Shown here: positions 1 through 64,000 of the stretch, piece by piece
Layout of the letters: each line of letters begins with the position of its first letter
Numbering within the stretch: position 1 is the first letter of the stretch
Source: Malacoraja senta
Taxonomy: Eukaryota
Length of the DNA: 64,000 bases
Assembly (NCBI GenBank): GCA_038087875.1
Contig: CM075988.1
Location: forward strand, 23,624,001 to 23,688,000
Direction of reading: 5' to 3'
Translations under genes and position numbers: made by a program
Notes under the pieces: model-generated
Told to the model about the DNA's origin: nothing
Seen by the model: the letters and a program-made list of their open reading frames with translations, nothing else
Database searches by the model: none

Positions 1-951
1 CCCCTCTCCCATCAGGCAAATGGTATAGAAGTGTGAAAACACACACCACCAGATTCAGGGACAGTTTCTTCCCAGCTGTTATCAGACAACTGAATCATCC
101 TACCACAACCAGAGTGCAGTGCTGAACTATCTACCTCTTTGACGTCCCTAGGACTGTCCTTGACTGGACTTTGCTGGCTTTACCTTGTACTAAACGTGAT
201 TCACTTATCATATATCTAGACACTGTAAAAGGATTGATTGTAATTAAGTCAAGTCAAGTTTATTCGTCACATACGCAAACGAGATGTGCAGTGAAATGAA
301 AAATGGCAATGCTTGCGGATTGTGCAAAAAAACTACAAAACAGAATGGAACAGAATCAGTAATTACATATTTGTGGGTGAAAAAAAAAACAGCAATTAAA
401 AAAAGACACCACACAACAGGAAATTGTACAGTAAGTTAGTCCCTGGTGAGATAGGAGTTTACAGTCCTAATGGCCTCTGGGAAGAAACTCCTTCTCATCC
501 TCTCTGTTTTCACAGCATGGCAACGGAGGCATTTGTATTGTCTTTCTGCTGACTGGTTAGCAGGCAACAAAAAGCTTTTCACTGTACCTCTGTACACGTG
601 ACAATAAACTAAACTGAACAATAAGGCAGCAAAACCTGATATTTCCTCACCTTGTGAACAACAGATCCAATCGTCTCGAGGGCAATTAGGAATAGACAAT
701 AAATGTTGGGCTTACCAGTAACATCCACAATTTCAAAAATAGAATATTGGAAGAGGGCAAATTGAAAGGTGCAACAGAAAATGTTATAGGCTATATTTTA
801 AACAGTTTATCAATAGTTTACTTTGAGGTACATTGAACCATTGTTTCATTTCCTTTACTCAAAGACTATTTTGAAACTTGCTTATATTACTTTCACAGGA
901 GTAAGCCATTCAGTACCAGCCTTGTTGACTAACAAGATTTAAGTTACTTAC

Positions 952-1100
952 CAGAGGGTTAATTCCTGGTTCATCCTCTCCCACGGACACAAGAATACTG
1001 TGCTGTTTAAGTTGAAACAAATGTGTAACTCGGAGTTTATAAGCCTGGAAGGAACTGAATTGCAAAGTCCGTGTCAGGAACCAAATATTCCCTTCGATAT
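952..1100 (-). CDS. VPS11: VPS11 coding exon 2 (gene continues beyond the left edge of the window)
   Basis: (D)IEGNIWFLTRTLQFSSFQAYKLRVTHLFQLKQHSILVSVGEDEPGINPL; AC acceptor, GTAAGT donor; 149 nt, phase-consistent with exon 1. Confidence 0.95.
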
Positions 1101-2044
1101 GTATTCTAATGTTAAGGAAGTAATTCATTCTCAGGAAAACTCATATGTCATGGGAAGGGAACATATGAAGGAGACAATTGTCACGAAGATAATATCAATA
1201 ATAAAAACTAATCCAACATGTGCCTGAAATTTTAATGCTGATACAGGAAAATAATATTTCCAAACTGGTCCAAACCAGCACCACAAAAATTATGAACACC
1301 AATTAAAATCACTGCTACTAAAACCCAAAAGCTATGCTTGTGATGTGAATATAATGCTTCATATAGCAGACTGAGTTGGTCGAGCATTAATGTTGAAGCA
1401 AAGATGGAGTGACACCGTCATGTTGTTTTTGGAGGGATGGTGTTGAAAGTATGGGAGAAGAAGCCAGGCGAATTAAATAAAAAGACACAAATAGTACTGA
1501 AATAACTCAGCGGGTCAGGCAACTTGTGTAGGAAAGAACTGCAGCTGCTGGTTTAAATCAAAGGTAGACCCTAAATGCTGAAGTAACTGAAGAAGCAGAA
1601 GAAGGGTCTCGATCTGAAACGTCACCCATTCATTTTCTCCAGAGATGCTGCCAGCCTGTCCCACTGAGTTACTCCAGCATTTTGGGTCAGGCAACATCTC
1701 TAGAGAACATGGATTGGCGTAGGTGCAGTGGAAAGCTGGAATAGAGGTGCAGGCCTAACAAGTGATAGGTTTGAAGAAGGATACTGACCCGAAATGTCAC
1801 CTATCCATGTTCGCCAGAGATGCTACCCGACCTGCTGAGTTACTCCACCACGTTATGTCCTTTTGCCTAAACTTGCACCTGCAGTTCCTACAAGCGAGGG
1901 GAGTTTGTATGTCAAAGGGACAGACAAAGTCCAGAGATGATTCAGAAAAAAGGCTGCGAAATAAGGCAAGAAGACTCATGAAATTTGACGCCAGAGAGAG
2001 GAATATAGGGGGCAAGGGGACTTCCGATTGCCCGAGTCAAAAAG

Positions 2045-2139
2045 TCTGAAGAAGGGTTTCGACCCGAAACGTTGCCTATTTCCTTCGCTCCATAGATGCT
2101 GCTGCACCCGCTGAGTTTCTCCAGCATTTTTGTCTACCT
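2045..2139 (+). mobile_element. Penelope-like short element with a minimal hammerhead core
   Basis: CTGAAGA-A-GGGT(TTCG)ACCC-GAAAC-GTT at 2046-2073; TSD tcaaaaag (2037-2044, 2140-2147). Confidence 0.7.
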
Positions 2140-2227
2140 TCAAAAAGACAGGATTGAGTGACAAGAGGCATAATCGCAAGGTGATCGTCGATGGGATTCA
2201 GGGACTCTCGGGAACTCGATGGCCGCC

Positions 2228-2482
2228 GGGGACGGGACGGGACGGGACGGGGAGCGGGGTGTCGGGATGCAGGATGTCGGGATGCAGGGACGCAGGCCCA
2301 GCCGGTGAAGCGGGGGGACAGGGGGAGCGGGCTGCGGGGTGTCGGGCTGCAGGGATACAGGCCCAGCCGGTGAAGCGGGGGGACAGGGGGACAGGGGGAC
2401 GGGGAGCGGGGTGTCGGGCTGCAGGGACGCAGGCCCAGCCGGTGAAGCGGGGGGACAGGGGGAGCGGGCTGCGGGCCTGCAG
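2228..2482 (+). repeat. GC-rich minisatellite in VPS11 intron 1 (about 3 imperfect units)
   Basis: Repeated gcagggacgcaggcccagccggtgaagcggggggacaggggg core, plus (gggac)n. Confidence 0.85.
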
Positions 2483-2508
2483 GGTCCCTCCCGGCCGCTG
2501 AAGGATAT

Positions 2509-2653
2509 CTCCCAGCACCAGGCTGCCTCGGCCACTCGTGCAGACACTGAAGGCCGCGTCCCCCGGGCAGCGGAACTCCCGCTCCGGGACCGACTCCTTC
2601 AGCAGCTCCTTGTCGAAAAACACGAAGCGTCTCCATTGAAGAAAAGCCGCCAT
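2509..2653 (-). CDS. VPS11: VPS11 (HOPS/CORVET core subunit) coding exon 1
   Basis: ATG at 2653; MAAFLQWRRFVFFDKELLKE...CTSGRGSLVLG matches the vertebrate VPS11 N-terminus; 145 nt, ends at a U12 donor ATATCCTT. Confidence 0.95.
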
Positions 2654-2707
2654 CTTGCCCCGTCACATGACCGGCGCACGTGACCAGTCCCGGCGCTGTC
2701 ACATGAC
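2646..2707. promoter_or_regulatory. VPS11 proximal promoter/5'UTR: three CLEAR/E-box motifs and a YY1-like motif over the start codon
   Basis: GTCACATGAC 2662-2671, CACGTGAC from 2677, GTCACATGAC 2698-2707; CAAGATGGCGGC (minus strand) 2657-2646; CpG-rich context. Confidence 0.7.
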
Positions 2708-2789
2708 CTCACCCCTTAAAGGGGCCGCGCCCCGGTACAGGTGTATTAATCTGCAGAGTTTCTTACTTCAGGTATCAACACCTGTGGAA

Positions 2790-3194
2790 CAGCATCCCTC
2801 TTCCCATCAGAACTGCTGCCTCCATCGACTTTTTTTAAGTCGAGACTTAAAACTCATCTTTACTCTCAAGCCTATCTTGACGTCCTCTGAGGGAGGGCTA
2901 TATGTATGTATTTATGTATGTACTTAATCTATGAACCGGGGTGGAAGATTGCAACCTTCACGTTTTTGAAGGATTGCGCCCTGTTTCGACTAATGCAATC
3001 AACTCGACGTGCACAAACAGAAGATCAAATAGTACAAGTTGTCCTACAACTTTAGGCTGTGCACGCCACACGAAAGAAGAAGAAGAACCACTGTTGTATA
3101 ACGTTAGTACCTCCACCAATGTAAAGCACTTTGGTCAACGAGAGTTGTTTTTTAAATGTGCTATAGAAATAAAAGTGACGTGACTTGACTTGAC
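2790..3194 (+). mobile_element. L2 LINE 3' end, interrupted by retroposon copy A
   Basis: Similar to the reverse complement of 11907-12110; tgtaaagcactttgg...aataaaa(gtgac/ttgac)n. Confidence 0.7.
2938..3084 (+). mobile_element. ~140-nt HDV-ribozyme-headed retroposon, copy A (nested in an L2 3' end; P3 disrupted by an insertion)
   Basis: Starts GGGGTGGAAGATTGCAACC, ends (AAG)n; gaacc on both sides. Confidence 0.8.
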
Positions 3195-3332
3195 CTCACC
3201 TGCCCAGGACATAGACACAGTGCTGCAGTGGGTCAGGCAGCATCTCTGGAGAAAGGGAAAGGAAAATAAAAGTCTGAAGAAGGGTCTCGACCCAAAACAT
3301 CACCTATTCGTTTTCTGCAGAGATGCTGAGTG

Positions 3333-4378
3333 TAGGTATGTTACAATACTTACCTTCAGTGGCGCTGTAATTCTACCACTGGCCGTGTGCGCGAATTTGG
3401 CGCCTTTGAGGGGGGGGGGGCGGGGTTAAAACGTGGGTTTCTCCTACCTTGTCCTGTATTATATTTCGTTGGAGAACAAGCTTTTGCGGAAGAATCGTTC
3501 CGAGGGGCGTTTTGAGAATTTTTTTTTTTTAATCTCCCGACAATTTCAGCGCTGCAGTCATTTTAAAATCAGCTTCTGAAGCCGTCAACGCCAACAACGG
3601 GGACGGATATCACGTACGGGACAGGTAAACGAATGTGGTTTATTTTAATGTATAAAAGTGCATCTTAAGAAGCCTTTAATTCACATTTTTTCATGCGAAA
3701 CGGTGATTTTATTCCCTGAACTAACGGCAGCATTTTTCATGCCGATACGGGGTTAAATTCACCGCAAATCAACGTTCCAAATGATCGCGTTCCAGAAATC
3801 CTCACTCGCAAAATGATTTAAATGTCCATTAATTTACAGGTATTAAACATTAAATTCCTTCCATTTGGCCTGTAAATCCATGCCAATGAGATTTAAAAAT
3901 TATGTTATATTGTGAATTCTTGTGTGAATGTTATTTGGACACTTAGGCTATTTAAAAATGTTAATCTATTCTTAAGAAATTGATAGATGTTTAGATCTAG
4001 TAATTGAATTTTGTAATTAGCTACAATTAGGTAACTAACTAATTATATGCTTTAATTTCATGTCATCTAAATAAGATTGTTTCATATTTGTTTCAGAATG
4101 CTTCAATCTATAATAACTGAAAATTTCTTTCAGTTCTCTTAATTTTTAAGAAAGTTATGGGCTTTTGACTGTCCTCGATCACAGCTTTTGTGTTAGGTCA
4201 ATGGAAAAGCAATAGGGAACAAGATGCTAATTTCCGACTATGAAAATGGCCATAACTTTTTTAATACTGAAGATATGAAAGTGAATTAGGTGTCAAATTC
4301 AACTTCTTTTTATGCTTTATCTGGTGGGATAAATTGCAGACTTTATTTTTAAAATCTCAAAATTTTGTGACATTGCTA
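3333..4378. mobile_element. Non-autonomous DNA transposon (~1.05 kb, superfamily unassigned)
   Basis: Imperfect TIRs TAGGTATGTTACAA / TAGCAATGTCACAA; 7-bp direct repeat ctgagtg (3326-3332, 4379-4385); interrupts a short retroelement. Confidence 0.65.
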
Positions 4379-6675
4379 CTGAGTGACTCCAGCTATTTGT
4401 ATCTATCTTCTGATGTTCATAAGTTCTAGGAGCAGAATTAGACCATTTGTGTTAAAGAAGGAACTGCAGATGCTTGAAAATCGAAGGTACACAAAAATGC
4501 TGGAGAAACTCAGCGGGTGCAGCAGCATCTATGGAGCGGAGGAAATAGGCAACGTTTCGGGCCGAAACCCTTCTTCAGATGGCCCATCACGTCCACTCCG
4601 CCATTCATTCGTGACTGATCTATCTTTCCCTCGCAACCCCATTCTTCCACCTTTTCTCCATAACCGCTGACACCCTACCAATCCAGAATCTATCTCTGCC
4701 TTAAAAATATCCACTGACTTGGCCTCCACAACCTTCTGTGGCAAAGAATTCCGGGGTTATGGGGAGATGTCAGGGGAGAGGGAAACGAGATATGAATTGG
4801 TCCATTGTTGGCTGGGAACGAATTGATAACGAAGGGATACAAACGGGGAAAGTGGCAAGTGGACTTGGGTGGGAAGGAGAGGGAATACAAGGGCTACTTG
4901 AAGTTAGAGAAATCAATATTCATGCCACTGGGTTGTAACTTGCCCAGAAACCGACTTAAACATTAATTCTAGGATAGGCACATTAAACCTACATATTCCT
5001 GGCCATAGGCTAGCAGCCGGTGCAATGCCGAAAAGATGCACTCTTTCGGATCCTCTCTTTCGAATGAAATATTAATCTCGGATTCCACCCGCTCTCTCAA
5101 ATCGGTGTAAAATATATGGGGTTTTACTATCAGAGTATCATAAATACTTAGCAGATTAAACAGCAGCTCTAGAGTCTCCCCATCAACCATGTGGCTTTTG
5201 AACACTAAACTATTGACGTCTGTAGTTGCACTAAGGACTTTGGACTTTTATGCACAAGTATTGGGTCATTAATTTGTTTGTTTGGTTATTATAAGTTATC
5301 TATGAGCATTGTGTTCACAGGTCTGCCATGCTGCTGCAAGTAAGAATTTCATTGTTCCGTTGTCAGTACATATGACAATGAAACACACTTGCTTCTCGAG
5401 AGTTAGCGTATCGTCAACGGCCTTTTTCTGAAGGAACGTTGCCTGATCTCTTGGGAATGGATATTTCCAACACTTACTCTTTTTATATCAGATTTCCAGT
5501 ATCTGCATTCTGATTTTCAATAATGGATGAATTATCCCTCATGCCCACCCTACATTTATATAAATTTCATAATAACCTAGGCGGTGTCACGGTTGCAACT
5601 CATTGGAGCTTGCCGTGCATAATTTGGCTTTCATATCTCCTACAGCAGCATTATGTGGGAAGGTTGGAAAGCGCAGGCTACATCTACTGGGCATTTAGAA
5701 GAGAAAGAGGGAACCTAATTGAAACTTACAAAAGGATCTTAACAGAGTGAATGTCAAAATATGTTCTCCTATGGGAGAATGTGTGTGTCACAAATATGTG
5801 ACCCCAGGTTTACTTTGGACTTTGGGGATTCAGCAGGAAAACAGGCCCTTCAGCCCACCGAGTCTGCGCCGACCAGAGATCATTCTGTACACCAGCACTA
5901 TCCTACATACTAGGGAACATTTTTAAAAGTTTGCCTTAGCCAATTAATCTACAAACCTGTGCATCTTTGGAGTGTGGGAGGATACTAGAGCACAAGGAGA
6001 ACGTACACACTCCGTGGACAGCATCTGGTGGATCAAACCTGGGTCTCTGGCGCTGTAAGGCAGCGACTCTACCATTGCAGGTGGACACAAAAATGCTGGA
6101 GTAACTCAGCGGGACAGGCAGCATCTCTGGAGAGAAGGAATGGGTGACGTTTCGGGTCGAGACCCTTCCTCAGATTCCAACTACCATTGCACTGCCCCTG
6201 GTTCCACAAAGTAAATTCTTCCACTAAAGGTTGTGCATCTTCAGAACCCTCTTCCTGTACGGCAGAGAAAGTCTCGGCACATTAAGACAGAGTTAGGTAA
6301 GTAATAAAGGGGATGAACTCATTTATGCAGGAATACAGGAATGCCTAGTTGTGGTTACACTCAAATCAGCAATGATCTGATTAAATGATGGATCAGGACT
6401 ATTCCTAGTTAACAAATTCAGAGGGCACATTGCCAGCAAGTGCGACTTTTGGTTTGGATGGTTTACTTAAGCAAATGATACTTGCTTTTTAATTGAACTT
6501 TTCAACTCATTATCCCATTTCAGATGATTATTTCTTCAAACCCTCCAAACCTGAAGATTTTAAATTGAACCCTATTTGAATGAGATGTTAAATCACAGCT
6601 TCATCTGGTCAATTGGATGGACATAAAATATGACGCATATGAGTTTTCACTGACAAGGGTTTTACTAAACAAGGT

Positions 6676-6813
6676 CTTCTTCTTGCATACGGCGTGCACA
6701 GCCTAAAGTTGTAGGACAACTTGTTCTATTTGATCTTATTTGATTCTGCACGCCGGGTTGATTGCATTCATCGAAACAGGGCGGACCACGTGAAGGTTGC
6801 AATCTTCCACCCC
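6676..6813 (-). mobile_element. ~140-nt HDV-ribozyme-headed retroposon, copy B
   Basis: 10-bp TSD taaacaaggt (6666-6675, 6815-6824); fold intact but J4/2 is UGAA. Confidence 0.85.
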
Positions 6814-7396
6814 ATAAACAAGGTGAAATCCTTTCAGTTGATTGGTATGATAGGGCTTCAATGATGACTTGGATCATACCATTTTATAATTTTTATATGT
6901 AATCATTTCAGGAACTAATGGCCATTACACAGACTAGCAGACAGGAGGCTCCATTTTCTGAAATGCAGCAGTTAATATGATAACTCGTGTGATTGCAACT
7001 AACTGATGAGAACCAACTATTTCAGTTAGTTTGATTTTATGATTTGCCAGGGCAGAATGCAAAGTTCCGCTCCCTCTGCATGGTCAATTCTCCATTTATA
7101 TCAATCTTCAGAACTCATGCGTATTTAAAATGAGCAATCTTGTTGCAAATGTTCTATGCATTGTGATAGCACAGAGGACAAGTGATTTATATAGCAGCAG
7201 CTCGAGTTGATTTGTAGATAACTATCAGATTGAATTGTGTAGATCAGTAACTATTGGTACATCATGCTTCCTGTGAATGGCACTATTTTAGCTTGGGTTC
7301 GGTTACATGATAACCTTTAGCTGTTGAAATGTTCAGCTCAACAACCAAATTTTTATAACACAAAGCAAACCAACACTGCAAGTTTAAACCAAAGCC

Positions 7397-7402
7397 TTTA
7401 TT
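7397..7402 (-). terminator. Candidate distal HYOU1 polyadenylation signal
   Basis: AATAAA (minus strand) followed by a GU/U-rich downstream element, near the end of a ~3.5 kb repeat-free stretch. Confidence 0.45.
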
Positions 7403-10400
7403 GCTGGAACTTTCAGATGCATGTTACCTATTAAATCTATGCAAGGATATACTGTCCCCAGCACTTAATAATCTGCCCATCAAGTGCTTTCTGGCCTCCA
7501 CTCAATGACTAGTAATGCAGGCAGATCAAACTGAGGCCTTCTGCTGCATCTGATATTTTGAATGTGGCATTGCTGATTGAACCAATTCTTTGTGGCTGGA
7601 TGAAAACAAAACAACAGTATTTGCAGATTTCATATGTTTTGGGAAAGCTTTGCATTTAAATTACTCTGCACTTCAGTAGACAAAGTAGTTCTAATATCTG
7701 TGAGTCGGCCATGTTGTTCAACTCTAAATCAGATGGCAACATGTCCTTAATCACTTTTGCCTTCAAGTCACCAAACACCTGATGGTATCACCTGGTCCTT
7801 CAGCCACAAATTGATTTAACACATTTTTGTTTACAACTGAGAAGACTGGCTATTGTTTAGGTAGGAGGCAATTAGTAATACAATCCCAGATCTTTGGGGT
7901 TAGGTAATCACGGTGGTTCCGAAGTAGTTGAAAAATACCTGGAAAGTGAGTTAAGTCAAAAAACACGTCAATAACACGTGCCCACATTAGGTTTTCTTAA
8001 AGGGCAAGAGTTGGCACTGAAGCCCAAACTATTAACAAAGGTAATAAATAAGAAACATTCTAGCATCAGGTGTATGGCACAAAGTTTCCAATGTTATACG
8101 TTTAAAGGAATGTGCAATCTTGGACAAAATACATCTCTACTCTGCCCATTTTCCCACTTGCATTGAAGAACTAGTTCTAAAAAGCCAGCATCTCCTTTAA
8201 TACAAACAATTTTACATTCATGTGCTGCTTGAAAGAGCAGGACATCTGCCATGGTGCTGATGCAGCAGATCACAAGTATTGCCAATTAAAAATGTTTTAG
8301 ATGAACTCCAGGCAGGCCAGACAGCAAGGGCACAGAAGTAGGCAGCCGTTTAATGCAGTAATGGAGAACTATGAGGGTTGTCATGGGCATGTTGGACAGA
8401 TGGGCCGGATTTACCTCAGTTCGAGGTTAACCCACACAAGGCCTTTGATTCTCAGTTGGGCCAAAGTCCTAATAAGATGATGGGTTACAAATCACATGAC
8501 CTAATGGGTCAAAACCATCTTAGAATTAACTAGCCCAGGATAACAACTCATGCTAGAAGAACAAAGAGTCAGCAAAAATAAACAATTCTGCCCAAATTGA
8601 AAGCATTATATAATCTCACTGATAGATATCTTCTCAGCTTAGTTATGAACAGAAGGTACAATGTGCAGCCAGCTACTAACAAATTCAGAAAATTTATTTT
8701 ATTGAGAGAGGGAACAGTGCAGATAAACATAATGGGTCTGATGAGTCTGGTTGTTTTCAGACATTCATGTGCAGAAACAGCACCCAACTTTAGTCAGAGA
8801 CGATCAAATTGACAAGAACGACAAGTGCCATCACTGGTCCCAATTTACTTTGACCCCCATTGTTCAAGTTATACCGCATCACAGCACCATCAGCTGGTGA
8901 TCTAATATCTTTCTCAATCTTTTTTTGAAATTATGCTTCCAAGAACACCAAGAGCATGGGGGAAACCCACTAATAATCTAACTTACAACAAAAACTGATA
9001 AAACAATGATGAAACACTGAACTTCAGAAAGTACAGTCCAAACCCACTAGAGTGGTCATCTCCTCTATTCTGGTGCGATTAGCTCTCAGGCTATCAGCTT
9101 GGAGGAAACTGGGTTGCAGCAAGACTAGAGAGGCCTCGACACTGTTGGTTGGACAATAAATTTCCCGAAAATTAAACTGGAGACCAGCCTCCAGTAACTC
9201 ACCTTCAACAGACTAGATGCAGTTTAAGAAAACCACATCCTTCCATAATGGAAAGATGATGGATAGGACATTACTGATTTTCCTTTGGAGTGGAGTCCAA
9301 AAACAACACTGAATTAATTTCTGAACACAAAACAGAAACACACACACAGGTTTGTGACCAAAAACAGCAGCTTAATAGAACAATGCACAAAATAAAACTA
9401 TTCAGAGCTGGTAAAAGACAGCACTCCAGCACCAAAAAAATAAGAGAAAAAATCTTTCTGCTGCCACATGTACTTATATAATGGAGTTTCAGCAAACCAC
9501 GACTTTGACAGTCTGTCCTGAAATATCAGATGTTGGGCGGTCAAGTTCAACCCAGAGATCCTAGACACCAGACCCAAACATGTGCCTTTAAAATTCCACT
9601 ATTCAAATCATTTTTGTTTCACAAAACAAATTAGGAGTAACAAATAAGATGGATAATTCAGGAGCACGTGTTTTACCTGCAGAGCAACATTTGTACAGAA
9701 AATGTCGCCACAAGCTATTAACCGTAAGCAAGGACAAAATCATGCTTCAATGCAACCAGATGAACATAGTTTCGCCTGTGAAACTTAACGCAGGTAACTC
9801 GGCACAGAATGCAACAGCCTCTGCCAAACAGACTTACCTCCCAGTCAGACTGGTATTACATAATAAATCATGAACTGGCAACGTGAAGTGTCCTGGTGGA
9901 CAAGAGGCCTTGTGAACTGATTAAGGCGACTAGCTGAACTATTTATTCTACATGTCCTGATTCTATATCTTTAATTTGTGAATATAAGGTGGTGGGGGGG
10001 GGCAGAGAGACAACAGACTCTCAACACTCAGTCAATCATCAATGTGTGAATAAATAGTGAAGCTGTGCCAGTCTGACATCCTTTACCCATTGAAGTTGTA
10101 GCATGGCATCAAACTCAAATTCCCCAGCACAATTGTGGATTAATTTGTTTATTTGAATCCGACAGTTGCCAAGTTGCATTAATTTGTTTTACAAACTGGA
10201 CCCCTGACATTTAATTGGTTGTTCGGGGGCACATTTGGAGTCCCCGGGTCATTATAATGCAAGCCATCAGCAGGTTTTTTTTTTTTTTACAAAGAGTGTG
10301 GAATACACTCAATTTATTCTGTGCATACCATAGGTTAGATGATTACATCCCACAATCCTCTCCCAATCATTAAAAAAAAAGTCATCAAGGAATAGAATAA

Positions 10401-10880
10401 ATTCCAGGGCAATTGGATTTTGATTTAATGATGCAGCTTCACACCAAGTCCACAACCAAATCCCACCCCCCTAACTCCAATTGAAAGCAATATTAACTTA
10501 TTCAATTCAGTGCAATAAGTTCACTTATAACCAGTTTTAAAAAAAGGCAGGAAAGAAAAGACTAAATGAACACAAAGATACACTTAGGTTTCCAACAACT
10601 TGGTTATTTTGAAATTCCCTTGAACATTAACATCCATCCTGCAAACACTGCCTCTTACTGGTCACTACAGTAATTGTGGTTTGAATTGTACCTGGTGTTA
10701 CAAGTAAAACTCTTCAACAAAGTCTGTCACAGGGAAATCCAGTTCTTTTTTTTTTTTATAAAAGGAAAATGTACACCTCTGATCCAATCACATTTCATTG
10801 TCTGTTAAATTATGGCAAAGTGGTCCATTACATAAAAAGTAATGTAATATAAATAGAGCCGGTGAAGGACCCAGGAGGGG

Positions 10881-10939
10881 TTACAACTCATCTGGAGGGT
10901 GTTTGTCTGGCTTGCTTTCTGGTTTCTTTTCAACTGTGC
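10881..10939 (-). CDS. HYOU1: HYOU1 coding exon 24 (terminal)
   Basis: [22 protein letters not shown]. Confidence 0.9.
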
Positions 10940-13900
10940 CTGGAAAAATGGAAGAAAGAAAATATGTTAAATACACGACTATGAAGTCACATCACCCTGG
11001 ACACACTCCCATTTCATAATGTGGCACCAGGAGGAAGGTATAAGAGTCTGAAAGCTGTGACCTCCAGTTTGGAACAGCTTCTTCCCAACAACCACCAGGC
11101 TATTGAACACTACAAACACTAACTAAACTTCAAACTACCTTGGTTGCACTGGGGACTTCGGGCTTTTGTTTTACTTTGCTTTGCCCTATATTGTTTTTTT
11201 ATTAATGTATTGAACTTTATTTTGTTTGTTTATAGGTTATCTATTTGGTATTGCATTTACAACACCTGTGTTGCTTCAAGCAAAATCTTCATTGTTCCGT
11301 TTCGGTACATATGACAATTAAATACACTTGATTTTGTTGATTTTCCATTTTCTATTTACAGGAGAATATTGACTTTGAGAATCTTTTATTTCTCTTGTCC
11401 AGCTACATTATTTTGCTCAAATCTCTAAAACTGCCCTGCCCGTACGAAGTCACAAAAACTAACCGATCCTCACCTTCACTAGATTCATTCTCTACTGGGT
11501 CTGGTAATGTTGCCTCCTCACCCTCAGAAGTGGCTTTTTGAGTTGGGCTTGCTGTAGGTGGAGCCTCTGCAGGTTTCGCTTCTTTACTTTCTGTTGCGAA
11601 GAAATATTCCCATTAGTCAATGTCATTGCAGCTCGTGCAAAATAAATGCGTCAGAGAAAATCCTAAAATTCACAATGAGATTCGATTTTTTTGCTTTTCT
11701 CTTTGCAGGGTTATTTCTCTCTCAGGTTCCTTATCAGTACGGCAAAGAACAAAGCAAAAAGCTCCTTGTCATAATTCAGTAAAACAGATGTTCCATCCCA
11801 ACTCAACTCGATTTCCCACTGGACCATTATACACTCTGTTCTCAAATCTCTCCTCTGCTCAATGAGATGGAAGGTCATTAGTTTGTTTACTAAATTCATA
11901 ATTTCTCAAGTCAAGTCAAGTCACATTTATTTATATAGCACATTTAAAAAACAACTCTAGTTGGCCAAAGTGCTTTACATTTGTTATAAGAATAGCACAA
12001 ACAAAACAAACTACATACATATGTACATGTAGCCCTCACTCAGAGGACGTCAGGAAAGGCTTGGGAGTATAGATAAGTCTTTAGTCTTGACTTAAAAGAG
12101 TCGATGGAGGGGGCAGTTCTGATGGGAAAGGGGATGCTGTTCCACAGTCCAGGAGCTGCAACCGCAAAGGCCCGGTCGCCCCTGAGCTTATGCCTAGACC
12201 GTGGGAAATTCAGCAACCCCAAGTCGGCCGATCTGAGGGGCCTGGAGGTGGAGTGGTGGGTGAGAAGACTTTTTATGTAGGTGGGGGCAAGCCCATTGAG
12301 GGCTTTGTAGACATGGAGGATCTTGAAGTTTATACGGAACCGCACAGGGAGCCAGTGGAGAGAGGCCAGGATCGGGGTGATGTGGTCCCTTTTTCGGGTG
12401 CCCGTCAGGAGTCTTGCTGCGGCGTTTTGGACCAGTTGCAGGCGGGACAGGGAAGATTGGCTGATGCCAGTGTAAAGGGAGTTGCAGTAATCTAGGCGGG
12501 AGGAGATGAATGTGTGGATGATCTTTTCCAGGTCATCAAACTGGAGGAATTGTTTTATTTCAGCTATCGTCTGAAGCTGCCAAGAAGCTAGCTTTTACCA
12601 TGGCATTGACTTGTTTGTCAAATTTCAGTGCTGAGTCAAATATCACGCCAAGGTTTTTGACGTGAGGTTTGAGTAGTGGGGTAAGGCTTCCAAGGCTGCC
12701 TGCTATCATTTTGATTGAGTCCGAGGGGCCGAGAAGGATGACCTCAGACTTACTCTCGTTTAGTTGGAGGAAGTTCTGGGCCATCCAACACTTTATATCC
12801 TCGAGGCAGTGGGTAAGGTTAAACAGATTTGATTGGTTTTTGGGCTTCAGGGGGAGATAGGGTTGTGTATCGTCTGCGTAGCAATGGAAGGAAATGCCGT
12901 GCCTTTCAATGACTTGGCCTAAGGGGAGCATATACAGGGAGAAGAGAATGGGGCCAAGGATGGAACCTTGTGGAACCCCACAGCATAGATTAGCTGGGGA
13001 GGAGAATGAGTTGCCTATGTTAGTCGAGAAACTCCCACCTTTGAGGTAGGAGATGAACCAGCTCAGGGCAGTGCCATCAATACCAACCCCATACCGGAGA
13101 TGGTCAATTAGGATGGTGTGGTCGACAGTATCAAATGCTGCGCTGAGGTCAAGAAGGAGCAGAATTGCACGGTCGCAGTGCTCCCTGATTACTGGAAACA
13201 CGGGTTGAATCTTATTCATGGTCTTTCTCCACACAACCCAAGGTTTGATCCTTCAGTCCTGCCAGAGTGAATAGTGCTCTTCTCCCCCGCACACTCCTTT
13301 TCAAGGAGCTTACCTGTGTCTTCCTCTGTCTCTTTCACAGGTGGTATATTCTTGTCGCTCTCAGCGGCTGTTGCATTCTTCTCCTCCTGCGTTGCATTTT
13401 GTGCTTCTTGTGTTGTAGTATTCTTACTTTTCCGTGGCTTGGGTTTAGCAAACTTGGCTTTATTAAGCAAGTATTTGACTTCTCTATCCAAGAGAGCCAG
13501 TTTTGCTTCTATGTCCTTAGAGAGCAAGACGGGCGTTTCTGTGGGCAGTAGATTATTCTGTTCCTTTACAGTTGTGTTCTTCCATGTCTGCATAAACAAA
13601 TTGTAAATCAAGTGTAACAATCAACGAATATATGAGGATATCTCATCTCATGTAGTTTGCCTTTGAATATGTCTGGTATATATTACATACATCATGTATC
13701 ATCCATATCAACTTCTCCTGACATTTCAAGGAGTATAGTTTTGGATATAATTCATCCTCTATCACATGTGTAGGAAAGAATTGCAGATGCTGGTTTAAAT
13801 CGAAGTTAGACACAAAATGCTGGCGTAACAGCTTCGGCTCGGCTAGCCTGGTATGTCCTCACTGGTTATCTACATGAATAACTTCTTCTCCCAGCTTCCC

Positions 13901-16900
13901 AAGATCATCAGATCATCAGATCATGAATGTAGTACAGCAAGATCCACAGCATTCACCCATAGCAACTGTGAATTTAGGGACTGAGGGAGCATGAAGCTAC
14001 AAATGTGCAGTTATATCAGTAAGCATCCCTTCAATCACCATTTGGGACAAATTAGCTCTTCATTTTCACAGCTGCCAAGAAGCTAGCTTTTACCATGGCA
14101 TTGACTTGTTTGTCAAATTTCAGTGCCGAGTCAAATATCACGCCAAGGTTTTTGACGTGAGGTTTGAGTAGTGGGGTAAGTAGTCGGGAAGAAAATAAAT
14201 TCAAGATTTTGATAGAGAGTCATTAATCTACAAACCATGCAGTTCCATCCGCTTAAGTAGAACATTAAACTCCAAGGACTGAATAAACTAGGAAAACATT
14301 TTTCAACTCGAACAGAATCCACTCAGTTTGGCAACTGTGTCTTCTGTGAGAGTGAGATTTGATTATACTTACAGAGGTCTCCGTGATGACCTTTTCCAGA
14401 GTGTTTAATTCCACTTCCGTGAAAATCTGATCATCTTCTGGTAAGAGACTTGCTCCTCTGAAGTCACAAACATAAGAAATAGTTAAGAAAGAGAAAGTGG
14501 TCGAAAGGTCTGACAGAATTTCATAAAATTATGAGAGTCGGAATCTTTATCCCCAGGATGGAAACGTACAGTTTTATGTTCAATGATAATAGTAATAATG
14601 AGGTCAGATTTGGAGGATCACATGCTCATGAAACCATCCCCCAATAGCAATTAGTTAAAATATCAAAGAAATGAAAAGACTGGCCAGTGAAGAGTTCCCT
14701 GCCTCGCTTCAATACTCACTTGAGGAAGATGCTGGAGTGATTGAGCATGCTGTCTAATGCGGCCAGGCGATCTGGCCACTTCCTCCGCTCTTCTACTTTA
14801 AAAAAGAGATCCTTGCACAGTTTGCGTAGCTCAGAAAGCTTAGTTTTCAGTTCCTAGATGCAGGAAACAACAATTCATTGGTTTTGCCCAGTACAGTCCA
14901 ATATCTCCATGTACAAAATAAGTACAACATCAAACTGACTGATGCAGCATGGAAACAGGCTCTACTGCCCACTGTGTCTATTGATCACCTGGTATCCCAC
15001 TTTTGCATTCACTCCCAATACACTTGGGGCAATTTTTACAAACAGTTTTGAGAAGCGAGAGGGAACCAGAGGACACGGAGGAAGCCACATGGTCACAGGG
15101 AGCATGTACAAACTCTACACAGGCAGCACCCAAGATCAGGATTTAACCCATGTCTTTGGCGCTGTGAGGCAGCAGCTCTACCAACTGCACCACCGCTCAA
15201 TTTTTTTCTCATTGTTAAATAATGAACAGGACTTCATCCAAGATCCAAAAAGGTAATAATGCCACTCTGCATAAAACATGGTACCAAAATAAATATTAAA
15301 TCAGGCTGTAGTTTAGAACTAAGACTCACACTTGTTTCATGTTCTAGGCGCATTAATGTGTTGTGGGTCAAAGCTGCCAGTTACTAGGATGGTTAACTAA
15401 CCAGTATCAGAATTTAAAAAGCAACTAAAGAAAACATTAAACCTTTGTAGTGGCAGTATATCCATCTTCATCCAGCCAGTTGGAAGCCGCACTAAGTTTA
15501 CCAGAAATCTTGTCACGTTCATCTTGAGTGGAGACCAGCTGATATTCTTCTTGGTACAGCTTGTCCTGCAAAATAGCAATAAAGGTCAGCTATTGCAGGA
15601 TTAAATTAGATCCAAACCACATAAAAAGTCATTTAATTCTTCCCAGCGACAGAAGTTACCTGGTCTTTGCTGATGTAGTTGAATATTGGAACAGAGCTGG
15701 ACTGGCATAGAGGCCTGAAGCTGTGTAACAATAAACAACCTGTTGCTAACGCCACTGGAACTTAAACTATCAAACCTTAGAACAGAGACTTCTATCAGCT
15801 GGCAAATTAAAATCTTAATGGAACAACAGCAGTTTTAAGACTCTGAAGAATTCTCGTCAAGATTTATTATTTAATGGCTTACCAATTACAGAAAGGGCAC
15901 TACCATTCAATATAAAAAGTTAAACAAAAAAACAGTACTGTTAACATACTGTTTACTTCTTCAAATCCATTCTATAAATTTGATGGATAAATACTCTTGA
16001 ACAGGAAACTGGTTCAGAATTTAATTACTGATATCGCACATTTATCACTATGTAATTTCAGTTATTATTCCAACTGTTTGAAATGTGTTACTAATTTCCC
16101 TTTGCAAGTAAACATCTAAATGACATATCCCCTTTCCTTACAAGAACATGTTTAGTTTTAGTTTTAGGCATGGAAGCAGGCCCTTTGGCCCACCGAGTGA
16201 ACGTCAACCATCGATCGCCAGTTCACACTAGTTCTATGTTTTCCCATTTTCGCATCCACTTCCTACACATTAGTGGGAATTATCAGATGCCAATCAACCT
16301 GCAACCCCACACTACCCACTGCACCACAGTGCTGCACAATTGTGTTATCGTAATCACAAAACTGATACTAATTAGTGATTTTTTTTAAAAGTTGCTTTGC
16401 CACACTTTACCAGATTTGCAGTCTAAGATTAAATGTTTAAACCAAACACTCGCTCAATATCACCGACAATAATGTGGTCAAGGAAAGAGCGTTCATGTCG
16501 CGGCCCTGTTTCCACCAATCTTTCCACCACCGAAGCACAAGACAGACACCATTGTATGCAGATGCCGAGAAGTGTGTTCAGCTCTGGCTGAACAACTTCC
16601 AATCTTGCGTGTGGACTCGAAAAGAAGAAGACTGACAATAATGCTCTGTGGCTAAGTTGTAAACATAAACTAAGGTCCCTAAGAGAAACAAAAAAGTGTC
16701 ATACATTAGGGACATAAAGATCTGAAACTTAAGCAAGAGTCAAGAGTGTTTTATTGTCATATGTCCAGGATGGGACAATGAAATTCTTACTTGCTGCAGC
16801 ACAACAGAATATGTGAATATGTAAACATTGTATATAACGGGGGAAGAGAAAAAAAAAGTTCAACAAATAACAAATATAGTGCAATAATAATAATAATAAT

Positions 16901-19900
16901 AATAATGTCTTTTGCAGTTCAGAGCTCAGAGCTTATTCGTTGTTGTGTTTAATAGCCTGATGGCTGTAGGGAAGAAGCTGTTCCCATGTAATTTTAAAGC
17001 AAGACCCAAACCAAATGTAATACTCTAGAAGTAGTAGTTGGAAAATTACAACTTGTTAATATTGAAGCTGAATCGATTCCTGGGAAGCATTTTTAGAATG
17101 ATGGGCTTTAAACAAAATCAAGGCTCCTTCCAGTCCTGGCTTGATGATAAACAAATAGATGCACAAACTCCAACCATGGAAATCACACATTGATTTAATC
17201 TGTTCTATAAATCTTGTATTGGCAGTTGTGTTACCACCTTCTTAAGCTTCAGACAGTCCTAATCATGAGGTAGGTCACCATGTCCTGTATAACTGACCAG
17301 AGAACATTCCCTTCATTCCCTGATGGGTAGACTGAACACTTTTTTTTTGTTTAAGAAAGAACTGCAGATGCTGGTAAATCGAAGGTAGACACAAAATGCT
17401 GGAGTAACTCAGCGGGTGAGGCAGCATCTATGGAGAGAAGGAATAGGCGACGAACGTCGCCTATTCCTTCTCTCCATAGATGCTGCCTCACCCGCTGAGT
17501 TACTCCAGCATTTGGTGTCTACTTTATTTTGAATTATTTGGCCGGGGATCACGAGTGCCCTGATACTGACCTGTGTTTCAAAGATGAAAGCTTCTAGTGA
17601 GTTAGCTGCTTTTTCATGCTCATGTTTCTGATGGTCCCGATCTGTGAGATCCTGAAGCCTATAATAAAATAGAGGAATTGTGAGGGACTGCAAAAAGTAT
17701 AAGCAATCAGCGTTAAAGTGGGTGAAACTGTGTTCGCTACCTTTATGGTGTGGTATATCTATAACTGACTGGGCTGGCTTTAGTCGATTGTCATACTGCA
17801 ATAAGCTCCAAGGCAACACCTTTCTTTAGAATCTCACTGCAGTCTGAATAATTCATGTTCACCAAGTTAAAACAGATGGGAATATTACTGTATTGAGTTG
17901 AAAAGACTAGGCTTGTATTCACTGGAGTTTAGAAGGATGAGGGAGGATCTTATAGAAACATATAAAATTATAAAAGGACTGGACAAGCTAGATGCAAGAA
18001 AAATGTTCCCAATGTTGGGCGAGTCCAGAACCAGTCTTAGAATAAAGGGGAGGTCATTTAAGACTGAGGCGAGAAAAAACTTTTTCACCCAGAGATTGTG
18101 AATTTATGGAATTCCCTGCCATAGAGGGCAGTGGAGGCCAAGTCACTGGATGGATTTAAGAGAGTTAGATAGAGCTCTAGGGGCTAGTAGAGTCAAGGGA
18201 TATGGGGAGAAGGCAGGCACGGGTTATTGATAGGGGACGATCAGCCATGATCACAATGCATGGTGGTGCTGGCTCGAAGGGGCGAATGGCCTCCTCCTGC
18301 ACCTATTTTCTATGTTTCTATGTTTGCATATTTGTGAATTATTTTTGTTGTCTCATTGAGACAAAATGACTTCAAAGCTCTTCAAACACCAATTCGTCCT
18401 TACTTCTTCTGTGATTGACTCATCTCGTCTTGTGAAAGATCAGGCAAGTCCTTTACTTCCAAATAAACAGTCACATCCTCGCTAATCTTCAGCCTTTTAG
18501 GTGCCTTCGGCCTCTGCAACTCCTCAGTTTTATTCAGTTCTGGATCTTTCGCTTCCTCTTTCCCAGCATCATCTGGTTGGTCATTCTGCACAAAACACAA
18601 TAGAATGTGTAATGAGTCATTACCTAATCAGTAGCACACACTTCACAGCAAAAATCATAATCACTCAATGAATACAGCGAGCAGATATCAAAGCCACAAT
18701 CAAAAGAAAAACCCTCTCTGCAGTCACCAAATAAACAGCTCAGCTTTGGGAACACACATGCATCAAAGATAACTGCATTCCCACATTGGGTGGAGACAAC
18801 TAAAACGCACCCCGCTCCCGTTTAGCCCATTCTACTGCGGAATTTGAATCTAAGTGTAGAACACAAAATTGGAGGGAGGCGAGGCTTGTGCACGAGAATA
18901 ATCCGTTGAGACTCAGCTTTGACTCACATACATTGAACTGTCACTGGGAGAAACACACCATGGCTACGAAGCAACACGATAACATGCCAATATCTAGCAA
19001 CGGAAAACTGAAGCAATATCTGGCTCAGCGCAGAACACATCCTTACTGGAGTTTCAGACTTTTCAGATTTGTTCTCTCCTTTTTTAATCTCTTCAGTTTG
19101 TTTCTCCTCAGTTTGCTCATCGTCTTGTTCCTCTGGGTGGTTGCTGTCCTGTCCAGAGAATGTTGCTTTACCTATCAGTGTCTCCAACTCTTCCTGTGTT
19201 TCTTTCTCACTTTTACTTGTGATTTCCTCTTCGTCCTGTGAACAAACAGAAACATTTCAGCAGGAGCAGCAGCATTATATTTTTCTGCCCTCCACCAATT
19301 ATCTTCAAGTGACTGTCAAGTACCCAGTAACTGAATGGCCAAATAGAGGTCTGCAGAGAAGCTGCCTCTCAGTTCCACTGACCAGAGCTCATTCCTGACC
19401 TCTGGCACTCTAGAGCTTTAGTGTTTACATGTTCTCCAGTGACCGCAAGGATTTCTCCCAAATGCTCCAGTATCCTTTCCCATTCCAAAAGATGCAAGGC
19501 TCTTTGATTGCTCTGTAAAGTGGAATGAACTCAATGGGCTGAATTGACCTCCATGTTTTAAGGGAAATAAGAAATAGAGCCTCCATGAAAAATGTAATAC
19601 CTTAACTGAATGAAAGGAATTACTGGCCCATGACTGATGGAGAAGTGGGTGGCAATGAATTCCCTCTCATTGTCAGAAACACATGGAGACCCAGTGGAAG
19701 GAATAAACCATCTCAAGACTGTCAACCCAATAACGCCCTGCCCAAGGCAAGAGTTCCCACGTTGGTTCAGTACCTGGGTCTACCTAAGAAGTACTTGTTA
19801 TTGAAATGGAAGGTATACTTTGGACTCTGAAGAAAGTCACTATGATTAATGTGCGATTTTTATGTAATAATTTAACTTGTCATATTTCCTCTGTCTGTTG

Positions 19901-22900
19901 TCATCAAGGCAAAGTGGTGCACATTTTACAGATGTTCTGTTCTAATGCTTTCATGTTCTGTCTTAAACTGGCTACCACTAAATTCGTTACCCACATTTTT
20001 CATCAGAGGTCACCAGTGGTCACATCCTTTCCCAGTTTCAACCCTATCTCAGACCAAGAATCAAACCAAGAATCTTCTCACCTTCATGAATGTTTTCACC
20101 CATCAGCTGCAAGAAGATGGAAACTTATGTAGGTGCACACTTACCTGTACAGATTCCGTCAGATTCTCCTTCCCATCTGCTTCAGAGCTCCCACCTCCAA
20201 ACAAGCTAGAAATTGTGTTTCCAAGTTCTGCAGTTGAGATCAGATAATAAGAAGCTGCAAACAGCCACCAGAAACAAGATAATCTTCCAACAATAAACAA
20301 CCTTTTTAATTGCGGCTGTGCTTTTTGAATCCCTACAATCCTCAGGACTTTGCAGGGTCACAGTTCAATAGGTTACAGTAGGAGTCTTAAACAAATGGCA
20401 ATGGACTAGAAATATTGGTCTATTCAGCCAATATTGGGATACAGAATAACCAAACCCATAATGGGGCTGGTTCATTACTCACAATCAAAAGTGGAATCGC
20501 TATGTAACAATCCTTCTTTTAAAAAAAGATACAACTGTGTGATTTGCTGGACCACTTTAGATATATCAAAATTGGATGGGGGAAAGTGGATTTGCCGTAC
20601 AAGAACAGTTATGGGTATTTATGAAAAGAAGGGGGTGGTGAAAACATGGTCACTCCTCCCGTTTCCTTCTCTTCTGTATCTAGATTTAAGCTATACAACA
20701 GTTTTATGATGCAAATTCTATGGTCATAATAGCCCTTGCGAGTGCCTGGGGATACAGCAGTCACAATGGGGAGCTGGAGTATGACGCTCTGTTCACTACT
20801 CTCAACTAAGAAAAAATACATTTTCAAACAAAAAGTCAGCTTCTTAAATACGAAATGTCAGCCTCCAATCAGCAGTTTACCATCTGAAGTAGACTGGAAT
20901 CTGCAAGAACATACAGCGTTCACTGGTCAGGGATGTCATTGATGCTCACTGAATACTCACTGGTCAAGGTCGACTCTTCCTCTGGTTCCCCATCCTGCAT
21001 CGTCTCAAACACAGCTTCTACCTACACCAGAAAAGGAAAGTCATTCAAATAAACTCAATTTAGCAAGCCAATGGTTTCATTTCTTTTCTTACAAATGGGG
21101 TAAAAGGAATGTTATTCAGTTTATTCGCCGCATGTTAACAATTAGAAATAAAACTAAACTGACATTGCTGTTGGCCCTGTGTAATTAATAGTCATGTACA
21201 ACGTACTCATTTGAGCTTTAACTTTTAGTACATTTGGCGTTCACTTCTTTGGTTTTTCAATGGTCCTAGATACTTCATTAAATATATACAAGTTCATTCA
21301 TATCATGGAAACCTTTCCAAGATAACTGCTATAAAGTGACTACAATTGTAAATTGGCTCTGTGACCCTGTGCATACTTACCCTATCTAGTGCCAGTATTC
21401 CACTTTCGTCCATGTTAAAATGGGCTTTAATGCCTTTAGACTCAGCATTGGAATGCTTCTGGAAGCTCGCACCAACTCCACTCAATCGAGCGGTAGTCAA
21501 GTTCAATGATCCAAATATACTGCATGTAAAAGACAGCAGGAGGTCAGTTTGTGCATTACCAGGTATCCACAAGTATAAAAGCAATGTCTCAGTGTGATAA
21601 GATGAGCAACACAGAAGAGCAGTATACCAAGTGGCAAGAGTCATTCTTCAGACTAGGACTAAAATTCCAATTATTCATTGTAGATAGAAATGAATGATTC
21701 GCTAAAAAATGGAGCAGAGAATTGTCATATTGACCTACGCAATATTTTTCCCCAACAGATAAGGAGAAAGACATTCATGTCCTTAAATTTGCATGCCATG
21801 TGTGCAAATGTCTGTCATAATTTGCCCAAACATCCACGTGTGAAATACAACAACTCACTGATTGGTAACGCATTATTGAGCCAATTGTGGACCCATAAGT
21901 TTATGGTTGAGTAGTGCTTTGATATTGAAAAGCTGTAAATGACACCTAACTGAATAGTGCCAAGTTATGGAGTCACAGAGTGATACAGTGTGGAAGCAGG
22001 CCCCTCAGCCCAACTTGCCCACACCGACCAATATGTCCCAGCTACACTAGTCCCACTTGCCTGCGCTTGGTCCATATCCCTCCATACCCGTCCTATCCAT
22101 GTATTCTTTGCTTTTCTTTGTATTCACATGGATCCACAGGCCCTGTGGACGGTAAAATCGGGAGCTCGCAGATCCCTGGTGGGAGACCGATTTCCGAGAG
22201 CTCCCGCAACGGCAACTTCGCCCGCCCCGAATCGCGGGGTTTGAATCGGCCCGTCGCAGGGCCTTACATCGCCCTGTGCGGCTGAATCAGCCACGGGACT
22301 TACCAACGCCCGCCGGGGCTTTAACATCAGGAGCCTCGATTGCCTCGACGCGGGAGAAGAACAAAGAACAGGGAAGAGATAAGACTTTTGCCTTCCATCA
22401 CAGTGAGGAGGTGTTTGGAGATTCACTGTGATGGATGTTTGTGTGAAACTGTGCTCATTGTGTGTGTTGTTTATTTTACTGTTATGACTGCAGGGAACGA
22501 AATTTCGTTCAAACCTCCGTTTGTTTGAATGACAATAAAGGCAATTTGTATTGTATTTGTATATACATGCAGGAACCAATATTAACTTTGCTGGCTTCAA
22601 AATAGCATTGTGGCTGATTGTAAGGAAGGAAGATGAAGGCTACTGAATCAATACCACAGAAGTCAAAGATTCAATGAAGTTCAATCTAGATAAAAGTGCT
22701 AGGTAATGCATTTGTGGAGGGCAAACAAGGCAAAATACCATGATAAATGGATACTAAATACAAAGGAACAGAATCTTGTTCTGTTTAATGACCTCCAAGA
22801 TAGAACAGATATTCAGATAACTTTTCTGTTTGTATCAGAACTGGTAAGCTCTGTTGCAATTATCCATCTGCAACATGAACTCAATTCTTCTCTCTCCTGA

Positions 22901-22982
22901 CACTGCATGATCTGCTGGACATTTACAACATTCTCCCTTTGGTTTAAGTTCTTTTCAACTACTGACTTGCATTTCACAGCTT

Positions 22983-23021
<39 letters not shown>

Positions 23022-26000
23022 CCAGAGTGTTTCATTAACAGTGCATCACCAAGAAAACATTGGTTTCATCTTTGACCTGGAACAATACCATTCTGTTTCC
23101 ATCGAACTACCATGCTATCTAACCTTCTGAGTGTGTCTGGCATTTTCTGATTTGTGAACTTGTGGTTACGGGATACCATTGACAAGCCAAGATGTTGAAT
23201 TGAAGCTGTGAAATGTATAAACCACCATGTTAGGCACATTTAAAATACCAAGTACACATCTGATCACTATAACAGGAAGGATGTGATATCAAAACCTGCT
23301 TGAACACCTGGACTGTTGATGTCTGTAGAGAGAACAGAGTTAGCTTAAGTGATGTTTTTAAACTTTATGTGGGAAAATTTGACATGTTGATGTTGTTTCA
23401 CTGCCACATTCTTTGATCATACTGTAGATACCTTAGTAAAAACTTCCACATTAAAGAGTCACCAACCTTCCTTCCCATTATTACCTGAGGTCATGTTCAC
23501 AGAGGAAGCCCATGTCCCCATAATTAACAAAGAACTCAAAGTCATCAGTGTAACGATTGAAGGTGATAACTTTGCGCTGGGGATATGGGGACATTCGCTG
23601 AAATAGCACACGCTTGTTATGTTTAATGTTTTTTACACCATCCTCTTCAATCGATCGTATAAATTCAACCTGCCAGGCAAAACACCAAAGTTAAAGAAGC
23701 CAAGAGAAAAATCACAGACTAATCACATATTCTGGGTGAAAAGTCTCTTGACAGGTGCTATGACAAGGCAAAAAAATCATGAATGTTTTTTTTAATTTAA
23801 AGTATTAAGGAAACAGATGTGTCCAATGTACTCTTAATGTTTTCTTCCAGTCCATTAACTAGAAACTTTCACTTTATTTCCTATTTAGAGCAGCTATACT
23901 TGGCGAGTTAATGCAGGTACAAATGTGCTAAAGTGGCCTCCTCCCACCATTTGGTTTCCAGCTGCAAGTTATGTTAACAGCACTGATCGGGCAATACGCA
24001 ATTCTAGTTTCAGATTTTTATGACTTAATTCCACCACTGAAATTGGAACCTTCTACATACAAGTGCTTAAGACACTCCTGTGGATGTATGTGGCTGCAGT
24101 AGACGATGTACCTGAATAGGATAGAGGGCTGCATCACGGATGAGGAAGGGTTTGACCTTGAAGGCTTTGCTCAGGGCAGCAGCTTGATACACTGCTCCCA
24201 TTGATGCTGCCTCATCAGCATTTATATTCTTTCCCAACTCCTTTCTGTAAAAAGACACAAAAACACAGATATTGACAAAGACAGCAAAAAAAACTAAAAA
24301 GGAAATCACATCAACCTTGCTATTTTCTTTCAATAATAGGTGGCAATGTTATGGTCTATTCAGAGGACAGGTTCATTTCTGCACAGTAACCACACTGAAG
24401 TCACCAACTGAAGGCCAGTTTTCTAGAGAAAATTCTGTAGAAAGGGAACACATCTACTTTTGAATCCCCAATTAAGCACCATGCAAATGCAAATCTCTTC
24501 AAGTTTCAAGTACTTCCCAAAATATAATCAAGATGGAGAAATAGTTCACATGTAGGATGAAACAAGTGCCTTCAGCATGCCACCAGCCAGCAGTGAGCTC
24601 CGCTGTTAAATGGTTAAGGGATGATCTAACATAAAGTATTCAGAGATAATGATATTAAAAGTCGGAAAATAATTTGCCACAAACAAAAAATGATAACCAT
24701 ACCATTTAAGAACAAAATCAGGAAGCAGTAAAATCAAGTTGCAATTTACAAAGGATAGCAGAATCTAGAACTTGTGTTTCAAATACAGGGTCAAGGATGG
24801 CAATCAATTGAAGTAATAATAATAATAATAGATTTTATTTATATAGCGCTAGCATGGATACATCAGTTACAAATTTCTAGCAGTACAGCCAGGTGGCTTG
24901 TGGCGGCAGCAATTGACCTGCAATGGTTATCCATCATCAGGCACTTGAATTAGTTTCTTTAATTTATTCAAACCCTTCATAATTTTAAATATTTTCCTTT
25001 CCAATCCTCTCTCTCAATCTCAGTTTCTCTAGTCTAATCAATCACATTACTAAACCATTCATCTTTGCACTAGTCTCTTGCACTTCAAAGGCACCTCCTC
25101 CCTAATTGTGGTATCCAACCTGAAACAAATATTGTCCAGGAAGCTTTACCTTTCAAATTTAGTGTCAGCTGCAAACTTCAGTATTGCACCACTTTTCCAA
25201 ACCCAAGTAAATAATGCCGATGAGGAACCTTGTCCAAATAATGAGCTTTTGGGTAAATTATGAAAATGAACCAATCCAAAAACCGCAATTCTTTTCCATG
25301 GCATTAATTTTTTTTTTACCTACACTGCTAGTACACTTTATATGCAATGGACTTACATTTTATTAACAAATCTATGATGTGTTTTTTCATGTTTTAAAGT
25401 CCAAATGCACCAAATGTAGGTATATGGAGGGTAGTAAATGGAGGATAGTAAAAGTTTCTTTAGGTATGTGAAAAGGAAAAGATTAGTTAAGACAAATGTG
25501 GGTCCCTTGAAGACAGAAACAGGTGGATTTATTTTGGGGAACAAGGAAATGGCAGATGCGTTTAACAGGTACGTTGGTTCTGTATTCACTAAGGAAGACA
25601 CTAACAATCTACTGATGTACTAGTGGACAGAGGATCTAGGGTGACGGAGGAACCAAAGGAAATTCACATTAGTCAGGAAATGGTGTTGGGTAGACTGATG
25701 GGACTGAAGGCTGATAAATCCCCAGGGCCTGATGGTCTGCATCCCAGGATACTCAAGGAGGTGGCTCTAGAAATCGTGGATGCATTGGTGATCATTTTCC
25801 AATGTTCAATAGATTCTGGATCAGTTCCTGTGGATTGGAGGGTAGCTAATGTTATTCCACTTTTAAAGAAAGGAGGGAGAGAGAAAGCAGGGAATTATAG
25901 ACCAGTTAGCCTGACATTGGTGGTGGGGAAGATGCTGGAGTCAATTATTAAAGGTGTAATAGCGGCACATTTGAATAGCAGTAACAGGATCGGTCCAAGT

Positions 26001-29000
26001 CAGTGTGGATTTACGAAGGGGAAATCTTGCTTGACTAATCTTCTGGAATTTTTTTGAGGATGTAACAAGTAAAATGTATAAGGGAGAGCCAGTGGATGTA
26101 GTGTATCTGGACTTTCAGAAAACCTTTAATAAGGTTCCACACAGGAGATTAGTGGGCAAAATTAGAACACATGTTATTGGGGGTAGGGTATTGACATGGT
26201 TAGAAAATTGGTTGGCAGACAGGAAACAAAGAGTAAGAATTAACGGGTCCTTTTGGGAATGGCAGGCAGTGGGGAGTGGAGTGCCGCAAGGCTCTGTGCT
26301 GGGACCGCAGCTATTTACAATATATATTAATAATTTACATGAAGGAATTAAAAGTACCATTAGCAAATATGCAGATGACACAATGCTGGGTGGCAGTGTG
26401 AACTGTGAATAGAATACTATGAGGATGCAGGGTGACTTGGATTGGTTGGGTGAGTGGGCAGATGCATAGCAGATGCAGTATAATGTGGATAAATGTGAGG
26501 TTATCCACTGGTGGCAAGAACAGGAAGGCAGATTATTATCTGAATGGCGTCAGTTTAGGAGAAGGGAAAGTGCAACGAGAACTGGGTATCCTTGTACATC
26601 AGTCACTGAAAGTAAGCATGCAGGTAAAGCAGGCAGTGAAGAAAGCTAATAGCATGTTGGTCTTCATAACAAGAGGATTTGAGTATAGGAGCAAAGAGGT
26701 CCTTCTGCAGTTGGACAGGGCACTGGTGAGACATCACCTGGAGTATTGTGTGCAGTTTAGGTCTCCTAATTTGAGGAAGGACATTCTTGTTATTGAGGGA
26801 GTAGGTTCACAAGGTTAATTCCTGGGATGGCAGGATTGTCAAATGATGTAAGAATGGAATGACTGGGCTTGTATTCACTGGAATTTAGAAGGATGTGAGG
26901 GGATCTTATAGAAACATATAAAATTATTAAGGAATTGCACACGCTAGATGCAGGAAACATGTTCTCGATGTTGGGGGAGTCCAGAACCAGGTGCCACAGT
27001 TTAAGAATAAGGGAAAGGCCATTTAGAACTGAGATGAGGAAAAACCTTTTCACCCAGAGAGTTGTGAATTTGTGGAATTCTCTGCCTCAGAAAGCAGTGG
27101 AGGCCGATTCACTGGATGCTTTCAAAAAAGAGTTAGAGGGCTAGCGGAATCAAGGGATATGGGGAGAAGGCAGGAATGTGGTACTGATTGTGGATGATCA
27201 GCCATGATCACTTTGAATGGCGGTGCTGGCTCGAAGGGCCAAATGGCCTACTCCTGCACCTATTTTCTATGTATCAACCACCTTTTACCTCATTATTCTG
27301 GTTAGACAACTACAAGATTCCCTCAGTAAATCCTTGCTGCCTCTCCTTAACCAATGCAAACTTGTCAAAAGGAGGATATTCATACAGAGACTAGAAACAA
27401 AGATAAGACGGAAACTCACACCACGTCAAAGAGAAAAATGGAACTCTTACTTTCCAACAGCTTTTAGTAAGGCCTCCTGTACTTTAGGAACTCGTGTTGC
27501 TCCACCCACCAGAATCACCTGATCAATGTCTTCCTATAAGAAAGAATCCTTTCAGAAAATATAGCATAAAAAAAGTCAGAGATTCAACTGAGACATTGCA
27601 CTGTAAGGAACCCATGATAAATTATTCTACGTATAAGTTGCATTTTAAATGGACTGAGCATTGATACTATGCATAGGGATGAATAGTTCAGGTCCCCTTG
27701 ACTTGTTACATGGCAATTACACCAATTCCATTGGGAGAACATTAAGTAGGTTACCACTGAAAAAAAGTGACATTAAATGAACTAAACCAAAAACACATAA
27801 GCTTAAATCTCAAACACATTCCTGATTTATTTAGAAGCACTCACCATTTTCATCTCAGCTATTCTTAAGGCCTGATGTACAGGGTCTGCAACTTTCTCAA
27901 ACAAATCACTGCAAAGCTCCTCAAATTCTTGTCTTGTTACTTTGGCCTTGAAGTCAATATCATCAAGTAGTCCCTCGACCTATAAGGAAATGAAAGAAGA
28001 ATTTTAAAAATTCAATCACTGTTGGATCGATTTAACCTAACTGGCAAAGAGAGTCAGAGGTGAGATTAAAATGTTTCACATAGCATGTTATATTTAATGG
28101 GTGGTGAAAACATATCCAACAGCATTTTCAAAAGACTAGCAATATTACAAGGTCAAAGCAAGAATTTTGAACTGATTATTTAAATCTATCATATAAGCAT
28201 TACAATTTGAATGGGCTCCTCCAACAGATTTCAATACTTATACCATGATTAAAAGAAACACAAAACATTTAAGCTGGGGATAATAAGAAGCCCTGCATGA
28301 GTTCAAGAGGCAGCAAAACTAGTATATTTACCTGTGCTGTGTGATCGAAATTTGCACTTAGTACCGTTTTCACACGATTTGCTTCTTTCCATAGCTTGGC
28401 CATTGCTCTTGGATGCTCACGAACATCTTTGGATGTTTTCTTTTGTCCATTGAAGATTTTGGCAAGGTGATCCAGCAGGCGTAGTTCCATCTCAAGTCCA
28501 CCCAGATTTCGATTAAAACTGAAGTACAAGAATAAAAAAGGAAATGTTTCAACTTCAGCTGATATTCCAGTGTGTTAAAACGTTGAGAGTTCTGCATGGT
28601 GCTGAGAAATTGTACAGAAGCGCTCTCTTTTTAGAGAGAATGCTGAAACAAAGCCACCATTGCCCACTGCTCCTCTCCGTCCAAACTGTGTTCTCTGCAG
28701 TCGATATAAATTTGCTGCCACATTACAATTGTAATATTTAAAATGTACTTCACAGCATATCAAACACATTGTATGAGAGTCCGATATGCACTTTATAATG
28801 CAATCAAGCAAGACTAACAGGAAATTAACTAATACTGAATTTTTAAAAATTCTAATTATCCATCTACTTCTCATTGTGGCACATAGAATTATTTTATAGT
28901 TATTATAGTCATAATTATTTTATAGTTAATTTAGATACCCAATTTGCCTCCTGATCTTGTAGACCTGAAGCCAGCTCATAACAATATGGATTCCAGGCTT

Positions 29001-32000
29001 AGAACTATGCAGTGTATTGTTTCATGAAGCTTCATTTAAAACATCAACCGTAATTACCAATTTAAACAGGCAGCGACTCAATGAAGAAAGAGCGGTTGGA
29101 AAAGTTTAGAAGATGGGAGCCATTGGTTTTTGAGAATTTTAGTGACTGGGATGGGGTTTGAGTGGAAGGTGTACCACACCCTATTGACAAGAAAGATGAT
29201 TAAAATGGGAACAAGGTTGAGGAAGTCAGTTAAACATCTGACGAATTAAGACAAACATCTGTTCTAATATATTATGTTACTTGAACATGGTATCTTTTTT
29301 ACCATATTGTTACAGAGGCAGAAAAAGGGACTAAATGAAACAGAAATATGATTACTGCACAAATTGAGTGGACATCATCTTGCAAAATGACTTTACCTGA
29401 AAATTTATGACTATGAAATTTAAGGTGAAATTGTAAAAGCCGTGATGCAAAAATAACGTTTCCAGTTTAGTGTTGAAAAGGATGTCCTGTCCAACAAAGC
29501 CTTCAGCTTCTATCGAAGAGGGAGACTAGTTAAGCTACCTATGTTTTCAGTCTCAGCCATTCCACACTCCAGTGCTTTTCCCCATCCACCAGTTATTTTT
29601 CCAGATAGAACCTAACCAATTGCAAACTATTCAATTCAGGGATATCTTCATGTTCACAAGTAAATCAACCCAACTGGGGTTATAGTTCAACAAGTACCAT
29701 TTGTTCAATAACCCATCACTCTTTACTGCCTTCTTTTAAAATGGTTCAAAAGTAGCTAGTCAGTCCCCATCTCCTCATGTATGCCAATCTTCTTCTTCTT
29801 GCGTATGGCGTGCACAGCCTAAAGTTGTAGGACAACTTGTTCTATTTGATCTTTTTGATTGTGCACGCCGGGTTGATTGCATTCGTCGAAACAGAGCGGA
29901 CCACGTGAATGTTGCAATCTTCCACCCCATGTCTGCCAATCAACCTTGCTAAAGCTGCAGTCTTCACAATGACTTTTTCATAGAATACCACTCTCACACA
30001 AAGCCCACATTTACTCTTCATTGTACCGTGTGTAATATCCATTAAAGAGTCATTGAAAATAGAAATTTACCCAATCCCTCTGATCTGGAGCTGGGGCTGT
30101 GTTCCCCAATCCTTTGTCTTTGTCGTCATGTAAGTAACAATGGTGGCAGTGGTGCTGCTCGACCCCATGTCGTAAAACATCACATTCTGGAAAAGTAACA
30201 GATGTCAGCTTTAGGCCTTAATGTTTCACAGATAAAAATAATCTAAAATTATCTGGTTGGCTTCATTCCAGCAGGCAAAACTTTGAAACTCATTTTATAT
30301 CAATCATTGAGTTTAGTTTAACTACAGCATGGAAACAGGTCCTTTGAACTACCGAGACTACATTGACCATCAATCACCTGTACAATAGTTCTATATTATC
30401 CCAGTTTCACATCCTACATACTAGGGGCAATTTACAGAAGCTTATTAACCTACAAACCACATCCTGCAACCTATATTTCCTCATTGTCTACTCAAAAAGC
30501 TCATAGTAACTGCAAAATAAATTTCTATTTGCATTAGCACTTACGTTGATTCTTGGCACTTGTACTCCACCTTACCTGGGCTGTGGCATTAATGTCCTTC
30601 CTCCGAAACACACCATAGTTCAGGGCTACAGCTGTGTTATCATTGATGAGTTGAAGGACCTTGAGGCCTGCCATCTGAGCAGCTTGTACAACTGCCCTCC
30701 TTTCCGCTTGGTTAAAATAGACAGGCACTGTGATCACCAGGTCCTTAATTGGTTGCTCTGCAGGAAAAAGAAGGAATATACCGGTGCACATCAGAGAAAC
30801 ACAGTTCCAATTTTAGGTCAATGTCATGTCAGAATCAACACGATCCTTTATAATCAACTCAGGGGAAACTAAATTCTAGTTGAAGGGAGAAAAATAAAAA
30901 TCAGACCAACCTGCAAAATCTTGAGCCAAAATTCTTGAGTAATTGAGAACCATCCCCAATAATTCCTCAGGAGAATAATATAATTCGCTAGAAATAAAAA
31001 CACAAAAATAGTTAAATATTTAGTGAGAAATAGTTAAAACCATGATAAAACAAAAACATTCTCAGAATCTAACCAATAATGTTTGAGCAGATAATCTAGC
31101 TTTTTCATTATACGATCATATCCCAGAATTATGAAAATCGATTAAGATGAGCAGATGTGTGTTCTTCAGTGGTAAAAGCAGTGTTAGCGATTAGAAAATG
31201 CTTAGGATACCACTCAAAAGTAAGCAAATTAAATGAAAAAAAGTCAGATCGAGACAAACTGCACCAATTTGTCACAACATTAGATAGCCCTTTGTCGGGC
31301 ACCAATAGCAAGGAAATCTTTACTCATTTGTGAAAAGCGAATACTTACTCAGACACTTTGTAGAGAACAGTTCCTCGTGACTCGGCTGCCACCAGCCGGT
31401 GCTCGGGAAAACGTTTCCTGTACAGCTCCACTTGTGGGTTTTCTATCAGTTTTCCCAGGAGATTCTGGAGGTAGCGGAATACAACCTTTGGATTCTTCGC
31501 TGACTGTGGATTGCAACCAAAACCCAGCTTAGACCATTCATCATAGCTGTTTCCCAAGAGCCTACACAAACAGCACCTCAGGCTGTGAATCATACACTGG
31601 TTAGACATCAAGCCTAAATCTTACCAGCACAAATCATATAGAATGTTAATGTACAAATGAAAAATCTATCAAGCTCTCTGCCATGTAATTGTGGTGACCT
31701 TGGGCAAATCATGTAACATAACATCTCAAAGCCCAATGTACAAATATGGTGGCGCAGCGGTAGAGTTGCTGCCTTACAGCGAATGCAGCGCCGGAGACCT
31801 GGGTTCGATCCTGACTACGGGTTCTGTCTGTACGGAGTTTGTACGTTCTCCCCATGAACTGTGTGGGTTTTCTCCGAGATCTTCGGTTTCCTCCCACACT
31901 CCAAAGACGTACAGGTTTGTAGGTTAATTGGCTTGGTAAATGTAAAAATTGTCCCTAGTGGGTGTAGGATGGTGTTAATGTGCGGGGATCGCTGGTCGGC

Positions 32001-33616
32001 GCGGCCCGGTGGGCCGAAGGGCCTGTTTCCGCGCTGTATCTCTAAACTATAAACTAATGACATCTCAAAGCCCAATGAACAAATATGGAAATACACACCA
32101 CTACTTTGAATGCACATATCTGCCTCACTCACTGAAATTTAAAATTATTGTTGCCATTCATTCACAAGGTTGATGCAGAAACAGAAAATAAAGCCCATCA
32201 AAAAATTAGCTGCATATGCTGGAAATCTGAAATGAGAATAGAAAATGCTGGAAACATCTATAATAAACTCAGTGAACCAAAATGTTAACTCTGTTTCTCT
32301 TTCCTCAGTTGTTGCCTGACCTGCTGAGCATTTCCAGTACTTTCTGTTTTATTATAGAAGATAACAGCTGATTGAATTACAAAACAGATGACTCTCGATG
32401 AAACATATCTGTACAAAATTGGTTTTGATGCACTTTAGGAGGAACTTGGATGGCGTTGAAAATTGTTTCTTTCTTGTCAGCTTACTCAGCATTAACAATT
32501 AATCCACACCATCTCAAATTTCTATGGAAGAACGGCTATGAAAGCAAGGTATAAAAGAGGGATGCATAATACATAAAACTCAACAAGCCATCACATTCTA
32601 CAGGTGCATCCGGTAAGGAGTAGGTAAAGAAGAGGAAACTAAATGATCTGAATGCAGCATTGAAATGTGTCATGTGATATATATAGATTCACTTGTGCAC
32701 TGTTTAATTTTGGGGTAAGTATCAGATATACCAAGATCTCACCATAGCCACTGCACTGTCCCCAAAGAGTCGTTCATTTTCTTTTAAAGCAACAGCAACT
32801 GGAGTTTTCCTTCTTGACTCCCTGCAACAACAAAACAGGCTCAGTACTATTATGGCTCAAATCAGATATACTTGGGAGTTAAATTAAGTCAGTTACACAT
32901 ACTTGTTTAATACGATCTCCATTGGAACACCTGGTTTCACTATGGCAATTTTAATCCATTCACTGCCCAAATCAACTGACATCACTGCTATGGAATCTGT
33001 ATAAAGAGGAGCACAAAACCAGTCAGGCAGACATTCAATAGCAACTGAAGAGGCAGAGAAGAATCAATTTTTAGAATTAGTATTAATTCACAATGAGCAT
33101 CCCCTTACAGAGTGATCTTCATTGTGAGAAAGAGAAAAATGACTAAGAAGCCTGGAGCTTGCTCAACATGCAAATGTATCTAATCTTTTCCACATCTGTC
33201 AACAACAACTAGGAATACTACAAAACATCACACATAGATACAGCGTTAACAAAAATTTGAGATTAAAAACTCAATGTTCTGCTTATTATCCATCATCCCT
33301 GACGGGGAGGCCAATCTACTGTTAGCATGTCACGTTAGACGTACAAAGACATCTATCTGAGCCATTTCATGACAGAATTATATAAATGTGGGCATCACGC
33401 GTTACAGACATTGAACCTTCAACTATACTTTGCATAAAGTTCAACCTTACTCCATAAGATAATTCACCTCAGTGATGGATATTAAATGCGTAGAAACTTA
33501 TAAAAACAATGGCACGAGTGAATTAAACCCAAGTTGGACATACCTGTGTGTAAGGCCACGTGAGCGAGTGTAAAACACACCGAAACCCAGATCAGCAGTC
33601 CCATCTTTCTGTACAT
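10881..33616 (-). CDS. HYOU1: HYOU1 / GRP170 / ORP150, ER-lumenal large Hsp70-family nucleotide exchange factor; 24 coding exons, 3033 nt, 1010 aa (gene span)
   Basis: All exons have GT-AG boundaries and consistent phases. Signal peptide, Hsp70 motifs [23 protein letters not shown] and [10 protein letters not shown], acidic insertion, C-terminal PDEL. Confidence 0.97.
11474..11590 (-). CDS. HYOU1: HYOU1 coding exon 23
   Basis: [16 protein letters not shown]...PVENESSE; phase 1/1, AG/GT. Confidence 0.82.
11907..13190 (-). mobile_element. L2-clade LINE fragment (RT region to 3' tail)
   Basis: [48 protein letters not shown]; (TTGAC)n tail. Confidence 0.9.
13314..13587 (-). CDS. HYOU1: HYOU1 coding exon 22
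   Basis: [10 protein letters not shown]...[33 protein letters not shown]...ETEEDT. Confidence 0.94.
14373..14457 (-). CDS. HYOU1: HYOU1 coding exon 21
   Basis: [28 protein letters not shown]. Confidence 0.94.
14720..14853 (-). CDS. HYOU1: HYOU1 coding exon 20
   Basis: [45 protein letters not shown]. Confidence 0.95.
15443..15565 (-). CDS. HYOU1: HYOU1 coding exon 19
   Basis: [41 protein letters not shown]. Confidence 0.95.
17349..17522. mobile_element. Palindromic copy of the same family with the hammerhead core deleted
   Basis: Near-perfect ~70-bp inverted repeat 17377-17522 centred on ...ggcgacg aa cgtcgcc... Confidence 0.8.
17571..17658 (-). CDS. HYOU1: HYOU1 coding exon 18
   Basis: [29 protein letters not shown]. 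Confidence 0.95.
17897..18325 (+). mobile_element. CR1 LINE 3' fragment
   Basis: [21 protein letters not shown]; ctatgttt repeat tail. Confidence 0.88.
18404..18585 (-). CDS. HYOU1: HYOU1 coding exon 17
   Basis: [11 protein letters not shown]...[20 protein letters not shown]. Confidence 0.9.
19047..19235 (-). CDS. HYOU1: HYOU1 coding exon 16 (acidic insertion)
   Basis: [16 protein letters not shown]...KSEKSETP; phase 0/0, AG/GT. Confidence 0.85.
20145..20227 (-). CDS. HYOU1: HYOU1 coding exon 15
   Basis: [28 protein letters not shown]. Confidence 0.93.
20961..21021 (-). CDS. HYOU1: HYOU1 coding exon 14
   Basis: [20 protein letters not shown]. Confidence 0.93.
21381..21519 (-). CDS. HYOU1: HYOU1 coding exon 13
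   Basis: IFGSLNLTT...[20 protein letters not shown]. Confidence 0.95.
22987..23019 (+). repeat. (CT)n microsatellite
   Basis: Direct inspection. Confidence 0.95.
23485..23669 (-). CDS. HYOU1: HYOU1 coding exon 12
   Basis: [11 protein letters not shown]...[28 protein letters not shown]... Confidence 0.95.
24112..24244 (-). CDS. HYOU1: HYOU1 coding exon 11
   Basis: [33 protein letters not shown]...YPIQ. Confidence 0.96.
25432..27272 (+). mobile_element. CR1-clade LINE, 5'-truncated and degraded RT region
   Basis: [43 protein letters not shown] motifs with stops and frameshifts; CR1-type 3' tail. Confidence 0.92.
27451..27533 (-). CDS. HYOU1: HYOU1 coding exon 10
   Basis: [28 protein letters not shown]. 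Confidence 0.95.
27845..27979 (-). CDS. HYOU1: HYOU1 coding exon 9
   Basis: [27 protein letters not shown]...AEMKM. Confidence 0.95.
28332..28518 (-). CDS. HYOU1: HYOU1 coding exon 8
   Basis: [14 protein letters not shown]...[13 protein letters not shown]. Confidence 0.95.
29790..29928 (-). mobile_element. ~140-nt HDV-ribozyme-headed retroposon, copy C (sense orientation in a HYOU1 intron)
   Basis: 13-bp TSD atgt(a/c)tgccaatc (29777-29789, 29929-29941). Confidence 0.85.
30071..30186 (-). CDS. HYOU1: HYOU1 coding exon 7
   Basis: [19 protein letters not shown]...[10 protein letters not shown]. Confidence 0.95.
30576..30757 (-). CDS. HYOU1: HYOU1 coding exon 6
   Basis: [23 protein letters not shown]...[17 protein letters not shown]. 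Confidence 0.96.
30911..30987 (-). CDS. HYOU1: HYOU1 coding exon 5
   Basis: [25 protein letters not shown]. Confidence 0.95.
31349..31503 (-). CDS. HYOU1: HYOU1 coding exon 4
   Basis: [18 protein letters not shown]...GTVLYKVS. Confidence 0.95.
31748..32056 (+). mobile_element. tRNA-derived V-SINE (HE1-like), full length
   Basis: A box TGGCGCAGCGG, B box GGTTCGATCC, core ggtttcctcccacactccaaagac, LINE-like tail gaagggcctgtttccgcgctgtatctctaaact. Confidence 0.85.
32743..32821 (-). CDS. HYOU1: HYOU1 coding exon 3
   Basis: [26 protein letters not shown]. Confidence 0.95.
32903..32996 (-). CDS. HYOU1: HYOU1 coding exon 2
   Basis: [32 protein letters not shown]. Confidence 0.95.
33544..33616 (-). 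CDS. HYOU1: HYOU1 coding exon 1 (signal peptide; acceptor at 33630)
   Basis: [24 protein letters not shown]; donor GTATGT. Confidence 0.85.
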
Positions 33617-33829
33617 TGCAAAAGGGTCACCTGCAGGAGGCAAGTTTAAGATCAAACTCACAGACCATCAACAGTTTTATTTAAATGTATTTATGTTAAC
33701 AGATCCTGTGGCCATACAAAACCCCTTGGCCATCCATACTGCATACTTACACAACACAAACATGACATAAAAGTTGGACAACTCTGATCATATGGGTAAC
33801 ATATCGAGAGCCATCGAGCATTTACACAA

Positions 33830-34212
33830 ATGCCAGAGCACTTTGGACACAGATACTACCAATGTAGTAAGATCATCTCTGACCATTCTCACCCTTGCCA
33901 CAAACTCTTTGAATCACTTCCCTCTGGAAGGCGACTCCGGACTGTCAAAGCCGCCACAGCCAGACATAAAAACAGTTTTTTTCCACGAGCAGTATCTCTA
34001 CTCAATAACCAAAAGTCTGTAGCCTCCTTGGGCTCTGGTATTTTATTTCATTCACGTTTAAACTATAATGTTTTATTATTAATGTTTAATGTTTTATGTG
34101 CCATTCTTAATTGTTACTGTATGTCGTGTTGTTACTTGCGAGCGGAGCACCAAGGCAAATTCCTTGTATGTGTACATACTTGACCATTAAACTTATTCAT
34201 TCATTCATTCAT
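33830..34212 (+). mobile_element. Rex1/Babar-like LINE 3' fragment
   Basis: KIISDHSHPCHKLFESLPSGRRLR...NSFFPRAVSLLN; (ttca)n tail; related pieces at 1-250, 10990-11330 and 59180-59325. Confidence 0.65.
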
Positions 34213-36761
34213 GGTGACTGTTGGAGAACCCTCACTCTGGGAGTGAGCAGGCAGCTGGAGAGTTATTGAGGGATGGAGGGCAGTGAGGCAGGAAAATCAT
34301 CAGGCCAGGGACACTGAGAACAGGCGATCACGAATGAAGGCCGTAAGGGTTCGGGGGACAGAGAAAGGGAGAATGAAGTAAGGAGTGGAAGGGGTTAAAA
34401 ACAAGTAGTCGTGGTCATGTTTTCGTGTTACAATTCTGCACAGTAAATCTGAACGCTTTGAGCACCCTTGACATTGGCTGATGGGCTCACACTGTCAAAA
34501 ACACATAGCAGTACTGTATGGAGACAAATAGAGCACATAGTTTTAGACTAAGCGAGCACCCAATTAAAACAGATAAGAAATATTTATTCCCAGAAAGTTA
34601 ACTGTCTTTGGAACTCACTTCTATAGGGAAGTGCAGTGGCAAGAGCCTTTGGATATATTGAAGACTGAGATAGATCATTAATCAGAAAGGGAATCAAGAC
34701 TTTGAGGGAAAGGGCAAGCAGGTAGACTTGAAGAATGTCAGATCATCAATGATCCAAAATAATCTGAATGAAGCACAAGGGGGTGAATGGCCCACGGTCT
34801 ACGAACTTACATTCTTATTCCTCAGATCTGGTGTGGAAGCAAGTTTTCCTCAACCCCACAGGGCAGCCCAAGGAGGATAGTGATTGGAAACAGGTCATCC
34901 ATCAGCAGACTTGAGAACCTCTTTGCTTTTTAACTGCATATTGTATGCATATTGTATGCACATTCAGACAGGTTTATTCATGCCCCACCTTCACTGATAT
35001 TTAACCTGCTGTTAGCATGTCATTACCCATTTTCAATCTTGTGTGCATACATTCAAATCCTCTCAGAACAGCTGTCTGTTTGTTCTTTCCTTGTTCCTTC
35101 CAGTACCAACGCAATTGTTCCAATCCACCAAAGTTGGTAAATACAGGAAGTAGCAGAAAGTCCAGCATGCTTGAAGTGGATACCAGATAACTGGCATGCA
35201 CCCGAAGTTATAGAAAAATGACACAATTCTCCAATCATCTCTTCGCCTAGGGTGCAACCTACGTTATACATTTTGTTTCAAAAAGGTGCATGGCCAAACC
35301 ATTCAGGTCAGTTAATAGCTGGTCAGTTTATCAATGCTATTTGGGAAGCTTGCAAAATCAATAATCGGGGTGAGGGGACAGAAGGCAGGTGGAAACGGAA
35401 TTCATTTGGAGAAATCCTAAAATAGAAAATGGGGGCACAGCATTAACTTGTTCAACCCAGATGGAGATTTTGTTGATGCCACTGCAGAGAAAGTTCAAAA
35501 TAATGCAAGCGTCATTTGTGAATGTTCAGAAGACATTTGATATGGTCCTTTTTAAAAGCAGGCGAGAAAAATTAATGCAAATATTAAAAGTACAAATGGG
35601 CATAAAGTTAGTTAAAGGCGGTTTCACACATGAAGAAATGATGCACTTTATGAGAGTGCACCATTGCTATTTTTGATAGATATTAGTGTCATAGAAATGC
35701 AGGCTACAATTTGCAAAATTAGCATGTCATAGTCATATAGCATTGTAACAGGCACTTCAGGCTGCCAGACCCATACTGACCTTTATGCTCAATTACACTA
35801 ACCCTATTTTCCTATATAGACAATAGACAATAGGTGCAGGAGTAGGCCATTTGGCCCTTCGAGCCATGTTATGGGGTTATGGGGAGAAGGCAGGAGAATG
35901 GGGTTGAGAGGGAAAAATAGATCAGCCATGATTGAATGGTGGAGTAGACTCGATAGACAATAAACAATAGGTGCAGGAGTAGGCCATTCGGCCCTTCGAG
36001 CCAGCACCGCCATTCAATGTGATCATGGCTGATCATCCCCAATCAGTACCCCGTTCCTGCCTTCTCCCCATATTCCCTGATCTATCTTCCACTGATCTGA
36101 TCGATAGCATAGCATCCCTTGTCTATTTTCCCTGGTGAAGCATGAGGAGTGACCTTAGTCTAAAATCATCAGCGACATAAAGGGTAGGACGATCTAAAAC
36201 TAGAGGCCATGCGTTTAAGATGCGAGGTGGAATATTTTAAAGGAAATGGAAGAGCAACTTATTCCTCACAGAGGTGGTGCCTACAAGGGAAGAAGTGGGG
36301 GGGGAGGGGGGGGGGGTACAATGATGGCATTCAAAAATACATCTGTTGTGTTCGATACCTTTACAATACATCTTGACAGGTATATGTATAGGAAAGGTTT
36401 GGAAGGATATGGGCCAAGTGCAGGCAACCAGCTCATTAAGCAACTTGTTTGGCATGGATCAGTTGAGCCGTCGGGTCTGTTAGGAGGGAGAGATAGAAGG
36501 TTTTCGGCCCGAAACGTCGCCTATTTCCTTCGCTCCATAGATGCTGCCTCACCCGCTGAGTTTCTCCAGTACTTTTGTCTACCTTCACTCATGAATGAAT
36601 GAATGAATGAATGGCGGAGTAGACGATGGGCCGAATGGCCTAATACTGCTCCTACACTTATGAATGATGATCCCCGAGGTGGGAGGGAGGGAGGGGTGGG
36701 GACGGGGGACTCAGGCTCCTCATCCCGTCACCATCGTCGCGGACTCAGGCCGAGTACTCAC

Positions 36762-37170
36762 CGGTATTGGGGAGGAGATGGGATCAGGCCTGGTGGCACC
36801 GGTACTCGGGGGACCGCGTTGGTGACCCCCCCCCCCCCCCCTCTCTCTCTCTGTGTGTGGCAGCCCGGTCAGTGCGTCAGTGCCGGCGGCGGGAGAGCCG
36901 GACGATCTCGGTGCTGCCCCTCTCTCTCTCTCTCCCTCCCCTCCCCTCACACCGGCTGTGGCTGACCGTCTCGTCTCTCGCTCTCTCTCCCCCCTCACAC
37001 GGTGGGCCTCTGGCGGTGGCGGTGGCGGTCCCGCTCCTCTCTCTCTCTCTCTCTCTCTACCCCCCTCCTTCCCTCCTCACACCGGCTCGGTCAGTGCGGG
37101 GCTCCGGGCCTGTGACCGCCGCGTTCTCGGTGCCGGTCTCTTGCTCTCTCTCCCTCCGGCTGTGGTCCTA

Positions 37171-37203
<33 letters not shown>

Positions 37204-37350
37204 CCTGTACCTGTACCGGTGCCGCTCTCCCTCACACCGACTGTGGTCCGGGGCCGGAGGTCTGTGGTCTGTGGGCTGTGGGTCGGTGTCCGGTGCCGCT
37301 CTCAGTCTCTCCACCCCACCCCACCCCACCCCTCCCCCCCTTCAGCACCG
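36762..37350 (-). other. HYOU1: Probable non-coding first exon of HYOU1 in a CpG island (5' boundary uncertain)
   Basis: Strong donor CCG|GTGAGT starting at 36761; CpG-rich region lying between the UPR motifs and the ATG exon, which has its own acceptor at 33630. Confidence 0.5.
37171..37201 (+). repeat. (TG)n microsatellite
   Basis: Direct inspection. Confidence 0.95.
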
Positions 37351-37386
37351 GCTCCGCCGCCCCCCGCGCGCACGCGGCCGCCTCCA

Positions 37387-37478
37387 GTTGGTCCGCGTCA
37401 GCGCTCGCCGCCACCAACACCCGCGCTGACTGGGCCACGTCCCGGGGGGGGCGGCAACGTCCTCACTGGTCCACGTCA
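37387..37478 (-). promoter_or_regulatory. HYOU1 promoter: UPRE and ERSE-II-like cluster
   Basis: Plus-strand GTTGG-T-CCGCG (37387), ACTGG-G-CCACG (37429), ACTGG-T-CCACG (37465); perfect UPRE TGACGTGG on the minus strand at 37478-37471. Confidence 0.7.
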
Positions 37479-37479
37479 C

Positions 37480-37965
37480 TGGGAGGACCGGGGGGGAGGG
37501 GCTTGGAGGACCGGACCAGACGGGGGGAGGGGCTGGGTGGGCCGGGGGGAGGGGCTGGGAGGTCCGGGGGGAGGGGCTAGAAGGACCCGGGGGGAGGGGC
37601 TGGGAGGTCCGGGGGGGAGGGGCTAGAAGGACCCGGGGGGAGGGGCTGGGAGGACCGGACCAGACGGGGGGAGGGGCTGGGTGGACCGGGGGGAGGGGCT
37701 TGGAGGACCGGACCGGATGAGGGAGGGGCTTGGAGGGCCGGGGGAGGGGCTAGATGGGCCCGGGGGGAGGGGCTTGGAGGACCGGACCGGATGAGGGAGG
37801 GGCTAGAAGGGCCCGGGGGGAGGGGCTTGGAGGGCCGGGGGAGGGGCTAGATGGGCCCGGGGGGAGGGGCTAGAAGGGCCCGGGGGGAGGGGCTGGGAGG
37901 ACCGGTGGGGGAGGGGCTGGGAGGACCGGTGGGGGAGGGGCTGGGAGGACCGGTGGGGGGTGGGT
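37480..37965 (+). repeat. G-rich minisatellite upstream of HYOU1 (G-quadruplex-prone)
   Basis: Many ~20-30 nt units of gggggaggggct(a/g/t)g...gg(a/g)ccg. Confidence 0.88.
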
Positions 37966-39581
37966 TGGTTGTCAGAATTCAGTCTGAGGCAATCTTGTTT
38001 TATGTTTAAGAAGGAACTGCAGATGCTGGAAAATCGAAGGTAGACACAATAGACAATAGGTGCAGGAGAAGGCCATTCGGCCCTTCGTGCCAGCACCGCC
38101 ATTCAATGTGATCATGGCTGATCATCCCCAATCAGTACCCCGTTCCTGCCTTCTCCCCATATCCCCTGACTCTGCTATTTTTAAGAGCCCTATCTAGCTC
38201 TTTCTTGAAAGCATCCAGAGAACCTGCCTCCACCGCCCTCCGAGGCATGGAATTCCAAAATGCTGGAGAAACTCAGCAGGTGAGGCAGCATCTGTGGAGC
38301 GAAGGAATTGACAATAGACAATAGGCGCAGGAGTAGGCCATTCGGCCCTTCGAGCCAGCACCGCCATTCAATGTGATCACGGCTGATCATCCCCAATCAG
38401 AATAGACAATAGACAGTTTCGGGTCGAAACCAATCTTCAGACCCGAAACGTTGCCTATTTCCTTCGCTCCATAGATGCTGCCTCACCCGCTGAGTTTCTC
38501 CAACATTTTTGTCTACCTGCAATCTTGCTTTAATTTCATTTCCCTTATAAATCTGCACATCCGTCTATACCGTATAAGCCATTCAGTTCCTTCTGTACAC
38601 TCCAACCTTACTGCCCACGTGCTGCTTCAATGTGGGGCAAATAAGTTACAAAAGCTTTTCACTGTACCTCAGTAAACATAAGAATGAACTAACTAAACTA
38701 ATCCTGTGTTTAGTTTCTAGTTGAAATGTAGACTGACAGTTGTAATAAATAAATATTAAATACAAAATGAATATAGATGAAATGTACCCTCATCCCGTGA
38801 GGGGTTGCATTGGGTGAATGGATATATATGTAATAACAGTACTTAAACAATGGACCCAAAGTGCTGGAGTAACTCAGTGAGTCAGGCAGCATCACTGGAG
38901 AAGGTTCTCTGGAGATGCTTCCTGGCCTGCTGAGTCACTCCAGAACTTTGTGTCCCTTTGTTTGTGTATTAACCAGCATCTGCAGTTCTTTGTTTCTACT
39001 ACTTGTACTCAACTAAATTAGTTAGTGTGAGTAATGGTGAATCTATTATCTTACCCTTGGTATGATTGTGCCTAATCTATAGTAGGATTGTCACTAAACT
39101 GTATAAATAAAAAAATATCACGGTACTTAGGTCCATGTGATATTAAAATGCCATTGGTGAGGGATGGGAGCACTGGGGAAAATATTCTGTGCTTAACATC
39201 TCAGCTGATGGGCGGCACCTCCGAGCCCTGCGGTCAACCTCCCAATGAATCTTCTGAATTTGTAGTCGGCAGGGCAGTACTCTGCATATCGCCAACTTGA
39301 ATGAATGAATGAAAATGAAAGCAAGAAGATGTCAGGGGCTTTGGGGAGAAGGCACGAGAATCGGGTTGAGAGGGAAAGCTAGATGAGTAATGTTTGAATG
39401 GCAGAGTGGTCTTGATGGGCTGAATTCTGTTCCTATTAAACTTTATGAACTCGTGAAAAAGGACCTAAGGGGGCATTTTTTTTCCCACATGGAGCTGCCC
39501 ATATAGAACAAGCTGCCAGAGGAAGTGGTGGAGGCGTCATAAAAACAAGTCATAAAAACACAAAATACATGAAACAGCCAG

Positions 39582-39587
39582 TTTATT
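39582..39587 (-). terminator. TREH polyadenylation signal overlapping the stop codon
   Basis: TTC TAA TAAAC gives AATAAA; a U/GU-rich element follows ~20-45 nt downstream. Confidence 0.55.
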
Positions 39588-39726
39588 AGAACCAAAAGAA
39601 CAATAAAGAGATTTGAAGAATAGCATATACAGGGAATCCAGTCAACTTCATGGTTCCTGATACGAGCTGGTATCCATACTCATCCAAGAGCTGCAAAGCT
39701 ACTCCATTTGTCCATCCAAATCCCAC
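39586..39726 (-). CDS. TREH: TREH coding exon 15 (terminal, GPI-signal-like tail)
   Basis: VGFGWTNGVALQLLDEYG...SGT...YAILQISLLFFWF-TAA. Confidence 0.95.
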   Translation of the reverse strand: MGFGWTNGVALQLLDEYGYQLVSGTMKLTGFPVYAILQISLLFFWF

Positions 39727-42700
39727 CTGTGGACAGATAATAGATAAACAAGAAACCAATTGGAACAACACAGCTAGAAAGTGGTTAGTATAACCTGTAA
39801 CTCCAACTCCAACTCCAATTTCAGACTCCAACTCTTGCAGAACTGACCAGAGTTAAAGGATGAAAGACTACATGGATAGGACAAGTTTAGAGGGATATGG
39901 GCCAAACGCAGGCAAGTGGGACTAGTGTAGATGTGACATGCTGGTCAACGTGGGCAAGTTGAGCCGAAGGGCCTATTTCCACGCTGTATCACTCTAGTAA
40001 CTGATTAACATTAAAGCATTTCAAAAGGAGCTGGTACCAGATTTGGAAAGAAAACTAACCTGCACGTCATATTCTCCACCCCCGCCTGGTTCACTGTCAC
40101 CATTCACATCATACTGCAAAACCAAAACAGGTTACTCAGGTAAAATGTGGTCAACAATGGCAAAGCTCACTCCTTGTCAATGAGGAACCTATACTATTAA
40201 GTGGGATGAACTCAAGATTAGACATTTTGCTTGGGCAGCTTACAGCACCTCACATTTCATTTTTGCAGTTTACAACCCAGCGATATGAACGTGGATTTTC
40301 TCCAATTTCAAGTAACCCCTCCCCATTCCCCCAAGTATATTAAACATCCAGTGTGCATTAAACATCACCCCAGGAAACCACCCGATCCTCACATCACTGC
40401 ACCGTAGCCCTGAGTTCTGCAGGCTTTGCATATCTGATTCTATGTAAATTCGGAACCATGGGACAGAAAAGGAATGTGTGTCCAGTAGAGAGACTGCACA
40501 ATCACCGAGGAAGGAGAGGTTTGCACAGCACAGTTCAACAAGAGGGACGCAGCCCACACCTGTCCAGCACAAACATTTTAACACATTTTAACAGTTGTTC
40601 AAACCACAACAAAAATCAATTTCACCTTCTCAAACATGGCTTTGTGCTTTCTGTACAAAACCAAATTTGCTCGAATCCAATTCAGTGCTTGTTCCAATGC
40701 AATTCTCTTACCGTTTTCAGAGTTAGACTTTGCCAGACCTACGTTGTCAAAAAAAGAAAAATTCAAAAAGAATAAAGCGTTCAGGTCATATCAAGCCAAT
40801 CCAGTCAATTCAAAGACCAAGGTCCTCCCCTCGCATTCTCAAAGCATGACAGAAGGGAAAAGAAAGATTAACAAAATCTATTCAAATTATTTAGTCGAGG
40901 ATAAACACTTGATGATTCCTACATGGACAACGTGAGCCACAACAGCCAACCGGTGGGGGTGGGAGATTGCAACCTTCACCTGGTCCGCCCTGTTTCGACG
41001 AATGCAATCAACCTGGCGTGCACAATCAAATAAGATCAAATAGAACAAGTTGTCCTACAACTTTAGGCTGTGCATGCCATACGCAAGAAGAAGATGCGAA
41101 CCAGTGAAGGGCTCGCTGGTGCAGATAAAATCAAACTCAAATAAAATTTTGCTTTACCTTCGATGATGATTTGCTGGAGTGGAGGCCAGGCATTGGGGTA
41201 ATCCCACTGCTCACCACTCGGCACCAGTGAAGTTGGAATTCCATTCCTATACCAAAGGAGACGATGGTCCTGAAAAGTGCAGCACAGATCTCAATAAAGG
41301 CACACGAGAAAAATACACACAGCATGCAGTTTATTTCCATCGCCCATCGTGCCACTCCTGGCTGCGAGAAGCATCCATGCTGAGCATCATCTCCAATAAC
41401 TCTAGCTGGAATGCACAACAGGCAGTGTTAGGAACCATCGACTCTACCTCTTTCCAACAGCTGGTACCAAAAGGAGCGAACGCAGGCCAAATCAATCTCC
41501 CCCATCCACAACATGCAGATCTGCAACTCCACCCCCCCCCCCCCCTCAACCACCCGTCCAAACAACCCACCAACAGGGCGACACAGTGGTGCAACAGTAG
41601 TGTTGCTGCCTTACAGCACGAGACCCAGGTTCTATCCAGACTACAGGTGCTGTCTGCACAAAGTTTGTTCGTTCTCCCTATGACCTCATGGGTTTTCCCT
41701 GGGTGCTCCAGTTTCCTCCCACACTCCAAAGACGTATCGGTTTGTAGATTCATTGGCTTCAGCAAGTTGTAAAAATTTCCCTAGTGTGTGTAGGTTAGTG
41801 TATGGGGTGATCGCTGGTCGGCGCTTACTTGGTGAACTGAAGGGCTCGTTTCCGCGTTGTATCTCTAAAGTCTATAATAAAGTCTAAAGTAAACAGTCCA
41901 TCCAAATACCAATGGCTAAGGTGTTCTGGACTTGATCTTGCACCAAATGTCATTTTATTTTTCATGTATCTGTACACTGCGGATGGCTTGATAGTAATCG
42001 CGTATAGTCTTTCTGTGGTTAGCTTGCAACAAAAGCTCTTCACTGTACCGAGTGTGTGTAGGTTAGTGTACTGGGTGATCGCTGGTCAGGGCTTACTTGG
42101 TAAACCTTAAACTGGTTTGTGTAAGAAAGAACTGCAGATGCTGGTTTAAATCGAAGGCGGACACAAAATGCAGGAGTAACTCAGCGAGTGAGGCAGCATC
42201 TCTGGAGAAAAGGAATGGGCGACGTTTCAGGTCGAGACCCTTCTTCAGACTTAAACTGTGGTTCCTCGGATAGCAAATAACTGGAAATGACGACATCTCT
42301 CAAATGCCCACGTGATACCACAGTCAACGGCATTTGCTCACTCAAGGCTGAAGGCTGCCCTTTCCCTTCTCTACCCATCTACACAAGACGCATAACAAGG
42401 GTAAAGTAATGGGAGTAGGATTACCTCTAGGTATTGAATCACCATCTCTGTGGGCTGTCCTGGTTCCTGTTCAACAAAGCATTCAGCCCAGAGAGGAGCC
42501 ACGTTGGAAGCATAGAATGCATCATTGCTCTTGTTATTCATTAAATTAAAATCAAACCAAATTCCTTGTTGATCGTCCCATAAAACTTCATGCACAGCAT
42601 CAATTCGTCTGTCCCTGGCCTCCTTATAGAACTGGGCCTTTGCAGAGTTACCTGAAAGACAGACAATTGCATTGGGGGAGCTGGTATTGGCAGAGGGATG

Positions 42701-45700
42701 AAATGAGACGACGGCACAGACAACATAAAGCGGTCTAACACTGGGATTCTGACGTGGACAGGGTATGTGTAAGGAACAGCAGATGCTGATGGGTCTCAGC
42801 CCGAAACGTCACCTATTCCTGTTCTCCAGAAATGCTGTCTGAACCACTGAGTTACTCCATCTTGAGTTGCGTCTATCCTCGGACTGTAGGCATGGTCTTA
42901 TTGGTGGCAGAAATGGAGCTTGCTACACTTGTACAGTACAATATGTAATGCTTTCAATGAATTACATCTTCATGGGATTCCCATATTATTTCATGCTCAA
43001 ACTTAGACCTTTGAGCTTTATTGACCAGCAATTGAGATTCCAATTAATGTAGAATGCCGAGCATACTTAGCAGGTCAGACAGTAGCTGTATTGAAAGAAA
43101 ATTAATCCCCAAAAAAGTTATTGACTGTTTTTCTTTCCATAGATGTTGCCTTCTGCATATTGTTAGCACTTTGGGCTTTTATTTATTTCCCACATTGTCA
43201 ATTTTTTCACTAATCTCAGTAAATGACTGGCGCCTTACATTGTAACTATGTCCCCTTGTTTTCACCAGAGTCACAGACATCTTAATGTTTCTCCTGTCAA
43301 ACACCCCCAGAATCTTATATACGTAAATAAAGTCACACTTCATTCTTCAAAAGTTCAAGCACCACATGCCCCACAGAGGTAATGCAAGAAAGATTCACCA
43401 GATCGATTCCTGGGATTAGAGGGATATAGAAACATAGAAATTAGGTGCAGGAGTAGGCCATTCGGCCCTTCGAGCCTGCACCGCCATTCAATATGATCAT
43501 GGCTGATCATCCAACTCAGTATCCCGTACCTGCCTTCTCTCCATACCCTCTGATCCCTTTAGCCACAAGGGCCACATCTAACTCCCTCTTAAATATAGCC
43601 AATGAACTGGCCTCGACTACCCTCTGTGGCAGAGAGTTCCAGAGATTCACCACTCTCTGTGTGAAAAAAGTTCTTCTCATCTCGGTTTTAAAGGATTTCC
43701 CCCTTATCCTTAAGCTGTGACCCCTTGTCCTAGACTTCCCCAACATCAGGAGCAATCTTCCTGCATCTAGCCTGTCCAACCCCTTAAGAATTTTGTAAGT
43801 TTCTATAAGATCCCCTCTCAATCTCCTAAATTCTAGAGAGTATAAACCAAGTCTATCCAGTCTTTCTTCATAAGACAGTCCTGACATCCCAGGAATCAGT
43901 CTGGTGAACCTTCTCTGCACTCCCTCTATGGCAATAATGTCCTTCCTCAGATTTGGAGACCAAAACTGTACGCAATACTCCAGGTGTGGTCTTACCAAGA
44001 CCCTGTACAACTGCAGTAGAACCTCCCTGCTCCTCTACTCAAATCATTTTGCTATGATATCTGGGGAACTTTGTCCGAGTAAGATTAATTAAGCCTCAGC
44101 TGCCCATGCCTCCTTTTACTGACTGGCTGATTAGCCTTCATCAACCAGAGTTCCCCAGACCCACCAGCCTTGCCCTTCATTCCAACAGGAACACGATGCC
44201 CCAGAACTCCCCCATATACACCTGCTAAAGCCTCATTTGTGACGGACATCCCTACACTTGCAAGCAGCATCTCCCAATCAACCTCTGCAACTTCATGTCC
44301 ACTACCTTCAAAATTGGAGAGACACACAAAATGCTGGAGTAACTCAGCGGGACAGGCAGCATCTCTGGAGAGAAGGAATGGGTGACGTTTTGGGTCAAGA
44401 CCCTTCTTCAGACCTCTCACATTCCTTCAAAATTGGCCTTGCTTCAATTCAGGATTTTAACATGTGGACCAGACTTAGCTTTATCCATAACTATTTTAAG
44501 ACTAATTATGGTCACTCTTCCAAAGTGTCCCCCTATGCTTCAGATACTTGCTCTGTCTCATTCCGAGATAAGAGGTCTCTATATACTTGTGATAAAATAA
44601 GACTGTTCTCATTAGGGAGAAATACTTCTAAAGAATGTGAATCAAAGCTCATGCTGTGAAGGTTCCACACCAGTATGTGATTGTAACAAGCAGAGCAAGA
44701 TTCAACATCCTGCTTAGTGTCATCTGGTCAGTTAACCACTATATCATGATTGTTGATCAGAAAAAGAAACAATATTATAATACAAAATTCTCCTCTGGCA
44801 ACGGTGACACAGCATTAGAGTTGCTGCCTAACAGAGCCAGAGACACTGGTTCAATCCTGACTACTGGTGCTTGTCTGTACAGAATTTGTACGTTCTCCCA
44901 AGACCTGTGTGAGTTTCTCCATGATCTCCGGTTTCCTCCCACTTTCCAAAGACATACAGGTTTCTAGGCTAATTGGCTTGGTATAATTGTAAATTGTCCC
45001 TAGAGTGTAGGATAGCATTCGTGTGCGGGGATCGCGGGTCAGCGTCGAATCGCTGGGCCGAAGGGCCTGTTTCGCGCTGTATCTCCAAACTAAACTCATT
45101 AATAATACAGACCCAGCTGCTGATGAAACCGTTCCAGGATTTGCTCATTCTTGCACAGGATGGAGTTTAAATCAACAGGAATGATGTGCGTGGCTTTTGT
45201 GTCTTTTAATGTTCCATTATTCTCCCCATTGGAATCAATGAACCAGCGCGATGAGAAATCCCAGCCAGACTCAGCGCCGGTTTTCAGCTCGACCCAGAGT
45301 TGTCTTCGGGCAGCTGAGGGGGTCAACAAACAATCAGCATCACGTGAGTAGTTGGAATACTAAACAATAAATGTCGGCACAGTGGCGCAGCGGCAGATTT
45401 GCTGCCTTACAGCATCAGGGACCCAAGATCGATCCCGACCACAGGTGCTGTCTGTACGGAGTTTGTACATTTTCCCCGCGACCAAGTGAGTTTTCTTCGG
45501 GGGGGCTCTGGTTTCCACCAACATTCAAAGACGTGCAGGTTTGTAAGTTAACTAGCTATGTAAATTGTCCCTAGTGTGTGGCATAGAACTGGTATAAGAG
45601 TGATCGTGGTCGGCACGGACTCGGTGGCCTGAAGGGCCTGTTTCCATGCTGTATCTCTAAACGAACACTAAATTAGAGATGTTTAAGGAGGAATTGCAGA

Positions 45701-48700
45701 TGCTGGAAAAATCGAAAGTAGACAAAAAATGCTGGGGAAACTCAGCGGGTGAGGCAGCATCTATGGAGAGAAGGAATAGGTGACGTTTCGGGTCGAGACC
45801 AAGGGTCGACCCGAAACGTCGCCTATTCCTTCTCTCGATAGATGCTGCCTCACCTGCTGAGTTTCTCCAGCATTTTTTGTCTATTAAATTAAAGATTGTA
45901 GCCTAGTTTCTGGTGCAGGGCTGCAGATCAACTGCGGGAAGAATGCATACATCTGAGACGTCATGATATCCAAAAATGGGTGGTAAATGCCAGCTTTCCA
46001 ATGTCTACCATGGTCTTACATCACAACGTTAAATTATTAGTGGCGAAATGATTATTCAATGTAAGAGTCAGGTTTCAGAATGCACCATATTGAATAAAGC
46101 TTCCTCCACAGCATCGTGGAGCAGCTTGAAGATTGATTTCCATGAATATATATTTGTTTAAACATACCTTCTGTTAGATTCTGTCCCAATTCTACATCCT
46201 TGCTGTACGACTCAGGCCTGTTTTTTGGAAAAAGCAATTTATTTTCAACAAACATTTTAAAAATCCATCAGTAGATCCAAATTCCCAAGCAATGGTCTAT
46301 CTTGGTAACATTTATTAGCTTGTCAATCAGTAACTGTTTTTTTCTTCACAATATTGCTATGCCATAACAATGAAATTCATACAAAAAGCATCTGTGGTAC
46401 AGTTGCTGTATTCTTAGTCAGAGTGATGCAGCATGGAAACAGGCCCTTCAGCCCATACAGGCCAACATGTCCCCATCTACACTAGTCCCACCTGCCCGTG
46501 TTTGGCCCATACCCCTCCAAACCTGTCCTATCCATGCACCTGTCTAATTGTCACTTAAATGTTCGGATAGTCCCAGCCTCAACTACCTCCTCTGGCAGCT
46601 CATTCCATGCACCCACCACCCTTTGTGTGGAAAAAGTTACCCCCTCAGATTCCTATTAAATCTCTCCCCCTTCACCTTAAACCCATGTTCTCTAGCTCTC
46701 TTCTATTCTTCGTAGTGCTTAAGCAAAGAGCTTTGCATGATGAAACAAGTGAAGGGATTCCGTATATACCTGGGGCCAGCTGCTTCAACGTTATACCGAT
46801 TCAGAGAATGAGTTTTGCCTCCAAAGGTGAAAGACACAGATCGATTCGTCATCCAGTATTCATACTCCTTGTCTAAGGGACCAATGCATTCCCTAATTGA
46901 AAAATATATATGTGTTTAAGAAGGAACTGCAGATGCTGGAAAATCGAAGGTAGACAAAAGTGCTGGAGAAACTCAGCGGGTGCAGCAGCATCTATGGAGC
47001 GAAGGAAATGGGCAACGTTTCGGGCCAAAACCCTTCTTCAGATCAGTCCGAAGAAGGGTTTCGGCCCGAAGCTTTGCCTATTTCCTTCGCTCCATAGATG
47101 CTGCTGCACCCGCTGAGTTTCTCCAGCACTTTTGTCTACCTTTGAAAAATATATAACCAGTTACTCTAAAGTGTGGAGACATCAAGGAAACAAGCATTAA
47201 CAACAATCTTAATTCAATTACTTGTAGTAAATTTTATCAAGCCAATTAGGGGCCTAATTTGGTGGAGTTGTTGCCATACAGTGCCAGAGACCCGGGTTTG
47301 ATCCTGACTACGGGCGCTTGTCTGTACAGAGTTTGTACGTTCTCCCCATGACCTGTGTGTGTATTAACTGGGAGCTCTGGTTTCCTTTTACATGTGCCAA
47401 TAACGCTTCATTCATTCATTCTCCAAAGACGTACAGGTTTATAGGCTAATTGGCTTTGTACAATTGTAAGTTGTCCCCAGTGTGTAGGAGAGTGTTAGTG
47501 TACAGGGATCGCTGATCGTCACGGACTCAGGGGGCCAAAGGGCCTGTTTCCCCGCTGTATCTCTAAACTAAACCAATTAATAATTATAGCCGTTGTTGCA
47601 GCACTGGCAAGACCAAATACGTGGACCATTCTTGACCAACCCAGAATACCATGGGCAAGGGTGGGAGGGATTCTTCAACTACTGCAGTTGAGAGTCAACC
47701 ATGTCAATGAAGGCTGCTGTGGCATGTTGGCACAAACTAAGCCAAGATGGCAGGTTTCCTTCTTTACAGACAGAATAACTTGGTTTTAAGACAATCCAAC
47801 AATTACACACAAATAGCAAAATAGAATAAGTTCGAATATAAATAAGCTGATATGTATTCAGCAGGGTAATGTGGTAACACACAACTGTACACAGGTTTTT
47901 TTAATTAAGGGTCAAGAACAGCAAGTTATTCTTCAATGCATTGATGGTTATCTGCATCAAAACATTTGACGAAGTCCAACCTGAAAATTAAAACCCTAAT
48001 CGGATCCAAGGCAAAGGAGGCAGGTTAGACCCAATATTGTTTCAGCAACAGGTTAACGTCTGACAGCTGACAAATAACTCACTTCAAAAAGGCTGTATCA
48101 TTTGTAGCAAAGATGTAGCTCTCCATCATCAGGGCCAGAAATGGTGGCTGACTTCTTCGCTGATAATACACGCGGCCCCCATTTGGGATGAAGCCAAATC
48201 TGCAAAACAAGAAAAAGTCATGAAGTAACACATTCCAGTCTGCTTTCCTCCTTGTCCCAACCTAACACAGGCTTAGTTGACAGATGCTGGCCATGTTTAA
48301 TAGCAGTCCCTGAGATTGGCAGAAGCTGCAAATGAAACTGGATCCAAATGAGAAATCATTGAACTTGAAACTGAATTTAAAAAACTACAAGGGGTTATGA
48401 TAAAGAACAAATCTCCAGAAAGTGCAAGAAAAAATTTAAAAGTTTAACAGTCTTCCAGCACCTCAATCTATCTAACAACGATTCATACATCTCAGCAGGA
48501 ATCCTGCCATTTTCTTCTCCAGCTTTTGTATAATTAATTTAGTTTATTATAGACATAGACAATAGGAGCAGGAGTAGGCCATTCGCCCCTTCGAGCCAGC
48601 ACCACCATTCAATGTGATCATGGCTGATCATCCACAATCAGTACCTTATTCCTGCCTTCTCCCCATATCCCTTGACTCTGCTATCTTTAAGAGCTCTATC

Positions 48701-51700
48701 CAACTCTCTCTTGAAAGCATCTAGAGAATTGGCCTCCACTGCCTTCTAGGGCAGAGAATTCCACAGATTCACAACTCTCTGGGTGAAAGTTTGTCGTTAT
48801 CTCTGTTCTAAATGGCCTACCCCTTATACTTAAACTGTGGCCCCTGGTTCTGGACTCCCCCAAAATCGGGAACATGTTTCCTGCCTCTAGCGTGTCCAAT
48901 CCCTTAATAATCTTATATGTTTCAATAAGATCCCCTCTCATCCTTCTAAACTCCAGAGTATACACGTCACATGTACCGATGAACAGAGAAATGCTTTTTG
49001 GTGCGTGCTATCCAGTCAGTGAAAAGACTACGCATGATTACAATGGAGTCTTCCAGGGAAGATACAGGATAAAGGGAATAATATTTAGTGCAAGATAAAG
49101 TCCAGTAAAGTCCTAAAGATAGTCTGAGCGTCTCCAACGAGGTAAATGGTAGCTCAGGACAGCTCTCTACTTGTTGATAGAATGGTTCTGTTCCTGATAT
49201 CAGCTAGGAAGAAACTGTCCCTGAATCTGGAGGTGTATGTTTTCACACTTCTGTACCTCTTGCCTGATGGGAGAGGAGAAAAGAGGGAGTGACTCATGCG
49301 ACTCGTCCTTGATTATGCTGGTGGCCTTGCCGAGGCAGCGCAAGGTCTATATCTGTTCAACACTAGGAGACTTATCCACCTTCATGTCTTGGGATGTCTA
49401 GTGCATCTTCAACTGTAACACACTGTCCTCAAGACATCTTCATGATCAAGACTCAAGAATGTTTTATTGTCATGTGTCCCAGATAGAACACTTAAATTCA
49501 TACTTGCAGCAGCACAACAGAATACGTAAATGTAGTACACTGTAAATATAATAAATGAGAAAAAAAGTTCAGTGTGTACACACACACACACACACACACA
49601 ATAATAGCAATAATAGTCTGTAGCTCTGAGTTTCTCCAGCACTTTTGTCTACCTTCAATTTTCCAGCATCTGCAGTTCCTTCTTAAACATATAATAGTCT
49701 ATGCAGTTCAGAGCTTAATGGAGCTCAGAGATTAATAGCCAGATGGCTGAAGGGAAGAAGCTGTTCTTGAAGCTGGACGTTACAGTTTCCAGACTCAACC
49801 TGTACCTTCTTCCTGATGGCAAGGGTGAAATGAGTGTGTGGCCAGGGTGGATGGTGAAATATATATATACACTGCCTCTCAAATTTTACCTGTCGATGAG
49901 GTGAAGGAAGTTTTCAATCATTCCTTTTGCCGTTTTATTCATCTCAGAGATCAGAAGTCCTTTTATTATCCAGTAAGAGTCCCTGAAGAAAACAAAATAA
50001 TTGACATGACTCCCAATACATTAGGAAGCATTCCACTCAAGGTAGAATCAATAGTGATGTTCCTACGAGCACACTAGACAAGCTGAACAAAGGTTCCGTC
50101 CCAAAACGTCACCCATCCTTTTTCTCCAGAGATGCTGCCTGACCCACAGAGTTACTCCTGCACTTTGTGTCTGTCTAAGCTGAATAGATACATCAATCTT
50201 TTGAGATTTACCGAGCCTGTTAGAAGCGGCTCGACTAGCGTGAATACTTAATCCCTACTCCAGCACAGGAAAAGCCTTTGACAAATGTATCCTGAAGTTT
50301 GATTCTTAAACGAGGATAGGTAGTAACAGTAATGTCATTAAGCAGGTAGACAAAAAGTGCTGGAGAAACTCAGCGGGTGCAGTAGCATCTATGGAGCGAA
50401 GGAAATAGGCAACGTTTCGTACCGAAACCCTTCTTCATTAAGCAGTTTGAAGGAGCCAGTCACATTGTGCACATTCCTGGTTCTGCATTTGCCTGCTGCT
50501 TAGTTTAGCTCAGAGATACAGCACAGAAACAGGCCCTTCGGCCCGAGTCCATGCCGACCAGCGATTCATGTGTATTTACACTTTCCTACATACACTCGGG
50601 ACAATTTTACAATTATACCAAGCCAATTTTTACCTACAAAACTGCACATTTTTTTTAGTGTGGGAGGAAACCGGAGATACCCATGCAGATCATGTAGAGA
50701 AGGTACAAACTCCAGTCAGACAGCACCCATAGTCAGGATCAAACCCAGGTCTCTGGCGCTGTAAGGCAGCAACTCTACTGCTGCGCCACCGTGCCTCTGT
50801 TCTAATCTACTGCCATTTCGCAGAGGCTAAAATAGTTTAATCTGTGCAGTGGCACAAGGCCATCAGTAACAGGAAACAAATACCATGATAATCACTGATC
50901 TTGCATTTTTGTATCAACTGTAGCTATTCCAAACTCGCCTTTTCAGAATCCTACACGTACGATATCATGGCAGATTAAATTTACTGATTTTGATTAGTTC
51001 AGGTGTCAGGTGTTATGGGGGAAGGCAGGAGAATGGGGTTAGGTGGAAGAGATAGACCAGTCATGGTTGGATGGCAGAGTGGACTTGATGGGCTGAATGG
51101 CCTAATTGTGCTCCTAGAACAGTAATGTCCAGGTTCTGGAACAGCTTCTTCCCAACTCTTCAGGCTATTGAACACTGCAACCTCCAACTAAACTCTGCAC
51201 CAGCTTGGTCGCACTGGGGTCTTCAGGCTATGGTTGATTCATGGCACTAGGTTGGCTCTTATGTATTGAACTTTTTTTTCATGTTTACTATATTATCTGT
51301 TGACCAAGTTAGTGCTGCCGCAAGAAGAAAAAAAATCATGGTTCTGCTTCAGTGCATAGGACAATAAAACATTCTTGACTTTTGAAAACCAAGCTAATGT
51401 TTGCTTCACTGAAATGACAGAGTTGCCAAGGTAATAGTTTCAATTGGGGATGATACAAAGATACTGTTGGTGGAGGGGCAGGTAGTATTGAGGAAGCAGG
51501 GAATCTGCAGAATGACAGTGTGAGTGGGCAAAGAAGTGGCAGATGGAATACAGCGTCGCAAAGTTTAAAGTTTACAGTCATGCATTCTGGCAGAAGGAAT
51601 AAAGGTGTCGACTATTTTCTAAATGATTCAGAATTAGGAGCAGCCTTCATTTGCTGAATGGCCAAAATCTACTCTTGTAATTTTATAATTTACAATAGAC

Positions 51701-54700
51701 AATAGGTGCAGGAGTAGGCCACTCAGCCCTTCGAGCCAGCACCGCCATTCAATGTGATCATGGCTGATCATCCCCAATCAGTACCCCGTTCCTGCCTTCT
51801 CCCCATATCCCGACTCCGCTATTTTTAAGAGCCCTATCTAGCTCTCTCTTGAAAGTATCCAGAGAACCGGCCTCCACCGTGGCAGAGAATTCCACATACT
51901 CACAACTCAGTGTGGAAAAAGTTTCCTCATCTCAGCTTAATTTTATTTTTTTTAAAAGGTGCTGAAAAATAAAGACAGGTACAAAACCAGATTTTGGAAT
52001 CTTGGATTGAGTGAATAGTGAATGACCTGGATAGAGTGAATATGGAGAGGATGTTTCCTCTGGTGGGAGTGTCTAGGACCAGAGGCCATAGCCTCAGAAT
52101 AAAAGGACGTACGTTTAGAAAGGAGCCGAGAAGGAATTTATTTTGTCAGAGGGTGGTGAATCTGTGGAATTCATTGCCAGACTGTTGTGGAGGCCAAGTC
52201 AATGGATATTTTTAAGGCGGAGATTGACAGATTTCCGATTAGTACGGTGTCAGGGGTTATGGGGAGAAGGCAGGAGAATGGGATTGAGAGGGAAAGATAG
52301 ATCTGCCATGATTGAATAGCGGCGTAGACTTGAAGAATTCTGCTCCTAGAACCTACGAGCAAAAGTGCTGGAGGAACTCTGCAAACACATAACTCTTCTG
52401 TGGAGGGAATGAACTGACGACATTTCTGATCATTGGGAACTCCTTTGGAATAATGAAGATCGGGTAATGTTGCAGAAACAACAAACCACAATTTGAAAAT
52501 GTCCATGAGCTCTTACCAGTAATAGTATTCCCTGAATCGACCGCCAGGTACAATCAATGGATTAGGCACATAAATTTGGGAATAAAGTTCTGGGCGCAAC
52601 TGTACATCCAGTTTAATCTGAAAGGACAGACAGAGTGAAGTTAGGGGAAAATTACATTTGTTCAAAGCCAACATGAAACCTTGCAATCGACCATATGGTA
52701 CAAGTATCGCCCCGATTAGGCCCCAGCTAACATAACAGAAGGAGTAAAGATAGGACTCATGAACCTGCACCAACTTCAATCAGTCTGAAGAAGGGTTTCG
52801 GCCCGAAACGTTGCCCATTTCCTTCGCTCCACAGATGCTGCCTCACCCGCTGAGTTTCTCCAGCATTTTTGTCCACCAACTTCAATACGATCATCGCTGC
52901 TTCTGTGCCGAGGGTCTTCACCCAATCAAATTTCTCTCAATTGTTAAAGGGCCTGTCCCACTTAGGTGACTGCCAGGGACTAGTTTTAATGGAATTCACC
53001 TGGCGACAACCTACGACAACAACCTACGACAGCAAAAATTGTTGCCACTGTCGCCGAAAAATGTTCAACATGTTGAAAGTTTTGCGGCAGCCGCCCAAAA
53101 GAAACCGCGTAAGTGGGACAGGCCCAACTGTCTAAACATCAATTTCAGTCTTTAATATATTCAGATTGAACTTCTTCAGCTCTCTGGAGGAAGAGAAGTC
53201 CTCCACAAGGTGGCAAGGGGAGACATTGCTCCTCATCCAAGTCTCAATAGCAAACCTGCCATCTTAATACCGGCTCTAGAGCAGAGAGAGCCTCGCAGCA
53301 CCTACACCATCAAACCTTCTCAGAATCAATAGACAATAGGTGCAGGAGTAGGCCATTCGGCCCTTCGAGCCAGCACCACCATTCATTGTGATCATGGCTG
53401 ATCATCCCCAATCAATAAGATTCCTTCTCATTCTTCTAAAATACAGCTTGAAGAGATTAATCTCACTCATTCTCTCCCAACAGAAGCACCCCTTCATCCC
53501 AGTGAGCGGGTCGCAATCATTTCTCTGGTTTTGCTGGATCCTTGTTAGTTTTAAAAGAATGCTCAATTACCGATTAGGTTGAGACCATGATTCATCCAGG
53601 TGAATGTTTTAAATGATGTAATTCAATTTTATGACTGGATGGATTGTCTCATGCAATATACTTGATTGCTGTCCAGGTGTGCAAAGTGCACAGACGATGC
53701 AAGGCTACAATGTCAAAATACGAATGTCCAAAGGAACTGGAGTGAGGGATGTGGTGGAAAATTGATTTCTAAATTTCTGGATACAAATGTGAGAGGATGC
53801 AATTCAGAATTCATGCCATGTCGTGGCTGTGAAATCTTCCTCTTGCTGCAGGAACTCAACAGGTCAGGCAGCAAATTGAGGGAAATGGACAGATGACATT
53901 GAGTAGGAAGGAACAGCAGATAAACACAAAATGCTGGAGTAACTCAGCGGGACAGGCAGCATCTCTGGAGAGAAGGAATGGGTGACGTTTCCGGTTGAGA
54001 CCCTTCTTCTAGAAAGCCAGTCTGAAGAAGGGTCTCAACCCGAAACGTCACCCACTCCTATCCAGAGATGCTGCCCGTCCTGCTGAGTTACTCCTGCATT
54101 TTGTGTCTATCTTCGGCCTAAACCAGCATCTGCATTTCCTTCCTACACCGGAACTGCAGATGCTGGTTTACACTGAACATAGACACAAAATGCTGGAGTA
54201 ACTCAGCAGGACAGGCAGCATCTCTGGAGACTGGTCTCGACCCGAAACGTCACTTATTCCTTTTCCCCTAAAGATGCTGCCGAACCCACTGAATTACCCA
54301 GTTTTTTGTGTTCGTCTTGGATGGCATTGAGTCAGGCCCCTTCTTCAGACTTGAATATTCCTGGGAGCTACTGGGCCTGAACACTTCTTGAAGTTACAAT
54401 GACTGGATCACATTTTTAGATATCTTCTTCCTCACCTTTTATAATCTGTTCAGAGTGAAATCAGTGACCAGTGTAAACATGCAACGCCACATGTACCTTT
54501 CTCCCGAGGGATTTCCAGAGAGCGTGTAGTTCTTTAGCCCAAAGTCGCAGATCCGGATCAGAAATCCTCTGGAGGATTTGCGGCCTGCAAGAGTGAAGTT
54601 TTAATTAAACTGGGACTGGTGCTCCACATTTATAAGCAGGACTTCACGCTCTGCTCATGTTTATTACCAGTCTTCACTTCCAACCGCCCCAAATTGTGTC

Positions 54701-57700
54701 CCTCTTTCATCTATTGATTTGGATTCACCAAATTAGTTCTGAAGTTCATCTTCTGAATGCTTTCCTTCCAGTATTTAATATCTCTAGATCTTGTTACTGT
54801 CCTATCCAGTTGCAAGTCTAACCTAAATATCTATGATATCTCCATAAACGTCTCTGAACTGTACCGAAAAATTGCCTACAAAATAAAGTTGACTTTAAAT
54901 GTAGTGAAATTTCCCAACCATTTTAAACACGTATCAGAATTCGATAGCTCGTCAGTCGCATGAGGGTTTATTAATCAAGATCAAGGAAATACATTCTAAA
55001 GGAACCCCTGAGAATAAATTGAATGTGGGGGAATAGAGAATCGACCATGACAACAACCAAATAGGTACAGCCAGCAATTGCGGGTTCATTAAACTTTAGA
55101 GTACACAAGCAGGTTATAGAACTGGAGAGATTAAAGATAGGAAAAAAAAAATAAGCCACTAAAAAGTTCTGTAACTAATGAGAATTTTATAATCCACATG
55201 CTGCCAATGTTGACCAGTGAGCACCAGATGACAAACGTATAGGATTCTTTAAATTTTATCTGTAAGAGGAGGAGATTTAGGCCATTCAGCCCATCAAGTC
55301 TACTCCGCCATTCAATCATGGCGGATCTATCTTTCCCTCTCAACCCCTTTCTCCCCGTAACCCCCGACACCCGTAATGCTGCGTTATATTCTTGCATTTC
55401 TTTTGCATCATATCTACTCCATTTACAACAATGAGCCAGACTTATTGCAGGCAAACATAAAGCTAACTGACTGCCAAGTCAGTCAAACTTCTAACTCTGA
55501 CTGCCGGGATGGCGGGACTGTCATATGCTGAGCGAATGGAGCGGCTGGGCTTGTATACTCTGGAACCTAGAAAGATGAGAGGGGATCTTATTGAAACATA
55601 AGATTATTAAGGGTTTGGATGCACTAGAGGCAGGAAACCTGTTCCCAATGTTGGGGGAGTCCAGAACCAGGAGCCACAGTTTAAGAATAAGAGGCAAGCC
55701 ATTTAGAACGGAGATGAGGAAACACTTTTTCACACAGAGATTTGTGAGTCTGTGGAATTCTCTGCCTCAGAGTGTGGTGGATGCCGGTTCTCTGGATACT
55801 TTCAAGAGAGCTAGATAGGGCTCTTAAAGATAGCGGAGTCAGGGGACATGGGAAGAAGGCAGGAACAGGGCACTGATTGTGGATGATCAGCTATGATCAC
55901 ATTGAATGGCGGTGCTGGGTCAAAGGGCCTACTCCTGCACCTATTGTCTATAATATAACATAACAAGTCTAGGTGCAAGTCCATGTGCCAAATCTCTTCA
56001 GTCACGTATCAGTGTACCTTTGTACCTCAGAGTACACAGTTACAAGTTATTATGCTTCATTGACATTTTATGCAACCAATTTCATAATCAGACTGAGAGT
56101 GCGTACGCACATGATTGCCTTATTGGAATTAAAAAAAAATATTTTGAAGTTTTATGTTATTCTGGCAGATTGAAAATTGAGCAAGCAGAAGTGAATGCCA
56201 TTTTGCAGCCACAAGGTTCCCATGGACAATGAGAACTTGTGAATTTGTTTTTCGTCACAGGATTTCTGCTTTTCTTCAGATGTCTGCCAGTTTATTTTGT
56301 TTAGAGAAACAGGCACATCGGCCCACAGAGTCCACGCCGATCAGCGATCACCCCATACACTAAAGCTATCCTACACCACTAGGGACAATTTACAATTTTT
56401 TAAAACCGAGGCCAATAAGCCTTTGCATTGTAACTGGAGGAAACTGGAGCACCCAATGAAAAACCACGCGGTCACAGGGAGAACGTCCATACTCCGTACA
56501 GACAGTTGTCAGGATCGAACCCGGGTCTTGAAATACTCTTTAGCCCCATTGTCTGATTTGTCATTCATCAAGATCTTTTACCTCAACTGTAAGACTGAGC
56601 TGGGAAGACAAGAGGTAATGCACTACTTTTGTACCTACTGGTCACTCCAGTCATCTGGTGTCCAATTCTCAAACTCTTGTCCAGGTTTTTCGAAGTATTC
56701 TCGGACAAAATCGTTCAGTTGCTGCTTTGTTAGCTTTCCGTCAAATGAGGAACTGGTGAGGCTTTGGAAAGCTTCCCAAACGACATCTTAACATTTTCAA
56801 TAGGGCAGGAAAAAAAAAATCCACAATTACATTCAAATTAAAAAAAACTTTAGATCTGTGGGTCTGCCTTGCGTGAGGCAGCAGAGCATAACATGCAAGT
56901 TATCTCACACAGGTAGACATCAATTAGTATTAATGTGTAGGAAGGAACTGCAGATGCTGGTTTAGATGGAAGACTGCAGACTGTCTACAGGTCTACCACT
57001 GACCCGAAACGGAGTCTGAAGAAAGGTCTCTGCCCGAAACATCGCCCATTCCTTCTCTCCAGAGATGCTGCCTGTCACGGTGATTTACTCCGGCATGGTG
57101 TATCATCAATTAGCATTATGTAGAATTGCACGGCTGAGTTTAGAGATACAGCATGGAAACAGGCCCTTCAACCCATCAAGTCCACCTCAACCATCGATTA
57201 CTCGTGCACAAGTTTTATGCTATCCCAGTTTTGAATCCTATGCACAAGGGGGAATTTACAGAAGCCAATTAACCTACAAACCTGCACATCTTTGCAATAT
57301 GGGAGAAAACCGGAGCACCTGGAGAAAAACCATGCAATCACAGGGAGATCATTCAAACTGCACAGACAGCTCACGTAGTCAATGTGATCAGCCATGATCA
57401 CATTGAATGGCAGTGCTGGCTTGAAAGGCCGAATGGCCTACTCCTGCACCTATTGTCTATTGTCACTGGCGCTGGGAGGCAGCAAATCTGCTGCGGCATC
57501 ACGTGTCGCCCAATCACAGCACTCTACATTGAAGGTTTATGCTGTACTTTTAAAAAAAAATAAAAAAAGGGTCTCATCATACCAAAAACTTAAACTTTAG
57601 TGATGCTTTCCCCTTAAACACCTGCATACTGTGTCTGGTGTGGCACTGCAAACTCCATTTCTGGACCAATGCCCTTGCTCCAGGGGTGAAAAGGGATCAT

Positions 57701-60700
57701 CATCTAATTGAGAAAGGAACAAAATTGGGTTTGGATTTCATGCCCTCTACAAACAAATGGATAGAGTGGATGTTTCCACTATTGGGAGAGTCTAGGACCA
57801 AAGGGCATAGCCTCAGAATAAAAGGACTCCTTTAGAAAGGAGACGAGAAGGAATTTCTTTAGTCAGAGGGTGGTGAATCTGTTCAATTCATTGCCACAGA
57901 CAGATGGAAGCCAAGTCATTGGGTATTTCTAAAGTGGAGATGGACAGATTCTTGTTCAGTACGGGTGTCAACGGTTATGGGGAGAAGGCAGGAGAATGGG
58001 GTTGAGAGGGAAAGATAGATCAGCCATGATTGAATGGCAGAGTAGAATCAATGGGCTAACTAAACTACATCTGTTCCTATGTCTTATGAAATGTTCTTAG
58101 AATCATTTATTAAGAATGGTCACTTAGGCAAGGTTTAAATGCATGCAAAGCAACTCTAAGGAAACAATTTATGTTGTTTCAGCAACGAACATCATGTTGG
58201 AAGATGGCTGGCTCTGCCAGGCAACATGGGCAGACTGCCAAATATCAGCCTTAAATCGTTTATTGCGACAGTTTCCTGCACAAATCCTTTGTAACTGCTT
58301 ACAAATTCTTGCTCGGAAATGGTAAATGTTTCATCAGTCACAGAATGAAGCCTGCAGGCAAAGCTGAATCCCAAGGAGCTTGCAATTAGCTCTAAAACTA
58401 CACAGGCCCAAGTCCTCAGATCTGAGAAAACAAGAGAAACAAAATCCTCAAGGCTTCCAAAGTGAAGCAACAAAATTTTGGAATATTTTTCTTCAGATAA
58501 TTACCTCTCAGAATTTTGAATGAATATCAGATCATTTTGCAACCAAAAGTCTTGAGCCCACCCTACAATCTGTAAACAAAAATTACAACAGCTCAAAGCA
58601 CCTGCTAAAGATGACAAAGGAAACATAGTAAAAGGGGATCCAGGAGGTACATGTTTCACTGATGAAATTTAATGGTCGCATCAGGTATTTATTTATCAAT
58701 TTCCACTGGGAAAATGGAAAAGCTGAATTTTTGTAAAGTATGTAACGTGCAGGGCAAAAGAAAAGTTAGTCTTATGTAAAAACTAGAGTATAATAGTAAA
58801 GATAGACAAGTGCTGGAGTAACTCAGTGGGTCAGGCGGCATCCCTGGAGAAAATGGATGGTGACATTTTGGGCTGGGACCCTTCTCCAGTCTTAAGGTCC
58901 CCATCCGAAACATCACCTATCCATGTTAGCCAGAGATGTTGCCTGACCCGCTGAGTTACTCCAGCATTTTGTGTCTATCTTTGGCATAAACCAGCATCCG
59001 CAGTTATTTGTTTCTGTATAAAAGATTTTTTTTAAACATAATCAAATGTTTTGAGTGATCATATCAGGCATATGACTTGCAATCGTACTGCTATTATCCA
59101 GGAAATTAAATTGCCTTAGAGATGGCGTAAGAAAGACTGGCTTCATGGATCAACTTCTATGTTGAGGGAATGGTGTTTTATCATTAATGTTTTATTATTA
59201 TTAATGTTTAGTGTTTTCCGAGTCATTCGTAACTGTCACTGTATGTCATGTTGTTACTTGTGGGCGGAGCACCAAGGCAAATTCCTTGTATGTGAATACT
59301 TGGCCAATAAACGTACTTACTTATTCAATGAGGAGAGATCAAGTAGACTAATCCTGCATTCCCTTGACAAGAAGTTCATCGAGACAAGTTACATGAGGAT
59401 TTACAAGATAAATGCTTGGAGTATATTACATTTTATGGCACGTCTAGAACTAGAATGTCGAAGCACAGGACAGGTAGTCATTTATTTAAAAATTGGGTTG
59501 AATGGTGGTTTTACTAGATTATATCCTTTGTAATTCCCTCGTCTGCCTCAGAGGGCGGTGGAGGCAGGTTCTCTGGATGCTTTCAAGAGAGAGCTAGATA
59601 AGGCTCTTAAAAATAGCGGGGGTCAGGGGATATGGGGAGAAGGCAGGAACGGGGTACTGATTGGGGATGATCAGCCGTGATCACATTGAATGCGGTGCTG
59701 GCTCGAAAGGCCGAATGGCCTACTCCTGCACCTATTGTCTATTGTACAGAGGACAAGGGGTCTTCGGTTTTTCAGATGGAGGAATCTTTAGATCCGAGAC
59801 AGGAAGCATGGGATACAGAGACAGCCTGGGAAGATGGAATTGATGAAGATGAACTGTTGCTTAACAGCACCGCACGCAAACGATCGCAATGCCTATTCCT
59901 GCAATTTCTATTGCGAGTAACTGAATTACAGATGTCAACTATTTGAAAGTTGCAATTTGATGGAATCTGTACAAGCAGAATTCATTGGAAAGGAAAATCA
60001 GTCAAGTCAGATGAGCCTTACCTGGACTCATCTTTAACTTCATATCCACAAAATGCTTGTCATCTTCGAAAAGTTTAGCCATCTGCACTTGCTCCAGAAG
60101 CTCTCCAGTACAATATATACGGCTTCAGAAAAAAAGATGAAATTGCAGAAATGCGCATTAATATTCCAGCACTTACTCTCAAAGACTAGCATAACAACTG
60201 GAAGAGATTATAATTATATTCTGGTGCGGGTACTACTCTGCCTGCAAAACCCAAATAGTTCATCGTCATGACTCTCGGGCCTTTTAAAATCATTTTAAGT
60301 TTGCCCCAAATCCCATTTGACAACAAGCACTAGCATCGAGATTCAGTTCAAACTACCTGCTTACTACTTGGCCCACATAAAAAAAAATTACATTATGCAA
60401 AAATAGGCTATAATTGCATTTGGACACCTGCTTTATCTACTCAATTCGACTACCTGTGTAGATGCACAATTAATTCATTAATGGACACTTTTCTCTCTAT
60501 GCTGCTCCTTCCAGAGTCCCCATACTATCTCTCCTATCACAGACAGGACTAATTGTTCTCATGGGGAAAAGCTCAAATGATAATTAACATTCATTGTTTT
60601 ATAGTCATTAACTCAAGCTCCTGCTTGTTGTCTATTCAAATAAGGTGGCACCAGTTTAATTTGTTTTGAGCTATGATGCACATGTTGTGAGACGGTGACA

Positions 60701-62598
60701 TTTCACACAATGCTTATTCATGTGGAACCCACAATTGAATAACTGGCTGCATTACTTTCTTGGTCTAAATATCAAATCAACGTCTACAGAACGGCACAGC
60801 AGTAGAGTTACTGCCTCACAGCGCCAGAGACCCGGGTTCAATCCCGACCACAGCTGCTGGTTGCATGGAGCTTGTACTTTCTTCCCGTGACCTGTGTGGA
60901 TTTTTTCTGGGTGCTCCAGTTCCCTCCCACATTGCAAAGACGTTCTGGTTTGTAGATTAATTGGCTTCTGTAAATTGTCCCTAGTGTGCAGGATTGAACT
61001 AGTGTATTGGTGATTGCTGGTTGGCTCGGACTCTATGGGCTGAAGGGCCTGTTTTCATGCTGTATCTCTGAGCTAAACTAAATTAGATGAAGCCTCACCA
61101 ACATTCCTGTGGCAGATATTAATTTCTCATTTTTGTTGAGTAGCTACCTATGTTCAAGAGTATGGATAAATACACAAGTTCATGACTTCTATGAGATAAT
61201 TCAGTTGGCTCAAATTTAAATTATGGATTGCTTGCACCCGCTCTCTTTCTAGGAGAGCACATGTGGAAAAGACCAGAGTTCAGAATTCCACCTCTAATGT
61301 TCTTTTGAAGATGTTGGCAGGAAAAAAATCTTCACTTAATGCCATTTAGTAAAATGCCAACAATCAACTATCCAATAATACCAATGGTTTGACGTTTGGC
61401 TAATCAGGTAATGTTTCACGAGATCCCTTCTGAATCATTGAGGCCAATTCCTAATCTCCTTTAAATTTAACAGCTCACAACACAGCAGTGTGAATATGGA
61501 TTTCTCTCATTTCAAGCAACCCTTGCTTTCCCTCTCCACCCCTTCCCCACCCTAGACGTCCTGCTAGTTGCACTGACTGCATCCATGTATCCCTTCGTTA
61601 TCACATCCTCCACAGCCAACAATGGACCATGGTGGGCTCCACCTTTCCTTGGTCATCGGTGCCAGCTCTGATTTGTTCTGAACCTTTTCATACCTCGTTT
61701 CTCTCTCTCCCCCAACTCAGTATGAAGGAGGAGCTCGCCCCAAAACGTCACACATTCCTTTTCTCCAGAGATGCTGCCTGACCCGCTGAGTTACTGTAGC
61801 ATTTTGTGTCTATCTCAAGTCTTACAGAACTGAATTCCTAAAAAATTGAACGAAGAGTATATCTTGCAGTTCTTGCTAATTTTGCAGAGAACCTCGGTTA
61901 GACCACAATTAAATTACAATTCAGATTGCCATGGTGACACTACAAACAAGATTTGAAACGGTTATTCTGAACTGTTGTGCGTTACATATTAAAATGACCA
62001 AGTGTGGTCTCTCTTCTATTGCGATAGCCAGTGGGTGAGATTTTTCCAAAGGCAGCCATATCTGGAAACACTCTAATCTATTTCTAAATGACCATTTACC
62101 AACTAAAATACGCCAGATTATCAAAATACATCATGCATTGATTTGTGCAGTCACTTTGTAAAGTTTCCAGATTACATCATTTGCTGAATATTAAATATCC
62201 AGTTCACAAATAAGCGAATGAGAACACGATCATCACTAATTACAACCAAAGTGGGAACTCGATTTTCCAGTTGTTCCAGTTGGTTGAGCTAATTGTAAAA
62301 AGGTTGAACATCAATAATAGAGAAGTAGGAGTTAAGAATTAAGAATGTCAAATGTGGTAAAAAATAGATTTAAGGGAACCTTTACAAGCATCAACAATAG
62401 GAAGGGGCTCAAGGGAGCACCATTCTAACAAAGTTGTTTTCAAAGGGTGTTGTTTTTAAACTGTTTTACATTGTAATTATGTATTATGTATTAAGACTAA
62501 AATTAAAATGCATACCTGTCACAAGGAGGAAGTCCCATGGATCCATTTTCACATGATAAAACAGTTGCCAAAAGCAAGCACCAGGACTTCAGAGCCAT
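39586..62598 (-). CDS. TREH: Trehalase (GH37, predicted GPI-anchored); 15 coding exons, 1752 nt, 583 aa (gene span)
   Basis: Signature motifs PGGRFREYYYWDSY and QWDYPNAWPP, AESGWDFSSRW, GGGGEY, GFGWTNG; signal peptide and hydrophobic C-terminal tail; all splice phases consistent. Confidence 0.97.
40060..40113 (-). CDS. TREH: TREH coding exon 14
   Basis: YDVNGDSEPGGGGEYDVQ. Confidence 0.95.
40626..40738 (-). CDS. TREH: TREH coding exon 13
   Basis: GLAKSNSENGKRIALEQALNWIRAN...AMFEK. Confidence 0.95.
40956..41009 (+). ncRNA. Predicted minimal HDV-like (CPEB3-type) self-cleaving ribozyme, copy D
   Basis: P1 GGGGUGG/CCGCCCU, P2 GAUUGCA/UGCAAUC, P3 ACC/GGU, L3 UUCACCU, J1/4 GU, UUCG in place of P4, J4/2 CGAA. 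Confidence 0.7.
40956..41095 (+). mobile_element. ~140-nt HDV-ribozyme-headed retroposon, copy D (antisense in a TREH intron)
   Basis: Imperfect 11-bp TSD gc(c/g)aacc(g/a)gtg (40945-40955, 41096-41106); (AAG)n tail. Confidence 0.85.
41158..41269 (-). CDS. TREH: TREH coding exon 12
   Basis: DHRLLWYRNGIPTSLVPSGEQWDYPNAWPPLQQIIIE. Confidence 0.96.
42425..42651 (-). CDS. TREH: TREH coding exon 11
   Basis: GNSAKAQFYKE...VLWDDQQGIWFDF...FYASNVAPLWAEC...YLE. Confidence 0.95.
43426..44058 (-). mobile_element. CR1 LINE 3' fragment
   Basis: [15 protein letters not shown]...[13 protein letters not shown]...[14 protein letters not shown]. Confidence 0.9.
44800..45096 (+). mobile_element. V-SINE (HE1-like)
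   Basis: Same family as 31748-32056; further copies near 5810-6075(-), 14940-15195(-), 41576-41892(+), 45374-45670(+), 47248-47575(+), 50500-50795(-), 56290-56528(-), 60790-61083(+). Confidence 0.8.
45113..45313 (-). CDS. TREH: TREH coding exon 10
   Basis: AARRQLWVELKTGAESGWDFSSRW...IPVDLNSILC...QQL. Confidence 0.95.
45681..45884. mobile_element. Palindromic copy of the same element family
   Basis: Inverted arms centred near 45800; TSD taaatta(g/a)agat. Confidence 0.75.
46168..46217 (-). CDS. TREH: TREH coding exon 9
   Basis: RPESYSKDVELGQNLTE. Confidence 0.94.
46770..46892 (-). CDS. TREH: TREH coding exon 8
   Basis: ECIGPLDKEYEYWMTNRSVS...LNRYNVEAAGP. Confidence 0.94.
46911..47141. mobile_element. 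Palindromic (inverted dimer) copy of the hammerhead-bearing element
   Basis: ~100-bp inverted arms; 14-bp TSD ttgaaaaatatata (46897-46910, 47142-47155). Confidence 0.8.
48083..48199 (-). CDS. TREH: TREH coding exon 7
   Basis: [38 protein letters not shown]. Confidence 0.96.
48550..48963 (-). mobile_element. CR1 LINE 3' fragment
   Basis: [20 protein letters not shown]; same 3' tail. Confidence 0.85.
49890..49982 (-). CDS. TREH: TREH coding exon 6
   Basis: DSYWIIKGLLISEMNKTAKGMIENFLHLID. Confidence 0.96.
50346..50434 (-). mobile_element. Short copy of the hammerhead-bearing element
   Basis: 11-bp TSD tcattaagcag (50335-50345, 50435-50445). Confidence 0.75.
52517..52617 (-). CDS. TREH: TREH coding exon 5
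   Basis: IKLDVQLRPELYSQIYVPNPLIVPGGRFREYYYW. Confidence 0.96.
52781..52873 (+). mobile_element. Penelope-like short element with a minimal hammerhead core
   Basis: CTGAAGA 52785-52791...GAAAC 52805-52809; 13-bp TSD caccaacttcaat. Confidence 0.75.
52949..53125. mobile_element. MITE (PIF/Harbinger-like termini)
   Basis: Perfect 16-bp TIR gggcctgtcccactta / taagtgggacaggccc. Confidence 0.7.
53845..54350. mobile_element. Cluster of nested or inverted copies of the hammerhead-bearing element
   Basis: Repeated gctggagtaactcagc/gctgagttactcc arms and ctgaagaagggtctcaacccgaaacgtc. Confidence 0.7.
54497..54584 (-). CDS. TREH: TREH coding exon 4
   Basis: PQILQRISDPDLRLWAKELHALWKSLGRK. Confidence 0.95.
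55503..55950 (+). mobile_element. CR1 LINE 3' fragment
   Basis: ESRTRSHSLRIRG...FFTQR..LWNSLP; ctattgtcta tail. Confidence 0.85.
56639..56786 (-). CDS. TREH: TREH coding exon 3
   Basis: DVVWEAFQSL...YFEKPGQEFENWTPDDWSD. Confidence 0.92.
60022..60122 (-). CDS. TREH: TREH coding exon 2
   Basis: RIYCTGELLEQVQMAKLFEDDKHFVDMKLKMSP. Confidence 0.95.
62516..62598 (-). CDS. TREH: TREH coding exon 1
   Basis: MALKSWCLLLATVLSCENGSMGLPPCD; donor GTATGC. Confidence 0.88.
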
Positions 62599-64000
62599 AA
62601 TTGACGAATGTTGCAAATGAAAGAGCCCAAGTTAGTTCAGCAACACTGAAAGAATACGGCAGGAAATCAAAGTACAAAGTTCCAAATAACAGGGGGAGGA
62701 GACAACATCCCTGTCAAAGTTCAAGGTAACATTAAAATGAAACATTCCAATGAATGGCATTAAACCTATCATTTAATTTTCCTGCAAAATCCTCTTTCCA
62801 TGTGTGCCGAAATCTCAAAACTTTTGAGAACTACCCCAAGTTGCAGCAATGCTCCCAAGTACCATGAGGTTTACATTTAGGCTGTCCTCCCAGCCTCTAT
62901 ATCCCTGGCAGCAAGAAGATGAGCATTATTACACTTCATTTTGTCTCACAATATCAAGATCCAGGCAGCTGTGCTGAAGAATACACATGCGGGTTGAGTT
63001 TCAGTATACTCCTGTAGCAAAATAATGCAATCTCGATTATTCAAATCTGTCCCATGGCTAACAAAAATAAATTCATTCAAAAAACAGGCAAACAGGATAA
63101 AATGTGTATTTAATATTAAAAAGGTTGGTTTCAAATTATAAACTGCTTCATTTACACTATTTTGACAAATCCATTGGCAGAATCCAATCAAAGTTGTCAG
63201 AAGTGTTGTGGTTAATAGCATTGAGCAAGTACTCTGAAACCAGAGTTTATTTGCTGAAACGGATGTTATTTGCTGTTCCCAACAAAGTCAAGGCCATTCT
63301 GTTTGCATTGCATTTTCATGGTTCTGAAGATTCAAAAGACCTGTGACTTGAATGTCCAGCAGACGGGTGGGCACAGAATATGCAAACACCAATACTTGAA
63401 ATTTACACTTTACTCCCTTTAGCAGATGTTCTACAATAAATTATGCACAAACTAAAAAGTTTGTATGCCCTATTGCAAGGGGAGATCTTAATAACGATGC
63501 CTCTCATGAAAGGCACTCGCATAATAGTGCCATTAAGTTGGAAAGGAAGCAGAGAAGATTCAGAAGGATGTTCCATGACTTGAGGGCCTGAGCTAGAGGG
63601 AGAGGTTGGGCAGGCTGGGACTTTATTCCTTGGCACACATCATTCCATAGAGTTGATCTTATAGATGCATAATATGAGTAGGAAGATAATGTGAATGCAA
63701 AGGCTCTTTTTCCAAGATGGGGGAACATTGAACCAGAGGGAATAGAGTTAAGGATAGAGGGGCAACCTTTCCCCCCTCCCCTCCCCCCCCCCCCACAGAG
63801 GGTGGTAGGTATATGGAACAAGCTGCGGGTGGAGGTAGTCAAGGCAGGTACAATAACAACATTTAAAAGACATTTGAACAAGTATATGGATGGGAAAGAT
63901 TGAGAGATTTGGCCAAACATGATCAGGTAGGATTAGTGTAAATGGGGCAGCTTGGTTGGCACGAACGAGTTGGGCCAAAGGATCTGTATAACATAGAAAA

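What the first reader, a model, noticed from the sequence alone, without database searches (positions are those of the whole stretch)
40956..41095. A ~140-nt retroposon family headed by a minimal HDV/CPEB3-like ribozyme instead of a Pol III promoter
Seen: four dispersed copies (2938+, 6813-, 29928-, 40956+). Each has a flanking direct repeat (5-13 bp) and an (AAG)n tail, and each starts at the same G. The first 54 nt fold into the nested double pseudoknot: P1 GGGGUGG/CCGCCCU with a G1.U wobble, P2 GAUUGCA/UGCAAUC, P3 ACC/GGU, L3 UUCACGU (three copies; UUCACCU in copy D), J1/4 GU, only UUCG-A where P4 would be, and J4/2 CGAA. No tRNA A/B boxes are present. Established: L3 UUCACGU, the CCCU-GU junction and CGAA are the motifs of the mammalian CPEB3 ribozyme, and HDV-like ribozymes process the 5' ends of R2, RTE and ingi/L1Tc retrotransposons. 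Inference: a non-autonomous element that cuts itself out of read-through Pol II transcripts and is mobilised by a LINE, possibly Vingi/ingi-like given the ...CATACG-AAGAAG end. Identical 5' ends at G1 are what self-cleavage predicts.
Basis: partly seen in the sequence, partly recalled or inferred. Interest (0 to 1): 0.9.

Follow-up and report, generated by a model that had tools for sequence, protein, structure and literature searches.

The report
Ribozyme-headed retroposons and their LINE partners
A short jumping element present in thousands of copies begins with a miniature self-cutting RNA fold instead of a promoter, and a related jumping gene in the same genome carries a close look-alike of the mammalian CPEB3 ribozyme, hinting where that ribozyme came from.

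Summary
All four ~140-nt copies exist, with target-site duplications, (AAG)n tails and the same first G. At least 3,768 copies genome-wide keep the first 29 nt exactly.

The first 54 nt draw an HDV-type nested double pseudoknot without P4. Comparison, not chance, supports the fold:
- A second SINE-like family (one copy at window 16474-16631), two ~3.1-3.3 kb APE+RT LINE families of this genome, and related LINEs on metagenome contigs all start with the same layout.
- Their P1, P2 and P3 sequences differ, yet every pair is kept (P2 38 of 38 pairs).
- L3, J1/4 and the C-N-A-A junction stay conserved.

Each SINE shares head type, tail and the last 7-9 nt with one LINE.

LINE-B's head scores 56-61 bits on Rfam's mammalian CPEB3 ribozyme model (cut-off 35). 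Family 2's P4-less head scores 30. The finding's own family reaches only 19 bits on the HDV model.

I found no Pol III features.

Self-cleavage is untested and the LINE clade (RTE or Vingi) is undetermined.

The kind is known: ribozyme-processed non-LTR elements and their deletion derivatives. The P4-less vertebrate variant and the CPEB3 link appear new.

The parts
40956..41094 (+). Family-1 retroposon, copy D (the finding). Head 40956-41009, structured body 41010-41084, (AAG)3A tail 41085-41094. TSD AACCGGTG 40948-40955 / AACCAGTG 41099-41106.
   Evidence: L3 reads UUCACCU and position 8 is G, so this copy has probably decayed.
40956..41009 (+). P4-less HDV-like ribozyme head of copy D: P1 1-7/30-36, P2 10-16/48-54, P3 17-19/27-29, L3 20-26, J1/4 37-38, linker 39-43, J4/2 44-47.
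   Evidence: (passes the strict descriptor).
2938..3087 (+). Family-1 copy A. The head is disrupted by a rearranged stretch after L3. J4/2 is CUAA. TSD GAACC.
6675..6813 (-). Family-1 copy B. Intact helices, but J4/2 is UGAA (C44 to U). TSD ACCTTGTTTAT / ACCTTGTTTAG.
   Evidence: (Rfam HDV_ribozyme 19.4 bits, E 0.73).
29788..29928 (-). Family-1 copy C (C19A, C33U). 13-bp TSD GATTGGCAGACAT / GATTGGCATACAT.
16474..16631 (+). Family-2 retroposon copy (G2 to U). Head layout: GGGGUC AA GGAAAGA GCG UUCAYGU CGC GGCCCU GU UUCCA CCAA UCUUUCC, then a structured body and an (AAG)3 tail. 12-bp TSD.
   Evidence: A consensus-like copy scores 30.0 bits on the Rfam CPEB3 model.

Best explanation
The finding is one copy of a non-autonomous, LINE-dependent retroposon. 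Its 5' head is a miniature (P4-less) HDV-family ribozyme descended from the 5' ribozyme of a single-ORF APE+RT LINE.

Proposed cycle (inferred):
1. Copies have no promoter and are transcribed as parts of longer host transcripts.
2. The head folds into the nested double pseudoknot and cuts just 5' of G1, giving every RNA the same first base.
3. The LINE's reverse transcriptase primes on the (AAG)n end, copies the RNA to G1 and inserts it, leaving a 5-14 bp target-site duplication.

The genome holds two such pairs:
- LINE-A with family 1: P3 ACC/GGU, 3' end CAT-N-CGC(AAG)n.
- LINE-B with family 2: P3 GCG/CGC, 3' end GAC-N-CGAA(AAG)n.

Shown here: the copies, TSDs, tails, uniform 5' ends, the conserved and covarying fold, the LINEs with the same fold at their exact 5' ends, and Rfam-level identity of LINE-B's head with the CPEB3 ribozyme family.

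Inferred: catalysis, read-through transcription, and which LINE moves which SINE.
For: **Family size and ends**
- The 5' 29-mer occurs 3,768 times exactly genome-wide, against 0 for the reversed control.
- The TSD abuts G1 in 34 of 34 family-1 copies and in 18 of 22 family-2 copies; of the other four, one is offset by 2 nt and three gave no TSD.

**Fold kept through change**
- In five lineages (family 1, family 2, LINE-A, metagenome LINEs L136 and L102), P1, P2 and P3 are fully paired with different sequences.
- P2 is paired at 38 of 38 positions, against 7-20 of 38 in slid registers.
- For P1+P3 in alignment A6, 97% of cells pair, against 86% in shuffles (0 of 500 as high) and at most 63% when slid. 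Four of 10 pairs change on both sides.
- Family 1 and LINE-A share 27 of the first 38 nt. All three P1 differences (4/33, 5/32, 6/31) are compensated.
- Subfamily variants keep pairing: C5 goes with G32 in 9 of 12 listed copies, family 2 has a GGGGCC/GGCCCU form, and LINE-B has a 7-bp GGGGAUC/GAUCCCU.

**Unpaired core conserved**
- L3 is UUC-N-CGU (UCCACGU in L102); J1/4 is GU in four of the five lineages and GG in L102.
- J4/2 is C-N-A-A in families 1 and 2, LINE-B and L102, and in 5 of 6 scorable copies of the L136 group. LINE-A has CAGA/CGGA, and L136 itself reads CUUA.

**Putative catalytic C**
- 1,360 exact copies carry C against 106 with U.
- C accounts for 96% or more of depth in contigs of four other organisms.

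**LINE partners**
- LINE-A has RVT_1, an (AAG)n tail, and a head at the exact 5' end of its full-length copies.
- LINE-B copy L171 is 3,140 bp with APE and RT domains, an (AAG)3 tail, and a TSD abutting G1.
- The two ORFs are 37-40% identical.
- In the related metagenome LINEs, homology between copies starts at G1.

**Rfam**
- LINE-B scores 61.3, 59.7 and 56.2 bits on RF00622 (cut-off 35).
- Family 2 scores 30.0 bits and L136 scores 25.2 bits.

**No Pol III head**.

**Literature**
- P4 is dispensable in known active minimal HDV-like ribozymes (PMC10879173, passages).
- RTE, Ingi and R2 LINEs are known to carry 5' ribozymes and to spawn ORF-less derivatives that keep the 5' end (PMC5786205, passages).
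Against: - No cleavage assay was possible, and there is no read-level RNA evidence. The only public runs are contigs, which cannot show RNA ends.
- The finding's own family reaches only 19.4 bits on Rfam HDV_ribozyme (cut-off 50) and 12.9 bits on HDV-F-prausnitzii. Copy D gave no HDV-family hit at all.
- LINE-A's head gave no Rfam ribozyme hit at E<=10.
- The P4-less forms described so far are almost all from phages, so activity of a eukaryotic P4-less form is an extrapolation.
- A family-1 subfamily with A5 and A32, an A.A mismatch in mid-P1, recurs at dispersed places (7 of the 12 A5 copies among the first 100 rows listed). So a perfect P1 was not strictly needed for spread.
- The SINE bodies show no similarity to either LINE beyond the ribozyme core and the last 7-9 nt plus tail, so the LINE-SINE pairing rests on little sequence.
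- The 34 of 34 figure comes mostly from the best full-length matches of a similarity search and is biased toward complete copies. Only the 4 window copies and 1 incidental copy are unselected.
- All four window copies have head mutations, as expected of dead copies.
Confidence: 0.75

Rival explanations
1. Relic head. The SINE heads descend from a LINE ribozyme but no longer cut after losing P4. The uniform 5' end would then come from something else, for example the head acting at the DNA level as an internal promoter (as Pr77 does in L1Tc), or from reverse transcription of a defined transcript.
For: - P4 is absent and Rfam scores are below the cut-off for families 1 and 2.
- The A5/A32 mismatch subfamily spread.
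- A dual promoter/ribozyme is documented for L1Tc/NARTc (PMC3383444, abstract in the listing).
Against: - The core positions needed for catalysis stay conserved in the P4-less heads: L3, the G1.U pair, and C in J4/2 (1,360 against 106).
- P1 and P2 were re-paired after divergence from the LINE head.
- P4-less HDV-like ribozymes are active in vitro.
Confidence: 0.17
2. An ordinary Pol III SINE whose head is a degenerate small-RNA gene. The pseudoknot would be incidental.
For: - 5' ends are uniform.
- There is no TTTT run inside either family.
Against: - A-box and B-box matches are no better than shuffles. For family 1 they have 3 mismatches each, reached by 822 and 643 of 1000 shuffles; family 2 is worse.
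- ARAGORN finds 0 tRNAs in the window.
- Rfam at E<=10 gives no tRNA, 5S, 7SL or snRNA hit.
- The same head sits at the 5' end of protein-coding LINEs.
Confidence: 0.03
3. A chance resemblance to the HDV fold in an otherwise unexplained repeat.
For: Short helices with G.U pairs arise easily. My descriptor finds about 1 spurious site per 90 kb.
Against: - The fold sits exactly at base 1 in two SINE families, two LINE families of this genome and at least two groups of metagenome LINEs, with compensatory change throughout.
- LINE-B passes Rfam's curated cut-off by more than 20 bits.
Confidence: 0.01

Closest known systems
HDV-like ribozymes at the 5' ends of non-LTR retrotransposons (R2, R4, RTE, Baggins, L1Tc/ingi)
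   Same: The nested double-pseudoknot ribozyme is the first sequence of the element, with the cleavage site at the 5' junction. The elements lack their own promoter and are released from co-transcripts (PMC6765202 passages; PMC3774820 passages).
   Different: The heads here belong to a CPEB3-type sequence lineage. They occur in what is probably a fish genome, judging by the named relatives of its LINE proteins. The SINE versions have lost P4.
ORF-less 'bipartite' non-autonomous LINEs: NARTc/RIME/SIDER of trypanosomatids, R2 SIDEs, RTE-N and Vingi derivatives
   Same: These are short elements that keep the parent LINE's 5' ribozyme end and 3' end and are moved in trans (PMC4035085 passages; PMC5786205 passages).
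   Different: Families 1 and 2 keep only the ribozyme core (P4 deleted, helices re-paired) and 7-9 nt plus the tail of the LINE. Their structured bodies (z -4.0 and -4.8) match neither LINE.
Mammalian CPEB3 ribozyme (Rfam RF00622)
   Same: LINE-B's head scores 56-61 bits against a cut-off of 35. In the alignment, by my count, about 47 of 67 ribozyme positions equal the model consensus, including P3 GCG/CGC, L3 UUCACGU, CCCUGUCA and UGCGAAUUCU, and most other differences are compensated pairs. The positions numbered U20, C22, A23, G25 and C57-A60 in PMC4836649 correspond.
   Different: CPEB3's ribozyme is a single conserved intronic copy in mammals. Here the sequence is the 5' end of dispersed, recently active retrotransposons in another vertebrate. 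Family 1 itself does not hit the CPEB3 model.
Minimal (P4-less) HDV-like ribozymes, including theta ribozymes of gut phages
   Same: The double pseudoknot has P4 replaced by a short linker, at about 50-60 nt. These forms are active in vitro (PMC10879173 passages).
   Different: That paper reports them almost only in bacteriophages, often beside tRNAs. Here they head eukaryotic retroposons.
Schistosome Sm-alpha SINE-like elements with hammerhead ribozymes
   Same: A short retroposon that carries a self-cleaving ribozyme (PMC6765202 passages).
   Different: A different ribozyme class, with a Pol III promoter and tandem arrangement.

Membership tests
HDV-like (delta-like) self-cleaving ribozyme fold | Nested double pseudoknot in the order P1-P2-P3-L3-P3'-P1'-J1/4-(P4)-J4/2-P2' | tested here: met
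   All pairs form in five lineages, and they covary.
HDV-like (delta-like) self-cleaving ribozyme fold | G1.U wobble closing P1 at the cleavage site | tested here: met
   G.U in 10 of 10 rows. One metagenome LINE copy (L102) has A1-U.
HDV-like (delta-like) self-cleaving ribozyme fold | Catalytic C in J4/2, just 5' of the P2 3' strand | tested here: met
   J4/2 reads CGAA, CUAA or CCAA, and CAGA in LINE-A. C against U is 1,360 against 106 exact copies.
HDV-like (delta-like) self-cleaving ribozyme fold | P4 helix | tested here: not met
   Families 1 and 2 have a 5-nt linker instead. P4 is present in LINE-A, LINE-B and the metagenome LINEs. P4 is known to be dispensable.
HDV-like (delta-like) self-cleaving ribozyme fold | Site-specific self-cleavage | not testable with these tools
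Rfam RF00094 HDV_ribozyme | Score at or above the gathering cut-off (50 bits) | tested here: not met
   Copy B scores 19.4 bits. Copy D gave no hit. The window scan at gathering threshold gave 0 hits.
Rfam RF00622 CPEB3_ribozyme | Score at or above the gathering cut-off (35 bits) | tested here: inconclusive
   Met by LINE-B heads at 61.3, 59.7 and 56.2 bits. Not met by family 2 (30.0 bits), L136 (25.2 bits) or L102 (14.6 bits). Family 1 gave no hit.
Rfam RF00622 CPEB3_ribozyme | Single conserved copy in an intron of the CPEB3 gene of mammals | tested here: not met
   The sequence is the 5' end of dispersed repeats.
Classical Pol III SINE | Head derived from tRNA, 5S or 7SL, with internal A/B boxes | tested here: not met
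Bipartite ORF-less non-autonomous LINE (SIDE-type) | Retains the 5' end of the parent LINE | tested here: met
   Family 1 and LINE-A share 27 of 38 nt with compensated P1. The family-2 head resembles the LINE-B head.
Bipartite ORF-less non-autonomous LINE (SIDE-type) | Retains the 3' end of the parent LINE | tested here: inconclusive
   Only 7-9 nt plus the (AAG)n tail are shared (read by eye). There is no BLAST-level similarity.
   No named reference sequences were available. The architecture fits both clades: one ORF of about 1000 aa with APE and RT, no RNase H among the precomputed Pfam hits, and 3.1-3.3 kb in length.

The most novel reading that the evidence does not exclude
The mammalian CPEB3 ribozyme is not a de novo intronic invention. 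It would be the domesticated 5' end of a LINE, or of its SINE, from the lineage found here. That lineage is still active in this genome (LINE-B), and it has also produced the smallest natural eukaryotic HDV-type ribozymes, the 52-54-nt P4-less heads of families 1 and 2.
Probability: 0.5. Interest if true: 0.85.

Novelty: new variant of a known kind. Interest (0 to 1): 0.72.

Why it matters
- It gives a clean natural example of a promoter-less retroposon whose only recognisable functional module is a 54-nt ribozyme. That is a compact model for how ribozyme processing replaces a Pol III promoter.
- It places P4-less minimal HDV-like ribozymes, so far reported almost only in phages, in thousands of copies in a vertebrate-type genome.
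- Active LINEs carry a sequence that passes the curated CPEB3-ribozyme model. That makes the origin of the CPEB3 ribozyme, and the wider question of how HDV-type ribozymes spread, directly testable by comparative genomics.
- My searches of the held library found nothing in print on such a link: 'CPEB3 ribozyme'+retrotransposon+origin, 'CPEB3-like'+ribozyme and Vingi+ribozyme.
- Key papers were not held and could not be read: Ruminski 2011, Webb 2009, Webb and Luptak 2011, Kojima 2011. Repbase and Dfam could not be consulted. The elements may already have names there.

Tried and rejected
**RNA evidence**
- The look-up of sequencing runs returned only Logan contigs.
- Laying four runs showed that family-1 sequence, bounded at the element's ends, is present in runs of four other coded organisms (761, 1020, 113 and 17 contigs).
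- Contigs cannot show RNA starts. Many run on past G1 into unrelated sequence. This says nothing for or against cleavage.

**Alignment**
- MAFFT on whole heads of all lineages misplaced P2' and the P1 gaps.
- I therefore used a gap-free 38-nt alignment and my own segment parsing.

**Descriptor scan of metagenome loci**
- My strict descriptor found none of the metagenome LINE heads, because those copies carry single decay changes.
- Relaxed scans did find them.

**Apparent U at the catalytic position**
- Eleven of my 34 sampled copies had U there.
- This was bias from using copy B as the query. Whole-genome counts are 106 against 1,360.

**Other dead ends**
- LINE clade: the PDB search and source names gave no clade information.
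- The L136-type 5' UTR is not present in this genome.
- Earlier scan notes held nothing on this genome.
- I did not build a covariance model, because family copies would have swamped any genome search.
- Walking to a full-length LINE-A took several fetches because most copies are 5'-truncated.
Full report
**1. The observation**

They align over about 137 nt at 83-100% identity. Each is flanked by a direct repeat that ends exactly at the first G, and each ends in (AAG)3-4. Every window copy carries at least one change in the head:
- D: L3 UUCACCU and A8G.
- B: the J4/2 C is a U.
- A: a rearranged stretch after L3.
- C: C19A and C33U.

This is what one expects of dead insertions.

**2. Size of the family**

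The window lies in a 1.94-Gb assembly.
- The first 29 nt of the element, with A or G at position 8, occur 3,768 times exactly. The reversed control occurs 0 times.
- An internal 29-mer occurs 1,360 times.

So the 5' end is kept at least as often as the interior.

In 34 copies examined (4 from the window, 29 from the best similarity hits and 1 incidental), the target-site duplication (median 12 bp) abuts G1 in 34 of 34. That sample is biased toward complete copies.

Contigs from runs of four other coded organisms also hold the element, bounded at the same two ends.

**3. A second family, and why it matters**

An (AAG)3 run at window 16622-16630 led to a second retroposon, family 2. It is about 157-168 nt long, with 766 candidate places in the genome.

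Family 2's body is unrelated to family 1's. Its first 52 nt nevertheless have the same layout with different helices: P1 GGGGUC/GGCCCU, P2 GGAAAGA/UCUUUCC, P3 GCG/CGC. The unpaired parts are the same: L3 UUCACGU, J1/4 GU, a 5-nt linker and CCAA. The TSD abuts G1 in 18 of 22 copies.

**4. The LINE partners**

*LINE-A.* A third (AAG)n-tailed repeat seen by chance in a fetched locus is the 3' end of a LINE.
- It has RVT_1 and weak APE hits.
- Candidate places: 1,381 for the 3' end, 95 at 2.4 kb from the 3' end, and 69 for the 5' end. This is the usual 5'-truncation profile.
- Its length is about 3.3 kb.
- Of 13 real 5' ends aligned (a 14th row was a stretch I mis-chose), five start at GGGAGAG. 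The rest are 1-5 nt short or altered.
- That start is again an HDV-type head: P1 GGGAGAG/CUCUCCU, P2 UGUCGGCA/UGCCGAUA, P3 ACC/GGU, L3 UUCUCGU, GU, a 40-nt P4 region ending in a hairpin, and CAGA.
- Family 1 and LINE-A share 27 of the first 38 nt. The three P1 differences are all compensated.

*LINE-B.* A pattern search for heads with a different fifth base (333 hits, control 0) turned up a further element, LINE-B.
- Copy L171 is 3,140 bp.
- It has one reading frame of about 1,006 aa, broken by two stops.
- It carries APE and RT domains and an (AAG)3 tail.
- A 10-bp TSD abuts G1.
- Its ORF is 37-40% identical to LINE-A's group.

*Pairing of SINEs with LINEs.* By eye, each SINE shares the last 7-9 nt before the tail with one LINE: CAT-N-CGC for LINE-A and family 1, GAC-N-CGAA for LINE-B and family 2. 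Nothing else matches.

**5. Comparative support for the fold**

Relatives of the LINE protein on metagenome contigs have the same head about 190-210 nt upstream of the ORF, again with other helices. L136 has GGGGAGG/CCUCCCU, GACAGAU/AUCUGUC and GCC/GGC. L102 has AGGCGG/CCGCCU, GCUACUGAU/AUCAGUAGC and ACG/CGU. Homology between copies begins at G1.

Across five lineages:
- P2 is paired at 38 of 38 positions, against 7-20 of 38 in slid registers.
- On a gap-free alignment of 10 heads, P1+P3 pair in 97% of cells, against 86% in shuffles (0 of 500 as high) and at most 63% when slid. Four of 10 pairs change on both sides.
- J4/2 is C-N-A-A in families 1 and 2, LINE-B, L102 and 5 of 6 scorable copies of the L136 group. 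LINE-A has CAGA/CGGA and L136 itself reads CUUA.
- The J4/2 C outnumbers U by 1,360 to 106.

My strict descriptor finds about one unrelated site per 90 kb. Chance cannot put the fold at base 1 of all these elements.

**6. Rfam**

| Element | Rfam model | Bits (cut-off) |
|---|---|---|
| Whole window, at gathering thresholds | all | no hit |
| Family 1, copy B | HDV_ribozyme | 19.4 (50) |
| Family 1, copy D | HDV family | no hit |
| LINE-A head | any ribozyme | no hit at E<=10 |
| Family 2 head | CPEB3_ribozyme | 30.0 (35) |
| L136 | CPEB3_ribozyme | 25.2 (35) |
| L102 | CPEB3_ribozyme | 14.6 (35) |
| LINE-B heads | CPEB3_ribozyme | 61.3, 59.7, 56.2 (35); E 3e-16 to 2e-14 |

In the alignment, by my count about 47 of 67 ribozyme positions equal the model consensus. 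These include parts not dictated by the fold (AGAA...UUCU in P2, CA...UG in P4). Most other differences are compensated pairs.

**7. What it is not**

There is no tRNA, 5S, 7SL or snRNA signal. A/B-box matches are no better than shuffles.

**8. Mechanism**

The best reading is a promoter-less, ribozyme-headed, LINE-dependent retroposon.
- It is transcribed within longer RNAs (inferred).
- It is cut 5' of G1 by its own head. This is inferred from the fold and from known relatives.
- It is copied by the LINE enzyme from the (AAG)n end. This is inferred from the shared tails and TSDs.

The SINE bodies are strongly structured (z -3.98 and -4.75; 0 of 200 shuffles as stable). The LINE-A 3' UTR is not (z +1.66). 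What the enzyme recognises is therefore open.

**9. Evidence against**

- There is no catalytic test.
- P4-less forms are known almost only from phages.
- A family-1 subfamily with an A.A mismatch in P1 spread to at least seven places.
- The LINE-SINE pairing rests on few bases.

**10. Known or new**

Ribozyme-processed non-LTR elements are established, and so are ORF-less derivatives that keep the 5' end. The kind is therefore known.

What I could not find in the held library:
- a vertebrate SINE-like family headed by a P4-less HDV-type ribozyme;
- any statement that the CPEB3 ribozyme has retrotransposon relatives.

Several key papers, and Repbase and Dfam, could not be consulted.

Named relatives of the window's LINE proteins are ray-finned fishes and, for the ribozyme-bearing group, also arthropods. 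The host is therefore probably a fish and not a mammal (inference). Human DNA holds ancient RTE and Vingi fossils (PMC5753468), so an ancestral insertion into the CPEB3 intron is plausible but untested.

**11. Verdict**

- It is a new variant of a known kind.
- The CPEB3 link is the most interesting lead.

Noticed in passing
window 11915-13620 (-): Fragment of a different, L2-like LINE. It has an RVT_1 hit (73 bits) and a 3' end with GACTT-type short tandem repeats. It is not related to the (AAG)n elements.
   Followed up: partly
window 2880-2937 and 3088-3140: Family-1 copy A is inserted into a sequence that closely resembles the 3' UTR of the L2-like LINE at 11960-12060 (compare).
   Followed up: no
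window 16140-16330; also L171:3230-3560 and flanks of L024, L025, L028: Another abundant repeat, containing GGCCCTT(C/T)GGCCCA. Its identity was not examined.
   Followed up: no
L076:123-154; G000:C8:937732-937815: There are tandem duplications of the first 16-30 nt at the 5' end of a LINE-A copy and of a LINE-B copy (three repeats). They may be traces of template jumping at the cleaved RNA 5' end.
   Followed up: no
L018:1501-1780: A family-1 copy is inserted inside the hairpin of an older family-2 copy. Family-2 copies are also more diverged (90-96% against 96-98%). Family 1 is therefore the younger family.
   Followed up: partly
L170 (G000:C2:72571985-72572215), plus two further places: The first ~97 nt of LINE-B (the complete P4-containing, CPEB3-type head) are joined to an unrelated downstream sequence at three places. 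This may be a third non-autonomous family.
   Followed up: no
window 25605-26057 (+): A weak RVT_1 match (26.9 bits, below the cut-off) from another decayed retroelement.
   Followed up: no
G000, first 100 rows: The form with G at position 8 of family 1 (as in copy D) is the commoner one, at roughly 60 of the 100 listed.
   Followed up: no
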